In this document: one piece after another, positions 1-64,000 of the stretch
How the letters are laid out: every line of letters starts with the position of its first letter
Numbering within the stretch: position 1 is the stretch's first letter
Assembly (NCBI GenBank): GCA_017557345.1
Contig: JAFYZR010000082.1
Coordinates: forward strand, 57,315-121,314
Origin: Paludibacteraceae bacterium
Lineage (GTDB): Bacteria; Bacteroidota; Bacteroidia; Bacteroidales; Paludibacteraceae
Length of the DNA stretch: 64,000 nt
Reading direction: 5' to 3'
Translations under genes and position numbers: made by a program
The notes under the pieces: model-generated
Seen by the model: only the letters and a program-made list of their open reading frames with translations
Told to the model about the DNA's origin: nothing
The model's database searches: none

Positions 1-365
1 AATATGCCTAAAAAATCGGTATCCCAATGTCCGATATGAATGCCATATTTGCCTGGTTGTGTAATAGGGCATGAAATGGAATCCAATGAAAGTCCGTAAA
101 AATAATCTTCCTTATATTTCTCGCTAAAATCCGATCGTATAACGACATATGAAATCTGGTCTTTTTGTGTGAAAACGGTCAGCATATTGCCGGTAAGTGT
201 CACGCGGAACTGATTAGGGTCCGTTGGATCCGGAGTAGAACCGGTAGGATTATCCGTTGGCATGAATTTTACCGTGGACATCTCTAACGGGATTTCAATA
301 GTGTTTCCTGCAAAAAGGGAAACCGACCAAATCAGCAATATTATGATAAGTCCTGTCTTTCGCAT
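1..365 (-). CDS. Small secreted protein, DUF3244-like (C-terminus runs off the window start)
   Basis: Absent from the ORF track because it has no stop in the window. ATG at 365 reads MRKTGLIIILLIWSVSLFAGNTIEIPL...GKYGIHIGHWDTDFLGI and stays open to position 1. It has a signal peptide and starts 1 nt after the stop of the upstream TPR gene. Confidence 0.5.
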   Translation of the reverse strand, partial: MRKTGLIIILLIWSVSLFAGNTIEIPLEMSTVKFMPTDNPTGSTPDPTDPNQFRVTLTGNMLTVFTQKDQISYVVIRSDFSEKYKEDYFYGLSLDSISCPITQPGKYGIHIGHWDTDFLGI

Positions 366-366
366 T

Positions 367-1545
367 TTAATTCCGGCATGCAATATCAAAAACAGCGTTC
401 TGCAAGTCTTTGACGCTAACGCCTAATTTCTTGGCAATCAAGTATTTGTCTTTGCCAATTCCGTTTTCTGCGCGGTTTAAGATATCCGCCATTTGTGCAT
501 AACTAAAACCGAACATCACTAGCGTGGCGATGCGTATCTCTCGTTCGGACAAACCACGCTCCTGCAGTTTGGAAGGCAAATCATATAGATTCCAAGGAAT
601 TTCTCTTTTGGCATCTTTGCTTTGGAGCAAATGAGTTGCTATCTGCTTGATTTTCCGCTTTTTGCGTATTTGCAACCATTTATAACTTAGCCAAGTCACT
701 ATGCTGAGGCTCAAAAGTATGGTCAAAATCAGACACCATGGATAGAAAGGACGCTTATTTCGACTTTGTTGCAGCAATACAACCGCTTGCGCCATCTCGC
801 TTTTATATTGCTCCAACTCACGTTGAACGTCTGTTCGTTTCTCCGATAATTCTACCACCTCCGTTCGTCCGGCTGTAGAATCGCAATGTGCCAAGATATA
901 ATAAGCATCATCCAAATAACGCGGATTAGTTGTCTTTGCTGCTACGTGTGTTGCGTAAAATATTGCCGAATCGTATTGTTCGCTATACGCATAGGCTTGA
1001 GCCAAAAGCATTTCGCCATATAACGTATCTGCCACATTTCGTGCGTACCAAATAGCCGAATCATATTCGGCCGCATAAAGACAAGCAGCAGCATGCGATT
1101 CAATCACTTTACTTTGCACCATCTCCGATGGACACACTGAAACAGCGGAATCAATAAGCATCAATGCCGAATCTTTATGACCCAATACGGCTTGTTCCCA
1201 TGCCATGTTATTGAGCGCATAGGCAACAGCCAAAGTATCCTTCGCTAATGCAAAATGCTCTGTGGAAAGCGTGTAGATTTCATAGGCCATCTCATGCCGT
1301 TCCGCCTGACGACACATATTTGCCATATTGCTATAAACGCGCCCAAGCAATTTATAATCATGCGTCCGGCTTTGAGTGGCGTTTATAAAATATTGCATCG
1401 CTTGGACGGGTTCTCCCGCTTCCCGTTTCTCCCGTCCTAAGCGATAATACTCTTGCGCATATTCATCCCCCTTCCCGCAAGACACAGCAAATATTGCTGC
1501 CAAAAAGAGGCAACCAAATATGCTATGCTTGGGAAAATGGATCAT
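367..1545 (-). CDS. TPR-repeat membrane protein with C-terminal LuxR/GerE-like HTH
   Basis: 392-aa ORF. Lipoprotein-like N-terminus (AVSCGK), repeated TPR-like A/Y-rich helices, one TM helix (PWCLILTILLSLSIVTWLSY), and a C-terminal LSEREIRIATLVMFGFSYAQMADIL HTH-like segment. Confidence 0.55.
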   Translation of the reverse strand: MIHFPKHSIFGCLFLAAIFAVSCGKGDEYAQEYYRLGREKREAGEPVQAMQYFINATQSRTHDYKLLGRVYSNMANMCRQAERHEMAYEIYTLSTEHFALAKDTLAVAYALNNMAWEQAVLGHKDSALMLIDSAVSVCPSEMVQSKVIESHAAACLYAAEYDSAIWYARNVADTLYGEMLLAQAYAYSEQYDSAIFYATHVAAKTTNPRYLDDAYYILAHCDSTAGRTEVVELSEKRTDVQRELEQYKSEMAQAVVLLQQSRNKRPFYPWCLILTILLSLSIVTWLSYKWLQIRKKRKIKQIATHLLQSKDAKREIPWNLYDLPSKLQERGLSEREIRIATLVMFGFSYAQMADILNRAENGIGKDKYLIAKKLGVSVKDLQNAVFDIACRN

Positions 1546-1548
1546 TCT

Positions 1549-1914
1549 TTATTTGTCTATTACTTCAACCACTACAGAAGTTAGCGGCTCACCCAAAGCG
1601 CTGATGCCCACAACATAAACATAATCTACAAATAATGTGTCTTTACCAACATTAAGCGCGTGAATGGCTGTACTCTTTCCTTCGAAATCCGAAATCTCAA
1701 ATACCGGCTTTTCACTGTCACGCAAATCGCTATATGCATAATTCACATGAACAGTGGTCGCGCTATTTTTTTGGACATCCACGTTCAGTTGTGTGCTTTC
1801 GCCAACAGACATTACAATGTGGCGGGAACTTACTGTAAGTACAGGTGCGTTGTACTCACAGCCTGTAATAATCATTCCAAAAATAACAAGCGATAAATAA
1901 AAGATCTTTTTCAT
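1549..1914 (-). CDS. Small lipoprotein, hypothetical (beta-rich, Ig-like)
   Basis: Start moved to the internal ATG at 1914 (MKKIFYLSLVIFGMIITGCEY, lipobox) because the ORF-track start at 1947 overlaps the -7 promoter box. Confidence 0.5.
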   Translation of the reverse strand: MKKIFYLSLVIFGMIITGCEYNAPVLTVSSRHIVMSVGESTQLNVDVQKNSATTVHVNYAYSDLRDSEKPVFEISDFEGKSTAIHALNVGKDTLFVDYVYVVGISALGEPLTSVVVEVIDK

Positions 1915-1944
1915 AACTTTTGCATTTTTAATGGTTTGACGCTG

Positions 1945-1952
1945 CAAAAGTA
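1945..1952 (-). promoter_or_regulatory. Bacteroides-type -7 box (TACTTTTG on minus strand)
   Basis: Plus strand reads CAAAAGTA, matching TAnnTTTG about 31 nt upstream of the ATG at 1914. Confidence 0.45.
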
Positions 1953-2011
1953 CTGCTTTTTACACAAACCGCCAAATATAGTACTTGGGAAAAACTTGGG
2001 ATTTTATAACA

Positions 2012-2066
2012 TTACCTTATTTTTACCTTATCATTACCTTATCATTACCTGGTTATCACGTTATTT
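2012..2066. repeat. 11-bp phased tandem array A (TTACCTTATCA-type units)
   Basis: Units start at 2012, 2023, 2034, 2045 and 2056: ttaccttattt / ttaccttatca / ttaccttatca / ttacctggtta / tcacgttattt. The period is exactly 11 and two units are identical. Confidence 0.85.
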
Positions 2067-2070
2067 TGGT

Positions 2071-3879
2071 TTACTCTTCACTAAAGTGAACCAAAACGTT
2101 TCGGTAGGAATTGAAGATTTTGGATTTGGAAACGAATCCCAGATAACGGCGGTCTTGATCAACAACCGGCAGATTCCATGCTCCTGTATCTTCGAAGGTT
2201 TCCATTACTTTTTCCATCGGCTGGTCAAAACGCAGAATAGCCGCAGGAGAAGTCATTAAGCGGCCGACCGTAAAACGATTATACAAACGGGGCTGGAACA
2301 TGATATTTCGAACCTCATCCAGCAATAAAATGCCTTTTAGATGGCCTTCTTTGTCGATTACAGGGAAAATATTTCGTTTGCTCTCGGAAATAACTTTTAC
2401 CAATTGACCTAAGGTCATTTCCGGGGAAACGGTAATAAAATCCGTTTCAAGCACATGATCCATCTTAAGAAGCGTAAGTACGTTGCGATCCTTGTTATGC
2501 GTAAGCAATTCGCCTTTTTGTGCCAAACGCATCGCGTACAAAGAGTGCGGCTCGAAAAGCATGATGGTTAGATATGAAATCACGCTTACAATCATTAGCG
2601 GCATAAATAGATGATAGCCGCCTGTTAGTTCGGCGATAAGGAAAATACCGGTCAAGGGAGCGTGCATAACGCCTGACATCAAACCGGCCATACCGACCAA
2701 CGCAAAACTGGTCTCCGGAACAGCAAGACCGAAAAGATTCATGATTCGTGCTGTCACAAATCCAACGATAGCACCCATAAAGAGCGAAGGAGCAAAGATT
2801 CCTCCGACACCGCCTGCACCATTGGTTGCAACACTTGCGACAATCTTTACCAGAATGATGGCAATAAAATAGGCCAATATAATCAATTGGGTGTTAACGG
2901 TGGATAGTTGCGCATAAAAATCCGTAGTAGCAAGATATTTCTCCAGCGGACTATTTTTTAGTGCGGTTAGACTATCGCCGTTAATCAGCTGATGAATAAC
3001 GTCATATCCTTCGCCATAAAGCGGAGGAAAGAGGAAAATAAGTACACTCAGCGTTAAACCTCCGATAAGAATTTTCAGGCCAATAGACCGCACATTATGT
3101 TTCATCCATTGCTCCAGTCTATTCATCCCACGCGTGAAATAGAGACTGACAAAACCGCACATGGCACCTAAAACCAAGTACCATGGAATACGTTGTACCA
3201 AAAATGGTTCAGCCGCTTTAAGCGGGAACATCGGATCTGTGCCGGTAAGGATATAAGAAATAGCGGTAGCCGTTACGGATGAAATGAGTAGCGGAGCTAC
3301 GGAAGTCATCGTCAGATCCATCATCAGCACTTCCAGCGTAAAAACCAAACCGGCAATAGGCGCTTTAAATATACCACCAATCGCACCCGCTGCGCCACAA
3401 CCGATCATCAGCATCATCGTCTTTTGATCGAGACGAAAAGCCTTGGCTAAATTCGAACCGATAGCGGCGCCGGTCAAAACGATAGGTGCCTCGGCTCCGA
3501 CAGAACCACCAAAACCAATTGTTAGAGCAGAACCAACCACCGATGACCACATGTTATGGGCTTTGATGATCGATTTACGTTGAGATATGGCGTAAAGAAT
3601 TTTGGTAATACCGTGCGATATATCGTCTCGTACGATATATTTGACGAATAAGGCCGCTAAAGTGATACCAATAACCGGCGTGATGAGATACCACCATGTA
3701 TGGCCGCCGGCAATCAGTTGCGTTTCTACGAAACGCTGGATAAGATGAATGAATGATTTTAGAAGAGCAGCGGCTGTGGCAGAGAAGGCGCCTACAAAGA
3801 ATGAAAGGAGAAGTACCAGATGCTTCTCGCTTAAATGGCGTTCACGCCATTCAATCATTCTGTCGTAGAACTGCGTCAT
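2071..3879 (-). CDS. ClC family voltage-gated chloride channel with C-terminal CBS pair
   Basis: Polytopic membrane protein with GGSVGAEAP and GGIFAPSLFMGA ClC selectivity-type motifs and a C-terminal CBS-like region. Start set to ATG 3879 (MTQFYDRMIEW) to avoid a 20-nt overlap with obg. Confidence 0.85.
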   Translation of the reverse strand: MTQFYDRMIEWRERHLSEKHLVLLLSFFVGAFSATAAALLKSFIHLIQRFVETQLIAGGHTWWYLITPVIGITLAALFVKYIVRDDISHGITKILYAISQRKSIIKAHNMWSSVVGSALTIGFGGSVGAEAPIVLTGAAIGSNLAKAFRLDQKTMMLMIGCGAAGAIGGIFKAPIAGLVFTLEVLMMDLTMTSVAPLLISSVTATAISYILTGTDPMFPLKAAEPFLVQRIPWYLVLGAMCGFVSLYFTRGMNRLEQWMKHNVRSIGLKILIGGLTLSVLIFLFPPLYGEGYDVIHQLINGDSLTALKNSPLEKYLATTDFYAQLSTVNTQLIILAYFIAIILVKIVASVATNGAGGVGGIFAPSLFMGAIVGFVTARIMNLFGLAVPETSFALVGMAGLMSGVMHAPLTGIFLIAELTGGYHLFMPLMIVSVISYLTIMLFEPHSLYAMRLAQKGELLTHNKDRNVLTLLKMDHVLETDFITVSPEMTLGQLVKVISESKRNIFPVIDKEGHLKGILLLDEVRNIMFQPRLYNRFTVGRLMTSPAAILRFDQPMEKVMETFEDTGAWNLPVVDQDRRYLGFVSKSKIFNSYRNVLVHFSEE

Positions 3880-3910
3880 TGTTTTACCCCTTCCGTCTAG
3901 GGTTTCCCCG

Positions 3911-5083
3911 TTAATCGGGGACACCGTCATCCCAACCGATGCCTTTGTATTTGTCGAGATCCCACTCCTCTTCTACTTCATTTAGATATATCGTTTCCTC
4001 TTCTTCTTTTGCCTCGGGTTCTTCTTCGCGTTCAATAACGGTCACATCAATCGGAGCGTGCGATATTTCTATGATTTGATTTTGCTCTTTGTTCAATTCT
4101 GTCCAAAGTGCATCTTTCAATTCATCAATACCAACGCCTGCAACGGAAGAAATGAAAACAATAGGAATATCTAAACTTGTCAGTTTTTTTGATTTCTTCA
4201 GTTTAGCCAACTCTTTTTCGTCCAGCGTATCACATTTGCTGATGGCTAAAATCCGCGCTTTGGTCAGTAGTTCCGGATTATATTGCTCCAATTCGTGAAG
4301 AAGAATCTTATATTCTTTGATAACATCCTCGCTGGTCGCCGGAACCATAAAGAGCAATACAGCATTTCGCTCTATATGTCGCAAAAAACGAAGTCCAAGT
4401 CCTTTTCCTTCACTGGCTCCTTCGATAATACCCGGTATATCCGCCATGCAGAAAGAGCGGCCGTCGCGATAGGAAACGATTCCTAACTGCGGAGTGAGGG
4501 TAGTAAATGGATAATCGGCTATCTCTGGTTTTGCGGCAGAGACAACGCTTAATAATGTCGATTTACCTGCATTCGGGAATCCGACCAGACCAACATCCGC
4601 CAGCACTTTTAACTGCATGATGATTGTGCGTTCTTGTGCCGGTTCTCCCGGTTGCGCATAGCGCGGGGCTTGATTTGTCGCTGTGCGGAAATGCCAGTTG
4701 CCCAAACCGCCACGGCCACCTTTAAGCAATACCACACGCTCATCATGCTCTTTTACTTCGCAAAGAAACTCCCCCGTTTCACCGTCATAAACCACTGTGC
4801 CGCAAGGAACTTCAATAATCTTATCCTCGCCGTCCTTGCCGAACGACCTGCTCTGACCGCCTCTTCCGCCATCTGTGGCCATGATATGCTTTTGGTATTT
4901 GAGGTGGAGCAAAGTCCAGAGGTTGCGGTTGCCACGCAATATTATCGACCCGCCTTTTCCTCCGTCGCCGCCGTCCGGTCCGCCTTTCGGCAGATATTTG
5001 GCACGATGAAGGTGCATACAGCCAGCGCCGCCCTTTCCGGAGCGGCAGTAGATTTTAACGTAGTCGATAAAATTGCCTGACAT
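3911..5083 (-). CDS. obg: GTPase Obg/CgtA
   Basis: N-terminal [41 protein letters not shown] Obg fold, G1 GFPNAGKST, and an acidic C-terminal tail. Confidence 0.95.
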
Positions 5084-5086
5084 AGT

Positions 5087-5668
5087 TTATTTATTCAATG
5101 CAAAGCGGTCTACGATGCGTTTGATTTGCGGGAATACATCGTCCGCCGAATAATTGCCATTGATAGCAAAGTAGTTTCCTTGATGCAAGTAATACTCCGC
5201 TACTGGCTCTGTTTGTGTATGATAAACAGCGATGCGATGACGAATGGTATTGAGCGTATCATCGGCACGGCCACTCACTTTTCCGCGATCTACCAAACGC
5301 TGGATAAGCAACTGCTCATCTACCATCAAATCAATCATCAGCGCACTCATCTGATATTTCTTCAAAAGATTTGTGAATGCCTCTGCTTGAGCTACCGTAC
5401 GAGGATAACCGTCAAAGATGGTCCCTTTGCATTCTTTCGGCAGGTTGGCAATATAATTCTCAATAACGCCAAGCATCATATCATCAGGCACCAGATTGCC
5501 TTTCGAGATAAGGGCGTCTATTTTTTTGCCAAGGGCACTACCTGTGGCTATTTCTGCGCGTAATACTTCTCCTGTTGAGAGGTGATGTAATCCGTACTCT
5601 TTTGAGATATAAGCGGACTGAGTTCCTTTTCCGCTACCCGGAGCACCAAATAAAATGATATTCAACAT
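5087..5668 (-). CDS. adk: Adenylate kinase
   Basis: MLNIILFGAPGSGKGTQS P-loop and overall Adk layout. Start taken at ATG 5668 rather than the GTG at 5683. Confidence 0.95.
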   Translation of the reverse strand: MLNIILFGAPGSGKGTQSAYISKEYGLHHLSTGEVLRAEIATGSALGKKIDALISKGNLVPDDMMLGVIENYIANLPKECKGTIFDGYPRTVAQAEAFTNLLKKYQMSALMIDLMVDEQLLIQRLVDRGKVSGRADDTLNTIRHRIAVYHTQTEPVAEYYLHQGNYFAINGNYSADDVFPQIKRIVDRFALNK

Positions 5669-5684
5669 AATAACAAAAGACACA

Positions 5685-5718
5685 AAACGAGTTGCCCAAA
5701 AACCGGGGCAACTCGTTT
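5685..5718 (-). terminator. Rho-independent terminator after the HU gene
   Basis: Perfect 13-bp stem aaacgagttgccc / gggcaactcgttt with an 8-nt loop. On the minus strand it is followed by TTTTGTGTCTTTTGTT. Confidence 0.7.
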
Positions 5719-5737
5719 ATGAAGCTACGTTGCTTAA

Positions 5738-6001
5738 TTAGAGAGCAAATTTTGCACCCGGTTTAATTCTAACGACCTTGCGTGCAGGAACGTTAACAAC
5801 GGCACCCGTGCGCGGGTTTTTAGCTTTGCGAGCTGCTCTTTGAGCTACGCTTACACTTGCGAAACCTACGAGCTGTACGCCCTCACCTTTCTTAACTGCC
5901 TCTACAGCTGCCTCAAGAGCTGCATCCAGAACTTTTGCTGCCAATGCTGCAGGAACCTCAGCCTTTGCTGCAGCAGCCTTAATAAGTTGCGATTTGTTCA
6001 T
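5738..6001 (-). CDS. hup: HU family DNA-binding protein
   Basis: 87 aa, MNKSQLIKAAA...RTGAVVNVPARKVVRIKPGAKF, a typical HU/IHF fold sequence. Confidence 0.9.
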   Translation of the reverse strand: MNKSQLIKAAAAKAEVPAALAAKVLDAALEAAVEAVKKGEGVQLVGFASVSVAQRAARKAKNPRTGAVVNVPARKVVRIKPGAKFAL

Positions 6002-6065
6002 AACTTTGTGTGTTTTTTAGTTATTAATAAAGTGAACTATTAGTTTTCCCATCCGGAATACGCCG

Positions 6066-6073
6066 CAAAGTTA
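6066..6073 (-). promoter_or_regulatory. -7 box TAACTTTG (minus) upstream of HU
   Basis: Plus strand CAAAGTTA matches TAnnTTTG. Confidence 0.4.
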
Positions 6074-6205
6074 CAACTTTTTCTTGATATACCAAATATT
6101 TTGGGCAAAAAAAATGCAATTTTTTTAAAAAAAACATCATTTTTGTCAATTTGGTGCACTTTTTGTGTGTTTATTCCATATATTTTTAGTAATTTTGCAC
6201 TCGTT

Positions 6206-6967
6206 ATGCGGAATATTCCTACTGTTACGCGCTATCTGTTGATAGCCAATGTTATCATTTATCTTTTGACGGCCGTCCTTCAACGGAGCGGCATAGATTT
6301 GAATACCCTAGGCGGATTACATTATGTTTTAGCGCCATCGTTCCATTGGTGGCAGCCGATAACTTATATGTTCCTCCATGCTAATCTCGGACATATCTTT
6401 TTTAATATGTTCGCGGTATGGATGTTTGGCCCTACCATCGAACGTGAATGGGGAGCAAGAAGATATTTGATTTATTATCTTGTCTGCGGCTTGGGAGCTG
6501 CTATCATTCAGGAACTCGTGTGGATGGCCATGTTAAGCAATATGAGTTCGTCTTATGGAGCTGCGGCACTATCGCAATATGCCTATTATATGAATACCAT
6601 CGGAGCTTCCGGAGCAGTCTTCGGTATCCTTTTTGCTTTCGGATGGCTTTTCCCCGATGTGCCGATGTATATCCTTTTCGTGCCTTTCCCCATACGTGCG
6701 CGTACGTTCGTTATTATATACGCGTTAATAGAACTCTTTGCCGGATTAGGCTCTGTGGCTGGGTTTACGGCAGATAATGTTGCCCATTTCGCACATTTGG
6801 GAGGACTCCTTTTCGGATGGCTGTTGATTCTCTACTGGAAACTGACGAATTGGCGTGAACCAGGAGACTTATGGCATACTATTCGTGCCAAATTGACAGG
6901 ACATCATCGGTTGGATAGTTCCGACGACGATAAATTCGACGGATATCATTACCAAAAACGCCTGTAA
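6206..6967 (+). CDS. Rhomboid family intramembrane serine protease
   Basis: GASGAVFG catalytic Ser motif and HFAHLGG His motif in a six-TM layout. Start at ATG 6206 (MRNIPTVTRYLLIANVIIYLL); a TAATTTTG box lies at 6190-6197. Confidence 0.85.
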   Translation: MRNIPTVTRYLLIANVIIYLLTAVLQRSGIDLNTLGGLHYVLAPSFHWWQPITYMFLHANLGHIFFNMFAVWMFGPTIEREWGARRYLIYYLVCGLGAAIIQELVWMAMLSNMSSSYGAAALSQYAYYMNTIGASGAVFGILFAFGWLFPDVPMYILFVPFPIRARTFVIIYALIELFAGLGSVAGFTADNVAHFAHLGGLLFGWLLILYWKLTNWREPGDLWHTIRAKLTGHHRLDSSDDDKFDGYHYQKRL

Positions 6968-6988
6968 TCTCTTTTTTTTGTTGAGGGA

Positions 6989-7098
6989 AAAATTGAACAT
7001 TTTGGGGTGGAAATGTGGTGATTTTATGCGAATTTCATAGCATAAAACCCCGACATAATACCGATGAGACCCCGATGAACCGTAAAATTGAACATTTT
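6989..7098. repeat. 15-bp direct repeat AAAATTGAACATTTT (6989-7003 and 7084-7098)
   Basis: Exact 15-mers 95 bp apart in the rhomboid/island intergenic region. Confidence 0.8.
7050..7082. repeat. 11-bp phased array E (CCGA-initiated units)
   Basis: ccgacataata / ccgatgagacc / ccgatgaaccg, starting at 7050, 7061 and 7072. Confidence 0.6.
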
Positions 7099-7114
7099 AA
7101 TGTTTTTTGTCTTA

Positions 7115-7176
7115 TAGCTTGTATAAAAAATTCCGCAAAACCACATCAAAAAAACTTATAAAATTTATACAAGCTA
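7115..7176. repeat. 13-bp perfect inverted repeat TAGCTTGTATAAA / TTTATACAAGCTA
   Basis: Arms at 7115-7127 and 7164-7176 with a 36-nt spacer. Confidence 0.75.
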
Positions 7177-7223
7177 ATCTCGATATAATACTGACATAAT
7201 AGGTACATAATAGTTACCACACT
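7172..7223. repeat. 11-bp phased array D (ACATAATA-type units)
   Basis: The core (A[TC]ATAATA) sits at 7183-7190, 7194-7201 and 7205-7212 with period 11, flanked by degenerate units at 7172 and 7216. Confidence 0.7.
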
Positions 7224-7238
7224 TTGATTTTTTACTAT

Positions 7239-7318
7239 GGCAAAGTGGCAAAGTTGACAATCTTGCTGAAAATGAGCGAATTATCTTGTTTTGAACTTTG
7301 CCACTTTGTCACTTTGTC
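7239..7318. repeat. Inverted pair of tandem 8-mers (GGCAAAGT x2 ... ACTTTGCC ACTTTGTC ACTTTGTC)
   Basis: Left arm 7239-7254 and right arm 7295-7310 pair at 15 of 16 positions around a 40-nt loop. The right arm overlaps the stop codon (7317-7319) of the DUF3987-like gene. Confidence 0.8.
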
Positions 7319-8543
7319 ATCCTACTTTTTTATATACACCGTATTGGGTTTTAGTTATGAGACCATCATTAAGCCATTTTTCATTCCATCTAAATGCCGT
7401 TCTTTGTGATATCCCTTGTGACCTTGCTTCTTCTACAAGCACCCTATGAGGATATTCTGTCGGCAACTGTTTAAATAGAATCTGGCGTTGGTCCAGTGGC
7501 TTGATTTCCGGGATAAGATCTTGCTTGTCGCCTTCAATCATCCGATAAGCCGTAGCCATGTGAAGGAGCAGTTTGTTGCCTATTCGTTCGGCTGTTTCAT
7601 AATCTACGTCCGCGCAAGTAGAGAAATTACCGCGAAGCGCAGATAGAATCATAGCTATGCGTTCAATGTGGATAGCCATTCTAACAACAGCAGAATGGAA
7701 ATTATCTCCCAGCAACCCGATGAGTGTAGTATAGGTTGTTTCCAAATGCAATCCAAGCCGTTCTTTCTGTTTCTCCGTCAGCGTCCATTCATGTTCGTCA
7801 TGTTGCAAGAGCAATTCATAGATACTTAAAAGTTGTCGTCCTACTTGTTGCGGAATGGTACTTTGTGTTGGTTTGGCAGAAACATAAAGTTTGTTGAACG
7901 GATGTGTTTCGCGTATACAAAGTGTCAGTAAACGGGAGAAATAACCGTTTTCAACGGATGGAACTAAAGCACGATACTGATTGAATGTGCCGGTAAGGAG
8001 CATCGATAGTCGCGGACTTTGTATTTCCGAAGAGCTTTTACAACGATTACGGCTGATGGGCTCATGTTCTGCCGCTTTGCGCAAAGCTGTGTTATAGTTA
8101 GCCGCAGCTGTGCGCCAAATATCCGTTATGACCGATCCTTCGGATTCATGCATATAACCGCATCCGTTGCGTTCGGCAAGCGATTTGTACCATGCCGCAA
8201 GTGTACTATCTCCCGGAATGAGTAGCGGATATTGCTCATCAATCACCCGGAGCATCTCAAGCGCTTGATTGGCTATTCCTTTGCCGGATGCCGAAGCCGC
8301 TAAGATAAAACATTGCAGATTGGCATAATACTGCTTGCCGGTTGGTCCGTACCGGAAATAGAGATTAGGAACGCATGCGCTCGAGGCAGTTAGCATCGCC
8401 ATAATAAGGATGTCTTGCTCTTCAGGCGTGGATGCCAAAGAAAGCATTTGTTGAATAGGTGTTGGCAGGTTGTGCAAGTTGAGATGTTCAACGATGCGGA
8501 GGTTAGCCTGTTCCTCACAAACAAAAGAAGAGAATTTCTCCAT
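7317..8543 (-). CDS. DUF3987-like mobile-element protein (tentative) with C-terminal HTH-like tail
   Basis: 408 aa. The N-terminal LPTPIQQML...ILAASASGKG segment resembles DUF3987 proteins found in Bacteroides integrative elements. The call rests on memory of that family only. Confidence 0.4.
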   Translation of the reverse strand: MEKFSSFVCEEQANLRIVEHLNLHNLPTPIQQMLSLASTPEEQDILIMAMLTASSACVPNLYFRYGPTGKQYYANLQCFILAASASGKGIANQALEMLRVIDEQYPLLIPGDSTLAAWYKSLAERNGCGYMHESEGSVITDIWRTAAANYNTALRKAAEHEPISRNRCKSSSEIQSPRLSMLLTGTFNQYRALVPSVENGYFSRLLTLCIRETHPFNKLYVSAKPTQSTIPQQVGRQLLSIYELLLQHDEHEWTLTEKQKERLGLHLETTYTTLIGLLGDNFHSAVVRMAIHIERIAMILSALRGNFSTCADVDYETAERIGNKLLLHMATAYRMIEGDKQDLIPEIKPLDQRQILFKQLPTEYPHRVLVEEARSQGISQRTAFRWNEKWLNDGLITKTQYGVYKKVG

Positions 8544-8619
8544 AGTTAAAGGTTTTTTTAAGATTAATAATATTTATTTAGTCAGCCCGAGCGGACTGAA
8601 TGTTTTTCAAAATCGAGCA

Positions 8620-8627
8620 CAAAGATA
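8620..8627 (-). promoter_or_regulatory. -7 box TATCTTTG (minus) upstream of the DUF3987-like gene
   Basis: Plus strand CAAAGATA. The same 10-mer ACAAAGATAC recurs at 8693-8702. Confidence 0.4.
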
Positions 8628-8946
8628 CAAAAATATTTTGGAATATGCAAATTTTTGTCCCTCGGTTAGCACGTTCGGTAATGAAAAACGCTACAAAGAT
8701 ACGATGAACATTTGCCTTTTTCCAAATTTTTTTGCAAAAAAATGCACAATTCTTATTCCCTATATATTCACTCTATGTTAACAAGTTTATATCGTCTTCT
8801 GTAAGTTGTTATTGATACACAAATTAGGTTGCAACGCCAACAGGCGTTTACGGCAAGAATTTAGTTGTTCTTTGGTGAGTTTATACTCCTCAAACAAGGT
8901 TAAATTATTGTCTAAATTACGAAACATAGCATTCTTTAAGTTTTAT

Positions 8947-9960
8947 CTATCCGTTCAAACCAATAGTATAGAACTCCATATCGGACATAGTGTAATCAAA
9001 ATCAAAACCACGACGCTCAAATTCATCTCGAATTTCTTGCCACTTTCCTTGATTTACTAATGGATATATTTCTTTGTTAAATTCCACGAAACGCAGTAAA
9101 ATGTCTGTCTTGCCAAGCATACCTAACGACCATACCATAGAACTAATGATAGGGATGTCACAGAGGCTATTATCAGTTATGTGAGGTTGTTTTGACCAAC
9201 GAGGATTGACACGCCAAGGGTTTCTAATATAATAATAGCCGATAGCATTCAATACGTTTTTATAGAATAATTCTTCTGCTTCTTCATCTCGCACAGGTAT
9301 TGATTGACGGGCGCAGAGATAGAGGTAGGCACTATCAGAAAGTTGCTCGCGGTCAATTTCAAAGGACGACGGCAACCGCAGGCGGACTTGAAGATAATTA
9401 TAGTCCTTGGCTAAATCCTGACGGTTATCGAGAACAAAGGATTGTGGGAAATGGTGACAGATGACGCGAGCGGACTCCATCTCATGGTGCTCATGCCATG
9501 CTTTTTCGACAAAAGGTGTGTAATAGTCATCCCAATGGGTGTCCAGATAACGGAGCGCGAACAGACGGTCAACGGAGGCGTTCTCAAAGAATGTACGAAG
9601 AATTTTTTGCTGTTCTTCAAAAGAGACATATGGCACACGTTCTTTGAGAGCCTTACGGGCTTTTATTCGCATTCCTTTCGTATCAAATTCCTTCAACAGT
9701 TGTGCCGTTGTTTTATTACGCGGTGCGGGGTCGAACTGATGGATAGTGCGTTGGTCTGCTTTGGCTTTGTGCTCTACCTGTACGCGAATCCAACTCGGAA
9801 TGCGAAAATTATTAGGCTCCGCAAGAGATTCGTCTTGCAATGACGCAACGAGCGCATAGCGAATTTTATGAGAAGGGCTATACTTTTCATCGTTTTCAAA
9901 TGTATCCCAACCATCCCAGTTGTTTTGCTCGAAAACATTGTTTAATTCATGTGCTGTCAT
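8947..9960 (-). CDS. Hypothetical protein (337 aa)
   Basis: Long ORF 38 nt downstream of the DnaB-like gene on the same strand. No motif recognised. Confidence 0.5.
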   Translation of the reverse strand: MTAHELNNVFEQNNWDGWDTFENDEKYSPSHKIRYALVASLQDESLAEPNNFRIPSWIRVQVEHKAKADQRTIHQFDPAPRNKTTAQLLKEFDTKGMRIKARKALKERVPYVSFEEQQKILRTFFENASVDRLFALRYLDTHWDDYYTPFVEKAWHEHHEMESARVICHHFPQSFVLDNRQDLAKDYNYLQVRLRLPSSFEIDREQLSDSAYLYLCARQSIPVRDEEAEELFYKNVLNAIGYYYIRNPWRVNPRWSKQPHITDNSLCDIPIISSMVWSLGMLGKTDILLRFVEFNKEIYPLVNQGKWQEIRDEFERRGFDFDYTMSDMEFYTIGLNG

Positions 9961-9998
9961 AGAAGTGTTGTTTTAAAAGATGATATATTCGTAGTCAA

Positions 9999-10850
9999 CT
10001 AAAACGGAAGATCAGACGGGGTGGAACCATCCTCTGCAACCCAAAGTTCGTGCTCAGGGTCATATACGCGAGCTGTATGGTGGTCAAACCGAAGCTTCAT
10101 CCCCTCGCAATCGCCCAAGTTATATCCGTATATATACATACATCCACGAATATCTTCACCCGTTCGTTCGTCATTGTATATATGATAATATTCCGGACGA
10201 TATGAGAAGATTATTTTCTGAGCATAATAAGCAAGATCTCCTCCCCAGAAGTCTCCTAATTGAGGTTGTTTTCCTTCAATACCACAACGTTCTTCCGTAT
10301 TGAGATTCAAACCATCAGCCACAACAATGCGGGTATCTAACATATAGGCTAAATCTCTTAATTCACGACACATATATTCTTCAGGAGTCATTCCGGTGCT
10401 TATCAATCTATCGTCAATCACTATATCTTGAAGGCTATCAATAAAGATACAATATGGACTTATCTCGCTTACATCGTCCCATAGTTTCGTTTTGATAGCG
10501 TGAAAATCATCAGCATGGAATAAGTGTGCAAAGTAAAGTGGCACATCTTTTAAGAAGGGGCACGAACACCCCTCTGTCCGACCGACATACCGACTGATTT
10601 TATCCGCTATTTTATGATGAGGATGTGCGTAGTACACAACTCGCTTACCAGCTTTAGCCATTTCAAGCGCCATTGATACCATGAGAGAAGTGCCACCCAT
10701 ACAGGGGTGGGAACCCACAAGAGTTAAATCTTTCTCTAAACTTTCACAGAGGCGCTGAAAACCACCTCGTTTTAGAGATTAGTCAACCTTGTTGGATTCA
10801 ATTCGCTTTGCGTAAGCGTCAACGATAGAATATATTTGTTGCGTTTTCAT
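9999..10850 (-). pseudogene. DnaB-C/RecA-like ATPase gene interrupted by an in-frame TAA
   Basis: ATG at 10850 reads MKTQQIYSIVDAYAKRIESNKVD, then TAA at 10779-10781. The same frame continues SLKRGGFQRLCESLEKDLTLVGSHPCMGGTSLMVSMALEMAKAGKRVVY into the 239-aa ORF. The Walker A position reads GGT instead of GKT. Confidence 0.6.
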
Positions 10851-11638
10851 AATGAGAAAAATGTAGTGTCAGAAGAAATCGTATTGAGCTGGTCATCATA
10901 TTCGCTTGAGGCTTGATATAATAAATACAAATCACCATTCTCATCTACGTGATATCCATAGGTGCCCCAAGCATAACTGCCTTCATACAAGAAATTTGTA
11001 ATGGTTTTATGAGATGAGTCAAATTGTGTATTCGCGTCTACCGAAAAATATGTGGGATCATTAACAGGGATTTTTATGGATAACTCTGAGTCAGTGATGT
11101 CATATATTTCATAGCTTGGGCCGCTTTTAGAACCACCCATGAAAAATCCTAAAAGCAATTCTAATTCACCATCGAAGTCAGCATCGTAGAATTGATATTC
11201 GGCATATGGCAGCAGGGGATTGACCGCATATGCATACGGCTGTGCATTGTAATGGAAAACGTACGAGTCGCCGTTCTTAAAACCGGAGAAATCTCTGGCT
11301 CTTACGATTTCGTATACATTTTTGCTCATAAACAAATTCTTGAAACAATGGCACTTTTCATTCCAATCAGTCCATACATATTCCTTGCCAGATTTTTGGG
11401 AGCGGAAGAAAATGCGTGCGCCATTTTCATATTCACTCCAACCATTCTTCTGCGAGTGATATGGATAGAGAATCCCGCTCACCTCAAAATCATTGATGAT
11501 GGTATCAAAACGGAAGTACACGCTAATAAAACGAGTGTCGTTCTGCAGCGGATTTTTAATTGCCAATTCTTGCACCCAATCATTGCCATATACAGCAAGC
11601 GAGAATATAGCAAATGAGATAAATAAAAAGCGTTTCAT
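10847..11638 (-). CDS. Secreted hypothetical protein with FG-GAP/VCBS-like DADFDGELELL motif
   Basis: Start taken at ATG 11638 (MKRFLFISFAIFSLAVYG signal peptide). Its TGA overlaps the ATG of the next gene (ATGA at 10847-10850). Confidence 0.5.
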   Translation of the reverse strand: MKRFLFISFAIFSLAVYGNDWVQELAIKNPLQNDTRFISVYFRFDTIINDFEVSGILYPYHSQKNGWSEYENGARIFFRSQKSGKEYVWTDWNEKCHCFKNLFMSKNVYEIVRARDFSGFKNGDSYVFHYNAQPYAYAVNPLLPYAEYQFYDADFDGELELLLGFFMGGSKSGPSYEIYDITDSELSIKIPVNDPTYFSVDANTQFDSSHKTITNFLYEGSYAWGTYGYHVDENGDLYLLYQASSEYDDQLNTISSDTTFFSL

Positions 11639-11817
11639 GGAGTTTTTTGTGTATTTAAATACGATGGTGGCAATGCCAACAATAATAATGGCTGCCTTAT
11701 TCATAGTTGTAGTTAGTAAAAAAGTTCGTGAATGGAGTTAAGGTTTAGTCGATAATTTCTATCGATAACCTGGGCTTATTCAAAGATGGTATCCACTTCT
11801 TCATTTAATGTAAATTT

Positions 11818-12681
11818 TTACTTAAAAACAAATGATTCTAATTGTGTCATTACTTCCCAAAATTCTCGTGGAAGACGTAAGCGCATTTCCTCAATGATAT
11901 ATTCAGGAATGTCATCATAGAACGCATGTGCTATTCCGCCTGTGATGCAAGCAAGTGTATCACTATCTCCACCAAGCGAGACCGCTAATCGAATAGCAGA
12001 TTCAAAGTCATGGCTATCAAAGAAAGCTATGAGCGCCGGAGGAACAGTGCCTTGACACGACGCCTCCCAACCATAAGAAGGGCGTATCTCATCGCATGTG
12101 TGATGCAAATCGTAGCCAAACGTTTCCTCAATACTTTCTCGAATCGTTTCTTTTGAATCGCCTCTATGAGCCATCCAGATTGCAACAGCAACAGCCTGCG
12201 CGCCTTTAATACCTTCCGGATGGTTGTGGGTGATTTCAGCAGACCGTTTGCCTAATTCCATTGCATCCCGAAACGTATATGCAGCCCAACCACAAGCGGA
12301 AGCTCGCATGGCAGAACCATTGCCCCAAGAATTATATGGATGCCGTTCTAATGACCTACTATAAGTCATATCTTCACGACTATAATCGGCGAGCAACTGC
12401 GGAGCAAATAACCATCTTGAAAACCCGCCTCCATAGCCCCCCATAGGGCAAGGATACTTCTTTGCCCACGAGACAAGCTTATCTTCCAATGCAGATTGAG
12501 AGCGGTCTGTGCTACTTAACCAATCTGCAACGGCAATAGTCATAATACTATCATCCGTATAGTTAGCCTGCTTGTCAAACAATGGCTGAAAATCCGGAGA
12601 TTTGATATTGTCAAACTCATAAATCGAGCCGACGGTGTCACCAATTAGGGCGCCTAAACAAGGATAATATCGCCATTTCAT
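11818..12681 (-). CDS. ADP-ribosylglycohydrolase family protein (DraG/Tri1/ARH-like)
   Basis: GALIGDTVGS near the N-terminus, GNGSAMR, and a C-terminal GGDSDTLACITGG. These are the characteristic ARH metal-site motifs. The start could also be 12717. Confidence 0.8.
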   Translation of the reverse strand: MKWRYYPCLGALIGDTVGSIYEFDNIKSPDFQPLFDKQANYTDDSIMTIAVADWLSSTDRSQSALEDKLVSWAKKYPCPMGGYGGGFSRWLFAPQLLADYSREDMTYSRSLERHPYNSWGNGSAMRASACGWAAYTFRDAMELGKRSAEITHNHPEGIKGAQAVAVAIWMAHRGDSKETIRESIEETFGYDLHHTCDEIRPSYGWEASCQGTVPPALIAFFDSHDFESAIRLAVSLGGDSDTLACITGGIAHAFYDDIPEYIIEEMRLRLPREFWEVMTQLESFVFK

Positions 12682-12745
12682 ATACGTACTATTATATGAG
12701 CGTGATTTCGGGAACATGTATTTAATTTAAGAGCCAATCGTTGTA

Positions 12746-12753
12746 CAAATCTA
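12746..12753 (-). promoter_or_regulatory. -7 box TAGATTTG (minus) upstream of the ARH gene
   Basis: Plus strand CAAATCTA matches TAnnTTTG. Confidence 0.4.
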
Positions 12754-12782
12754 CCTCTCCATTAAATATTGGAAATATACAC

Positions 12783-15716
12783 CTATTCATCTTGCTGCAT
12801 TGCTGATAGCCTATAATTACGATGTAATTTTTCTAAAAGGAAAGTCGCTCCACAAACCTTATTTGTACATGCATAATCAAGATCCGACCTTCCGATAATC
12901 ATTTCTAATTTAGATCCACATTGGGGACAATATATCTCATCTCTTTCCAAATGACCTATATGATTTTCAACGGCCCTCTTCAAACTTAGCGGAATAGAAT
13001 CTGGTCTATGCTCTTGCAAAAATGACAACCTACGAGAAAAAACTTGATGTGAACAACATGTTGCACATCGACCGCAGATTACCCATCCATTAGGACACTT
13101 TTTGGTATCACGTTCATCTATCGGTTCCTGACAATCAGGATTAAGGCAATGACTCAAATAAATTTTCAACCCTTTCTTGATACAATTACTGTTTATGCAC
13201 TCATAATGCGAAGATACGGACACCCCAAGATTCGTCAATCCCATTGATGGCATCATTAACCGACCGCACTCTCTACAGAATAAATGCTTAGCAAATTGAT
13301 TAAATCGGTTAATCAACGTAACAAATTTAAGATATTTACCATTAACGCACCGATGTCCAGCATAGTCTACTTCACTCATATCGAACCCCATTATATGACA
13401 GAAGTCATACATAGTGTACTCTTTCCAATCTGAGTGAAAAACCAATCTGTTTTTAGCGCAATAAGTGTTACGACACCAATAGCGTGTATTCCCCATTTCG
13501 TCTTTTTTCTCTAGTTCTCTCCCCTCGCAAAATATTACCCCATGTGGTCTTCCATAATTTCTTTCTATTCTTCTTTTTCCTATATACTTCCCTCTATCAT
13601 CATATTCATCTTTATATTTTCTCCATTCGATTCCTCCGCACTCGTCAAAGAGTTGGTAAATAAGAGGATGTGACCGTTCTCTAAAATCCTCGTTTGTTAA
13701 ACTAGTTAACAACAACGATAAAATATCACGCTCAACAAAAAACTCTTTCCGAACTTGGAATTTAAGCATCGCTTCAATCACAAGATCTACATCAAAACAT
13801 ACATGAATTTGCTTGTTATTGTGCTGCAACTGTTGATTTTTAGAAGTCAAGACTAGTAATGGCTCAAGTGATTTTGAGATAAAATTACTCTCCATCAAGT
13901 AAAAGATGTAGCGCAGGATTTTAACTTGTTCATATTCGGAAAACAAATAGAAATACTTCGAAAGTTGGTCAAATTCAATTTTTTTATCTTCCGAATCAAC
14001 TTTTACATAATTTTCATACCACTCTATGACAGATAAATATTCACTATCATGTTTTGGAACATTAAATTTAATATCTAATTCTTTGAACTTTCGCAATAGC
14101 AAGTAATCAAAAGCAAAACGTTCCTCTGACATGTCTTTAGTGGATTCTAATTTGGAAATATACCAATCATGCATAATCTCCTCGGCAAGATTTTTATCTA
14201 TATAGCCAAATTTGAACCATTCATTAAGCCCCCTTATAGGATCCTGATTATCGTTCAACATCATGCGAAGCCACTCATCTTTTGAGGGAGCAGGAACAAT
14301 TTCACATCTCCATAACTTCACATATTTCCCATCAACAACTTTTTTTGTTTCCTGAATAATATCATCTACTAGTTGAGACATACTCGTTTCCCATCTGTTC
14401 ATATGCGCGCAAGCGGAACTTCCGTCCCAACCTGAATGTTCCCTCAAAATAACAGCGCACGCTTTTACAACAAGTTTTGCTTCCTCTATATGAGTGTTGT
14501 AAAATTGAACAATGGTATCATCATCACAATTTTCTAGCGTTTTAACAATAGCTTCATCACTAATTCTATCCCTAAGCGACAAGTCAAAATTAGAGATGTA
14601 AAGCCAAGCTTTTTCCTCGTCCTCTAAATCTGCATACTGAGAAGCATAACAATCGCGGAAACGCGAACATGTCATCTCAGCAACATTATGGCTTTCCATC
14701 GCCATTATGAATTCTGCATCATTTCTGTAATCACCAGTAAAGAAAGCTTCTACTGCTTTGGCTTTCACAACAAAATCTTCTATCTGTTCAATGATACCTA
14801 ACAATATCTCCTTATGCGTGAAGAAGGAATGAAAAATATGGACTAACTTGTTTGACTCTATATCGGGTAAAATATATTTTGAGAGGCATAACAAGAAATT
14901 CGCATTAATTTCGTCAGATTGTCCTAAAGATTTTACCTTAACCAAAGTTTTGCAACATTGTTCAAATGTATAATCAGCTTCACACTCAAGTAGATAAGGC
15001 TTAGTATCGAGCAGAATATCTGCATAATCCCCAGATTTAGCCCAGTGAACGGTAGAATACGATTGCAATGCCCGAACTAGCGCAGAAGAAGCAATTTTTC
15101 TATAGCCGATATCACCTTTCCAAAAATGTTCAAAAATAAATGTAAAACCATCTTCCTCTTTAGGATGTCGAACCATATAGGCTGTCATCCTTCCTTTTCT
15201 CTTGTCAATTGCAGCCTTGTAAAATACCAAGTCGCCATCAATTATAGTTTCACCCTCTTGGCAATTATTTACATGATAAAAGCATTCGTCCCCATTCTCG
15301 TTTTTTACTAGCCCATAAACTTGATAACCATAGTGTCCATCCCTGAATAGTTGAACGATACCATACGAAAAAGGCACGTCTTTAAGCCAGCTCTCATTAC
15401 TATCCCTAACATATCGAAAACAAGGATTATTTTTCTCATCTTTGTCACGATGCTTACTTTCCAATTGAGAATTGGATTGCACGACAACTTTTGGAATTAT
15501 TTTTCCATAAGCGTTAGTAACGGTTTCGAATCTCACACCATCAACGCCTTTGTCATCGATATTTTTAAACTGTTGCTCTAAGCGTGAGTACAAATCATCA
15601 GACAGCCTATAATTTGGATCACTTTCAACTTCAAAGCCATTGCTCTCACACCACTGCGTTAGAGTAGACATCCCAATGTTTAACTCCTTACATGCTTTTA
15701 TTAGTTTTACAGCCAT
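12783..15716 (-). CDS. Large uncharacterised protein: IF2-N-like HTH, cold-shock-like barrel, helical core, four C-terminal zinc ribbons
   Basis: Start at ATG 15716 (MAVKLIKACKELNIGMSTLTQWCESNGFEV). YGIVQLFRDGHYGYQV...DGDLVFYKAAIDKRKGRMTAYMV is CSD-like. C-terminal Cys pairs: CRNTYC, CRECG...ECINSNC, CLNPDC...CPNGWVICGRCATCC, CPQCG...CTNKVC. Confidence 0.6.
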   Translation of the reverse strand: MAVKLIKACKELNIGMSTLTQWCESNGFEVESDPNYRLSDDLYSRLEQQFKNIDDKGVDGVRFETVTNAYGKIIPKVVVQSNSQLESKHRDKDEKNNPCFRYVRDSNESWLKDVPFSYGIVQLFRDGHYGYQVYGLVKNENGDECFYHVNNCQEGETIIDGDLVFYKAAIDKRKGRMTAYMVRHPKEEDGFTFIFEHFWKGDIGYRKIASSALVRALQSYSTVHWAKSGDYADILLDTKPYLLECEADYTFEQCCKTLVKVKSLGQSDEINANFLLCLSKYILPDIESNKLVHIFHSFFTHKEILLGIIEQIEDFVVKAKAVEAFFTGDYRNDAEFIMAMESHNVAEMTCSRFRDCYASQYADLEDEEKAWLYISNFDLSLRDRISDEAIVKTLENCDDDTIVQFYNTHIEEAKLVVKACAVILREHSGWDGSSACAHMNRWETSMSQLVDDIIQETKKVVDGKYVKLWRCEIVPAPSKDEWLRMMLNDNQDPIRGLNEWFKFGYIDKNLAEEIMHDWYISKLESTKDMSEERFAFDYLLLRKFKELDIKFNVPKHDSEYLSVIEWYENYVKVDSEDKKIEFDQLSKYFYLFSEYEQVKILRYIFYLMESNFISKSLEPLLVLTSKNQQLQHNNKQIHVCFDVDLVIEAMLKFQVRKEFFVERDILSLLLTSLTNEDFRERSHPLIYQLFDECGGIEWRKYKDEYDDRGKYIGKRRIERNYGRPHGVIFCEGRELEKKDEMGNTRYWCRNTYCAKNRLVFHSDWKEYTMYDFCHIMGFDMSEVDYAGHRCVNGKYLKFVTLINRFNQFAKHLFCRECGRLMMPSMGLTNLGVSVSSHYECINSNCIKKGLKIYLSHCLNPDCQEPIDERDTKKCPNGWVICGRCATCCSHQVFSRRLSFLQEHRPDSIPLSLKRAVENHIGHLERDEIYCPQCGSKLEMIIGRSDLDYACTNKVCGATFLLEKLHRNYRLSAMQQDE

Positions 15717-15737
15717 AGTATAAGCGTATTTCAAGAA

Positions 15738-15833
15738 TTATATAGCACCTATATATACAAAATTTGCGTGATATGTTACTAATGTTTTACGTTCATCCCA
15801 AAACGCTACTTCATATTTATCAAAGTATGCCAT
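15738..15833 (-). pseudogene. 31-codon stub of a BspA-type LRR gene
   Basis: MAYFDKYEVAFWDERKTLVTYHANFVYIGAI then a stop. The first 57 nt match the 5' end of the 15856..17277 gene at 48 of 57 positions (my own count). Confidence 0.6.
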
Positions 15834-15855
15834 AACTATTTATCTAATGTTTACA

Positions 15856-17277
15856 TTACAAGATTTGATTTTTGTTCCTACTTTCTAATTCAAAGTAACA
15901 TTCCTTTGTCGCAAGGATATCTGAAAGAGCATCGTGAGCATCATCAAAATTGCGATTAAACAATTTAAGATATAGTTCTTGTAGTGTGGGCCATTTATAA
16001 CCGCCATAGTACGAATTAGGATTGGGGATCGCGCAAAAGTTCATGGAATTTTTCATTGTGCAGATAGATGATTTTTTAAATAGCGAATCATAGTCCAATC
16101 CCAAACGATATAATTCTGCGCATACAATATGAAGATCAAAATCAACATTATGCCCCACGATCTTCTCCGCACTTTCTAGATCTTTCATGAATTCCTCTAG
16201 AACCAAGCGCAATGGCCAACCTTCTCGCTTTGCTCGTTCGGTTGTTATCCCATGCACTTCTGAGGCTTCGTCTGGGATATTGAAGCCTTCCGGATATATG
16301 ATTGCCGATTTACGTTTAAGTTCAATTCCATCTTCATCCACCAGCAACCATGCTAATTGCACTAAACGCGGCCAATTATCCGAGTCTTTAATAGGAGCAT
16401 TGTAGTTGTGAGGAAGCCCAGCTGTCTCGGTGTCAAAGAAAAGGTATTTTGGTTGAGAGGTGGAGACTTTCTCATTACTCAATGCCTTCGCGTCATAACA
16501 ATAGATATCATCCTCTCCTTCACACGAAAAAACAATCAATTCAATAGATGCAGGATCTACTTTATCTCCTTCTTTAAGTTCGCTTCGAGTTGATAACGGC
16601 CAATAAATAGGCTCGCGTCTTTTTTTTATATGGGCTTCTAATGCAAGCCGGTCATCATAATTATTCTCATCATTGTGAATATCTTTCTTCACTCTAACTT
16701 CTACATATTCAATCATAGCGAGAATGTCTTCTGGAATATTTTCTCTTGCGACTTCCTCCCAGACTTTGCTCTCCGCATCTTCTTCAACTAAAATATCACG
16801 AAAATCCTTCAAACCATCCATCTCTGCAAAACGAGCATATTGGCCTTTGGGTATACGGATTTCTTTTAGCCCTTTACAACCCGTAAAGGCGCCTTCTCCA
16901 ATGTGTGTGACACTATTATGAAGAATTACACTTGTTATACCGGAGCAATAATCTCCTGTGTTAACGGCATGAGTGTGAGCCACAATAATAACCGGCTGGT
17001 AGCAATATGCGAACGCAACCTCTCCTATATTAGTTATGCTATCAGGTATCACTATACTTTTTAGCCCTTTGCACCCCATAAAAGCTCCATCTTCTATACA
17101 AATGACGCTGTCGGGAATAATCACATCTGTCATCCTAAAACAACCTTCGAAGGCGCATTCTCCAATCCTTGTAACGCTGCTTGGGATAGTATATTCACCT
17201 TGAAAGTCTTTAGGGCATCGAACTAATGTTTTTAGATCATCCGAAAACTCTACTCCATATTTATCGATGTATGCCAT
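15856..17277 (-). CDS. Fusion protein: N-terminal BspA-type leucine-rich repeats + C-terminal DEDDh (DnaQ/epsilon-like) 3'-5' exonuclease
   Basis: LRR units have the form IPxSVxxIGxxAFxGCxxL (x4). Exonuclease motifs: YLFFDTETAG (ExoI), GHNVDFDLHIV (ExoII), AHDALSDILAT (ExoIII, DEDDh type). No signal peptide. Confidence 0.75.
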   Translation of the reverse strand: MAYIDKYGVEFSDDLKTLVRCPKDFQGEYTIPSSVTRIGECAFEGCFRMTDVIIPDSVICIEDGAFMGCKGLKSIVIPDSITNIGEVAFAYCYQPVIIVAHTHAVNTGDYCSGITSVILHNSVTHIGEGAFTGCKGLKEIRIPKGQYARFAEMDGLKDFRDILVEEDAESKVWEEVARENIPEDILAMIEYVEVRVKKDIHNDENNYDDRLALEAHIKKRREPIYWPLSTRSELKEGDKVDPASIELIVFSCEGEDDIYCYDAKALSNEKVSTSQPKYLFFDTETAGLPHNYNAPIKDSDNWPRLVQLAWLLVDEDGIELKRKSAIIYPEGFNIPDEASEVHGITTERAKREGWPLRLVLEEFMKDLESAEKIVGHNVDFDLHIVCAELYRLGLDYDSLFKKSSICTMKNSMNFCAIPNPNSYYGGYKWPTLQELYLKLFNRNFDDAHDALSDILATKECYFELESRNKNQIL

Positions 17278-17278
17278 T

Positions 17279-18139
17279 TTACCAATATATAGGTTCTTTA
17301 ATATTTTTTTCTATTATACCTAAATTCATCAGTTTTTTCTTCAAACTTTCATTTTCGCCGTCAGCATGATAATATATAGTCCAGTCCGCAGCATTGATAT
17401 CATGATTGACTTCAATTATCTTCTCCATGTATGGCTTGTCAATCTCGTTCAAAGAAAATCCCATAATGATGAAGTGCTTGATATTAGTGTACTTCTGAAA
17501 AGTTTCATTGTGGAGTTCTATAATTCCTGTTACATTTTTAGCTCCTTTTTCTATTTCTTGATTTATACTATCAATATTTGGATAAAGAAGTTCGTGCGCA
17601 GCCCTACTATCCTCTGCATGTTTCATTAATTTAACGTAATTTGCGCCATGACCTACTATAATAGCGTGTTCATCCTTAGCGAAGTCTATGACAGAGTTAT
17701 GTATATGGCAAATGTTATCTGCGTTGATATTGTATGATTTTTCTAACAGTAATGTATAGTTGAAGGTAAAATACAAAGATGAATTGTTGATAATATCTAA
17801 TAAGGGATGAAAATTAACGTTGATGTTACTATTTACAGATTTAATCCAATTCCCAAAGAACAGAGGCAGGTTCCTAACTAAATTTTGGACTTTATATGGA
17901 GCCATAGCTTCACCATTGTGCGAACGAATAAGATTCAAATAATTTACCTTTCCGAGCATCTCCTCAAAGTTACACCACCACATTTCATCTTTTATATTCT
18001 CATAGCCATAGATATCAACTAAGTAAGATTTTAAAGTAGCATTCCCTTGTACATGAGCATCTCTAAAATCTGAATATTTCGTCGGAAGCTCATGCTTAAG
18101 GTCAAATCCATTCCCAATTATGTATAGAGTATCCTTCAT
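17279..18139 (-). CDS. AbiH-family abortive-infection protein
   Basis: Start at ATG 18139 gives MKDTLYIIGNGFDLKHELPTKYSDF, the characteristic AbiH N-terminal signature. Its TAA (17279-17281) lies 1 nt from the ATG (17277) of the LRR-exonuclease gene. Confidence 0.7.
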   Translation of the reverse strand: MKDTLYIIGNGFDLKHELPTKYSDFRDAHVQGNATLKSYLVDIYGYENIKDEMWWCNFEEMLGKVNYLNLIRSHNGEAMAPYKVQNLVRNLPLFFGNWIKSVNSNINVNFHPLLDIINNSSLYFTFNYTLLLEKSYNINADNICHIHNSVIDFAKDEHAIIVGHGANYVKLMKHAEDSRAAHELLYPNIDSINQEIEKGAKNVTGIIELHNETFQKYTNIKHFIIMGFSLNEIDKPYMEKIIEVNHDINAADWTIYYHADGENESLKKKLMNLGIIEKNIKEPIYW

Positions 18140-18222
18140 TATTTGTGATTTTTCTTGCAACGGCCTCGAATTTATCTCATAAGTCTCTCTCTCGTATAGA
18201 TGGCAGTCGATATATTTAAATA

Positions 18223-19242
18223 TTACTCTCTTGTAATGTGGCTGAAAAAATTGTGCCAATCTATTTCGTCATTGTTATTAGCTAAACGGTAGTATTTTCT
18301 AAGTAATTGGTTTAGTTGTAGTGCATATTCAGCATTGAGCTCGTTATTCTCTAATATTTTCTTGGGCTCGTTCATGAAAGCCCCATATAATTCTTGCTTT
18401 CTTTTATGTTCCTTTTCAATAGTGGAAATGAGGGACGATATTCGTTCATTTAATAGGAATCGTCGATGATTATCTCTATTATATTTTGTTTTTGCTGCAT
18501 TAATATACTTTTGTTCTTCATCAATATAGGTTCTTTCTTGCATTGATTTATCTGCACCTATAATTCTCATGCTAGATGCCGCGCAAAATCCATGATCTCT
18601 ATATATTTTCTCGTCTATTTTCGGGAATAGCGAGTTTATATAACCATCATTGAAAACCTTTGATTTTTTATGAACAAAATACCAATCATCTTTCCCAGGA
18701 CAATTTTTAAAATGCTCCTCATTAATAATTGTAAATGAGTTCAAAATTTGTTCTATGTCAAGTTTATTAATATAACTTTCAACGTCATCTATTACCTCTC
18801 CTAAGGTAGGCAAAGATTGTTTTATAAAATATGTTCGAATGAGTTCTCTTTCTTGCTCTGTGTATCTCCAATCAACATAAACATCACTTCCGTTATTACA
18901 ATATATAATAAATTGGTATCCGCTACCACTATCTACAATAAACTTTGAACTTTTTGCTATACATTCTTTTGGAACACAAATACCATTTTCTTCCTTATAT
19001 AGAATCTCGTCATAGTTACTATATCTATGCAAGGAATTATCGTAGTAGTCGAAATCTTTCAAACCAATTATATATCTAGCTCTATCAGATTTGGAATCTT
19101 CAAATAAGATAGTATCGAGCAGCTGAAACTTTTCTGGCAAATTAGCGTCAGCAACACGAAATGTTCCATCAAGACATATAATAATCCCATTTTTTGAGTT
19201 GCTCAACAACACGCCAACTCTTAAGTTCTTTCGTCCTTGCAT
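18223..19242 (-). CDS. Hypothetical protein (339 aa), very AT-rich
   Basis: Long ORF, co-directional, 37 nt after the Sel1 gene and 83 nt before AbiH. No domain recognised. Confidence 0.5.
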   Translation of the reverse strand: MQGRKNLRVGVLLSNSKNGIIICLDGTFRVADANLPEKFQLLDTILFEDSKSDRARYIIGLKDFDYYDNSLHRYSNYDEILYKEENGICVPKECIAKSSKFIVDSGSGYQFIIYCNNGSDVYVDWRYTEQERELIRTYFIKQSLPTLGEVIDDVESYINKLDIEQILNSFTIINEEHFKNCPGKDDWYFVHKKSKVFNDGYINSLFPKIDEKIYRDHGFCAASSMRIIGADKSMQERTYIDEEQKYINAAKTKYNRDNHRRFLLNERISSLISTIEKEHKRKQELYGAFMNEPKKILENNELNAEYALQLNQLLRKYYRLANNNDEIDWHNFFSHITRE

Positions 19243-19279
19243 TTATTTGGAGTTTTTGATTAATATGCACATACATTAA

Positions 19280-21295
19280 TTACTCAAACACATTCATTCC
19301 TTCCGGTTGCCAGAGAATGCGAGTGCGGGAGAGATGGATGATATAGGGTTGAGTCTTTTTGCCAACAGGGATATAATCTTCCGGAGAATCTTCGTAGTCT
19401 TGCAAAGCGGCTTCAAAGGCTTTGCGGATACGAGAAAGTTTCTCATTGGCAGAGTTATTCGTTGGATCTATCAGTGTTTCAATACTTTGTGTGGTATCTA
19501 TTCGATTAGACAAGGTATTATACCATTGTTGCAACTCTTCCTTATAATCGCTAAGATACTTGATAGCAATACCTTCTGTATGATGAAGTAGCGTAAAATA
19601 GAGCGCCTTGGATAATATAGGCATCTTGATTTCCGCTGTCAACTTATTTCCTGTACTATCAATAAGGAATAGTTTGTATTTCTCGTCCACTAACAACATA
19701 GTGTCGTGCGGAAGGGATTTCTTCATTCGCATCTTAACGAAAGGCAATGTTCCCACAAACTGGACCAAATAGGAGAATGCCTTCTCCCAATTGGTGCCTG
19801 GTGTGAACGGAAACAAAATATATTCATAGTTAAAGTTATCTTCTGGATTACTCCTGTTTGGCTTGAAGCGCAAGAAGCCAGCGCAATCAGCTGGCAGATG
19901 TTCTTCTGAGAACAATGCTGACCAATAATAGAACTCTGTTTTTTTGTCTCTATCTAACCAAACACGCATCATTTGTTGCGGCTCATAGTCCCCGGAATAC
20001 GAACTAATGATATCTTCTGCACTCTGTGCGCGAGTAGGCAAATAAACAAAAAGATAGTCCTTGCGACGGAAAGCAGCACGGAGTTGACCGAGATGTTGCT
20101 GAATGTATTGGTTCAACTCGGAGTGAACATTCTTCTCCAAGAAGATAAGTTCATGTTGATTACCCATGATGCGTGGGTCGCGTATTTGCACATCATAAAT
20201 AGGAAAAACAAAATCATCATGCGGATACTTTACTTCAGATTTAAGCGGAACTAAAGATTTTGTTTTAGTAGCCTTATGTTCTTCGATATCTTTTTGGGAA
20301 ATCTCGGGGCTATTATCCGGCAACCAGCGTGGTGGTTGTTCGGTGTTAGAAGGAATGGTTGTAGCAGGAGAAACGTGGTTGTCACAAAAAATAGAATCTA
20401 ATTCTGGAGCATGATATTGAGCGACAGCCCGTTTGATGCGATCTTCCAAAGAAAGGGTTAATAGCGCCTTACAGGAATCATAGTTGTCCAATGATTCTTT
20501 TGCTCCTATATTAGAGATTGCGTTTTTCCATTCCGGGTCATGGTTAACCTCACGTTTGGCCTGTTCAAAGAGGGAAAGAGCCGTATGGAAATAGTTCGCC
20601 ATTACATACATTACACCTAAATTATTATATGCGAAGTAATTCTTGTGCTCCTTAATTAAGCGACGATAGAAATAAGCAGCTTTGTTATAATCAATCGGGG
20701 TAAATGTGCCGTGCTCATAACTAATGGCCATATTCATCATGCCTATTTCTTCACCCAATTCGGCACCTTTCTCTATCCATTCACGACCTTTTTCTGTTTT
20801 GCCGCTTAACAATAATAGTACTCCGCAAGCCACCATTCCCTCTTTAATCCCGTGTTGTGCAGCCAATCGGAAATAATTGAATTGCTCTTGACTACTATCT
20901 TCCAACGAGCCTAATAGTGTGTACGCGCCATATTTCTTATATATTTTAGCCAGGCGCAAAAGATCTCTCTGGAGCATCTCTAATAATTCAGGGTCTCCAT
21001 CTTTGAGAGCCAAATTATCATAGTTAGTGAGCGCTTCCCAAAATGCCGAATCTTTTTTATAAGAAGCGGCATCAATAATACCGGTGAACTTGGTAAATTC
21101 TTTCAGTGGCTTCGTATCAACAGGATATTGCCATGTGATAAAATCCGGACCAATGCGATAAAATGTATATAGAGGGAGAAGGCGCGCACGAGAATCGACT
21201 TCCTCAACCGCTACTGGGTTTGAAGAAGTGGTGGTATTAGAATCTTCCGTATGTTTACCGAAGAATACCCTTTTTATGTTGTCGAAAAGTGACAT
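19280..21295 (-). CDS. Sel1-like repeat protein with a large uncharacterised C-terminal half
   Basis: Sel1/TPR-like units (AAQHGIKEGMVACGVLL..., MMNMAISYEHG..., AYNNLGVMYVM) in residues ~130-260. Residues ~330-671 carry no motif I recognise. Confidence 0.6.
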   Translation of the reverse strand: MSLFDNIKRVFFGKHTEDSNTTTSSNPVAVEEVDSRARLLPLYTFYRIGPDFITWQYPVDTKPLKEFTKFTGIIDAASYKKDSAFWEALTNYDNLALKDGDPELLEMLQRDLLRLAKIYKKYGAYTLLGSLEDSSQEQFNYFRLAAQHGIKEGMVACGVLLLLSGKTEKGREWIEKGAELGEEIGMMNMAISYEHGTFTPIDYNKAAYFYRRLIKEHKNYFAYNNLGVMYVMANYFHTALSLFEQAKREVNHDPEWKNAISNIGAKESLDNYDSCKALLTLSLEDRIKRAVAQYHAPELDSIFCDNHVSPATTIPSNTEQPPRWLPDNSPEISQKDIEEHKATKTKSLVPLKSEVKYPHDDFVFPIYDVQIRDPRIMGNQHELIFLEKNVHSELNQYIQQHLGQLRAAFRRKDYLFVYLPTRAQSAEDIISSYSGDYEPQQMMRVWLDRDKKTEFYYWSALFSEEHLPADCAGFLRFKPNRSNPEDNFNYEYILFPFTPGTNWEKAFSYLVQFVGTLPFVKMRMKKSLPHDTMLLVDEKYKLFLIDSTGNKLTAEIKMPILSKALYFTLLHHTEGIAIKYLSDYKEELQQWYNTLSNRIDTTQSIETLIDPTNNSANEKLSRIRKAFEAALQDYEDSPEDYIPVGKKTQPYIIHLSRTRILWQPEGMNVFE

Positions 21296-21325
21296 AACTT
21301 AACGTGCCAATTCATTTTTCGAGTG

Positions 21326-21333
21326 CAAAAGTA
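21326..21333 (-). promoter_or_regulatory. -7 box TACTTTTG (minus) upstream of the Sel1 gene
   Basis: Plus strand CAAAAGTA, about 31 nt upstream of the ATG at 21295. Confidence 0.45.
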
Positions 21334-21398
21334 GTACATTTTCCGGATATGTCCAAACATTTTTTATTTGCAAGGCTTGCAAAAGTGGATTTTTGTTC

Positions 21399-21464
21399 TC
21401 AGCCTGATGGAAAACAGCGGTCAAGCGCATAGTGTCTTATGAGTTTTTGCTTCGTAACCGGCAT
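21399..21464 (-). pseudogene. 21-codon stub resembling the N-terminus of a Bacteroides WYL-type/HTH regulator
   Basis: MPVTKQKLIRHYALDRCFPSG then a stop. The IR(Y/H)xALDRCF pattern matches N-termini of Bacteroidales WYL-domain regulators as I remember them. It has its own -7 box at 21493-21500. Confidence 0.35.
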
Positions 21465-21492
21465 GGTATTTCAAATTATTAGGAATCGGGTG

Positions 21493-21500
21493 CAAAGGTA
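21493..21500 (-). promoter_or_regulatory. -7 box TACCTTTG (minus) upstream of the regulator stub
   Basis: Plus strand CAAAGGTA. Confidence 0.4.
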
Positions 21501-21575
21501 GTAAAAAAAAGTGAGATATGCAAGAAAAAATGTAATTTTTGGGTTTAGGGATAAAAAAGCAGGGCAACTACCGGT

Positions 21576-22061
21576 TTATGGTTTGAGCGGGTTGGAGCAG
21601 GAGATATAAAAGAATGAACGCATTTGTTTGAGGATGGCTCTGCAAGAGACATCAATATCTTGGTAAGCTGCTTCGAAATCGCCTGTGTACCACGGATCTG
21701 CCACATCTCTGTTTTCGCCTGTCCATTGCATCATCAGCGATACTTTGCCGTCTGTATCTTCTCCGATAAGACGAGTCAGCCAGCGGATGTTTGACCGGTC
21801 GGCGCAAATGATATAATCAAAGTAATCATAATCGGCACGCGTTATTTGTCGTGCAGTATGGAAATCAAACGGAATGCCTTTTTCGCGCAGTTTGCGTTTT
21901 GCCGGAGGATAAATATCATTACCTATCTCTTCGGTTGAAACGGCAGCAGAAGCGATTTCCAGATTCCCTATTTTGGCTTGACGGCATAATTCTTTCATCA
22001 CCATTTCCGCCATCACCGAACGGCATATGTTGCCGTGACATATGAATAGGATTTTACTCAA
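21576..22061 (-). CDS. Low-molecular-weight protein-tyrosine phosphatase
   Basis: ILFICHGNICRS is the CX5R(S) P-loop at the N-terminus, and a DPWY-type Asp loop is present. Confidence 0.9.
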   Translation of the reverse strand: MSKILFICHGNICRSVMAEMVMKELCRQAKIGNLEIASAAVSTEEIGNDIYPPAKRKLREKGIPFDFHTARQITRADYDYFDYIICADRSNIRWLTRLIGEDTDGKVSLMMQWTGENRDVADPWYTGDFEAAYQDIDVSCRAILKQMRSFFYISCSNPLKP

Positions 22062-22077
22062 AATTTGATATGCTTTT

Positions 22078-22881
22078 TCACCACTCCAAGGTGGCTACTA
22101 CCGGTTTATGATCCGAACCGCCGGTCTGAGGAATGGTGCAATTAACAGGGCGTAGCGATTCCGAACTGAAGATATAATCGATTCTCACGCCAAAACCTCG
22201 ATGCTCACAGGTCGTTCCCCATTTCCAAGGATGCGTTGACCACCATGCGTCATGTAAGCCTTCGCTAAGATGCCAATAGGCGTAACTGAAAATAGTCGCA
22301 TTTAAATCACCGACTACGATGACGGGATAAGGACTTTTTTCTATTTCCGCTCGTACTACTTTCGCTTGGGCATTTCGTAAAGGAACGGCACGATCCCATT
22401 TTGCCTTTAAACGCTTAAAAGTAGCAAGCAGACCTTCATAATTATGTATACTATCCAAATCTGCAATATCCTCAGCCTTGAAATTATATGACTCCAGATG
22501 GTTATTAAAGAGACGGATGGTATCGTTTCCTATCACGATATCACATCTGTTGGACATATTGCCACGCGTTTCATAATGAATACTTTGCTTATTGATAAGC
22601 GGATATTTGGACCAAACCATCGTACCGTATTGATGGCGTTTGTCATAAACAACGAAATCCAAATAAGAATAGGGATATTTTTGCCCTAAAGTATTCTTAA
22701 CGTCCGGAAGAGTAAGGAATCGTTCGTTCTTATAAACATCCACTTCCTGCAGACATATCACATCCGCATCTTGTGCCACAAGATATTGCAGCACCTTGTT
22801 TTGCTCAGGCTTAACAAACTGTCCCATCCGCGCGGTATTCCACGTCAGAATAGAAATTGCTATAAGGATAAAATCTAACAC
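22078..22881 (-). CDS. Endonuclease/exonuclease/phosphatase (EEP) family protein
   Basis: ILTWN, CLQEV, GDLN and SDHKPV motifs in EEP order. GTG start. Confidence 0.8.
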   Translation of the reverse strand: MLDFILIAISILTWNTARMGQFVKPEQNKVLQYLVAQDADVICLQEVDVYKNERFLTLPDVKNTLGQKYPYSYLDFVVYDKRHQYGTMVWSKYPLINKQSIHYETRGNMSNRCDIVIGNDTIRLFNNHLESYNFKAEDIADLDSIHNYEGLLATFKRLKAKWDRAVPLRNAQAKVVRAEIEKSPYPVIVVGDLNATIFSYAYWHLSEGLHDAWWSTHPWKWGTTCEHRGFGVRIDYIFSSESLRPVNCTIPQTGGSDHKPVVATLEW

Positions 22882-22903
22882 TTTATCGTTTTAATTTATC
22901 ATT

Positions 22904-24439
22904 TTAACGTGCTTTTGGCACCAAGGTTACCAGCGGAATGATCATTTCTTCGAGCGAAATACCACCATGCTGGAACGTATTGCGGTAGTATTGCGCGTAG
23001 TAATTAAACTGATTAGGATAGGCAAAGAAATCAGAACCGGTACAAAAAGCATAACTGCTGCTTACATTCGGGCAAGGAAGACCGATTCGTTTCGGTTGTT
23101 CGATACTCATTACGTTCTTTGAACTGCAGTTAAGCGCTTTACCCACTTTATAGCGGATGTTGGTATTGGTATTCTTATCAGCAATAATCTGTACGGCATT
23201 CTTCACACGCGTTGTGCCATGATCGGTTGTCAGCACCAAGGTAAAACCTAATTCAGACGCACGACGCAGCAAATCATAAGTAGGCGAGTGCTTAAACCAA
23301 CTAAGCGTCAAACTCCGATATGCCGATTCATCATTAGCCAACTCACGCATCATTTTACTTTCCGTGCGTGAGTGAGAGAGCATATCAATAAAATTGAAAA
23401 CAACAATATTGAGTGGAGTCTGTACGCCTTTTAATTGAGCAATTACGCGCTCGCAAAAATCACTCTCGTTTACTTTCCAATAATTGAAACTCTCGCGTCT
23501 GCGATATCGATCCAATAGTGTTTGTACGAGTTCTTTTTCATATTGATTCTTGCTCTCTTCATCACCTTCTTCAACCCAATATTGCGGATACATCTCTTGA
23601 ATCTGTAATGGTAGCAGACCAGAGAAAATAGCATTTCTGGCATACTGCGTAGCCGTAGGCAATATACTTGTATATTGCTCCTCGTTGCTTATGGTGTAGA
23701 ATTCGCTAATGAGCGGTTGGATAGTTTTCCATTGGTCATAACGGAAATTATCAATCACACAAAGTAATACTTTCTCTCCTTTATCCAACAAAGGAAAGAC
23801 AGTATGCTTCATTACATCGTGAGACATAACAGGCCTGTTCTCCGCGCCAAACCAGCCTTCGTAATTCTTTGCAATCCATTTTGCAAAGGCTGCATTGGCT
23901 TGCGTGCGTTGGTCGTCTATTAAAGAACGCATCGAAGAATTTTCTAATTCGATATCCCAACGGCTCAATGTGCGCTCAATTGCTTGCCATTCCTCTATCG
24001 TGCTTGCCGTATCAATCATATAGGAGATATCACTCCATTCTTGACGATAGTTCTGTTGTACTTGCTCTGTGACAATCGCTTGTTGGTGAATATGTTTCTT
24101 AAGGCACAAGAGAATTTGACTTGGATTAACAGGTTTGATGAGATAATCGGCTATCTTTTCTCCTATAGCCTGCTCCATGATATGTTCTTCTTCGCTTTTG
24201 GTAATCATCACCACCGGCACTTCAGGATGCAAACGTTTGATTTCCTGTAACGTCTCAAGTCCTGTCAGACCGGGCATATTTTCATCTAAAAAAACGATAT
24301 CGGGCACGGCATCAGCCAATGCATCTATTGCATCTTCGCCATTGCTGGCGGTTACTACCTCGTAGTTTTTACCTTTTAGGTAAATGATATATGGTTGTAA
24401 CAAATCTATTTCGTCATCAACCCAGAGTATTAGGTTCAT
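22904..24439 (-). CDS. porX: PorX-type response regulator (REC + PglZ/alkaline-phosphatase-like domain)
   Basis: N-terminal receiver domain (ILWVDDE...DENMPG...KS) followed by a ~350-aa PglZ-like domain. Length 511 aa, comparable to Porphyromonas PorX. Confidence 0.75.
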   Translation of the reverse strand: MNLILWVDDEIDLLQPYIIYLKGKNYEVVTASNGEDAIDALADAVPDIVFLDENMPGLTGLETLQEIKRLHPEVPVVMITKSEEEHIMEQAIGEKIADYLIKPVNPSQILLCLKKHIHQQAIVTEQVQQNYRQEWSDISYMIDTASTIEEWQAIERTLSRWDIELENSSMRSLIDDQRTQANAAFAKWIAKNYEGWFGAENRPVMSHDVMKHTVFPLLDKGEKVLLCVIDNFRYDQWKTIQPLISEFYTISNEEQYTSILPTATQYARNAIFSGLLPLQIQEMYPQYWVEEGDEESKNQYEKELVQTLLDRYRRRESFNYWKVNESDFCERVIAQLKGVQTPLNIVVFNFIDMLSHSRTESKMMRELANDESAYRSLTLSWFKHSPTYDLLRRASELGFTLVLTTDHGTTRVKNAVQIIADKNTNTNIRYKVGKALNCSSKNVMSIEQPKRIGLPCPNVSSSYAFCTGSDFFAYPNQFNYYAQYYRNTFQHGGISLEEMIIPLVTLVPKAR

Positions 24440-25445
24440 AGTTTCTCCATTTGTTTATTAGGTTTGTCATATCTTCCGGCCATTCGCTATCAAAGAAAAG
24501 CCGTTTTCCCGTACGCGGATGCGTAAAACCAAGAGTCTTAGCATGAAGTACTTGCCTGGGACATAGGGCAAAGCAGTTTTCTATATATTGGCGGTACTTT
24601 TGTGTACGAAGACCTTTCAGTATTTCACAACCGCCATATTTCTCGTCGCAGAAAAGCGGATGACCAATATGCTTCATGTGCGCGCGTATTTGATGTGTAC
24701 GTCCTGTCTCTAGACGGCATTCTACCAGTGTCACATATGGAAACTGTTCCAAAACGCGCCAATGTGTAATGGCTTCTTTTGCTTGCGGGCATTCTTCTAA
24801 ATCCCATACGCGATAAATAGTTCTATCTCTATTATCTCGGGCTAACGCGCCTTCTATCGTTCCGCTTTGCTCCTTAAATGTGCCCCAAACCAAGGCATTG
24901 TATGTCCGTTCGGTTGTATGGTCGAAGAACTGCCGTCCCAAGATAGTCTTTGCTTCCGGCGTTTTGGCAATAAGCAATAACCCGCTTGTGTCCTTATCAA
25001 TTCGATGAACAAGACCAATGGATGGGTCATTCATATCAATTTTATCACCAAAATAGTACGCAAGCGCGTTAAGTAACGTATGTTCGTAATTGCCATGGCC
25101 TGGATGAACCACTAGTCCAGCCGGTTTATTAATGACTAATAAATCATCATCCTCATAAACTATATTCAACGGGATATTCTCGGGCGTGATGGTATAATCA
25201 TGGGGTTCATGATCCAGTAGAACCTGAATGATATCACCCGGCTTAACACGATAATTCGAGGCAACAGGTTTCCCGTTTGCCCAAACATTTCCTGCATCTG
25301 CGGCTGCTTGGATGCGGTTGCGACTGGTATTGGTCATATGTTCCGCCAGATATTTGTCAACGCGCTCTTTGCTTTGACCCTTATCCACTTCACATCGCCA
25401 TCGCTCCCACAACTCGTCAATATCACTTTCTACTTCATTTGCCAT
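24417..25445 (-). CDS. rluD: RluA-family 23S rRNA pseudouridine synthase (RluD-like)
   Basis: S4-like N-terminal domain, HRIDKDTSGLL catalytic motif, GRTHQIRAH. Confidence 0.9.
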   Translation of the reverse strand: MANEVESDIDELWERWRCEVDKGQSKERVDKYLAEHMTNTSRNRIQAAADAGNVWANGKPVASNYRVKPGDIIQVLLDHEPHDYTITPENIPLNIVYEDDDLLVINKPAGLVVHPGHGNYEHTLLNALAYYFGDKIDMNDPSIGLVHRIDKDTSGLLLIAKTPEAKTILGRQFFDHTTERTYNALVWGTFKEQSGTIEGALARDNRDRTIYRVWDLEECPQAKEAITHWRVLEQFPYVTLVECRLETGRTHQIRAHMKHIGHPLFCDEKYGGCEILKGLRTQKYRQYIENCFALCPRQVLHAKTLGFTHPRTGKRLFFDSEWPEDMTNLINKWRNYEPNTLG

Positions 25446-25465
25446 ACACCATACATCTTATACCA

Positions 25466-26290
25466 TTAAAACCACCCGTCTTCATCCGGATTGTTCGTGG
25501 TATTGATACTTGCTGCTTTTTCAATATCCTCTGATAAATATAATGTAACGGTCTCTCCTTCCAATAGTTTCTCGCCCATATTAGGTATTTGGCGATAGAT
25601 AAATTGTGTAGCACCTTCTTCACTCGCCTCGTCATAATAAACAGCACCTACGGTCAAACGGTGTCTAAGCAGCAGACTACGCGCATCTTGTAATGTCATG
25701 CCTATTACGGATGGCACTTCCACCTGTTCGGTACCTCTACCGAAACCGACCACTAATCGAACGCGTGTGCCCACAGGAACTTTTGTGCCGGGAGCAACGC
25801 TGACACCGCCTACTTTCACATCAAGCACTAAATCCCTGAAAGCAGATGGCCGGTATTCATATGTGCTATCGACGCGCAAACCTAATCCGCGTAAGGTTGT
25901 TTCTGCTTGCCGATAACTGATATCTTGCAGGTTTGGCATCGTAACTTGACGTTTAGTTGTAGCATTAATCGTCACATAAACTTCACGCCCATGCTTTGCG
26001 TGACTGTTCGGTTTAGGATCTTGTTCAACAATCGTGCCAAACGGTACTTTATCGGAATAAGTAGAGTCAATAACTACTAAAATTAATCCTTGTGCCTCTA
26101 AAAGTGGACGTGCTTCGGCTTCCACTAATCCGCGGACATCTGTCACTTCTACTTCTACACCATGTTCGGTATACGTCCGAAGCCAGGCGATAAGACTGAC
26201 TAATATGATAATACCCGCTACAAGTGCCAAAACAACATTCCAACCCACAAATTTAGCGTCAGATTTGTCAAAAATACCTCTTTTTTCCAT
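25466..26290 (-). CDS. PASTA domain-containing membrane protein
   Basis: Start at ATG 26290 (MEKRGIF...), one TM helix, then three PASTA-like repeats (VEVTDVRGL..., VTMPNLQDISYRQAE..., VEVPSVIGMTLQDAR...). The longer ORF-track version runs across the promoter region. Confidence 0.8.
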   Translation of the reverse strand: MEKRGIFDKSDAKFVGWNVVLALVAGIIILVSLIAWLRTYTEHGVEVEVTDVRGLVEAEARPLLEAQGLILVVIDSTYSDKVPFGTIVEQDPKPNSHAKHGREVYVTINATTKRQVTMPNLQDISYRQAETTLRGLGLRVDSTYEYRPSAFRDLVLDVKVGGVSVAPGTKVPVGTRVRLVVGFGRGTEQVEVPSVIGMTLQDARSLLLRHRLTVGAVYYDEASEEGATQFIYRQIPNMGEKLLEGETVTLYLSEDIEKAASINTTNNPDEDGWF

Positions 26291-26432
26291 AAAATGTAAA
26301 ATTAATTGCGCAAAATTACAATTTTTTTTGGATATGTGCAAAAAATGTTGTACTTTTGCACCGTTTTTCGTAAAAACACGAAGAATAATAGTAAAAAATA
26401 AAGCTTTATTAACTAAAAAAAGACGTTTAATT

Positions 26433-26573
26433 ATGAAGAAAATGCTTCTTATCGTAGCTGTTGCTTTCGTTGCAATGAGCTGCGGCAACAAGTGCTGCCA
26501 GAAAAAGTGCTGCCAGGACACCTGCGCACAAGACACCGTTGAGGTTGTTGAGGCTGTAGAGGTAGCTGAATAA
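26433..26573 (+). CDS. 46-aa Cys-rich lipoprotein
   Basis: MKKMLLIVAVAFVAMSCGNKCCQKKCCQDTCAQDTVEVVEAVEVAE. Lipobox AMSC, a TACTTTTG box at 26356-26363, and a terminator directly after. Confidence 0.5.
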   Translation: MKKMLLIVAVAFVAMSCGNKCCQKKCCQDTCAQDTVEVVEAVEVAE

Positions 26574-26613
26574 TCTGACCTTGTTGTTCGATTAGGTACA
26601 AAACCTTAAAAAG

Positions 26614-26643
26614 AAGCGACGCTTATGCGCCGCTTTCTTTTTT
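26614..26643. terminator. Bidirectional hairpin terminator between the small lipoprotein gene and gpmI
   Basis: Stem aagcgacgc / gcgccgctt (8 pairs, 1 mismatch) with loop ttat. T-runs lie on both strands. Confidence 0.6.
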
Positions 26644-28174
26644 AGTGTATCAAACACTTGCCGGTCATTTCAGCAGGTTGCTTAATTCCCATGATATGAC
26701 AAAGAGAAGGAGCTACGTCGGCAAGAATACCATTTTCTACATGTGCGTCCGTGTGATCCTTACTTATATAAATAAAAGGCACGGGATTGAGCGAATGGGC
26801 AGTGTTGGGCGTACCATCCGGATTAATAGCATTATCGGCGTTGCCATGATCGGCAATCACAATAATTTCATATCCGTTCTCTAATGCTGCTTCAATCACA
26901 CGATGCGAGCACTCATCAATAGTACGAACAGCTTTTTCTATAGCCTCATAAACGCCTGTATGACCTACCATGTCGCCATTAGCAAAGTTGAGCGTGATAT
27001 AATCAAATTTCTGTGTCTTGATGGCAGCAACAAGAGCTTCCGTTACTTCCGGAGCACTCATTTCCGGCTTCATGTCATATGTCGGTACTTTCGGACTCGG
27101 AATAAGGATGCGCTCCTCGCCCGGATATTCCGCTTCACGTCCGCCATTAAAGAAGAATGTGACGTGTGCGAATTTCTCTGTTTCGGCAATACGTAATTGT
27201 TTTAAGCCCAGACGACTAACAACTTCGCCTAAAGTATTCTCTACATTTTCTTTCGGGAAAAGGATATGCAACCCTTGGAATGAACTATCATACGGGGTCA
27301 TGCAGCAATAGTGCAGGCCAGGTATTGTTTTCATTCCTTGCTCCGGCATATCTTGTTGAGTTAGCACGATGGTGATTTCTTTAGCGCGATCGTTACGATA
27401 GTTGAAGAAAATCACGACATCACCTTCTGTGATACGTCCATCGCATGTGCTGTTTACTAACGGTTCCATGAACTCATCCGTATCCTTATGTTCTTCCGTG
27501 TGCCGATCATAGCATCCTTGTACGGCAGCTACCATGTCGGTTTCTTGACGACCGATACCGTTCACGAGTTGATCATAGGCCACTTTGATGCGTTCCCAGC
27601 GTTTGTCACGATCCATTGCATAGAAACGGCCGATGATAGAAGCTATATGTGCGCCATTGGTATCGCATACTTGCTGCAAGTCTGCAATGAAACCTTTACC
27701 GCTTCGCGGATCGGTGTCACGGCCATCCATGAAGCAATGCACGAAAGTCTTATCGGCTACGCCGTATTCTTTGGCAATTTCCACCAGTTTGAAGAGATGA
27801 TCAAGCGAACTATGCACACCGCCATTAGAGCACAGACCCATGATATGCAGTTTCTTACCCGTTGCTTGTGCTGCTTTGTATGCCGCCTGAATCTCGGGGT
27901 TCTGCATAATGGAATTGTCGCGTATAGAACGGTTGATCTTTACAAGGTCTTGGTATACAACACGACCTGCACCGATATTAAGGTGTCCTACTTCCGAGTT
28001 TCCCATTTGGCCGTCCGGCAGACCTACGTTTTCGCCGCTGGCTTGTAATTGTGAGTGCGGATATTTCGCCAACAAAGCGTCCCAATGCGGTGTCGGCGTT
28101 ACGCTAATCACATCGGCTTTGGACTTATTGCCAATGCCCCAGCCATCCAAAATCATTAATAATGCTTTACTCAT
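26642..28174 (-). CDS. gpmI: 2,3-bisphosphoglycerate-independent phosphoglycerate mutase
   Basis: 510 aa, [13 protein letters not shown]...[13 protein letters not shown]...ADHGN, canonical iPGM. Confidence 0.95.
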
Positions 28175-28631
28175 ATTTTTGTTTTTTTAGTTGATCTATT
28201 TGTCGTTTATCGTCTGCTTCGCGTAGCGATTGACGTTTGTCATAAGTGTGCTTGCCTTGGCAGATAGCTATCTCCAGCTTGGCAAGTCCTTTCTCATTAA
28301 TAAAGAGTTCAAGCGGAATAATGGTCTTGCCGGTTTCTTTGGTCAATCGCTCTATCTTCCGTATCTCTCGGCGTTGGAGTAGCAGTTTGCGGTCGCGTTT
28401 GGCTTCATGGTTGGCATAACTGCCAAAACGATATTCGGCTATATGCATTTGCTTGACATACATCTCTCCGTGAGCAATGGCGCACCAAGAGTCCACCAGC
28501 GAAGCTTTGCCTTCACGGATAGATTTAATCTCGGTTCCAAAGAGTTGGATACCGGCTGTAAAGCGGTCAAGTATGATATACTCAAACTTCGCTTTCTTGT
28601 TCAGAATCCGTATGTTGCTCTTTAACTTCAA
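28167..28631 (-). CDS. smpB: SsrA-binding protein SmpB
   Basis: [29 protein letters not shown]...[13 protein letters not shown]. The likely start is TTG at 28631 ([14 protein letters not shown]); the ORF-track ATG at 28727 would add 32 non-homologous residues. Confidence 0.85.
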
Positions 28632-29670
28632 CTTTCTTGTATTTTTTCTGTCTTTGCTCCCAGCGTTCGCGGGCGTATTGTTGCATGTCGATAACCGTAT
28701 CGTTCTCGTCAATAATCTCGAGTCCAAAGATGGTTTCGATGATATCTTCGAGTGTCAAAATACCCACAAACATGCCGTATTCATCGATAATTTGTGCGAT
28801 TTGGCTTTTCTGCTTGAGCATGCTATCAAAGATAGTGCCGAGGGTTAAATCCTGATCAAAAGCAGGTAAAGGACGTTTGATGCCGCCAAGTGTTTTGCGG
28901 AAATGATCTTCCGTCAATTCCTCCAATGCATCATTACGCAATACATATCCTGTGATATACTCCGGTGCCGTGGGGTTATACAACGGGATACGCGAGAAAT
29001 GGTCGTATTCATCGTTGTCATAATAGGCACGGAGAGTCATATTTTCCGGCGCTATCTTAGCCACCACACGCGGTGTCATAACATCATAGGCATGGATGCT
29101 ATCCAAACGCATCAAGTTGGTGAAAATCTTATTTTCGTCTTCATCCACCACGCCCTCTTCTTCGCCTACGTTCACCATAGATAGCACTTCTTCTCGTGAA
29201 ACGGATGGCTCGTCTTCATTATCCGGGAAGGCTCTGGTAATGAGTTCGACCAAGAGTACGAACGGATAGAGAATAACAATGAGTGCGCGTATAGTAAGTG
29301 CCGTGAAGCCCATCAGATTCCGCCAATACGTGGTGCCGATTACTTTTGGAATAATCTCTCCGAAGATAAGAATCAGCAAAGTGACGATGGCCGAAACAAG
29401 CCCGAACCATCTTGAACCGAAAACCTCTGTGGCTTGCATTCCAACACCTGCTGCGCCTATCGTGTTGGCAATTGTATTAAGTGATAAAATAGCGGCTAAA
29501 GGACGACCTGTGTCTTCCTTATAAGCACTCATCAACTTCGCTGGCGCATAGCCCTCTTCTTCTCGCAGATTGATATAACTAAGCGATGTGGACATCAGTA
29601 CCGATTCCAGCACGGAACACAGGAAACTGATCCCCATTGCACCCAATAAAAATACTAAAAGTAGTCCCAT
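28582..29670 (-). CDS. CNNM/DUF21 + CBS-pair transporter (hemolysin/CorC-related)
   Basis: N-terminal 4-TM DUF21-like region (GEIIPK motif) followed by a CBS pair. Confidence 0.8.
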   Translation of the reverse strand: MGLLLVFLLGAMGISFLCSVLESVLMSTSLSYINLREEEGYAPAKLMSAYKEDTGRPLAAILSLNTIANTIGAAGVGMQATEVFGSRWFGLVSAIVTLLILIFGEIIPKVIGTTYWRNLMGFTALTIRALIVILYPFVLLVELITRAFPDNEDEPSVSREEVLSMVNVGEEEGVVDEDENKIFTNLMRLDSIHAYDVMTPRVVAKIAPENMTLRAYYDNDEYDHFSRIPLYNPTAPEYITGYVLRNDALEELTEDHFRKTLGGIKRPLPAFDQDLTLGTIFDSMLKQKSQIAQIIDEYGMFVGILTLEDIIETIFGLEIIDENDTVIDMQQYARERWEQRQKKYKKVEVKEQHTDSEQESEV

Positions 29671-29726
29671 AACACAAAAAATCGTGCAAAATTACGAATT
29701 ATTTTGCATATTTGCAAATTTTTTAC

Positions 29727-29734
29727 TACCTTTG
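29727..29734 (+). promoter_or_regulatory. -7 box TACCTTTG upstream of the DUF5606-like gene
   Basis: Matches TAnnTTTG about 30 nt upstream of the ATG at 29764. Confidence 0.45.
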
Positions 29735-29763
29735 CAGCCGATTTTGAGAAAATAACATCAATT

Positions 29764-30183
29764 ATGTTGAAAAAAATCCTTTCTATTACCGGTAAACCGG
29801 GGTTGTATAAGTTGCTTAGTCGTGGCAATAATATGCTGATTGTGGAGAGTTTGGTTGACGGCAAACGAATGCCGACTTATGCTCGTGATAAGATTGTTGC
29901 GTTGAGCGATGTCTCGATGTTTACAGATGCCGATGATATCGCGCTGAGCGAAGTGCTGACGAATGCCGGAAAGAAAGAAGGACTGAAACCGGTGGCGTTT
30001 GATCCCAAGAAAGCAAGCAATGCAGAATTGCAGGCATGGTTTGACGGGGTATTGCCCAATTGGGATCGTGACCGAGTTTATCCATCTGATATTCGCAAAC
30101 TTATACAATGGTATAATATCCTCATCAATGCCGGTATAACAGATTTTACTGTTGAGGAAGAGGAAGAAACAGAAAACAAATAG
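29764..30183 (+). CDS. DUF5606-like protein
   Basis: MLKKILSITGKPGLYKLLSRGNNMLIVESL resembles the conserved Bacteroidales DUF5606 N-terminus. Acidic C-terminal tail. Confidence 0.5.
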   Translation: MLKKILSITGKPGLYKLLSRGNNMLIVESLVDGKRMPTYARDKIVALSDVSMFTDADDIALSEVLTNAGKKEGLKPVAFDPKKASNAELQAWFDGVLPNWDRDRVYPSDIRKLIQWYNILINAGITDFTVEEEEETENK

Positions 30184-30204
30184 CTGAAGACTAACAGCTA
30201 ATAC

Positions 30205-30999
30205 GTGCTCCTTAGGGAGATTATCAATAGCATAGAATCTGTAGCGCCACGGAGTGCCCAAGAGGAATGGGATAACTCGGGAATGCAGGTAGGTGACACA
30301 GGACGTGACATTCAGTCCGTTCTCTTGACCACAGATGTTACGACAGATGTGGTCGATGAAGCTATTATGTGCGGTTGCCAACTTATTATCTCTCACCATC
30401 CTTTACTTTTCCACGGACTGAAACAAGTTTGTGGCCAAACGCCGCAGGCCTGCGTGGTAGAGAAAGCGATAAAGAATAACATTTCCATATATAGCGCGCA
30501 TACCAATTTAGATAGCGTAATGGGCGGTGTGAATACTCGCTTGGCGGACAAATTGGGCATCATCGATTATCGGATACTAATGCCTGCTAATCCTGAGAAA
30601 CCAGAAGTGGGATTGGGAATTATAGGCAAACTGCCGAAACCTATAAATTATGCCGATTTCATCGAACAAATCCGTACAAAATTGGCAACTACATATATCC
30701 GTTATACGCGTGCGGCAAAAAATCAAATAGAAACAGTAGCACTTTGCGGAGGAAGCGGAGCGGAGTTTATAGAAGAAACTATCGCGCAAGGCGCGGATGT
30801 ATATCTTACTGCTGATTGTAAGTATCATGATTTCCAAAATGCCGATACCCGCATCGGACTTATCGATATTGACCATTGGATCTCCGAACGTCACTCGCGC
30901 GAGATATTCCGAGATATTATCGAACCTCTGGGAGTAAAATGCATAGTAAGTAAAACTGATAAAACACCAATACAATTATGGCAAGAGCAAAAGAATTGA
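30205..30999 (+). CDS. Nif3-like dinuclear metal centre protein
   Basis: WDNSGMQVG, ISHHPLLF and DHW motifs. GTG start. Confidence 0.85.
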   Translation: MLLREIINSIESVAPRSAQEEWDNSGMQVGDTGRDIQSVLLTTDVTTDVVDEAIMCGCQLIISHHPLLFHGLKQVCGQTPQACVVEKAIKNNISIYSAHTNLDSVMGGVNTRLADKLGIIDYRILMPANPEKPEVGLGIIGKLPKPINYADFIEQIRTKLATTYIRYTRAAKNQIETVALCGGSGAEFIEETIAQGADVYLTADCKYHDFQNADTRIGLIDIDHWISERHSREIFRDIIEPLGVKCIVSKTDKTPIQLWQEQKN

Positions 31000-31712
31000 C
31001 AGTAGAGGATAAACTGAAATACCTCTACGAGTTGCAGCAAGTAGACACCAAGATTGATAACTTGCGCACATTGGCAGGTGAACTGCCACAGGAAGTGAAA
31101 GATATGGCAGACGAAGTAGAAGGTCTCAAAACCCGTCTGGCTAATATCGAGAATGACATCAAAGAGTGCGAAACTCAGATTTCTGATCATCGTGTACGTA
31201 CCGAAAACGCGAATGCGTCAATCGCCCGCTACAAAGAGCAACAAAATAGCGTGCGTAACAATCGTGAGTTTGATAACCTGAATAAGGAGATTGAGTATCA
31301 GGAATTGGAGATTGAGGCTTCTGCACGTAAAATCAAACATTTCACGGCAGAATTGGAGTTGCGTCAAGCCGACAAAGCCAAGACGACCTCGGATATTGAA
31401 GAGCGTACGGTAGATCTTAATCAGAAGCGTGCAGAGTTGGATCAGATTTTGGCAGAGACCAAGTCTGAGACAGAGGCACTTGTGCTTAAAGCAGGTGAGT
31501 TGGAGAAGAAAATTGACGAGCGTTTGTTAACTGCGTTCAAGCGTATCCGTAAAAATGCGCGTAATGGTTTGGCTGTTGTGAAAGTAGAACGTGATTCGTG
31601 CGGTGGTTGCCACGCGAAAGTACCTGCTCAGCAGCAGTTGGATATCCGTACACGCAAGCGCGTTATTGTTTGCGAGTTCTGCGGACGTATCCTGGTAGAT
31701 CCTGAGATGTAA
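30978..31712 (+). CDS. Coiled-coil zinc-ribbon protein (COG1579-type Nif3 partner)
   Basis: Long coiled coil followed by CGGCHAKVP...CEFCGRILV. The pairing with Nif3 is conserved. Confidence 0.8.
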   Translation: MARAKELTVEDKLKYLYELQQVDTKIDNLRTLAGELPQEVKDMADEVEGLKTRLANIENDIKECETQISDHRVRTENANASIARYKEQQNSVRNNREFDNLNKEIEYQELEIEASARKIKHFTAELELRQADKAKTTSDIEERTVDLNQKRAELDQILAETKSETEALVLKAGELEKKIDERLLTAFKRIRKNARNGLAVVKVERDSCGGCHAKVPAQQQLDIRTRKRVIVCEFCGRILVDPEM

Positions 31713-32538
31713 GCAAGAGGGCGATTAATGCTCCTACGGCAATTAGGCTGATAACGCCTAACCACCATGTTGTGCCGGCACCAATTGTGTCGGCATAACT
31801 TTTGCCGTTTTCTTCGATTTCATCGAATAAATAATAGGCTAAAACGGCAATTCCATTATTGGTAAAATGCATCACAATGGGCACCCAAAGACTCCCCGTC
31901 CATATGAACATATATCCAAAGAGTGCGCCCATTAACATACGTGGTATAAAGCCATAGAACTGCATGTGAATGGCAGAGAATACGATCGCTGTGAGCCACA
32001 CGGCAATATGTATTTGCGATTTTTTCGGGCTTAGGATTTGCTGTAGGGTGCCGCGGAAAGATAGTTCTTCTGCGAGTGCAGGAAGAAGGGCGAGTAGACC
32101 GATATTGATGAGTAACTGCCCAATATTTTCTGCCCTCAAAAATCGCTCGGTTAGAGCGGCTGCTGCATCTTCTTGCTGTTTGAAGAATTGTTCGATAAAA
32201 TCGAGACTTTTCGGTAATTCAATACGGCTGTTCAGATCTGCGAGTAGGTTGATGGCCGGAATAGCGCAAATCATCATGATTACGGAAATGACAATAACGC
32301 GCCAATTGGTGTTTTTATCCATATTAAGCCATCTGAACGGCTTATGTTCGGAATCCCATATCGCAGCACAAAGGATAGGCGGAATGAGGAAAGTGGCGAG
32401 TGTCTGCAGGAACTGTAGCCATTTGAGCGATTCCGTTGTTTGACTACCATGCCAACCTATATACCAGATACCCAAGGCGATAAGCGTCAGCCCCGCCATG
32501 ATGCCCAACCAAATTAATATCCGTCCGAAAGTACGCAT
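31663..32538 (-). CDS. CPBP family (CAAX-type) intramembrane glutamic endopeptidase
   Basis: EELSFRG, FSAIHMQ and HFTNN motifs. Start at ATG 32538 (MRTFGRILIWLG). Its 3' end overlaps the convergent zinc-ribbon gene by 50 nt. Confidence 0.8.
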   Translation of the reverse strand: MRTFGRILIWLGIMAGLTLIALGIWYIGWHGSQTTESLKWLQFLQTLATFLIPPILCAAIWDSEHKPFRWLNMDKNTNWRVIVISVIMMICAIPAINLLADLNSRIELPKSLDFIEQFFKQQEDAAAALTERFLRAENIGQLLINIGLLALLPALAEELSFRGTLQQILSPKKSQIHIAVWLTAIVFSAIHMQFYGFIPRMLMGALFGYMFIWTGSLWVPIVMHFTNNGIAVLAYYLFDEIEENGKSYADTIGAGTTWWLGVISLIAVGALIALLLTSQDLPGYVRRTRKQ

Positions 32539-32555
32539 GTTTAATTTTTTCGCTG

Positions 32556-32563
32556 CAAAGGTA
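32556..32563 (-). promoter_or_regulatory. -7 box TACCTTTG (minus) for the CPBP gene
   Basis: Plus strand CAAAGGTA. Confidence 0.45.
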
Positions 32564-32690
32564 CTGCTTTTTTTGTATATTTGCAAAAAATATGCATATT
32601 TTTGCCTGTTTTGTTAAGTTAATATGGCAAAATTGGTAATTATTCGACATAAAAAGCGAATTATTGCACACGCATATGCGCGAAAAGTAG

Positions 32691-32698
32691 TACCTTTG
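32691..32698 (+). promoter_or_regulatory. -7 box TACCTTTG for the giant surface-protein gene
   Basis: Matches TAnnTTTG about 52 nt upstream of the ATG at 32750. Confidence 0.45.
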
Positions 32699-32749
32699 CA
32701 CACTGATTTGTAATTTTTAAATCTGTATATCGACGATAACACAAATACT

Positions 32750-35700
32750 ATGAGGCACTTGCTCACTCAACTCAAGAATCAGGGTTATTATCTAAACGGT
32801 ATTAAAACGTGGTTATCACCTACTAATAACCTACTAATAACCTACTTATCACCTACTAATCACCTACTCAAATCCCGTGCGCATCGCTGCGCCCAATTCG
32901 CCGTAACTCTCTTAGTTATGGTTGTGCTAAGCGTTGGAAATATGTGGGGAGAGACTGCTGTTGCAACAACTGCAGGAACATATAGTTTTGGTTCTACAAA
33001 TATTGGTGCTGCAAATAAATTTGCCGAAATCTCTACGAATTCTGTGTTTATATACAGATGGGCTGATAATTATTCTACGAGCAATAGTGGAATAAAGGCT
33101 GTATCAGGTAATCAATCAGGTTTTGTATTTTACACAACCTCTCCGATGACATTATCAGCTACCATTTATCAAAATAGTAAAACGGCTGAAACCGTAACTA
33201 TTTATGTTAAATCGATTACATCTGCATTCTTTCAAAATTTAGTAGATGGAACAGCAAACTCAACGACGGTTTCTGCGCCATCATTCTCCGATGTTGGCAC
33301 TTTTAGTGTTGTGGGTAGTACTACAAAACAAGAATATTCCGGCACATACGGCTCAACATTATCAGCAGGATATTATTACGTTTATGCTCGTTCAACAGCT
33401 GGAACATGTAATACTTATCATCGTTCTATTACGCTTGCTGCTCCTTCTTGTCCGACGTTGACGGTAAGTCGCGGAGGAACGGCTGATGGTACATATACGG
33501 TTGGAAACGATGGCGGAACTTTAACTTGTAGCGCAACCACAGGAACAATTACTTCTTATCAGTGGAAACAATATTCGTCTGGGCAAGGAATAGGCGATAC
33601 GATTGATGCCGTCGGATCAGGTGCGACAACGGCATCCTTTACCCCACACCCATTATCTGCCGGTACATACTACTATTTATGCCGTGCAAAAAATGCTTGC
33701 GGAGATGTTGCCGTTACTTCTACTTCCGGAACGTTTGTGTTTAATGCAGCAGGTTGCCCCAGTTATTCTTTCCATACAGGCGGCAATGATGTTAAGACAA
33801 ATAATACGCAGTCTTGTTTCGTACAAGTAGGATCCTCGCATGAATGGCAATTGACAGATTATACTATTCCTGCTGATACAAAATTCTTTGTTGGAGAACG
33901 TGGTTGGTGGTATAATGACAATTTAGGTTCAAATAATTCTCGCTCGTCGGCACAAACATGGGCTGACGAAATGTATTTAGCTATGTCGTTTGATTCGGGT
34001 GATGCCGCAGGAAGTCCTAAACTTGGTCAAGCCACCGGAGCAACTGGAACTATTCGAATTTATGATAATAGTGATTGGAATAATCTTAATGCAGCATTTA
34101 TTCCGGATGGTTATGTACTGAAGTTTGGCAGTTCATATGGATTGTTTACGGAAGGTCCTACAAACGAATTTTTATCGCCACTGGTTACTTATAATAGTAC
34201 AACGGCCGGCTATGCAGTTAGTGTGGGTGTGACGGATGAAAATGACGAGTATGTAAGTACTGCCAATACTCAGGAAATGCGTCATATTTTCCTCAAAGAC
34301 AATTGTGGATGGAGTGCAGATGGAGCTAAATTCGCTATCTATTACTGGAGTGGCGATAGTAATGGTTGGTGTGGTTTCTTACAAACTGTTCCTGGAGAAA
34401 CAAACTTATACGAAGGATGGATACCAGCAAGTTACACAAATTTGAAGTTTGTGCGCTTTAGCAGTTCAAAAACAGCTGTAGGTAGTTGGGATGACAAATG
34501 GAACGAAACGAGTGACTTATCTGTTACTAGTTCTCAGAACTATTTCACAATGTCATCGTTCTCTTCCGGTTCTTGGTCTGCTTATCAAAAGAAAGGGAAA
34601 TTCCGTATAAATGCAAATTACAAGGATAAGAACTGGTTCGTTCGTTTTATTCCTAATTATATTTTGACATATGATAAAAATGATGTGGGAGCGAGTGGAA
34701 CGATGGAAGAACAAGGAGTTGCAGTAGATGCGGTATCTAAAAACGTGACAGTTCTGGCTAATGGTTTTACTGCGCCAGCGGGTTACCACTTTGATACATG
34801 GAAAACAGCTCCGAGCAGTGGAACTTCTTATGCTGCTGGTTCTACTTACAATCTTACTGCTGATGCGACATTGTATGCTCAATGGGCACCGACGACCTAT
34901 ACGATTACTCTTGCTGCTGGCGATCATGGAGCAGCTAATCAATCGGCAACAGTGGTTTATGATGCCACAGCACTTTCTTCCATTACTCATGTCACTGCAG
35001 CTGCGTCCTCGCCACATCAATATTATGATCTAACGGGATATTATGATGGTGAAACGAAGGTGCTCAATATCGATGGAACTTTTGCGGCAACCAACGTGAC
35101 AGGATATATTACTGATGGTAAATGGAGCAAGGCTGATGATTGTACCTTAACTGCGAAATGGACAGGAAAGGTTTATAGTATCACGTATAAAGAAAATGAT
35201 AATTCTACCGTCATTGGCGGTCTCAGTCCAAGTAGTTACACTTATGGCGTTGGTGCCGTTCTTCCAACTCCCACTAAATCTGGCTATACCTTTGAGTCTT
35301 GGTATTTAGCATGGTGTGTTTTTGAAGAAGGCGGTTCTGGAAATGGTTTTGTAGACGGATGTAAAAAAACAGCATTGAGTGCATCTGATCATGGCAGTGC
35401 GACTTATCTTGCTCGCTGGTATCAAACAGTTACATTGGATAAGAACGGTGGTGATGCAGATGGTGCTGTGGTTGCGTGGTGTAATGAGTCAGGAACAACA
35501 TCCCTTTCTGCACCAACTCGTGCGGGTTATTCCGTAGAGGGCTACTATGCTGAGGCTGGTTGTACAAATAAAGTAATGACCGATGCGGGTGTGTTAGTGG
35601 ATTATTCCGGCTATGTAAGTAGTGGTAAATGGATTCATTCCGGCGCTACGACTCTATATGCGAAGTGGACGAAAGAATCTGGTTGTATCAAATGGTCAGG

Positions 35701-38700
35701 AACACCAAGTTCTTGGACAGCGGGGAAAATTACAATTAACTCGTTGGTTCTAGAGGCTAGTGCGACTGCTCCCGATATTAACACCTCATCTAATAATCAG
35801 GTTTGGAGCGGACATACAGAAACGGTAATGGCTTTGCAAAGCAATGGAGTTTATGTTCAAGGTCATTTCAGCAATGGTTCAGAAATAAATACACTTACTA
35901 TAAGTGCAGCGAATAACAATGGCACGGCAGGAACAGATAAGAAGTATTTAGTCCTATTCTGCGCCAATAGTTCGTTTAGTTCCGGAGTAACAGGACAATT
36001 GCATGCCGCCCCGAGTTATAAAGATGCTCAAAATGATACTAAATTAATTCATGAATTTACTGCACCAGCAGGAACTAAGTATTTCCGCATATACCGCAAG
36101 CTGAATGAAGATGTAGGTAATTATAAGAATGGCGGTGATACCATTGGAGATGGACAGACGACTCGTATATATGGAATAGAAGTGTGTCCTGTGCCGGTTT
36201 ATGAAGTGACCTATAAAGCGAATGGAGGTACAGGTGAAGATATGGTAGATGATGACGCGAAAACCATTGCAGAAAACACATTCACACGAAGCGGATATGC
36301 GTTCATGGGGTGGAATACAGCAAGTGACGGAAGTGGAACACCATATGCGGTAGGTACAACTGTCACAGAAGATCTGACATTGTTCGCTCAATGGGAGAAA
36401 GCATATACGATTACGTTGGACAACCAATCGGCTGATCTTATTGCCGGAACTGCAAGCATCAGTGTGATCTACAATCATAATGATAACTTGTTAGCACGAA
36501 TGGATCCTCCTATTAAGTCCGGTTATTATTTCGGTGGCTATTATACTGAAACAGGCGGAGCTGGAGTAAAAGTTATTAACGAATCCGGAGATGTGCTGGC
36601 GAGTGCAACCGGGTATACGGATGCAAGCAGAAATTGGGTTTATGATGGAAATAAGACGTTGTATGCTAAATGGACAGCGCTTACAGTTTCGCTGACTATC
36701 TCACCCGCATCTATTAACCCGCATTCTTCGACTCCAGTTACATTTACCATTACAACGAATGCTCCTTCATCTGCAGTAGATCCTCCTTATTATTTTGCTA
36801 TCTATAACTTGGGAAATCCGGCGCATATAACCGGTTATCTCAATGGTGATCATCCGGTAAGCGACGGTTCAACAACGGTAGCTATTGATAAGGATTTTGG
36901 GTTATGGTCTACACAAGCCGTGATATTATGGAAGAGTCAGATTTTAGCGACCAGCGCGGCCCAAACCTTAACGGTAGAATGTACCACTCCTGACGTTCCT
37001 GACGGTTTGACAGCAGGTTCTATTACAACAAACAGTGTGACATTCACTATTACCGATGATAATACTCCAGAGAGTTACGATATCTATTATTCTACGAATA
37101 GTACTGCTCCTACGCCAGGCACAGCCGCGACAACAACTACGCCAGGCAATACGAAAGAAAAATCCGTCACGGGTTTGGAATCATCGACTACCTATTATGC
37201 GTGGGTTCGTGCTGTTTGTGATGCAAGTCATAAGAGCAGTTGGGTAGCATTAACAGGCTCTTCATTTACAACAGAAGCTCCACCGACATATTCGGTAACA
37301 TATAATGACCACCGTTTATCACTTGATGGAGTCGATGAAGCGCCGGTAATAGATGAAGCAGGTGGTACAGTACCGACAGATGCTAATTCTTATCTGGAAG
37401 GAGCAACTGTTTCCGTACTTGGTAACACGGGAGATCTCACTTTCATTATCGATGGTGCAGAAGCTACTTTCCGCGGCTGGACAAATAACTCGTTAGGCTA
37501 TTCCAATCCATACTATACGGCAGGTTCTACGTTTGCTATGCCAGCTTCTAATGTTACCCTATATGCTGTTTGGTCTTTCCCGATAGAATATTATTTGAAC
37601 GGAGGTACTATTAATGATGTTTCCTATGATACCTACTATATCTATACTAATAATATTGATAACAGCGGAATAATGACCGCTACTTTGCCTACGAATGTAA
37701 CTAAAGTAGGTTATACGTTTGAAGGTTGGTATCATAAAAGTGATTTTTCTGATGTCCGTCGTTATGGAGTGGAAGGATATTGGTATGGAGAGTATGAGGC
37801 CTTTGCGAAGTGGACAGAGAATTTATATGACATTACTTACGATAGTAATGGTGGTTCGGGTTCGATGTCTAACACTCATGGTCACTATGTAACTATTGCG
37901 AATAATAACTTTACAAACAGCGGATATATCTTCAATGGTTGGAACACTGCAGCCGATGGTTCCGGAATCAGTTACGACGCGGGCGAGGAAATTGAATTGA
38001 CTGCTAACTTGACGCTCTATGCGCAGTGGAAATTGGATTATATTATCACATGGGGTAATGTGCAAATCGGTGGTGCAGGTGCTACAATAACACCGAACCT
38101 TGGAGGCGGTAACTATACCATCACTGTTAATACGGGAGTCTGGTCAGGTTCGCTTACGGCAGACATGTTAAGTGCTTCTGCAGGGGTAACAATAACGAAT
38201 GTAACCGTTGATAATAGTGGTTCGCCCAAGACAGCGACATTGACCTTTAGTGTCGGTGCGGATGTAGTAGGATCAACGATTACGTTAACCATCGACGTTC
38301 CAGCACATGGAGACTATTCCGCCAAGACAAGTGATCATGTGATAAGTATAGATCGATGTGAAGGAGTTGCTACTGTTTGGGATTTCACTACTAACACATT
38401 CTTGAAAGGAGGCTCATGGTCTACTTCAGCTGGAGCCGAAAATAAAGCCTACGCAACTGATGGTTCAACGATACTTAAGTATTATGCCGGTGGAGGAGGA
38501 GATGTATGGAGTTCTTCGAACGCTCAATTACAAACACAAGGAACAACGGCAACTAGTACGGGAACTTCAAAAAAACAGATAACTCAAAAGTATTTCCAGT
38601 TCCCTACATTATCTGGAAAGGGAAAGATAAGTGTGACATACGGAACAAATAAGTCTACTTTGAAAATATATGAAGCCACATCTACCAATATTTATGGATT

Positions 38701-41700
38701 AGAACCGGTAATTACTCTCACCTCAGATGCGCCTGCGAGCAATACCTATTCATTTAAGAGTGACAAAACTTACTATATGACCATGGAGTCAAGTAAGGTT
38801 TATTTCAAAAAAATCACCTTTGTAGATTTGTCGGGATCAGAAATTACACCGACTCTTTCGTGGGAAACAGACTTGTCCGGTGGTGTTGCTAAGGAAACAG
38901 GAGATGCGGATTTTACCCATACGGCAAGTACCACAAGTAATACGCTTGGTACAATAACGTATAGTTCTAGCAATACCGCTGTTGCGACAGTAAATGCCTC
39001 AACAGGAAAAGTTCACATAGTAGGTGCGGCAGGTTCCGCTGTAATAACCGCTACGTTATCTGCATCAGGTTGTTATTCGTCAGCTACTATATCGTACACT
39101 ATCAACGTAACCAGAGATTGTGACGATGTGGCTGGTACTATCGAAACTACTGATTTGGGTTGTGATATACAGATGACGGTAAGTGGACATACCACCAGTG
39201 GAGAAAGTGTAAGTTATCAATGGTACAAAGTAGGAAGCCCGGATGTTACAGTCGGCACAAATAGTTCGACATTCACCACTAATGTTCCGGGAGAGTACTA
39301 TGTGGTAGTAACCAATACCGGCAGCCGTCACTGTGCTATGGCTTCTACGAATACTATTGTAGTAGAAGAGCGCAGTGGATTTGAAATCTCCAAGATCATC
39401 GATTATTGGTACATTAAGAATGGTCGTCGTACGCCGGATATTGAGTTGGTGCAAACAAATAGTGCCGGAACTTTCACGGTTAAAGTAAACGGCTCTACTA
39501 TAGACAATATCGGCGGTTGCCATTTCTATCTCGGCGATGATGGCATTATCTATCTGAAAGGAACGCAAGATAATGGTGAGGCACCGAGTGGATTGACGGA
39601 TGGAGAGAATATAACCCTTCAGATTACTGTAAATCAGGAATGCGGAGATGGAACTTCATATGTTGAAATTGAAATTCGTTGTCAAGGCGCAACCACACGT
39701 CCGTCTATTGCATTCGTCGTAGATGGAGACAAAGGCGATGATTTTGCTGATGAGAATGAAGAGCACTCTGTGGAAACAGCACTATATAAATTCCTGGATT
39801 ATGGAGAAGATTTGAGCGGTGCTTTTGATTTGACGGGACAGAATATCTATAGCACAACCGACGAGAAACTTATTCGTGAGCATTACTCACAGTTTGATGC
39901 AGTGTTGGTAACAGATGATCCGAGTACTAAAGCAACTCCCAAAGGCATCAGTGGCGATGATGCATATAAGACTAAAGGCTATGTAAATGCTTTTGGCGCG
40001 TTGATAGACGTTCGTCCAATTTTGACGATGGAGGCATATGTGAGTGCGCTTGCTAACTGGGACTGCGTGAAAGGCGATCCTACTTCACCGAACCCACGTC
40101 AATACGAGATGCGTTTGCAATGTAAGAACCATGAGATATATGGCGGACTTCCTACACCTTCTTCGAGACCGGGAATATCTAATGTATGGGAGGAGATTAT
40201 TGATGGTGAAGAGTATCGTCATGTGATTATGGTGGATAGTACGTTGTCGCCGTACACAGGTATTGCTTATAATGTGCAAACTGGTGGCAATGAGAAACCA
40301 GCTCTGCAAGGATTTACGCTTGAGGCCATGGGTGAATTGTTAGGTCTGGGCGTAATCTCAGATGGTGCATTGCAAGCCGGAATCGAACGTCAACATGAGC
40401 CAGCAGCGCGTATGATGATTCTTGGAATCAATGCGAAGGCTCTTCCCCATGCGCTGACACCGGAAGGAAAGAAAGTGATTGAGAATGCCATCACTTATCT
40501 GCTGAAGACAAATATGGAAGATGTTGATGACTGCTCTAACTTCTTTGTAGGTGGCACGGACGGTCATGAGAAAGACTGGAGCACACTGACTAACTGGTCG
40601 AAGGGTTCGCTTCCTAGTAACGAAAGCAAAGTTCGTATTCTCGCTCCATGTGAAATAAGTAATGCTGTCGGGTATGTGGCACAGATAGAGATTGCTTCAT
40701 CCGGTTCAAGCAAGACCAGGTACATCTCCCGCGGGGATGCTACTTGTGATGGCAATCTGGTTATTGCAGCAGACGGAGCTCTTGTCGTAAATGGAAAAAT
40801 TTATAGTGCTGTAGCTCCGTATTTCAATAGTGCTAAATTAGCTCCGACTTCGCCAAGTGAATTAAAGATAGAGGCTAATAGTTTAAATACAGGTGCACTT
40901 ATCTTTGATAACTCGGATGGCAAGGCACAAGCAACAGTAGAGATGTACAGCGCTTCGTATTGGGAAGTTGTTGAGGGAAAGAAGAAGAAATGGTGGTCGT
41001 ATGTAGGCGTGCCCATTACGAACGTAGATATTCCGAATTATTTCTATCTCGGCTTTACTTATCTTTATGATGAGACGAGTGGTTGGATTAAGAAATGGGA
41101 TGGTTCGGTATTGCAACCGTTTGACGGTATCGGCCTTTCGATGCAGTCAGGACACAAAGAAACATTCTATGGAACATTAGCATCTACGGCGACTAAAGAA
41201 ATTTCTCTTACCAAGACGGCGGAAGCAGGTAATGGTGAGAACCTCATCGGTAACTCATGGATAGCGCCGATTCAGATAGCGAATTTCGAGACGGCAGATT
41301 TTGGCGGTGCAACGGCAACGGTATATGTTTATAATACCGGTAGAGATGATGTCTATCATAATCCCACATATGTTGCTGCGACGGAAGACAATGATGGTGC
41401 AGCAACAGCCGGTCAGTGGGTCGGTGTTCCTGTTAATGTCGCAGGTTTACCAGGTTATACTGGTCTAAAAGTTGTGCCAGCAATGAATGCTTTTCAGGTG
41501 AATACATCTTCCGAGGCAACCCTCACGCTGGATTATAATAAGCTGGTTCGTAAGAATGCCGTTACAAATGCGAATATCAATAATCCGCTCCGCGCTCCGC
41601 GCCGAACAGAAAGTGTTTCGGAAATAGAGGCATTAATGCGTGTTCGTGTAACCGGAGAATATACCCATACCGATGTATGGTTGTTGCAGGATGAGCAGTT

Positions 41701-42154
41701 TACCGATGAATTTGATAATGGTTGGGAAGCCAAATACCAAGATTGTGACAATCGATCGGCACAGATGTATGCAGAAAGTGAATTGGGTAGAATGGCATTC
41801 ATAGCGAAACCGAATATTGATGGAACAGTTCTCGGTTTTGCGCCTTCGCGCGATGGTCATGAGTACACATTCTCATTCTATTATTTAGGCGACGAAGCAT
41901 TATATCTAAATGATATGCAATTAGAGGTATCAACTTTGATTGACGCAGAGAATACATATACTTTTACATATAGTGAAGAGGATATGGCGGAACGTTTCAT
42001 TATCAGCCGACAAGCGTTTGGTGCACCGGCTGTCACCACCGGTAATGAGCGTATCAGCGATGATGCTAAACCCATCAAGTTCATCAAAGATGACCATATA
42101 TTCATTTTGGTGCGTGGCATCTTGTATGATATAACAGGTAAAGTAGTTAGATAA
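32750..42154 (+). CDS. Giant (3134 aa) multidomain cell-surface protein, probable T9SS cargo
   Basis: A single uninterrupted ORF. Signal-peptide-like KSRAHRCAQFAVTLLVMVVLSVGNMWG at residues 41-67, Ig-like modules, many Listeria-Bacteroides (InlB B / Flg_new) repeats, one FN3, one Big_2-like module, and a C-terminal beta-sandwich ending KFIKDDHIFILVRGILYDITGKVVR. Confidence 0.85.
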   Translation: MRHLLTQLKNQGYYLNGIKTWLSPTNNLLITYLSPTNHLLKSRAHRCAQFAVTLLVMVVLSVGNMWGETAVATTAGTYSFGSTNIGAANKFAEISTNSVFIYRWADNYSTSNSGIKAVSGNQSGFVFYTTSPMTLSATIYQNSKTAETVTIYVKSITSAFFQNLVDGTANSTTVSAPSFSDVGTFSVVGSTTKQEYSGTYGSTLSAGYYYVYARSTAGTCNTYHRSITLAAPSCPTLTVSRGGTADGTYTVGNDGGTLTCSATTGTITSYQWKQYSSGQGIGDTIDAVGSGATTASFTPHPLSAGTYYYLCRAKNACGDVAVTSTSGTFVFNAAGCPSYSFHTGGNDVKTNNTQSCFVQVGSSHEWQLTDYTIPADTKFFVGERGWWYNDNLGSNNSRSSAQTWADEMYLAMSFDSGDAAGSPKLGQATGATGTIRIYDNSDWNNLNAAFIPDGYVLKFGSSYGLFTEGPTNEFLSPLVTYNSTTAGYAVSVGVTDENDEYVSTANTQEMRHIFLKDNCGWSADGAKFAIYYWSGDSNGWCGFLQTVPGETNLYEGWIPASYTNLKFVRFSSSKTAVGSWDDKWNETSDLSVTSSQNYFTMSSFSSGSWSAYQKKGKFRINANYKDKNWFVRFIPNYILTYDKNDVGASGTMEEQGVAVDAVSKNVTVLANGFTAPAGYHFDTWKTAPSSGTSYAAGSTYNLTADATLYAQWAPTTYTITLAAGDHGAANQSATVVYDATALSSITHVTAAASSPHQYYDLTGYYDGETKVLNIDGTFAATNVTGYITDGKWSKADDCTLTAKWTGKVYSITYKENDNSTVIGGLSPSSYTYGVGAVLPTPTKSGYTFESWYLAWCVFEEGGSGNGFVDGCKKTALSASDHGSATYLARWYQTVTLDKNGGDADGAVVAWCNESGTTSLSAPTRAGYSVEGYYAEAGCTNKVMTDAGVLVDYSGYVSSGKWIHSGATTLYAKWTKESGCIKWSGTPSSWTAGKITINSLVLEASATAPDINTSSNNQVWSGHTETVMALQSNGVYVQGHFSNGSEINTLTISAANNNGTAGTDKKYLVLFCANSSFSSGVTGQLHAAPSYKDAQNDTKLIHEFTAPAGTKYFRIYRKLNEDVGNYKNGGDTIGDGQTTRIYGIEVCPVPVYEVTYKANGGTGEDMVDDDAKTIAENTFTRSGYAFMGWNTASDGSGTPYAVGTTVTEDLTLFAQWEKAYTITLDNQSADLIAGTASISVIYNHNDNLLARMDPPIKSGYYFGGYYTETGGAGVKVINESGDVLASATGYTDASRNWVYDGNKTLYAKWTALTVSLTISPASINPHSSTPVTFTITTNAPSSAVDPPYYFAIYNLGNPAHITGYLNGDHPVSDGSTTVAIDKDFGLWSTQAVILWKSQILATSAAQTLTVECTTPDVPDGLTAGSITTNSVTFTITDDNTPESYDIYYSTNSTAPTPGTAATTTTPGNTKEKSVTGLESSTTYYAWVRAVCDASHKSSWVALTGSSFTTEAPPTYSVTYNDHRLSLDGVDEAPVIDEAGGTVPTDANSYLEGATVSVLGNTGDLTFIIDGAEATFRGWTNNSLGYSNPYYTAGSTFAMPASNVTLYAVWSFPIEYYLNGGTINDVSYDTYYIYTNNIDNSGIMTATLPTNVTKVGYTFEGWYHKSDFSDVRRYGVEGYWYGEYEAFAKWTENLYDITYDSNGGSGSMSNTHGHYVTIANNNFTNSGYIFNGWNTAADGSGISYDAGEEIELTANLTLYAQWKLDYIITWGNVQIGGAGATITPNLGGGNYTITVNTGVWSGSLTADMLSASAGVTITNVTVDNSGSPKTATLTFSVGADVVGSTITLTIDVPAHGDYSAKTSDHVISIDRCEGVATVWDFTTNTFLKGGSWSTSAGAENKAYATDGSTILKYYAGGGGDVWSSSNAQLQTQGTTATSTGTSKKQITQKYFQFPTLSGKGKISVTYGTNKSTLKIYEATSTNIYGLEPVITLTSDAPASNTYSFKSDKTYYMTMESSKVYFKKITFVDLSGSEITPTLSWETDLSGGVAKETGDADFTHTASTTSNTLGTITYSSSNTAVATVNASTGKVHIVGAAGSAVITATLSASGCYSSATISYTINVTRDCDDVAGTIETTDLGCDIQMTVSGHTTSGESVSYQWYKVGSPDVTVGTNSSTFTTNVPGEYYVVVTNTGSRHCAMASTNTIVVEERSGFEISKIIDYWYIKNGRRTPDIELVQTNSAGTFTVKVNGSTIDNIGGCHFYLGDDGIIYLKGTQDNGEAPSGLTDGENITLQITVNQECGDGTSYVEIEIRCQGATTRPSIAFVVDGDKGDDFADENEEHSVETALYKFLDYGEDLSGAFDLTGQNIYSTTDEKLIREHYSQFDAVLVTDDPSTKATPKGISGDDAYKTKGYVNAFGALIDVRPILTMEAYVSALANWDCVKGDPTSPNPRQYEMRLQCKNHEIYGGLPTPSSRPGISNVWEEIIDGEEYRHVIMVDSTLSPYTGIAYNVQTGGNEKPALQGFTLEAMGELLGLGVISDGALQAGIERQHEPAARMMILGINAKALPHALTPEGKKVIENAITYLLKTNMEDVDDCSNFFVGGTDGHEKDWSTLTNWSKGSLPSNESKVRILAPCEISNAVGYVAQIEIASSGSSKTRYISRGDATCDGNLVIAADGALVVNGKIYSAVAPYFNSAKLAPTSPSELKIEANSLNTGALIFDNSDGKAQATVEMYSASYWEVVEGKKKKWWSYVGVPITNVDIPNYFYLGFTYLYDETSGWIKKWDGSVLQPFDGIGLSMQSGHKETFYGTLASTATKEISLTKTAEAGNGENLIGNSWIAPIQIANFETADFGGATATVYVYNTGRDDVYHNPTYVAATEDNDGAATAGQWVGVPVNVAGLPGYTGLKVVPAMNAFQVNTSSEATLTLDYNKLVRKNAVTNANINNPLRAPRRTESVSEIEALMRVRVTGEYTHTDVWLLQDEQFTDEFDNGWEAKYQDCDNRSAQMYAESELGRMAFIAKPNIDGTVLGFAPSRDGHEYTFSFYYLGDEALYLNDMQLEVSTLIDAENTYTFTYSEEDMAERFIISRQAFGAPAVTTGNERISDDAKPIKFIKDDHIFILVRGILYDITGKVVR
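32819..32873. repeat. 11-bp phased tandem array B (CCTACTAATAA-type units) inside the 5' end of the giant ORF
   Basis: The CCTACT core starts at 32819, 32830, 32841, 32852 and 32863, an exact 11-bp period. It encodes PTNNLLITYLSPTNHLLKS. Confidence 0.85.
34658..35674 (+). other. Block of Listeria-Bacteroides (Flg_new/InlB B) repeats, residues ~637-975
   Basis: Recurrent Y(T/S)ITxxxxGG...P(T)R/KxGYxFxGWY...TLYA(Q/K)W pattern. Confidence 0.7.
36197..36679 (+). other. Second block of Flg_new-type repeats, residues ~1150-1310
   Basis: YEVTYKANGGTGEDM...TRSGYAFMGWNT...LTLFAQW, then YTITLDNQ...KSGYYFGGYY...KTLYAKW. Confidence 0.7.
36983..37273 (+). other. Fibronectin type III-like domain, residues ~1412-1508
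   Basis: PDVPDGLTAGSITTNSVTFTITDD...YDIYYS...VTGLESSTTYYAWVRAVC. Confidence 0.65.
37283..38035 (+). other. Third block of Flg_new-type repeats, residues ~1512-1762
   Basis: YSVTYND...FRGWTN...VTLYAVW; YYLNGG...VGYTFEGWY...AFAKW; YDITYDSNGGSG...NSGYIFNGWNT...LTLYAQW. Confidence 0.7.
38846..39112 (+). other. Big_2-like bacterial Ig domain
   Basis: ITYSSSNTAVATVNASTGKVHIVGAAGSAVITATL. Confidence 0.6.
41912..42151 (+). other. Putative T9SS C-terminal sorting domain
   Basis: The last ~80 residues are beta-rich and end ...FIKDDHIFILVRGILYDITGKVVR, like Por_Secre_tail/DUF6383-type termini. Confidence 0.55.
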
Positions 42155-44022
42155 TGGCAAAAGGTCATAGGTTAGTTGTTGCAGGAATATTGATTGTGCT
42201 GCCGGTGCTTTTTGGCGCTTGGCAGGCACAAGCTGTGACCTATAAGAGCACTTATAGCGGCGCTACCTATCGTCCAACTTCATCTGTCAACTATCAAGTT
42301 GCATTTCCAATAGACCCGTTCCAATCTACCAGTATGTACTCAAGTCAATGGCAGGAACAGCCATCAATGCTCAATACCGATGGCTCCGTGAATGCCGAGG
42401 CATATATGAACGGAAGTAGGAGTGCGATCAGCCCGAGGCGTATTATCAATCCTGATGATGACGACGATGATAACCAGGAGAATGGTACGCCTATTGGTGA
42501 TACATTATTACCATTGCTATTATTTGGAATGGTGTATATCTTCATTCGTAATAGAAAACGGAAGCAAACCTATCGTGTTCATAACGGGATTATATGTGTA
42601 TTTATAGCACTTACAAGTATCTTAATGGTGTTCTGTCAGCCACAAGGAGAAAAAGTGCGTTATAGTCAAGAACTGATTAACGCCAGGATGACGGCATGGC
42701 ATAATAAAGATGCTGATGTGGGATTTCCAAATGCGAACAGCACGAACGGCATAACAAAACCTGAACATTTTGCTACCTGGGATTATGTCCCTGGTGTTGT
42801 AGCCAAGGGCATTCTCGATGTATGGGCGTATTATCAAGATTCCGCATGGGCAGATGCATGGTATAAAGGGTTAGAGCAATGGGCGCTACAGTTTAAAGGG
42901 GAAAGTTTAGAGTTTAGAGGAGGGATTCTGGATGATTTGAACTGCTTAAAGGTATTCCTCGGATTATACGAAGGAGCTAAGCCCGGTGGCCGATTCGAGA
43001 ATGCAGAGCATGCCGAATTTTATATGGAGCAAATGCGCAAGGGCGCACAAGCACTAGCGGAACATAAAGAAAGATACTCGATTAGGGAGTTGGGGAATGA
43101 GCGAATAGCGGTGGAAGGCGGTTGGATGCATAAAGCGACAGATGACCCATCAAAAAGTTATTGGGGACAGATGTGGTGCGATGGCGCGTATATGGGTCCT
43201 GCTTTATTGGCTCAATTATTGCGTGTGGGAGCATGTGAAGGAACCGGTTTAGGATGGAATGATGTCTATACTCAGTTTCATGCTTCGTGGCCATATCTAT
43301 GGGATGAAGAGAAGAAATTGCTATATCATGTGTTGTTTACGGATGTGGAAGTGAATGAAAACGCCCGTGCTATCTATGAGAAAGGCCATGCCTATTTATG
43401 TAAGGAGGGCGGTGTATATCATTCCGAGGAATATTGGGGTCGTGCAGCGGGATGGTATATATTGGCTTTAGTTGATGTGATGGAGGCATATGTGGCCAAT
43501 CTTCTTCCAGGCGAAGAACCGGGTGCTAATTTTGATATTCTACGGGATTATTTGACTCAATTATCAGATGGTTTAGTCGCACGCCAAGACCCTAAGACAG
43601 GTTGTTGGTACCAGTTATTGGCATACGACAGTACCAAATGTGCCACACAAGGAGTAGATGATACAGGTTCAGAAAGATACAGCAATGTGGAGGCAGGAGG
43701 AACACAGTGCAATTACTTAGAATCTTCCGCATCCTGTCTAATCACAGCAGCATTGTTGAAAGGTTCACGTTTGGGATTTATCGACCAGATGGATGCAGGA
43801 AAACGAGGATACGAAGGCATTCTAAAGCAATTCGTTCGCGGAGAGAAAGGTAACTACAATCTAATTCATAGTTGTCAGTCAGCAGGATTGAGCTATGACC
43901 GCAACGGCACCGCTGCGTATTATCTGATAGGCAAGGATGTGCGAATTCAGGATGATACGGAAGGCAAAGTGTTAGGCGCCTTTTTGATGGCGGCCGTAGA
44001 ATATGAAAGAGCCTGTCATTGA
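42154..44022 (+). CDS. Chimeric ORF: signal peptide + ~100-aa region + TM/basic anchor, fused in frame to a GH88/GH105-type unsaturated glycuronyl hydrolase
   Basis: The ATG overlaps the giant gene's stop (TAATG at 42152-42156). Residues 1-140 end NGTPIGDTLLPLLLFGMVYIFIRNRKRK. Next comes a lipoprotein-like IICVFIALTSILMVFCQ segment. The remainder has WDYVPGVV, WCDGAYMGP and GRAAGWY, typical of GH88/105. Confidence 0.65.
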   Translation: MAKGHRLVVAGILIVLPVLFGAWQAQAVTYKSTYSGATYRPTSSVNYQVAFPIDPFQSTSMYSSQWQEQPSMLNTDGSVNAEAYMNGSRSAISPRRIINPDDDDDDNQENGTPIGDTLLPLLLFGMVYIFIRNRKRKQTYRVHNGIICVFIALTSILMVFCQPQGEKVRYSQELINARMTAWHNKDADVGFPNANSTNGITKPEHFATWDYVPGVVAKGILDVWAYYQDSAWADAWYKGLEQWALQFKGESLEFRGGILDDLNCLKVFLGLYEGAKPGGRFENAEHAEFYMEQMRKGAQALAEHKERYSIRELGNERIAVEGGWMHKATDDPSKSYWGQMWCDGAYMGPALLAQLLRVGACEGTGLGWNDVYTQFHASWPYLWDEEKKLLYHVLFTDVEVNENARAIYEKGHAYLCKEGGVYHSEEYWGRAAGWYILALVDVMEAYVANLLPGEEPGANFDILRDYLTQLSDGLVARQDPKTGCWYQLLAYDSTKCATQGVDDTGSERYSNVEAGGTQCNYLESSASCLITAALLKGSRLGFIDQMDAGKRGYEGILKQFVRGEKGNYNLIHSCQSAGLSYDRNGTAAYYLIGKDVRIQDDTEGKVLGAFLMAAVEYERACH

Positions 44023-44038
44023 GACAGGCCTTTTCTTT
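44011..44038. terminator. Hairpin terminator between the convergent genes
   Basis: gcctgtc-attga-gacaggc followed by cttttcttt. The stop TGA sits in the loop. Confidence 0.6.
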
Positions 44039-45968
44039 AGAATCTGAAGGTTATTCCAGCGAGGAAATTGATGCCTTGCGAGCGATAACCATAATAAATC
44101 TCATTCTTGCGATGCAACCAGTTATTGAGTTGGAAGAAGAAGGAGAGATTTGGTTCCGGTTCCGGACGTAGCGTTAGTTCATTTGTGATTGGTGATTGGC
44201 GATTATTTTTCTTACCTACCAACATGCAATACTCGACGCCTGCATTGAGGTCAATAGTGGGTCGTAGCACATGCTCGCCATCAGTAGCCAATGCCAGCCG
44301 ATCGCCAACGAAATAATTATCCGAATAAACGGACCAATGCTTGTTAATACGTCCGTCAATGCGCAAGCCTACTTTCCAATTCGGCCGGTCATAGACCTTA
44401 TTGCTCTGTGCGAGATTCGTCACAGCCACATCTTCTCCGACAAAGGTATAACGGGTCTGCTCATGCTCAAAATTCTGCCAGAAGAAATAATCGCCATGCA
44501 GATTGATGCGTAACTTATCCTGCAGATGGTAATTAATCTGTCCACCCACCTTTCCGCAACCATAATTGCTATAGGTATAGGCAAAATCACCCGCCAAGAG
44601 TGCCACCGAGCCAGGCACTGCATTATAAGTGGTTGTATTCACTGTGTTGGCAATGAGCGTCAGTTTGTCGAACTCATATGAGTATCCTCCGTGAATCTCG
44701 AAGAGTAAGTCACGATAAGGGCGAATATGGAATCCGAGTTCAGCATCCACTGGTTTATACGAACACGGGTGATGTGAGATAATACCGGCATGTATGATAC
44801 GATAACGGTTATTCTCCATGAAGTTCTGCAGACTTCCAAAGCCGTGCGAGCCGAGCACATCAGCATAGATAGTGAGCCATTGTTTGGCAATTTGCGCCTC
44901 CATGTTGATATGCGGTGAAGGAGCAAAAGTGATGTTCTCTGTAGCAGAACACATATTTTGCCCACGACCGATATTCATGTCGAGATTCACGCCTACGTGC
45001 ACGCGCACACGCTTTCCTCTATATTCATAGTATGGCTCCAATCGGAAATTATGGCGACTATTATAGAGCGAATCAGGAATGACGTCCGCCAAACTATTGA
45101 GTTGCATAAAGTTATTCTGCAAGTAGAAGTTCGCTCCCACATGATGTTCGCTGGAAGTCCAATCGACCATCGCTCGTGTACGTATTTGGTGCTCTGCTAC
45201 CGCTCCCACTTTAGCAAATAACATATATCCCGTTTGAACGAGATATTGTACGTCCTCTTTAGGATTGGATTTTACACCAACAAATGCCTCTGCAGTCCAG
45301 AGCGAGGTGCGATGTTCATCGGTGAAGTCCTGTCGATTGGCATAAGCCACTCTATTTTTCTCCCACATGCCGAAATCACGATGCGGATCAGTCGTCGAGA
45401 AATGAGCATAATCGTAGAAATGGCCGTATTTATGATAGTAAATATTCCCACCATTCACGCCGAAGAAAACCGTACACGTGGAGAAAGGATGTTGGAAATT
45501 CATGCCGAGAGTAGAACGGCTGAGCGTTGCCAATCCCCATTGCGCCTTATGATGCGCATAGATATCGAGTATGGATTTCTTTCCGTCATCAAGATGATAT
45601 CCGAAGTCGAATAGTGAGTTTGGATGTCCGACCGCCCCGCGGATATAACCATGGTACTCCTGTGCTGGTTCAAAGCGCGTAGGTTGTGAGAGAAGCGAAT
45701 GGAAGGTATTTCCGGGTGCTACATCCGCCGTATATTCGGAATACTCAATCGGTGCCGGGTCAATAGTTGTTTCCACTACGGCAGGCTTCGTTGCAATCTT
45801 ACCAGCATCCTCAATAACCGGCTGAAAATCCCGCTCTACCGTCACGCTGCGGTTCAAGTCATCCTCATCTTGTGCGAAGGCAGGAGTAAAGAATAAGGAA
45901 TAAAGAATAAAGACAGAAATGTATCTGTAGATACCGAAAAGGTCTAAACTATTAATCTTCTTCATCAT
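44037..45968 (-). CDS. Outer-membrane beta-barrel protein, hypothetical
   Basis: Signal peptide ending FTPAFAQ, alternating aromatic beta-strand pattern, C-terminal ...GITFRF. Overlaps the upstream TPR gene by 17 nt. Confidence 0.5.
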   Translation of the reverse strand: MMKKINSLDLFGIYRYISVFILYSLFFTPAFAQDEDDLNRSVTVERDFQPVIEDAGKIATKPAVVETTIDPAPIEYSEYTADVAPGNTFHSLLSQPTRFEPAQEYHGYIRGAVGHPNSLFDFGYHLDDGKKSILDIYAHHKAQWGLATLSRSTLGMNFQHPFSTCTVFFGVNGGNIYYHKYGHFYDYAHFSTTDPHRDFGMWEKNRVAYANRQDFTDEHRTSLWTAEAFVGVKSNPKEDVQYLVQTGYMLFAKVGAVAEHQIRTRAMVDWTSSEHHVGANFYLQNNFMQLNSLADVIPDSLYNSRHNFRLEPYYEYRGKRVRVHVGVNLDMNIGRGQNMCSATENITFAPSPHINMEAQIAKQWLTIYADVLGSHGFGSLQNFMENNRYRIIHAGIISHHPCSYKPVDAELGFHIRPYRDLLFEIHGGYSYEFDKLTLIANTVNTTTYNAVPGSVALLAGDFAYTYSNYGCGKVGGQINYHLQDKLRINLHGDYFFWQNFEHEQTRYTFVGEDVAVTNLAQSNKVYDRPNWKVGLRIDGRINKHWSVYSDNYFVGDRLALATDGEHVLRPTIDLNAGVEYCMLVGKKNNRQSPITNELTLRPEPEPNLSFFFQLNNWLHRKNEIYYGYRSQGINFLAGITFRF

Positions 45969-48912
45969 ACACCTCCTTTTCTACTGGTTGTTCCAATTGG
46001 TCCAATGCAGCCAATCGCGCATCAATGAGTGATTGTATATCATCACCTTGAATCATATAGTTCTGTTGTAGCACAAGTAAGTACTGTCTGGCCTGGAATA
46101 GTTCTCCACGCTCCCGATTAATATCGCTAAGCAGAATGAGAGCTCGTGCTAACCAATATTGCTGCTGTGTATTCATTTGCGTAAACTCCATCACTTGTGC
46201 TTCTGCATTATCATAGTCTTTAGCCTCGAAATAACTCTGTGCCAACAGATATTTGGCTTCTGCCCCTTGTGCAGTACGCACTTCCACGGCGAGCGTTTTT
46301 AAATCAGGTTGCGCCTTACTCCATTGGTTAAGCGCGATAAATGCTTTCGCACGTCCGTATAGCGCTTCCGCTTTGGTTTCCTCTTTGACAGGCGTATCAC
46401 TTAGGATTTGCTCTGCAATATCGATGGCATCGCGATGTTTCCCAAGTGCCTGTGCGCAACGTAATATACCGAGTCGTGCCACGTTGGCATTCTCTCGACT
46501 TGAAGCCAGCGTGAGCATGCGATAGAATGCATCCAAAGCGCAGTTATAATCTGCTTTATCATAGCAAATCTCTGCTACGCGAATGGAGGCTTCTTCCTGG
46601 TAAGGATTAGCATTAAGTTCTGCAAGCAATTTATATTGCTTGAGCGCCTCGTCATTCTTGCCCATGCGATAATAGGAATCCGCCAAATAGTATCTTGCGT
46701 TTGTGCAGTAGCGTCCACCGGCGCAGTATTTATTAATGTAGTTATTCAGTGCCTCCGCTGCTTTCGGATATGCCGCTTGCATATACTGCATTTCCGCAGC
46801 TGCATATAACAGACTGTCTTCTTGCGTTGTGACATTCATGTTCATTTTGGCTAACTGCTTGGTGTATGCGAGATATTCGTTTACATTACCACTCTCTACA
46901 TACAAAGCCTGAAGAGCATCCAGCGCCGTATAGGCTTCTTCGGTTGCCGGATATTTCTCGATGGTCTGGCGATAGGCAGCAATAGCCTGATCGTTTTGAC
47001 CCAAGTTACGATACAACATTGCACGCTCAAGAGCAGCTTTGCGTGCCAGTGGCGAGTGTGGATAATTATTGAGCAGCTGCTCGTATGTAATGATGGCTCC
47101 TTGCTCATCGTCTTGTTGTAGTTGCGCACGTGCCGTTTCATACACACCATCATCTGCATAATCGGACTTAGGATAGCGTTTCACCAATTCACGCATTACA
47201 TTGATTTTCTCGGCATACTTGTGCTGTAAGCCAAGTGCGTAACCGCGTTGGAAGAAAGCATAGTCCGCACCTGAAGCCTGGAGATTAGATACCTGCGTGT
47301 AGTAGGTTATCGCGGGTTGGAAATCACGGGCATTAAAATAACAGTCACCGATACGATTAAGAGCATCAGCATAAGTAGGTTCGGTAGCTTGTGCCCCATC
47401 GATATATTTCGAGAAAGCCTCACGAGCTTTATCATATTTTGCCTGTGAGAAATACGTATATCCTTGCAAATAACGTGCAATAGTATAGTTCTTTGACTGT
47501 TTTGCATCCGGCCGTCCGAAGAAAGTAGTCAAATCTTGCTCGCAGGCAGTGTAGTCACGGAGCCGATATTTGGCTTCCGCGCGTACGTAATATGCTTCTG
47601 TCGTGTATTTGGCAGACTCACCAGTATGATTAATCACCTCCGTCATCCAATCCACAGATGTCTGCATCTTGCCTTGTAGGAAATGATCCGCTCCTAACTG
47701 GTATCGCAGATACTGTTTGGTTTCCAGCATCTTGGGCGTGGGCTTTTCGATTGAATCCAAGGTAGCAATAGCCGCTGCATAATTCTTGCTTTGCATCAGC
47801 GCGTCACTAAGCAATTGGTAGATGCTGTTCTCATATTTGGAGTCAGGGAAATCGCGTAGGAAATCATTGAACGCCCGAACAGATTCGCCCAAAGCGCTAG
47901 AAGATTGATATGTACAGAGCGTATAGTTATATGCTGCTTCCTCCTTAATTGCCGGCGTGATGCCATATCCTGCTGCGGCTTGATAAGATAGTTTTGCCTG
48001 CTCGGGTTGTCCAAGTTGCACATATGCATTACCCATAGTCATACATGCCGCTTCAGACAAGGTGTCTTTCTCTTGCTTGATCAGTTTGAGATGGCTCACG
48101 GCTTCTGCGTACTCTGCCAACTGATATTCAGCGGAACCCAACATAAATAGGTCATTACGAACTAATTCCTCCTTCTGCTCTGTTGCCGATTTTACATAAA
48201 GGCGCAGATGTTGTTCAGCTTGCTGGAAATCGCTTTTCTGGAAATACATTTCGCCTAACATGCGATGCAATTCACCATTATATGGGCTATCGGGCTGCTC
48301 GCGAAGTAGTGTATTGGCGCGTGTTTCAACCTCTTCGTAGTTGCCTTGGGCGTATTCAATTTGCGTCAGATAATAAGGAACGCTTTTCGCATATGCAGGC
48401 TCATCCTCTAATTTTTTGAAAGCAGGTAATGCCTTGTCAAGATTGCCTAATTTATATTGACAATAACCGTAGTAATAGGTACTGCGTTGCGTATAATGAT
48501 TATCGCTTTTAGCCAGCAAAGCAAAATACACCGAGGCACGCTGGTACTCTTGCATCATCAGATAAGCATATCCGCGATAAAAAGAGTAATCCTGCTGATG
48601 GGGACGACTTAATGCATTAGCCTCAACTTGTTCCAGTTGTTTAAGGCCATTTTTATAACGCCCTTTTTCTACTAACAGAACCCCCTGCATGAATTTCACT
48701 TCATCGGCATACGTGGTGTAAGGATACTCCTGTAAGTAGGCTTTCAGGTCATTTTGCAGTAATTTATCCCGACCGTCAAAACGAGCCTCCAGCGCCTTGT
48801 AGCGCGTTTCCATTTTCGTGGTCTGCGCCAAGGTGCTGAGACTTAAAATCATTAGCATCGACATGACGACATAACGACATGACGATACATCGAAAAAATG
48901 TTTCCTTTTCAA
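45952..48912 (-). CDS. Large periplasmic/secreted TPR protein (YbgF-like repeats)
   Basis: 986 aa with a signal peptide (no lipobox). About 20 TPR units, several of the xYPxSxxAxxA YbgF/CpoB type. Confidence 0.7.
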   Translation of the reverse strand: MKRKHFFDVSSCRYVVMSMLMILSLSTLAQTTKMETRYKALEARFDGRDKLLQNDLKAYLQEYPYTTYADEVKFMQGVLLVEKGRYKNGLKQLEQVEANALSRPHQQDYSFYRGYAYLMMQEYQRASVYFALLAKSDNHYTQRSTYYYGYCQYKLGNLDKALPAFKKLEDEPAYAKSVPYYLTQIEYAQGNYEEVETRANTLLREQPDSPYNGELHRMLGEMYFQKSDFQQAEQHLRLYVKSATEQKEELVRNDLFMLGSAEYQLAEYAEAVSHLKLIKQEKDTLSEAACMTMGNAYVQLGQPEQAKLSYQAAAGYGITPAIKEEAAYNYTLCTYQSSSALGESVRAFNDFLRDFPDSKYENSIYQLLSDALMQSKNYAAAIATLDSIEKPTPKMLETKQYLRYQLGADHFLQGKMQTSVDWMTEVINHTGESAKYTTEAYYVRAEAKYRLRDYTACEQDLTTFFGRPDAKQSKNYTIARYLQGYTYFSQAKYDKAREAFSKYIDGAQATEPTYADALNRIGDCYFNARDFQPAITYYTQVSNLQASGADYAFFQRGYALGLQHKYAEKINVMRELVKRYPKSDYADDGVYETARAQLQQDDEQGAIITYEQLLNNYPHSPLARKAALERAMLYRNLGQNDQAIAAYRQTIEKYPATEEAYTALDALQALYVESGNVNEYLAYTKQLAKMNMNVTTQEDSLLYAAAEMQYMQAAYPKAAEALNNYINKYCAGGRYCTNARYYLADSYYRMGKNDEALKQYKLLAELNANPYQEEASIRVAEICYDKADYNCALDAFYRMLTLASSRENANVARLGILRCAQALGKHRDAIDIAEQILSDTPVKEETKAEALYGRAKAFIALNQWSKAQPDLKTLAVEVRTAQGAEAKYLLAQSYFEAKDYDNAEAQVMEFTQMNTQQQYWLARALILLSDINRERGELFQARQYLLVLQQNYMIQGDDIQSLIDARLAALDQLEQPVEKEVYDEED

Positions 48913-48935
48913 CTCTTAATAGTTATTTTAGTTTA

Positions 48936-50180
48936 TTAGCGTGCCAATTTAACTTCATTCCACATCTCAAGTAACATCTCTTGGCTATCACCGGCATCAT
49001 GCATAAGTGCACAGCGGTCGATGATGCTCTTGTCGGCATAGTATACCGGATTTAAGTGTAGGGCGTGTGGATTGAGCAATTGATCGCCAACAATCAGGTT
49101 CTCTTCTCCGAAGAAGTAGCTGGCATCAATAGGTTCCGGCCATGCTTCCGGATCATTTTGCTCGGCAAGAATGGTAGCTGCGGCTTTCTCTCCTCCGGCA
49201 CAGGATACATAACCAATTTCGTCCATATTTGCCAATGCGTTATCAGCTCTACACATATAATCGATGAAATAGGTAGCAGCTTTGGCATTCTTGGCAAACT
49301 TTGGAATAACCCAACCGTCGAACCATACGTTTGAACCCTCATCGGGAACGATATAATCCAACAGTACACCCATTTCTGCCGCCTCTTCGATAGCAAATTG
49401 TGCGTCACCAGACCAACTGAGGTCAATCCAAACTTTACCTTTGGTCATTTCTTCTTTTCCGAAGTCAACTTCCCAACCGCAAATCTGTTTCTTGGCTTTC
49501 AGCAAAATGTCTTTAACAGCGTTTACACGTGCTTTGGTAATATTACGAACCAACTCATCACGGTTAACGGTGTGATTTGCAATCTCATTGCGGAATGCAT
49601 AGAGTACGATTACCGAATAAACATCACGGAATGCATCTTTCATGAGAATACGATTTTCAAACCTTGGATTCAAAATAGCACCCCATGAAGTCAATTCCTC
49701 GCGGTTAACATACTGCGGATTAAAGATGAAGCCTGTTGTGCCCCACATATAACCGACCGTATAGTCGCTTACCTGTAAGTCATACCGCGGAGCCATTTGC
49801 TGGAATTTGTGCAACACAAAAGGAGAGATGTTGTCGAAATAATAAATGGAATCCGGTATAATCTCCTTTTGGATCGGTTGAAGCAAGTCTTTTTTCAGCA
49901 TACGCTCGATGATATACTCCGAAGGACAGAATACATCATAATCTTCATGGCCTACCTCAATTTTCGTTAGAGCGGTTTCGTTGATGTCGAAGGTTTCATA
50001 AACCAGTTCCACTTTTTCGCCGGTATGTTCAAAATACCATTGTTCAAAACCATCTTTCACATCTTCATCGATGTAGTCTGCCCAGTTGAGCACTTTCAGT
50101 TGATGAGCGCGATCAGTCCGACCACATGAGATGAACATGATAGCTGCAAGAGCCAAAACAGGAATAAAAAATTTCTTCAT
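48936..50180 (-). CDS. potD: Spermidine/putrescine ABC transporter substrate-binding lipoprotein
   Basis: Start at ATG 50180 (MKKFFIPVLALAAIMFISCG). PotD/PotF-like sequence, and last gene of the potABCD order. Confidence 0.8.
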   Translation of the reverse strand: MKKFFIPVLALAAIMFISCGRTDRAHQLKVLNWADYIDEDVKDGFEQWYFEHTGEKVELVYETFDINETALTKIEVGHEDYDVFCPSEYIIERMLKKDLLQPIQKEIIPDSIYYFDNISPFVLHKFQQMAPRYDLQVSDYTVGYMWGTTGFIFNPQYVNREELTSWGAILNPRFENRILMKDAFRDVYSVIVLYAFRNEIANHTVNRDELVRNITKARVNAVKDILLKAKKQICGWEVDFGKEEMTKGKVWIDLSWSGDAQFAIEEAAEMGVLLDYIVPDEGSNVWFDGWVIPKFAKNAKAATYFIDYMCRADNALANMDEIGYVSCAGGEKAAATILAEQNDPEAWPEPIDASYFFGEENLIVGDQLLNPHALHLNPVYYADKSIIDRCALMHDAGDSQEMLLEMWNEVKLAR

Positions 50181-50184
50181 GATT

Positions 50185-51531
50185 TTAGTTTTTTTGTTGT
50201 TTATTATTGCGAATATTAATATAAATGAGCACACCAAGCATCACTAAAAGGATGATAGTAAAGAGCGGGCGTAGTTCCGGTGTCAAACCGCCTTTTCGTG
50301 CGTCCGCATAGATAAACGTACTAAGGGTGTCCAGTCCTCCACTTCCTTTGGTAAAGAATGTCACACCAAAATCGTCAACCGATAGTGTCAGCGCCAAGAT
50401 AAAACCGCTTAACATGCCCGGCCATAATTCCGGTAACATTACCATGCGTAGCGCTTGTGCAGGCGTTGCACCCAAATCCAGAGCCGCCTCATAAGTGTTT
50501 GGATTCATTCTGCTCAATCTAGGTAATACACTCAATACTACATATGGCGTACAGAAGACGACATGCGCAATACAGACTGTTGCCAGACCTTGACTGAAAC
50601 CGAGGGCAACAAACAGCAGGAATAGCGAAATACCGGTAATGATATCAGGATTAATCATTGGTACTGAATTCAGGAACTTAACTACTTTTCGCTGTCTTGC
50701 CCGCATGTTATAAATTCCTATAGCGGCCAAGGTGCCGAGAATAGTAGAGCATATAGCCGCAACAAGGGCAATAACTACTGTATACCATATAGCGCTATTC
50801 AAACCTGCATCCGCTTTGCCTGTAAACAGATTGACATACAAATCCATCGAGAAGCCCGTCCAGTTACCAAGGATTTTGCTTTTTGTAAAAGAGAATACGG
50901 CAATCAAAGCAATTGGAGCATACAAGACGATGAGCAACAACCATAAGTATAATTGTGATCCGTAATGTCTTCGGAGTCCCATTCGTTTGCGGCGAAGAGT
51001 CTCTTGTTCTACAGAAGAAAGGCTCTTCTCTTTGCGACGTTGCGCGATAATAACCCAGAGATAAACTATTCCGCCTATCAAAAGCAGACCGGCAAATACC
51101 CACCAAATCCATCCCGTTCGACGTTTTGCTGGGGCGGTATTTGTGCGAACATATTGCTCAAAAGTCTTATATGCATTTGCGACAAGCACCCGTTGCCCGC
51201 GATTCTTGATCTCTTTCTTGTTACGCCATATTGTCCATTGGATTTCAGACTCATCGGTATAACTATAGATGCTATCTCCCCAATTGGCTATGTTGGACAA
51301 TGGGCGATTGGTCAAAGCGAAATCCAGATTGCTCAATTGATCGCTATTAGCCAATTGCTCAATTTCGACGGTTATATTAATCTTCTCTCCCGCATAGCTT
51401 TCCGGGAAGTCCGCCAATACTGCCACTTCTCCTGTTGTTCCTACTTTTATTTCATACGTCAAGTTCGATTGCGCAAAAACGGGAGAAAGGAACAACGAGC
51501 AAAGAGCAACAAGCAAAATCTTCAATCTCAT
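50185..51531 (-). CDS. potC: ABC transporter permease PotC with a ~183-aa N-terminal extension
   Basis: The C-terminal ~265 aa is a 6-TM PotC-type permease carrying the EAA-like loop (YEAALDLGATPAQAL). The N-terminal part has a signal peptide, a ~120-aa domain, one TM helix and a basic cluster. The start overlaps the potB stop (ATGA at 51528-51531). Confidence 0.75.
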   Translation of the reverse strand: MRLKILLVALCSLFLSPVFAQSNLTYEIKVGTTGEVAVLADFPESYAGEKINITVEIEQLANSDQLSNLDFALTNRPLSNIANWGDSIYSYTDESEIQWTIWRNKKEIKNRGQRVLVANAYKTFEQYVRTNTAPAKRRTGWIWWVFAGLLLIGGIVYLWVIIAQRRKEKSLSSVEQETLRRKRMGLRRHYGSQLYLWLLLIVLYAPIALIAVFSFTKSKILGNWTGFSMDLYVNLFTGKADAGLNSAIWYTVVIALVAAICSTILGTLAAIGIYNMRARQRKVVKFLNSVPMINPDIITGISLFLLFVALGFSQGLATVCIAHVVFCTPYVVLSVLPRLSRMNPNTYEAALDLGATPAQALRMVMLPELWPGMLSGFILALTLSVDDFGVTFFTKGSGGLDTLSTFIYADARKGGLTPELRPLFTIILLVMLGVLIYINIRNNKQQKN

Positions 51532-52325
51532 ACCAGTCCACCTCCTTTCTCTTCTCCTTCGCTATGATCACCGAAGAAGGATGTCAGACCGATAATAATC
51601 AGCAATACGAGACTTAATACGGCTCCATAATTGAGTAGGTCCGTCGTAGTGATGTAATCCTGTATCAACGAACCGAACAATTTGATATTATTATGCGTCA
51701 ATAGCTCTGCTATTGCGAATGTTGAAACAGTAGGCATAAAGACCATCACGATTCCGCTATAAACACCCGGCATGCTCAATGGCACAATAATCTTCCAGAA
51801 ACAAGTCCAGCGGTTGGCGCCCAAGTCTTGAGCCGCCTCAACGAGCGAATTGTCCATTTTCTGGAGTGTATTATAGATCGGGTAAATCATGAAGGGCAAA
51901 TAATCGTAGCAAAGACCGAAAAGCAAAGCTCCTTCGCCCAATGGCAAACCGCACATGTTGAATAATTCCACTGTAGCTACTGTACGCAAAAGGAAGTTAA
52001 TCCACATCGGCAGGATGAACAGCATTGCCATCACTTTGGGCGTTTTGAAATCCTCTTGTGCCATGATATACGCTGCGGGATAGCCGATTAACAAGCAAAT
52101 CGCAGTATTGAAAACCGCTATCATCAGCGAATATAAGAAAGTCTGAATAGCTTCGCTATGCGAGAAAAACTTCATAAAGTTACGCATGGTGAACTGTCCT
52201 TCTATATCTGTAAAGGCATAGAAACCAACCAGAATAAGCGGCAAGATCACAAACATAGCCATAAAAAGGATGTATGGCCACGCCCAAGTTCTCCGAGACG
52301 ATACTATTTGAATGAATTTATTCAA
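51528..52325 (-). CDS. potB: ABC transporter permease PotB
   Basis: 6-TM permease with the EAAQDLGAN loop. Confidence 0.85.
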
Positions 52326-53781
52326 TTTTGTCTAATTTAATCTTATTCTTTGGAATAACGATTCCCACGCGGTCTCCATCATCCCATACATCATCCGTGT
52401 TTACAAACAAGTCGTGTCCTTCATCCGTGCGGATGGTCAGATGGTAGTGGTTGCCTTTATACAAGATAAAATGCACTTCTCCTGAAAGCGTACCTTCTTC
52501 CTCGTAATCTTGAAGGTCAATATCGCGGAATTTTACGCGCACCTGCACTTTTTCTCCTACTGCGAATGGCTCTATTTGCTTCTCATCTACCTCCCATTCG
52601 GCATCCAAAAACCACACTTTACCATTCTTAAGCACTTCCCCTTCAAAATAATTGTAGATATAGTGCTCTTTTTTCATGATTTGGATATCTTCTGGCTTAA
52701 CGAGCATTCCTATTTCCGTGCCAGGCAGATATTCGTGGTAATCCTGAATCAAAAACTCATAATTATCAGGAGTCAGCACACGCATTTCATAGTGAACGCC
52801 TTTGAAAATACAGGTCTGCACTTCGCCATACCATTTTGTGAATCGTCCTTTCGGCACGCGATCTTCGTAGTCATCATCTTCATTTTCCACTACTTTTCCG
52901 CGTTTCTCATCCTCTTTGCGCCAGATATAGATATCCTCGGGACGAATAACGACATCCACCGGCTTGTCTTCACCAAAACCGGTATCGATACAGTCAAATT
53001 CCTTACCGCAAAACGCTACGCGTTTATCACGAATCATCGTACCGCTGAGGATATTACTCTCGCCGATAAAATCTGCCACAAAACAGTTTTGCGGTTCGTT
53101 GTAGATATCAGTAGGAGTTCCGATTTGCTGAATTTTACCTTCGCTCATTACCACTACGCGATCGCTAAGCGTCAACGCTTCTTCCTGATCATGTGTCACG
53201 TAGATAAAAGTGATGCCTAACTTCTCGTGCAGCTCTTTCAATTCAATCTGCATGTCATGCCGCATCTTCAAATCCAGCGCACTCAAAGGCTCGTCCAGCA
53301 AGAGTACTTCCGGTTTGTTAACAATCGCGCGCGCAATAGCAACACGTTGCTGCTGACCGCCACTCAACGTATCCACTTTACGCTCTTCGTATCCCGTCAA
53401 GTTCGCCATTTTTAGCGCTTGGCGCACTTTCTTCTTTATTGTTTCCGGGTCTTCTTTCTTCAGCTTCAGACCAAACGCAACATTATTGAAAACGTTCAAA
53501 TGGGGGAACAACGCGTATTTTTGGAATACGGTGTTAACGGGACGCTTGTAGGGAGGGGTTTTGGTTACATCTTCGCCTTTCAACAAGATAACTCCGGAAG
53601 AAGCGACTTGAAAACCTGCGATGCATCGCAACAAGGTTGTTTTTCCGCAACCTGATGGTCCTAAAATAGTAACGAACTCGCCTTTTTTGACTTGAAGGCT
53701 GACATCGTCCAAAGCAAACTTTCCGTCCTCAAATTGTTTAGAGACGTGGTTCACTTCGATGATAAATTCGGATTTGGCCAT
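52318..53781 (-). CDS. potA: Spermidine/putrescine ABC transporter ATPase
   Basis: GPSGCGKTT Walker [15 protein letters not shown] signature, LLLDEP Walker B, and a long C-terminal TOBE-like extension. Confidence 0.9.
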
Positions 53782-53850
53782 TTCTTAATTCCACATTATA
53801 ATTTTGCGCACGCACAATTCGCGCAAGCGCACACTCACGCAATTTGGGGA

Positions 53851-53858
53851 CAAAAGTA
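53851..53858 (-). promoter_or_regulatory. -7 box TACTTTTG (minus) for the pot operon
   Basis: Plus strand CAAAAGTA. Confidence 0.45.
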
Positions 53859-53910
53859 CTGCTTTTTTTTGAATTATGCAAATTTTCTTGCATATTTGCG
53901 AAATTTTTAT

Positions 53911-53918
53911 TAATTTTG
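53911..53918 (+). promoter_or_regulatory. -7 box TAATTTTG for the PrsW gene
   Basis: Matches TAnnTTTG about 46 nt upstream of the ATG at 53964. Confidence 0.45.
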
Positions 53919-53963
53919 CACCCGAAATAAGACCAATTACTAATTACAAAATACGAATTATCT

Positions 53964-54662
53964 ATGTATTTAATGCTAATCGCGGCTTTGTTGCCTGCTA
54001 TTCTTTTAGGACTTTATATTTGGCGAAAAGACCCGCAGCCGGAACCTCTGCGCTGGATTTTGAGAGCCTTTATTGCCGGCATCATAATATGCGTTCCTGT
54101 GGCCTTTGCAGAACGGTTTATTCTCGGTCTGCTTTTTCCTTCCGGCGGACCAACAACTCTCCTTGGAACAACGGCTGAAGCATTCCTTGTAGCTGGACTT
54201 CCGGAAGAAGCGGCTAAACTATTCATTCTCTGGCTGTTTGTGCTACGTAAAAACCCGTATTTTGATGAGCATTTTGATGGCATTGTTTATGCTGTTTTTG
54301 TGAGTCTGGGATTTGCCGCGATCGAGAATGTTTTCTATGTTCTCGGAAGTGGAGAAGGATGGGTATCTGTGGCCGCAACAAGAGCACTTCTTGCCGTTCC
54401 AGGACACTATGCTTTCGGTATTTTGATGGGGTATTATTATTCCAAATATCAGTTCTTCGATCATACTCCGCGAACGGCGGTTAAGATACTTCTTGTTCCG
54501 GTTTTGGCGCATGGCGTATATGATGCGATAGCGATGAGCGGACAGGTCGATCCGATTGCAGGTGCTATTAGTTTTGTGGTGCTTATTTGGTTCTGTATCA
54601 AACTGCAAAAATATGCCCGTCGCAAAATCAACGAACTGGCACAACAAGATGAAATCTTGTAG
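53964..54662 (+). CDS. PrsW family intramembrane metalloprotease
   Basis: GLPEEAAKLF (EExxK) and HGVYD motifs in a polytopic layout. Confidence 0.8.
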   Translation: MYLMLIAALLPAILLGLYIWRKDPQPEPLRWILRAFIAGIIICVPVAFAERFILGLLFPSGGPTTLLGTTAEAFLVAGLPEEAAKLFILWLFVLRKNPYFDEHFDGIVYAVFVSLGFAAIENVFYVLGSGEGWVSVAATRALLAVPGHYAFGILMGYYYSKYQFFDHTPRTAVKILLVPVLAHGVYDAIAMSGQVDPIAGAISFVVLIWFCIKLQKYARRKINELAQQDEIL

Positions 54663-54690
54663 ATGAGAGTCTTTTGACACCGAGAATAAC

Positions 54691-54745
54691 GCACTTATCG
54701 CGCACTTATCTCGCACTAATAGCGCACTTATCACGCACTAATTTT
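54691..54745. repeat. 11-bp phased tandem array C (CGCACTTATCN units)
   Basis: The CGCACT core starts at 54691, 54702, 54713, 54724 and 54735, an exact 11-bp period. Confidence 0.85.
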
Positions 54746-54763
54746 AGCATGTGTTTTCGTTGG

Positions 54764-54788
54764 TATTATATACTACGTATATAATACT
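54764..54788. repeat. Perfect AT-rich palindrome GTATTATATAC-TAC-GTATATAATAC
   Basis: Two 11-bp arms with a 3-nt loop. Confidence 0.8.
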
Positions 54789-55017
54789 GGAGAGTTTGCA
54801 TGAAAAGGGAAAAGATATGCAAATTGTAGTAACGTCGACACACCATAAATTAATCAAATTGTAGTACTTTCGAGGGCACCGACCTCGCTACGCTCGCCCA
54901 CCTCGAAATTACAGTTGCAATACTTTGCAACTAACAACTATTTGCCGAAATTAAACAATATATGCCAGCATAATTATTTTTTTTCGTCAAATATTTGTAT
55001 ATTTGATTATTTTGTAG

Positions 55018-55025
55018 TAATTTTG
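55018..55025 (+). promoter_or_regulatory. -7 box TAATTTTG for ileS
   Basis: Matches TAnnTTTG about 41 nt upstream of the ATG at 55066. Confidence 0.45.
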
Positions 55026-55065
55026 CAGCCGCAAATTGTGTGGCATAACGAATAAATACATTATA

Positions 55066-58000
55066 ATGAAGAAATTTAACGAATATAAACGTTTGGATTT
55101 GCCTGCGTTGAGCCGAGAGGTTCTGGCGCAGTGGGAAGAGGAAAAATTATTTGAGAAAAGTGTCTCTACGCGTGAGGGACACGCACAGTTTTTGTTCTTT
55201 GAAGGACCTCCTTCAGCTAATGGAATGCCAGGTATTCACCATGTGATGGCGCGAACGATAAAAGATACGTTCTGCCGTTTCAAGACGATGCAAGGTTTCC
55301 AGGTTCGCCGTAAGGCGGGTTGGGATACGCACGGTCTGCCGGTAGAACTGGGGGTGGAGAAAATGCTGGGTATTACCAAAGAGGATATCGGCAAGAAGAT
55401 TTCGGTTGATGAATACAATGCCGCTTGTCGTCGTGAGGTGATGAAATATACCAAAGAATGGACCAACCTTACCAAGCAAATGGGTTATTGGGTCGATCTG
55501 GACAATCCGTATATCACTTACGATAACAAATATATCGAAACGCTGTGGTATTTGCTGAAGGAACTTTATAAAAAAGGCTATCTTTACAAGGGATATACCA
55601 TTCAGCCATATTCTCCAGCTGCCGGAACGGGTTTGTCGAGCCATGAATTGAACCAGCCAGGTTGTTATCGTGACGTTAAAGATCTTACCTGTACAGCGCG
55701 ATTCCATCTAAAAGATGGAAGATATATCATCGCATGGACCACAACACCTTGGACGCTTCCTTCCAATACAGCTCTTTGCGTCGGTCCGAAGATTGATTAT
55801 ATCGAAGTGCAAACCCCAGCAGGCGATCATGTTATTCTTGCTGAGGCTCGTTTGGATGCCTATAAGAAAGATTTGTGCGGAGTGGACGAAGAAGGTAACG
55901 TCCGTGAACCGGAAATCGTTTGGCGTGGCAAGGGTACAGACCTTTTAGGTCTGGAATACGATCCGCTTTTCCCGTGGGTTAATCCGGGTGAAGGTGCTTT
56001 CCGTGTTATTTTGGGTGATTACGTGACGACGGAAGATGGTACAGGTATCGTACATATCGCTCCTACTTTTGGTGCGGATGATAAGAAGGTGGGTGATGCA
56101 GCAGGTGTGCCGGGATTGTATATGCAGACCAAGAATTATGGTCCGCGACCTATGGTCGATTTTACCGGGAAGTACTGGAAAATAGAAGATTTGGATCCGG
56201 AATGGGTTAAAACCAACGTCAATACGGATTTATACGGAAAGTATGCCGGTCGCTTTGTGAAGAATGCTTACGACCCGAATCTGACGGAAAAAGACGAGAC
56301 GCTTGATTTGCATTTGTGCCTTGAGATGAAAGCCGATGGACGACTCCTTAGGACGGAAAAACATGTGCACTCTTATCCGCATTGCTGGCGTACAGACAAG
56401 CCGGTTATCTATTATCCGCTTGACTCCTGGTTCATCAAATCCACCATGGCACGGGATGAGATGATTTCGCTCAATCAGACGATTAACTGGCAACCGGAAT
56501 CCACGGGAACAGGCCGTTTCGGTCAATGGTTGAATAATCTCAACGACTGGAATCTCTCCCGCTCGCGTTATTGGGGCACGCCATTACCTATCTGGCGAAC
56601 AGAAGATGGCTCCGAAGAAATATGTATCGGTTCGATTGCAGAACTCTTCGCGGAAATTGACAAATCCGTCAAGGCCGGTTTCATGAAAGCCAACCCGTGG
56701 CCAAATCACAAAGTAGGCGATTATAGCAAGGAAAACTATGATCCATCGGTTATTGATTTGCATCGTCCGTATGTGGATTCGATAGTTCTTGTTTCGCCAA
56801 GCGGCAAGCCGATGAAACGTGAACTCGATCTGATTGACGTTTGGTTCGATTCGGGCGCTATGCCTTATGCCCAAAATCACTATCCGTTTGAGAATGCAGA
56901 TCTGCCTCGTACTGCCGATTTCATCTCCGAAGGAGTTGACCAAACGCGCGGATGGTTCTTCACCTTGCATGCTATCCATACGATGATTGAAGGTACGGTG
57001 GCTTATAAGAATGTCATTTCTAACGGACTGGTACTCGACAAAAACGGCAATAAGATGTCCAAACGTTTGGGAAATGCCGTTGATCCGTTTGGGGCTTTGG
57101 ATACTTATGGCGCAGATCCCGTTCGCTGGTATATGCTAACCAACTCCAGCCCTTGGGAAAATCTGAAGTTTGATCCCGAAGGTGTGGATGAAGTGCGCCG
57201 TAAATTCTTTGGAACGCTTTATAACACCTACGGATTCTTCGCATTGTATGCGAATGTGGATAACTGGACCGGTTTGGAATCGGAGCAAACCAAGCATGCG
57301 GAATATCAAGAAATAGATAAGTGGATTCTATCCAAACTTAATTCCCTTGTCAAAGAAGTAACAGAATCGTACGAAGCCTATGAGCCGACGAAAGCCGGAC
57401 GTGCTATCTCTGATTTTGTACAAGATGACTTGTCTAACTGGTACGTGCGTTTGAACCGCAAACGTTTCTGGGGCGGAGAAATGAATGCCGATAAGCAAGC
57501 GGCTTACGAGACACTTTATAGTTGTTTGAAGACCGTTGCTCAACTGATGGCACCGAATGCGCCATTCTATGCAGACCGTTTATATCGCGACTTAGTTGGA
57601 GAGACCGTTCACTTGAGCAATTGGCCAAAGGCCAATGAAGAACTCATAGATGCAAATCTTGAGCGTCAGATGTATCTGGCACAACAAGCCACTTCGATGA
57701 TCTTGAGTCTACGCAAACGGGCCGAGAAGAATGTTCGCCAACCATTGCAGAAAGCGGTTATTCCTACTCCGGATAAAGAGACAACCGATGCTTTGTTGCA
57801 TGTAGCCGATCTTATCAAGAGTGAAGTGAATGTGAAGGAATTGGTAATTGTTCCTGCCGAGCAATCCGAGATTCGTCTTGTCAAGAAAATCAAACCGCAA
57901 TTCAAAGTGCTTGGAAAGAAAGTAGGCGGTCAAATGAAAGCTCTTGCTGCGGCTATCGCAGAGATGAGTCAGGATGACATCGCCAAAATGGAAGCAGACG

Positions 58001-58389
58001 GACAATTCACGTTACTTGACTATACGCTTGTTCCGGAAGATGTAGAAATAGTAACAGAAGATATGCCCGGATGGTTGGTAAGCAATAACGGCATTTTAAC
58101 AATTGCTTTGGATATTGAATTGACGGACGAATTGATAGAAGAAGGAATCGCTCGAGAGCTGATCAACCGCATCCAGAATCTCCGTAAATCCAGCGGTTTG
58201 GAGATCACGGATCGTATTATTGTTACGTTGGAAGATCGTTCTGAAATTCATAATGCTGTGCTGCATTGTGGCGATTATATCGCTTCGCAAGTCCTGGCAA
58301 CCAAATTAGAACTTTCTACAACGGTTGCTAATAGTCAGCCTATCGAAATGGACGGATATAATGTGAATATTAACATTCAAAAGGTATAA
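55066..58389 (+). CDS. ileS: Isoleucine--tRNA ligase
   Basis: Start at ATG 55066 (MKKFNEYK...). PSANGMPGIHH (HIGH-type) and KMSKRLGN (KMSKS) motifs, ~1100 aa. Confidence 0.95.
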   Translation: MKKFNEYKRLDLPALSREVLAQWEEEKLFEKSVSTREGHAQFLFFEGPPSANGMPGIHHVMARTIKDTFCRFKTMQGFQVRRKAGWDTHGLPVELGVEKMLGITKEDIGKKISVDEYNAACRREVMKYTKEWTNLTKQMGYWVDLDNPYITYDNKYIETLWYLLKELYKKGYLYKGYTIQPYSPAAGTGLSSHELNQPGCYRDVKDLTCTARFHLKDGRYIIAWTTTPWTLPSNTALCVGPKIDYIEVQTPAGDHVILAEARLDAYKKDLCGVDEEGNVREPEIVWRGKGTDLLGLEYDPLFPWVNPGEGAFRVILGDYVTTEDGTGIVHIAPTFGADDKKVGDAAGVPGLYMQTKNYGPRPMVDFTGKYWKIEDLDPEWVKTNVNTDLYGKYAGRFVKNAYDPNLTEKDETLDLHLCLEMKADGRLLRTEKHVHSYPHCWRTDKPVIYYPLDSWFIKSTMARDEMISLNQTINWQPESTGTGRFGQWLNNLNDWNLSRSRYWGTPLPIWRTEDGSEEICIGSIAELFAEIDKSVKAGFMKANPWPNHKVGDYSKENYDPSVIDLHRPYVDSIVLVSPSGKPMKRELDLIDVWFDSGAMPYAQNHYPFENADLPRTADFISEGVDQTRGWFFTLHAIHTMIEGTVAYKNVISNGLVLDKNGNKMSKRLGNAVDPFGALDTYGADPVRWYMLTNSSPWENLKFDPEGVDEVRRKFFGTLYNTYGFFALYANVDNWTGLESEQTKHAEYQEIDKWILSKLNSLVKEVTESYEAYEPTKAGRAISDFVQDDLSNWYVRLNRKRFWGGEMNADKQAAYETLYSCLKTVAQLMAPNAPFYADRLYRDLVGETVHLSNWPKANEELIDANLERQMYLAQQATSMILSLRKRAEKNVRQPLQKAVIPTPDKETTDALLHVADLIKSEVNVKELVIVPAEQSEIRLVKKIKPQFKVLGKKVGGQMKALAAAIAEMSQDDIAKMEADGQFTLLDYTLVPEDVEIVTEDMPGWLVSNNGILTIALDIELTDELIEEGIARELINRIQNLRKSSGLEITDRIIVTLEDRSEIHNAVLHCGDYIASQVLATKLELSTTVANSQPIEMDGYNVNINIQKV

Positions 58390-58392
58390 GAA

Positions 58393-58884
58393 ATGAGAAA
58401 AATTTATTTATTTGCGCTTTTAACGCTGGTCGTATTTGCGTTTAGCAGCTGTGATGGTTTCGGAGGTAAAACGCCTGAGTATCATTTAAGCGATCTGCAA
58501 GGTTTATGGCAGGAGCAAAAGACGAATGCTCCTACTGAACATTATGTTCGCTTTACGGATGAGCAGGCAGACGATGATGGGTATTTCTTTGGCCGTGAAT
58601 GGGATGAAGCGGAAGATGTCTTTGAAAAAAACCTGTATGTTTATGTTAAAGATACAGCCGGAAACGACAGCCTGATTCATGGTAATGGTTGGTTTGAATA
58701 TCAATTAGAAATCAAAGGTGACTTGCATGAGATCCATTTTATGGACAATGGCGGAGCAGAGATTCCTAAAGAATATATCGTAGCTGTTCTCACAGACACA
58801 AAACTGGAGTATTACGAAAAGGATAGAAAGGATAGAAGATTCTATTTCAATCGAGTAGTTGAAGTTCCTGAAACGGCTGAGTAA
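58393..58884 (+). CDS. Lipoprotein, hypothetical
   Basis: MRKIYLFALLTLVVFAFSSCDG lipobox. Tightly packed between ileS and the AsmA-like gene. Confidence 0.55.
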   Translation: MRKIYLFALLTLVVFAFSSCDGFGGKTPEYHLSDLQGLWQEQKTNAPTEHYVRFTDEQADDDGYFFGREWDEAEDVFEKNLYVYVKDTAGNDSLIHGNGWFEYQLEIKGDLHEIHFMDNGGAEIPKEYIVAVLTDTKLEYYEKDRKDRRFYFNRVVEVPETAE

Positions 58885-61800
58885 ATGAAAAAAGCACTTA
58901 AAATTATCGGTTGGACGCTGCTAGGGATTGTCCTGACGGTTATTGCGGCAGTATGTATCGTCGTTTACGTTGTTTTTACCCCTGAACGTCTAACACCCAT
59001 TGCCCGTCAAGCAGCGGCACAATTCATTACCTGTGAACATGAGATAGGAGAAGTGGACTTGACCTTCTTCTCTACTTTTCCGCGTTTCGGGTTACGTGCA
59101 GATGGTTTGTTGCTTATCAATCCGAAATCCGGAGCACAGAATGACACCGTTGTTGCCGCGCCGCGTTTTGTAGCCACAGTGGATGTGATGGAGTTTTTGA
59201 AGAACAACAATCTGCATATTCATGAGGCTATTCTGGAGAACGCAGCAGTTAATTTTTATATCGCGTCGGACGGAACAACCAATTTGACGGATGTCTTTGT
59301 CTCTTCGCCCGATACGGTTGAAGAGGATACAACGGCATTCTCTTTGCCTTTCGATGAATTGCGTGTGGATGGGTTGCGCGTACATGCAAGAACCATTACC
59401 TTTGTTGACGACAAAGATACAATAAATGCATCGTTAGGAAAGACTGAACTATCAGCAAAAGCCGAGAATTGGGAAGACATGCTCATTACATTGGATGCCA
59501 ATGACGTATGCGCAGAACTCAAAGGGGAGAAATATGCGGAAGATCTGCATGTGGAACTGATTGCTCCAATGGCGATGAATCTTGATTCGATGCATTTTGC
59601 TTTTGATGGTGCACGTTTGGCAATAAATGACTTTGCGGTGCGTCTGGAAGGTGATGTAACGTTGGGAGAGGTTATCGATCTTGATGTGACATTAAGTACA
59701 GGCAAATGGCAAATCAAACCGCTGTTAGCTTTGGTTCCCAAAACCTTCACAGAAGGCCTTAAAGACTTGGATGTAGATGGCGAATTATCGTTGGATGCAA
59801 CAGCTCGCGGAATATACAGCGAGAACTCCATGCCGCTTGTCACGGCTCATCTGACGTTGAAGGATGGCGAGGGAAGTTACAAACCGCTACCTTACACCTT
59901 AAAGGACTTGAAATTGGATGCAGAGGCGGTACTTAATCTTAACAAAGGAAAGGTATCAAACGTCACAATCAATAGCCTGGCTGCCAAAACGAAAGAAACG
60001 AAACTGAGTGCAAAAGGAAAAATCAATGATCTCTTAGGCGACATGCTCATTGATTTGCAACTGAACCTTGCTGCCAACTTGCCGGATTTTGCATATTTCT
60101 TGCCTGAAAAAATGATTCTCAATGGTCGGACGAAAGGAAAAGCTGAGGCAAAAATTCGTTTGAATGATTTAACGGAAATGCGTTTGCATAAGGGTAAGAT
60201 TAGCGCTGATTTGGACTTGACGGATATTCATTACGCGATGGATTCAATGGTAGCTGACCTTCCATATACCCATGCGCTTATTCAAATTCCGAACAGCCAA
60301 CCTTCTAAAGCCAAGGTTAACTGGGCGCGCATCGATTTGGAGACCGAGAAAGTGGATTTCGAAATGGCAACGCCATTAACGGCTAAGTTAAAGAAATCAT
60401 CCATTCAACTGGAGGCCGGAAATGTATTGTCAAAAGATCCGGTTATCTATGCGGCGGTGGGCTTACAAACGGAGCGTCCTTTGGAAGTGGCGATGGATTC
60501 GATGGGAGGAACAATAGCTGCACCGAAGCTGACTGCATATGCCGAGTATAACACCAAAGATACCATCGGTTTGTATATTGCTCAAGTAGGCCTTCAATGC
60601 AACGCGTTAAACGGATTCTTCCAGGATATCAAAGCCGACTTGAGTGCCACGCAACTGGAAGCCTCAATGAGTGCGGGACGGTCTGTCAAAGCCAAACTGA
60701 AGACCAAAGGACTCAATGCTCGAATGGGTGATGAACTGAAAGCTAAACTTGGTTCGTTGGCGCTTGAAGCGAGTGCCCGATATAACAAGAGAGGAGAGAA
60801 TGCTCTCTTGAAATGGAATCCGCAATTGAAGATCGACTTGAAGAATGGTGACGTGGATATGCCAGACCGTTTGCCGGAAACGGTTCATATTCCTTCAATA
60901 GAGTTCAGTTACAATAACCGTGAGATGATTATCGATAACTCCCGTATTGAATTGGGTAACTCGGATCTTAATCTCAAAGGAAATGTCCGTAATATCGGCA
61001 ACTGGTTCCGCCATAAAGAGATCCTTGAAGGCGAATTGGCCATTGTTTCCAACCATTGTGATGTTAACCAGTTAATGGATTGGTTTAGTGCAGATGAGGG
61101 AAGCGAAGAGGAGACTCAACCGAAAGAAGAGACACCCAAAGAAGAAGCTCCTAAGTCTGAAAGTGATCCATTCTTGGTACCGACAGATGTAAACTTGGCA
61201 TTAACAACTCACATGCAAGAAGTGGTAGTGTTCAATCAAGTGGCAAAAGACCTAAAGGGTGGATTGTATATCAAAGATGGAACGCTCATTCTAGATGAAA
61301 TGGGATTTGTGTGCCGTGCCGCCAAGCTGCAATTAACAGCCATGTACCGTACACCGCGCAAAAACCATCTCTATCTGGGACTTGACTATCATATGATTGA
61401 CGTGGATATAGACGAATTGCTCTCGATGATACCGAATCTCGAACAAATGGTGCCGATGCTCAGCTCGTTTAAAGGTGCAGCGCAGTTCCATTTGGCAGCT
61501 GAGACTTATCTGAATAGCAAGTATGAGCCGAAGATGAGCACCCTTCGTGGCGCTGCTTCATTGACTGCAAAAGATCTTGTGGTGTTAGACGGAGAAACAT
61601 TCGACAAGATTGCTAAACTGCTGAAGTTCAAGAAGAAGACAGAGAACAAAATCGACTCTATCAATGCTGAAATGACCGTCTATAAGAACGAGATCGATGT
61701 TTACCCGCTTTGCGTCCAGATGGATAATTACATGGTGGCACTTGGCGGACGGCATAACACCGATATGACTTTCGATTATGACATCAATGTGCTGAGTCCT

Positions 61801-61974
61801 ATTTATCTCGGTGTGAACGTCAGTGGTAATATCGATGACTTGAAAATCAAACTCGCCAAATGTAAGTTTGCCCAGGATTTCAAACCGCATTGGTATCAAA
61901 AAACCGACACGCAATCCAAAGAACTGCGTGAGAGGATAAAGAAATCCATGGAGAAAAATGTGCGAATTCAATAA
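58885..61974 (+). CDS. AsmA/TamB-like family protein
   Basis: N-terminal TM anchor followed by a ~1000-aa beta-rich repetitive region, typical of AsmA-like envelope proteins. Confidence 0.55.
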   Translation: MKKALKIIGWTLLGIVLTVIAAVCIVVYVVFTPERLTPIARQAAAQFITCEHEIGEVDLTFFSTFPRFGLRADGLLLINPKSGAQNDTVVAAPRFVATVDVMEFLKNNNLHIHEAILENAAVNFYIASDGTTNLTDVFVSSPDTVEEDTTAFSLPFDELRVDGLRVHARTITFVDDKDTINASLGKTELSAKAENWEDMLITLDANDVCAELKGEKYAEDLHVELIAPMAMNLDSMHFAFDGARLAINDFAVRLEGDVTLGEVIDLDVTLSTGKWQIKPLLALVPKTFTEGLKDLDVDGELSLDATARGIYSENSMPLVTAHLTLKDGEGSYKPLPYTLKDLKLDAEAVLNLNKGKVSNVTINSLAAKTKETKLSAKGKINDLLGDMLIDLQLNLAANLPDFAYFLPEKMILNGRTKGKAEAKIRLNDLTEMRLHKGKISADLDLTDIHYAMDSMVADLPYTHALIQIPNSQPSKAKVNWARIDLETEKVDFEMATPLTAKLKKSSIQLEAGNVLSKDPVIYAAVGLQTERPLEVAMDSMGGTIAAPKLTAYAEYNTKDTIGLYIAQVGLQCNALNGFFQDIKADLSATQLEASMSAGRSVKAKLKTKGLNARMGDELKAKLGSLALEASARYNKRGENALLKWNPQLKIDLKNGDVDMPDRLPETVHIPSIEFSYNNREMIIDNSRIELGNSDLNLKGNVRNIGNWFRHKEILEGELAIVSNHCDVNQLMDWFSADEGSEEETQPKEETPKEEAPKSESDPFLVPTDVNLALTTHMQEVVVFNQVAKDLKGGLYIKDGTLILDEMGFVCRAAKLQLTAMYRTPRKNHLYLGLDYHMIDVDIDELLSMIPNLEQMVPMLSSFKGAAQFHLAAETYLNSKYEPKMSTLRGAASLTAKDLVVLDGETFDKIAKLLKFKKKTENKIDSINAEMTVYKNEIDVYPLCVQMDNYMVALGGRHNTDMTFDYDINVLSPIYLGVNVSGNIDDLKIKLAKCKFAQDFKPHWYQKTDTQSKELRERIKKSMEKNVRIQ

Positions 61975-61983
61975 ATGAATAGT

Positions 61984-64000
61984 ATGAAAAAATCAATCTT
62001 TTTAGGAGCAATTGCAATGACTATGCTTGCTTGTACAAGTTCCAATCCCTTGTTGGACCAGCCTAAAACGCCTTATGGCGTACCGGCTTTTGACAAAGTT
62101 GAATTAAAGCACTATCTTCCTGCTTTTGACAAGGCAATCGCAGAGCAAAAAGCAGAAGTAGATGCCATAGTGAATAATCCTGACGAGCCGACATTCGAGA
62201 ATACCATCGTTGCGCTTGATCGTTCAGGGCTTTTGCTCGACCGCGTTGTTGGTGTTTTCTTCAATGTGTTGGAAGCAGATGGCAATGACGATATGAACCT
62301 TATCGCTGAAACGGTATCACCGGTTTTGAGTGAATTGAGCGACGGTATCATTCTTAACGAGGAACTCTTCAAACGCGTTAAAGCCGTCTATGACCAGCGT
62401 GAGCAATTGGGTCTTAACTCAGAACAGATGAGACTCTTGACGGAGACCTATAAGAACTTTGCAGACAATGGTGCCAACTTGCCGCCAGAGAAGAAAGAGC
62501 GATTGATGGAAATCAACCAAGAGTTGAGCCTTCTGTCTTTGCGTTTTGGTAATAACGTGGTGGCAGAGACCAATGCTTGCCAGTATTTCGTAACGGACGA
62601 GGCACAACTGAAAGGTCTGCCTGAAGGCGCAAAAGCCGCTGCGGCTGAAGAAGCTGAGGCTGCCGGACATCCGGGAGAGTGGTTGTTTACGCCAAAGCGT
62701 ACCAGTTTCACCCCGGTTCTTCAATACTGCGAGAACCGTGATCTCCGTAAGAAACTTTTGACGGATTATACTACGCGAGCCAACCATGACAACGAGAATG
62801 ATAACAAAGCCATCATTATTCGCGAAATGGAGCTAAGAATAGAGAAGGCTAATCTGTTTGGTTATGATAATCCTGCGGATTACATCCTTGCTGACTGCAT
62901 GGCAAAGAATCATCAGACAGTAGATGCTTTCCTGCAATCTGTTTGGGATCCTTCCTTGGCTGCGGCTAAGCGCGAAGCGGCTGAATTACAAAAACTGCTT
63001 GATAAAGATCTTCCCGGAGAAAAACTCCAACCTTGGGATTGGTGGTATTATGCCGAGAAACTGCGCAAAGCGAAATATAACCTTGACGAAGAGGAACTGA
63101 AACCGTATTTTGAGTTGGATAATGTCCGCAAAGGTGCGTTTGGCGTTGCTACCAAACTGTATGGTGTGCAATTTGAAAAACTGGAAAACATGCCGGTTTA
63201 TAATCCTGATGTGGAGGTATTTAAAGTAACCGAAGCCGATGGTAGTCTTGTCGGCATTCTCTATACGGATTATTTCCCGCGTGCAGGTAAACGTCCGGGT
63301 GCTTGGATGAATCAAATTCTGCCCCAATACATCGATGCTGAAGGTGTAGATCATCGTCCCGTTATCATCAATGTAGGTAACTTCAATAAACCGACTGCAG
63401 GCAATCCGTCCTTGCTCTCTATGGATGATGTAGAAACGCTCTTCCATGAGTTTGGTCATGCTTTGCATGGTCTGCTCAGCAAGGCGCATTATAAGAGCCT
63501 CAGCGGTACGAATACTCCGCGTGATTTCGTCGAGTTACCAAGTCAGTTCATGGAGAACTATTGCTATGAACCGGAGGTGCTCAAGACTTATGCATTCCAT
63601 TACCAGACAGGTGAATTGATTCCGGATGAATTGATTGAGAAGATTAATAATGCTGGTAAGTTCAACCAGGGTTTTGTAACCACAGAGTTGCTTTCTGCTT
63701 CTATCCTTGACATGGATTTTCATGAGTTGACCACGGCAGAAGGACTGGATGTGAACGAATTCGAGGAACAAAGCCTGAAGAAAATGAATATGATTGATGA
63801 GATTATCGTGCGTTATCGTCCGACCTTCTACAATCATATTTTCACAACGGGCTACGAAGCCGGTTATTATAGTTATACTTGGGCAGCTGTCCTTGATGCA
63901 GATGCTTTTGCTGCATTCAAAGAGACAGGCAATCTGTTTGATGCCGAGACGGCTAAACGTTTCCGCCATTTGCTGGAGCAAGGCGGTACGCGTGACGCAC
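61984..64000 (+). CDS. dcp: M3 family metallopeptidase (peptidyl-dipeptidase Dcp-like), 3' end off window
   Basis: Absent from the ORF track because it has no stop in the window. ATG 61984 gives MKKSIFLGAIAMTMLACTSS (lipobox). An in-frame HEFGHALH zinc motif starts at 63445. Confidence 0.85.
   Translation, partial: MKKSIFLGAIAMTMLACTSSNPLLDQPKTPYGVPAFDKVELKHYLPAFDKAIAEQKAEVDAIVNNPDEPTFENTIVALDRSGLLLDRVVGVFFNVLEADGNDDMNLIAETVSPVLSELSDGIILNEELFKRVKAVYDQREQLGLNSEQMRLLTETYKNFADNGANLPPEKKERLMEINQELSLLSLRFGNNVVAETNACQYFVTDEAQLKGLPEGAKAAAAEEAEAAGHPGEWLFTPKRTSFTPVLQYCENRDLRKKLLTDYTTRANHDNENDNKAIIIREMELRIEKANLFGYDNPADYILADCMAKNHQTVDAFLQSVWDPSLAAAKREAAELQKLLDKDLPGEKLQPWDWWYYAEKLRKAKYNLDEEELKPYFELDNVRKGAFGVATKLYGVQFEKLENMPVYNPDVEVFKVTEADGSLVGILYTDYFPRAGKRPGAWMNQILPQYIDAEGVDHRPVIINVGNFNKPTAGNPSLLSMDDVETLFHEFGHALHGLLSKAHYKSLSGTNTPRDFVELPSQFMENYCYEPEVLKTYAFHYQTGELIPDELIEKINNAGKFNQGFVTTELLSASILDMDFHELTTAEGLDVNEFEEQSLKKMNMIDEIIVRYRPTFYNHIFTTGYEAGYYSYTWAAVLDADAFAAFKETGNLFDAETAKRFRHLLEQGGTRDA

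Follow-up and report, generated by a model that had tools for sequence, protein, structure and literature searches.

The stretch of DNA analysed here, a 64,000-nt window of contig JAFYZR010000082.1 from a Paludibacteraceae MAG (rumen Bacteroidales), contains a giant surface-protein ORF that is preceded by a predicted Bacteroidetes-type promoter and carries a tandem array of 11-bp units close to its 5′ end (Table 1). Neither a T9SS C-terminal domain nor any other NCBIfam family was found on the encoded adhesin. The predicted -7 box, which matches the sigma-ABfr consensus TAnnTTTG (PMC7366714), lies 52 nt 5′ of ATG 32750, with the predicted transcription start of the adhesin gene at ~32705, and is kept in two relatives of the adhesin locus, L129 and L131. 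A mirror -7 box (32556-32563, minus strand) belongs to the divergent gene encoding an Rce1-like protein, and the 27-nt inverted repeat at 32554-32580/32674-32700 corresponds to these two divergent boxes. An invertible promoter was rejected, as a single orientation is present in all assemblies, and a search of the window for further copies of the leader, with a shufflon in mind, found none. A synteny search of 185k reference genomes with the neighboring Rce1-like protein returned a 40%-identical Sphingobacterium protein as the sole match, and the species is therefore not represented among those genomes.

Table 1. Features of the adhesin locus and other period-11 arrays in the window.
Feature	Coordinates	Strand	Description
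Third period-11 array, CATTACCTTAT x 3.7	2010-2050	+	Intergenic, 55-100 nt upstream of a minus-strand promoter
Predicted Bacteroidetes -7 box, TAccTTTG	32691-32698	+	Pattern scan; fits the sigma-ABfr consensus; inferred promoter
Giant surface-protein ORF, 3134 aa	32750-42154	+	Listeria-Bacteroides repeat and Ig-like domains
Start codon of the giant ORF	32750-32752	+	First start past the in-frame stop at 32711
N-terminal extension M1-L40	32750-32869	+	Poorly conserved; part encoded by the array
Two degenerate in-phase units, AACGGTATTAA and AACGTGGTTAT	32795-32816	+	11-bp register kept, directly before the array
Five 11-bp units	32817-32871	+	Consensus [A/C]ACCTACTAAT, head-to-tail
T in unit 3	32847	+	Consensus in-frame TAA changed to TTA, codon 33
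Sec-type signal peptide K41-G67	32870-32950	+	By inspection and homologue alignment
In-frame ATG (M57)	32918-32920	+	NCBI record start; probably not the true start
Second array, five units CGCACT-[T/A]AT[C/A]N	54690-54744	+	Intergenic, between prsW and ileS

ATG 32750 has A at positions -3, -6, -11, -12 and -14, in keeping with the A-rich initiation context typical of Bacteroidetes (PMC7366714), and the pattern ACACA-N(3-6)-ATGA(G/C) that surrounds it recurs at ATG 746 of L129 and ATG 200 of L131. Prodigal-type gene calls in ENA begin at this codon. It is not, as a preliminary description of this DNA had stated, the only in-frame ATG: ATG 32918 (M57) and ATG 32942 (M65) are also in frame, both of them inside or past the hydrophobic core of the signal peptide. 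The corresponding NCBI protein (MBR5677923.1, 3078 aa) comprises exactly residues 57-3134 of the ORF, and the initiation context of M57 is poor, matching two of the seven preferred A positions; the NCBI start codon of the adhesin is probably off by 56 codons. The signal peptide was assigned by inspection to an n-region (KSRAHR), an h-region (FAVTLLVMVVLSV) and a c-region (GNMWG), with cleavage before E68, and alignment of the WG/ETAVATTAGTYSFGS junction with homologues supports this assignment. The extension M1-L40 is absent from ~20 homologues that have ordinary signal peptides of 20-25 residues.

Within this extension, five CCTACT cores recur at exact 11-bp phase, as had been reported, at positions 32819, 32830, 32841, 32852 and 32863. 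In the register of the repeat family set out below, the units read, in order, CACCTACTAAT, AACCTACTAAT, AACCTACTTAT, CACCTACTAAT and CACCTACTCAA, two of them being identical. Tandem Repeats Finder delimits the array to 32818-32868 (period 11, 4.6 copies, 92% matches, score 81), and the longest perfect period-11 tract spans 29 bp (32818-32846), equivalent to 2.6 units. The pattern CCTACT-N5-CCTACT has four matches, all in the array and none elsewhere in the window, against an expectation of 0.07, and four matches were reached in 0 of 100 shuffles; the CCTACT array is far beyond chance. Independent assemblies from ENA, Logan and NCBI contain the identical array, which therefore represents real DNA and not an assembly artefact. 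Flank comparison showed that the two degenerate units directly before it correspond to the GATGGT-type units preceding family arrays, and an anchor at these units, AACG(T/C)(G/A)GTTATCACC, is common to the window and L129. Unusual conservation of the leader between strains was considered and rejected: the alignment contains identical runs of ~300 nt in other places as well, and the conservation of the leader is therefore not significant.

A metagenome scan located the same array, with the same 10-mer, at ~20 further loci, all of them intergenic and none with an ORF spanning the array. Arrays in this family contain three to six units, and over 76 units from 17 loci the unit positions that were not part of the search are 91-97% conserved. 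Three of the five window units fit the 76-unit consensus perfectly, and the other two show one and three changes. The window array conforms to the family definition of at least three units in 11-bp phase with degenerate in-phase edge units, and bears in-phase GGT-type units on its left side, but it departs from the extra-ORF rule of the family in lying inside an ORF, which is held open by the change at 32847. Family arrays have a common polar build, bounded by GATGGT-type units at one edge and by CATACT/GTACT units at the opposite edge. At nine loci, the array occupies the leader of a conserved orphan gene of 145 aa, after a consensus promoter and ahead of the ATG, at ~+5 to +95 and in the orientation opposite to that seen in the window; some other family arrays lie upstream of divergent promoters. 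In the searched literature the unit sequence matched unrelated primers only, and the repeat family is absent both from that literature and from Rfam. It is apparently a widespread, usually non-coding family of repeat arrays that has so far been undescribed. A phage origin was rejected, since the array is absent from 2.9 million viral contigs.

The 145-aa orphan gene is represented by more than 340 protein clusters and is absent from the 64-kb window. Its product has no Pfam, NCBIfam, PHROG, PDB-sequence or plasmid match, and its AlphaFold model (pLDDT 73) gave a best Foldseek E-value of 0.7, with weak PC4/Pur-alpha-like matches only and no recognizable DNA-binding fold.

In the window, the array encodes residues 23-41 of the ORF starting at ATG 32750; its earlier placement within the coding sequence, after the genuine start codon and ahead of a signal peptide of ordinary type, is supported. 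The leader frame has no stop over 67 codons in the window, 63 in L129 and 83 in L131, against three to seven stops in each of the other two frames, and the leader extensions of L129 and L131 likewise have no open frame other than that of the signal peptide. The first two strain differences 3′ of the array (32875 and 32878) fall at synonymous third positions. Unit position 9, occupied by T at 32847, is A in 74 of the 76 family units and T in none, making this T unique among 81 units, and an A in its place would stop the ORF at codon 33; L129 likewise carries a T in the unit of the same codon phase. On this sequence evidence, the array is translated and its frame is kept open in three lineages. 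The alternative that the array forms an untranslated 5′ leader, with the real start at ATG 32918 or, as the preliminary description had entertained, at a non-canonical codon downstream, would agree with the choice of ATG 32918 by PGAP and with the non-coding character of the family everywhere else. It is contradicted, however, by the open frame in three lineages, by the T that removes a stop at 32847 and by the lack of any in-frame ATG, GTG or TTG between 32762 and 32917, and of any such codon between the array and the signal-peptide n-region in the window or L129. Moreover, a start at M57 would leave 11 residues before the cleavage site and no n-region, the M57 position is Leu in L129, and ATG 32750 has the better initiation context. 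We regard this alternative as scarcely credible.

The leaders of L129 and L131 also contain period-11 arrays, with unit sequences that differ from those of the window. In the orthologous L129 array, CCTACT is replaced by CCCAGT in all units, regardless of codon phase, and in L131, a third lineage with a homologous promoter, the leader arrays are of unrelated sequence. The sequence of the extension peptide is not conserved between the three. As judged from these comparisons, the repeat evolves as DNA and not as protein. Since the unit differs between the window, L129 and L131, one sequence-specific factor cannot explain all three leader arrays. In 183 kb of these genomes, 11 is, jointly with 7, the commonest repeat period.

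The 11-bp unit is not a multiple of three, and any change in unit number therefore destroys the frame, as had been anticipated and as simulation bore out: loss of one consensus unit or gain of one, two or three gave a stop at codon 33 in every case. These outcomes would fit a slipped-strand frameshift switch, in which unit loss or gain would turn the adhesin OFF and reversion would turn it ON, making the array a contingency locus like Neisseria opa. Such a switch would also agree with the location of a non-triplet unit near the start of the coding sequence for a hypervariable surface protein, before the signal-peptide codons, and with the presence in three related leaders of non-triplet period-11 arrays of unrelated sequence, as would be expected if the property of being repeated matters, and not the sequence. 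Furthermore, species differ in copy number (4.6 versus 3.1, the frame being re-established at another point), family arrays range from three to six units, and OFF alleles are tolerated at the locus, since L002 carries a nonsense codon. One Logan contig (L134) gives a weak hint of heterogeneity: it ends exactly at the end of the perfect tract, where a six-unit variant or a change at 32847 would branch.

Against this interpretation, the variation in unit number across strains that had been envisaged did not appear in the assemblies: five units identical in number and sequence were found in every assembly covering the array (at least 11 contigs, at least seven samples and four adhesin alleles), and copy number differs only between species. 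The sister array 5′ of the 145-aa gene is similarly invariant among strains, in the six places shown out of 15 contigs, despite nearby SNPs. A frequent frameshift switch is thus not supported, because unit number is invariant in both the array and the sister family. Known switches use long perfect tracts, whereas only 2.6 perfect units are present here, and family arrays are common where no reading frame exists. The consensus unit, in addition, holds a stop in one phase, so that the array cannot expand and stay ON and would operate as a one-way fuse instead of a reversible counter. With respect to the general properties of contingency loci, a non-triplet repeat does occupy the 5′ part of the ORF (codons 23-41), but the tract is neither long nor homogeneous (92% matches, 29 bp perfect) and shows no length polymorphism among strains in the assemblies. 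A working high-frequency switch is, in view of the few perfect units and of their invariant number, unsupported, and we deem slipped-strand switching at this locus improbable.

The other possibility raised in the preliminary description, that the array is a protein-binding site or leader element, gains support from the occurrence of the same unit in non-coding arrays at ~20 loci. Our preferred reading, held tentatively and at slightly less than an even chance, is that the array is a helical-phase, DNA-level repeat element overprinted by the N-terminal extension, and not a rapid frameshift switch. The five units would then represent a single instance of a direct-repeat element, ([A/C]ACCTACTAAT)n, that recurs in rumen Bacteroidales; in the window it is positioned ~115-170 nt past the predicted transcription start and 67 nt past ATG 32750. 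The ORF would read through this element, with residues 23-41 of a ~40-residue, sequence-unconstrained extension thus being encoded by the array, and the extension, which precedes a normal Sec signal peptide, should be cut off together with it. Selection would keep the frame open, the T at 32847 removing the TAA of the consensus unit. We infer that the array may serve as a multimeric protein-binding site and/or as an intrinsically bent stretch of DNA early in the transcribed region, and that it might modulate transcription of the adhesin gene, by analogy with the tandem 11-bp repeats used by winged-helix regulators.

A wedge model predicts a bend of 82 degrees over the 55 bp of the array, at the 99th percentile of the window, and of 86 degrees for the L129 array. 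Selection for DNA curvature was rejected, given that 40% of five-copy arrays of shuffled units are equally bent and that the second array in the window is straight. No regulator gene adjoins the array, and no response-regulator gene was found among the scanned ORFs, which comprised the neighbors of the array and the last third of the window. The DNA-level reading is further weakened by the different units of the remaining period-11 arrays of this genome and by the location of the array, ~70-120 nt into a coding region, where an operator would be unusual.

A neutral origin, through tandem duplications in unconstrained sequence, explains much of the same data. In this scenario, 11-bp duplications would arise readily and persist in unconstrained DNA, be it intergenic or part of the dispensable extension before the signal peptide, selection would remove frame-breakers only, and the array would be an inert passenger. 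The scatter of period-11 arrays with many different units in intergenic DNA is consistent with such an origin, as are the imperfect units, the lack of conservation in the extension peptide between the window, L129 and L131, the different unit sequences of orthologous leaders and the fact that bending is generic to any 11-bp tandem repeat. It does not sit easily, however, with the identical 10-mer ACCTACTAAT at non-homologous loci in many genomes, with the conservation of this 10-mer 5′ of the 145-aa gene while the encoded protein falls to 52% identity, or with the shared polar build of the arrays. The conservation of the 10-mer and the polar build argue for selection on sequence, at least in the family associated with the 145-aa gene, and we consider a neutral passenger unlikely, if still a serious contender.

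Function at the RNA level was also considered. The array falls within a G-free stretch of 64 nt (32813-32876), the second longest in the window, which as a C-rich, unstructured tract may be a loading site for Rho on poorly translated mRNA or the target of an RNA-binding protein; base pairing with the complementary (AUUAGUAGGU)n leader in the mRNA of the 145-aa gene would be a further option. In line with this, no stable fold is predicted (z-score 0.06), and the array is transcribed in both contexts according to the predicted promoters, so that the transcripts would be complementary over ~50 nt. Nevertheless, transcription crosses the array in one direction in the adhesin leader and in the reverse direction at the 145-aa loci, and some family members precede both of the promoters that flank them; this lack of a conserved orientation argues for DNA rather than RNA. 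The G-poverty is, moreover, lost in L129 and L131, and the 145-aa gene is missing from the 64-kb window. A known RNA family or stable fold was rejected, as the covariance models of Rfam matched nothing relevant in either the window region or five related loci, and the fold is no better than that of shuffles. An RNA-level role appears very doubtful.

A more elaborate version of the DNA-level reading would assign the array a dual use, as an operator-like or bent array of an undescribed, lineage-wide rumen Bacteroidales regulon that giant-adhesin genes have captured in frame, and which there acts as a locked frameshift fuse. We view this combination as quite improbable. If true, the same 55 bp would serve as codons, regulatory DNA and fuse, rare heritable OFF variants of the adhesin would arise, and the hallmark of the regulon would be the 145-aa orphan gene, whose leader always contains these repeats.

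If the array is functional, it would represent a regulatory or structural DNA repeat that has been overprinted by a coding region with its repeat character intact, and it would offer a handle on the control of very large surface proteins in uncultured gut bacteria. The family, conserved base for base, marks the leaders of an orphan gene and of giant adhesins in rumen Bacteroidales. The locus also illustrates that a non-triplet repeat in the 5′ coding region is insufficient, on its own, to call a gene phase-variable.

Among systems with repeats at the 5′ end of surface-protein genes, the opa genes of Neisseria carry long perfect tracts of CTCTT pentamers in the leader-peptide coding region and switch at ~1e-3 per generation (PMC3960869). 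As in opa, a non-triplet repeat lies here in the 5′, leader-encoding region of a variable surface adhesin, where a change in unit number shifts the frame. Unlike opa tracts, which vary between and within strains, the present array shows no variation among assemblies, consists of five imperfect 11-bp units (2.6 perfect), precedes the signal peptide instead of lying inside it and has a consensus unit that contains a stop codon in one phase. In Haemophilus influenzae, 7-bp repeats 5′ of the very large adhesin genes hmw1A and hmw2A affect expression (PMC8262952). What the loci have in common is a tandem repeat near the 5′ end of an adhesin gene of very large size; the hmw repeats, however, form tracts of ~10-30 perfect copies within promoter/untranslated sequence and exert a graded control on transcription, whereas the array described here is translated and short.

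The extra N-terminal segment has a parallel in the extended signal peptide region (ESPR) of autotransporters and two-partner-secretion proteins (PMC2805444), in that a very large secreted adhesin bears an additional segment before an otherwise normal signal peptide. The ESPR, however, is a conserved peptide motif of Proteobacteria (Pfam PF13018), whereas at this locus it is the DNA periodicity that is conserved and the peptide is not conserved between lineages. A Pfam scan of the whole adhesin protein gave no match to PF13018 at E<=0.01.

Sets of five 11-bp direct repeats are also a feature of the parC centromere of plasmid R1. Located beside parMR, parC contains ten 11-bp iterons in sets of five, adjacent to a promoter; ParR binds them co-operatively, and a protein filament forms along one face of the DNA. 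In contrast to parC, the array described here is located on the chromosome, lacks neighboring partition genes and has no viral-contig match, and the protein encoded next to its family members, the 145-aa product, is without a match in plasmid records.

Direct repeats of 11 bp are, finally, the binding format of winged-helix regulators of the OmpR/PhoB/SARP type (PMC10936776, PMC9019756). Like PHO boxes and the afs box, the array combines cores of 6-7 nt with A/T-rich spacers of 4-5 nt, arranged head-to-tail every 11 bp on one side of the helix, and its exact 11-bp phase falls within the 10-11 bp spacing of direct-repeat operators. Those operators, in contrast, have two to four units that usually overlap the -35 element or lie just upstream of it, and a known regulator, and among the arrays of the present family only some are upstream of promoters. 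In the configuration seen here, five to eight units lie downstream of the predicted transcription start and inside an ORF, with the array beginning 119 nt past the -7 box (121 nt to the first CCTACT).

The five CCTACT repeats that the preliminary description had noticed in exact 11-bp phase inside the 5' end of the adhesin gene were confirmed by Tandem Repeats Finder (TRF), pattern counts and shuffles. Unit by unit, the array (32817-32871) reads CACCTACTAAT AACCTACTAAT AACCTACTTAT CACCTACTAAT CACCTACTCAA. TRF assigns it a period of 11, 4.6 copies, 92% matches and a score of 81, and a search of the 64-kb window for CCTACT-N5-CCTACT returned four matches, all within the array, against an expectation of 0.07 (at least four matches in 0 of 100 shuffles). 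The array is real, is directly preceded by two degenerate in-phase units (32795-32816) and encodes residues 23-41 of the giant open reading frame (ORF); its longest perfect period-11 tract spans 29 bp (2.6 units). A wedge model, with parameters reportedly those of Bolshoy et al. 1991, predicts a bend of 82 degrees over these 55 bp, the 99th percentile of the window, and of 86 degrees for the array of L129, another lineage of the adhesin locus. The predicted bend is largely a generic outcome of 11-bp periodicity.

The giant ORF matches NCBI record MBR5677923.1, from a Paludibacteraceae metagenome-assembled genome (MAG), and the ENA contigs bearing it derive from ruminant-gut metagenomes. Annotations differ in its start: ENA gene calls use ATG 32750, whereas the NCBI record (3078 residues, identical to residues 57-3134) begins at ATG 32918 (M57), which sits in the middle of the hydrophobic core of the signal peptide (32918-32920). 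Several observations favor ATG 32750. A predicted promoter box upstream of it matches the Bacteroidetes -7 consensus (PMC7366714), and the codon is preceded by A at -3, -6, -11, -12 and -14, the A-rich initiation context described for Bacteroidetes (PMC7366714); the context of ATG 32918 has 2 of 7 preferred positions. In some 20 homologs of the N-terminal domain the signal peptide is of the ordinary kind and ends ...A/G|ET..ATTAGTYSFGS; its counterpart here is K41-G67. Initiation at M57 would leave just 11 residues of this segment, and no in-frame ATG, GTG or TTG occurs between 32762 and 32917.

Comparison with two other lineages of the locus points the same way. L129 is syntenic with the window and keeps both promoter boxes, and the promoter region of L131 is homologous to that of the window; in both lineages a long extension separates the motif ACACA-N(3-6)-ATGA(G/C) from the signal peptide downstream, and the L129 equivalent of M57 is Leu. 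The signal-peptide frame is free of stops from the ATG as far as the ...WG cleavage motif, over 67 (window), 63 (L129) and 83 (L131) codons, and each of the remaining two frames contains 3-7. In the part ahead of the signal peptide alone, the other frames average ~4, 3 and 2 stops, respectively, so that three open leaders would arise by chance with a probability of order e^-9. In addition, the first two strain differences 3' of the array, 32875 and 32878, fall on third codon positions and are synonymous. There is hence strong sequence evidence that the extension, array included, is translated, and the NCBI/PGAP start is probably mis-called by 56 codons. A 27-nt inverted repeat upstream (32554-32580/32674-32700; 81% complementary, enclosing 93 nt of the intergenic region) was considered as an invertible promoter and rejected, as it corresponds to the two divergent -7 boxes (GTACCTTTGCA) of the Rce1-like and adhesin genes. 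Downstream, a GH88 family gene begins at the stop of the giant ORF (overlap ATGA), and the two may be co-transcribed.

Features of the adhesin locus and further period-11 arrays (window coordinates)
Feature	Position	Size or unit	Context
Period-11 array	2010-2050	CATTACCTTAT x 3.7	intergenic; 55-100 nt upstream of minus-strand promoter
Period-11 array	7194-7217		intergenic
Period-11 array	22977-23002		intergenic
Mirror-image -7 box (predicted)	32556-32563		divergent Rce1-like gene
Bacteroidetes -7 box (predicted)	32691-32698	TAccTTTG	adhesin promoter; consensus match
Giant surface-protein ORF	32750-42154	3134 aa	Listeria-Bacteroides repeats and Ig-like domains
GH88 (unsaturated glucuronyl hydrolase) family gene	42154-44022
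Period-11 array	54690-54744	five units CGCACT-[T/A]AT[C/A]N	between prsW and ileS

When JGI metagenomes were scanned for CCTACT-N5-CCTACT-N5-CCTACT, at least 120 stretches were listed, mostly unrelated microsatellites, and at least ~20 loci among them share the unit of the window array, spacer included. The family consensus, [A/C]ACCTACTAAT (76 units, 17 loci), is conserved in 72, 74, 69 and 70 of the 76 units at positions not fixed by the search. Family arrays contain 3-6 strict units, flanked on one side by two in-phase GATGGT-type units and on the other by decaying CATACTAAT/GTACTA units, and at none of these loci does an ORF span the array. The window array belongs to a non-coding family conserved base for base. 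The family unit had no match in Rfam, viral contigs or the searchable literature.

At nine loci, a canonical promoter (TTTG-N19-20-TAccTTTG) stands on one side of the array and the ATG of a conserved 145-aa orphan gene on the other; there CCTACT is on the opposite strand, and the predicted mRNA leader is (AUUAGUAGGUN)n. At three others (L033, L052, L106) the array stands 112-125 nt behind a promoter pointing away from it, and at L070 it stands 362 nt upstream of the gene for a 1734-aa secreted protein; array orientation relative to transcription is not constant across contexts. The 145-aa family (motif MAKV[DEF][FY]S[PA]GI...RQKHLH...) comprises more than 340 protein clusters, none of them named, with no match in Pfam, NCBIfam, PHROG, PDB or plasmids and no significant structural neighbor. 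In its carriers (L018, L074, L079, L088, L090, L093, L094, L097, L113, L136-L141) a canonical promoter always precedes the gene, followed by a ~190-nt leader that opens with (ATTAGTAGGTN)n, and AGGTGAT inside the leader units is complementary to the 3' end of 16S rRNA. An RNA-level role for the window array, either as a rut-like tract, given the 64-nt G-free stretch (32813-32876) that encloses it, or through base-pairing with the 145-aa gene's leader, to which it is complementary, seems improbable; folding of the array RNA revealed no structure (z = 0.06).

Periods 11 and 7 are the commonest tandem-repeat periods in 183 kb of related loci. In the window, the array between prsW and ileS is built like that of the adhesin, beginning 28 nt past the prsW stop and ~275 nt upstream of the ileS promoter box. 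Related arrays with AATCACCTA in common bracket genes for an AraC-type regulator and galM in locus L062 (2174-2217, AATCACCTACT x 4; 4779-4832, GAATCACCTAA x 4.9). The array-bearing intergenic regions of L012, L052, L056, L060, L062, L063, L070, L079 and L094 contain many other short tandem repeats, and neighboring repeats of unrelated unit include G-rich 7-11-mers, GCATTTCGGTCT x 3 and ACATCTCCCCC x n. These genomes seem generally to carry tandem repeats in their intergenic DNA.

Because the consensus unit holds TAA in one of three codon phases, no frame stays open through a perfect array of at least three units. In the window the TAA phase is occupied by unit 3, the sole unit with T for A at unit position 9 (32847), which yields TAC-TTA; T at this position occurs in 0 of the 76 family units, and the L129 unit in the TAA phase carries T as well. 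In simulations, a consensus unit gained or lost, and even three gained, led to a stop at codon 33, bearing out the earlier proposal that a change in unit number breaks the frame. The rescue of codon 33 is the signature of a non-coding element drawn into frame, with selection keeping that frame open.

The L129 array reads CCCAGA-AACAA, CGCAGT-TATCA, CCCAGT-TATCA, CCCAGT-AATCA, CCCCCT-TTCAG (3.1 copies by TRF). Compared with the window, the same pair of core substitutions (T to C, C to G) is seen in all units regardless of codon position, with unrelated amino-acid outcomes (T to R/S, LL to AV, Y to Q). Between conserved anchors (left AACG(T/C)(G/A)GTTATCACC, right CGTGC) the window exceeds L129 by 22 nt, or two units. 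Upstream of the left anchor the difference is 14 nt when counted from the first L129 ATG (731) and 29 nt from the homologous one (746), giving totals of 36 and 51 nt, each a multiple of 3; in an alternative register, both may have five units. Two arrays of period 11, unrelated in sequence (CGAGTCGATCA x ~6, TCGCTCTCGTC x 3.9), lie in the L131 extension. The leader repeat evolves as DNA, and three things are hence kept at this locus over time: a promoter-proximal start codon, a translated, sequence-free spacer and period-11 tandem repeats inside that spacer.

Every assembly covering the array (window/NCBI MAG, L001/L132, L002, L008, L130, L133, L135) carries the same five units with 0 substitutions, and exact-protein counts add 5 + 2 + 1 + 1 further contigs encoding the leader; at assembly level, the array is stable among strains. 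The invariant array accompanies four adhesin alleles that are otherwise merely ~64% identical or wholly replaced. At the 145-aa locus, the six places listed, out of 15 contigs encoding an identical protein, combine promoter-region SNPs with a constant array. An allelic-replacement hot spot starts right 3' of the array and signal peptide (window 32875 onward; L002 9772-13607), with flanks ~97% identical between strains as opposed to ~64% for the adhesin protein body, and in L130 (5001-5480) the leader and signal peptide of the window are fused to an unrelated 159-aa product.

Translational switches of the opa type rely on long perfect tracts and operate at ~1e-3 per generation (PMC3960869). With 2.6 perfect units here, and unit number constant in all assemblies covering the array, a working high-frequency switch that turns the adhesin ON and OFF via unit number is unlikely. 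The only hint of heterogeneity comes from a contig (L134; Logan SRR12529217, k=31) that ends exactly after the CCTACT of unit 3 (32846), at the end of the perfect tract, which is where the assembly graph would branch if a variant had six units or another base at 32847; its neighboring contig ends just ahead of the known strain SNP 32875. This contig end is suggestive of heterogeneity, but low coverage accounts for it equally well. Rare mutations to OFF, in effect one-way, are certainly possible. In the L002 allele, codon 639 (~11686-11688) is TAA where the L008 allele, co-linear with it elsewhere, has AAA; this nonsense mutation truncates the adhesin and indicates that the locus tolerates inactivation. 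The frameshift switch of the preliminary description is not supported, neither tract homogeneity nor length polymorphism having been found.

From the helical phasing, the conserved core with A/T-rich spacer and the 5-8 units, a format of co-operative binding to one face of the helix, we infer that the array functions at the DNA level. ParR-parC iterons exemplify such binding. PhoP/SARP/OmpR-type regulators also use 11-bp direct repeats (PMC10936776; PMC9019756). No binding factor was found for the array, which counts against a DNA-level function, as do the differing unit sequences of the three adhesin leaders and the unusual position inside a coding region. That the array is a neutral passenger, devoid of function, is conceivable but rather doubtful.

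The mechanism first proposed is thus unsupported, yet the underlying element is real and conserved. We found no description in the literature of this combination of a helical-phase repeat family, conserved to the base across hundreds of uncultured Bacteroidales, with one in-frame copy serving as a disposable extension ahead of a signal peptide. The extension differs from ESPR, having neither the ESPR motif nor peptide conservation, and the opa and hmw repeats, with their homogeneous, length-polymorphic tracts, are least alike in their working. Although the array lacks their usual position and a cognate regulator, direct-repeat operators and iteron arrays are its closest likeness.
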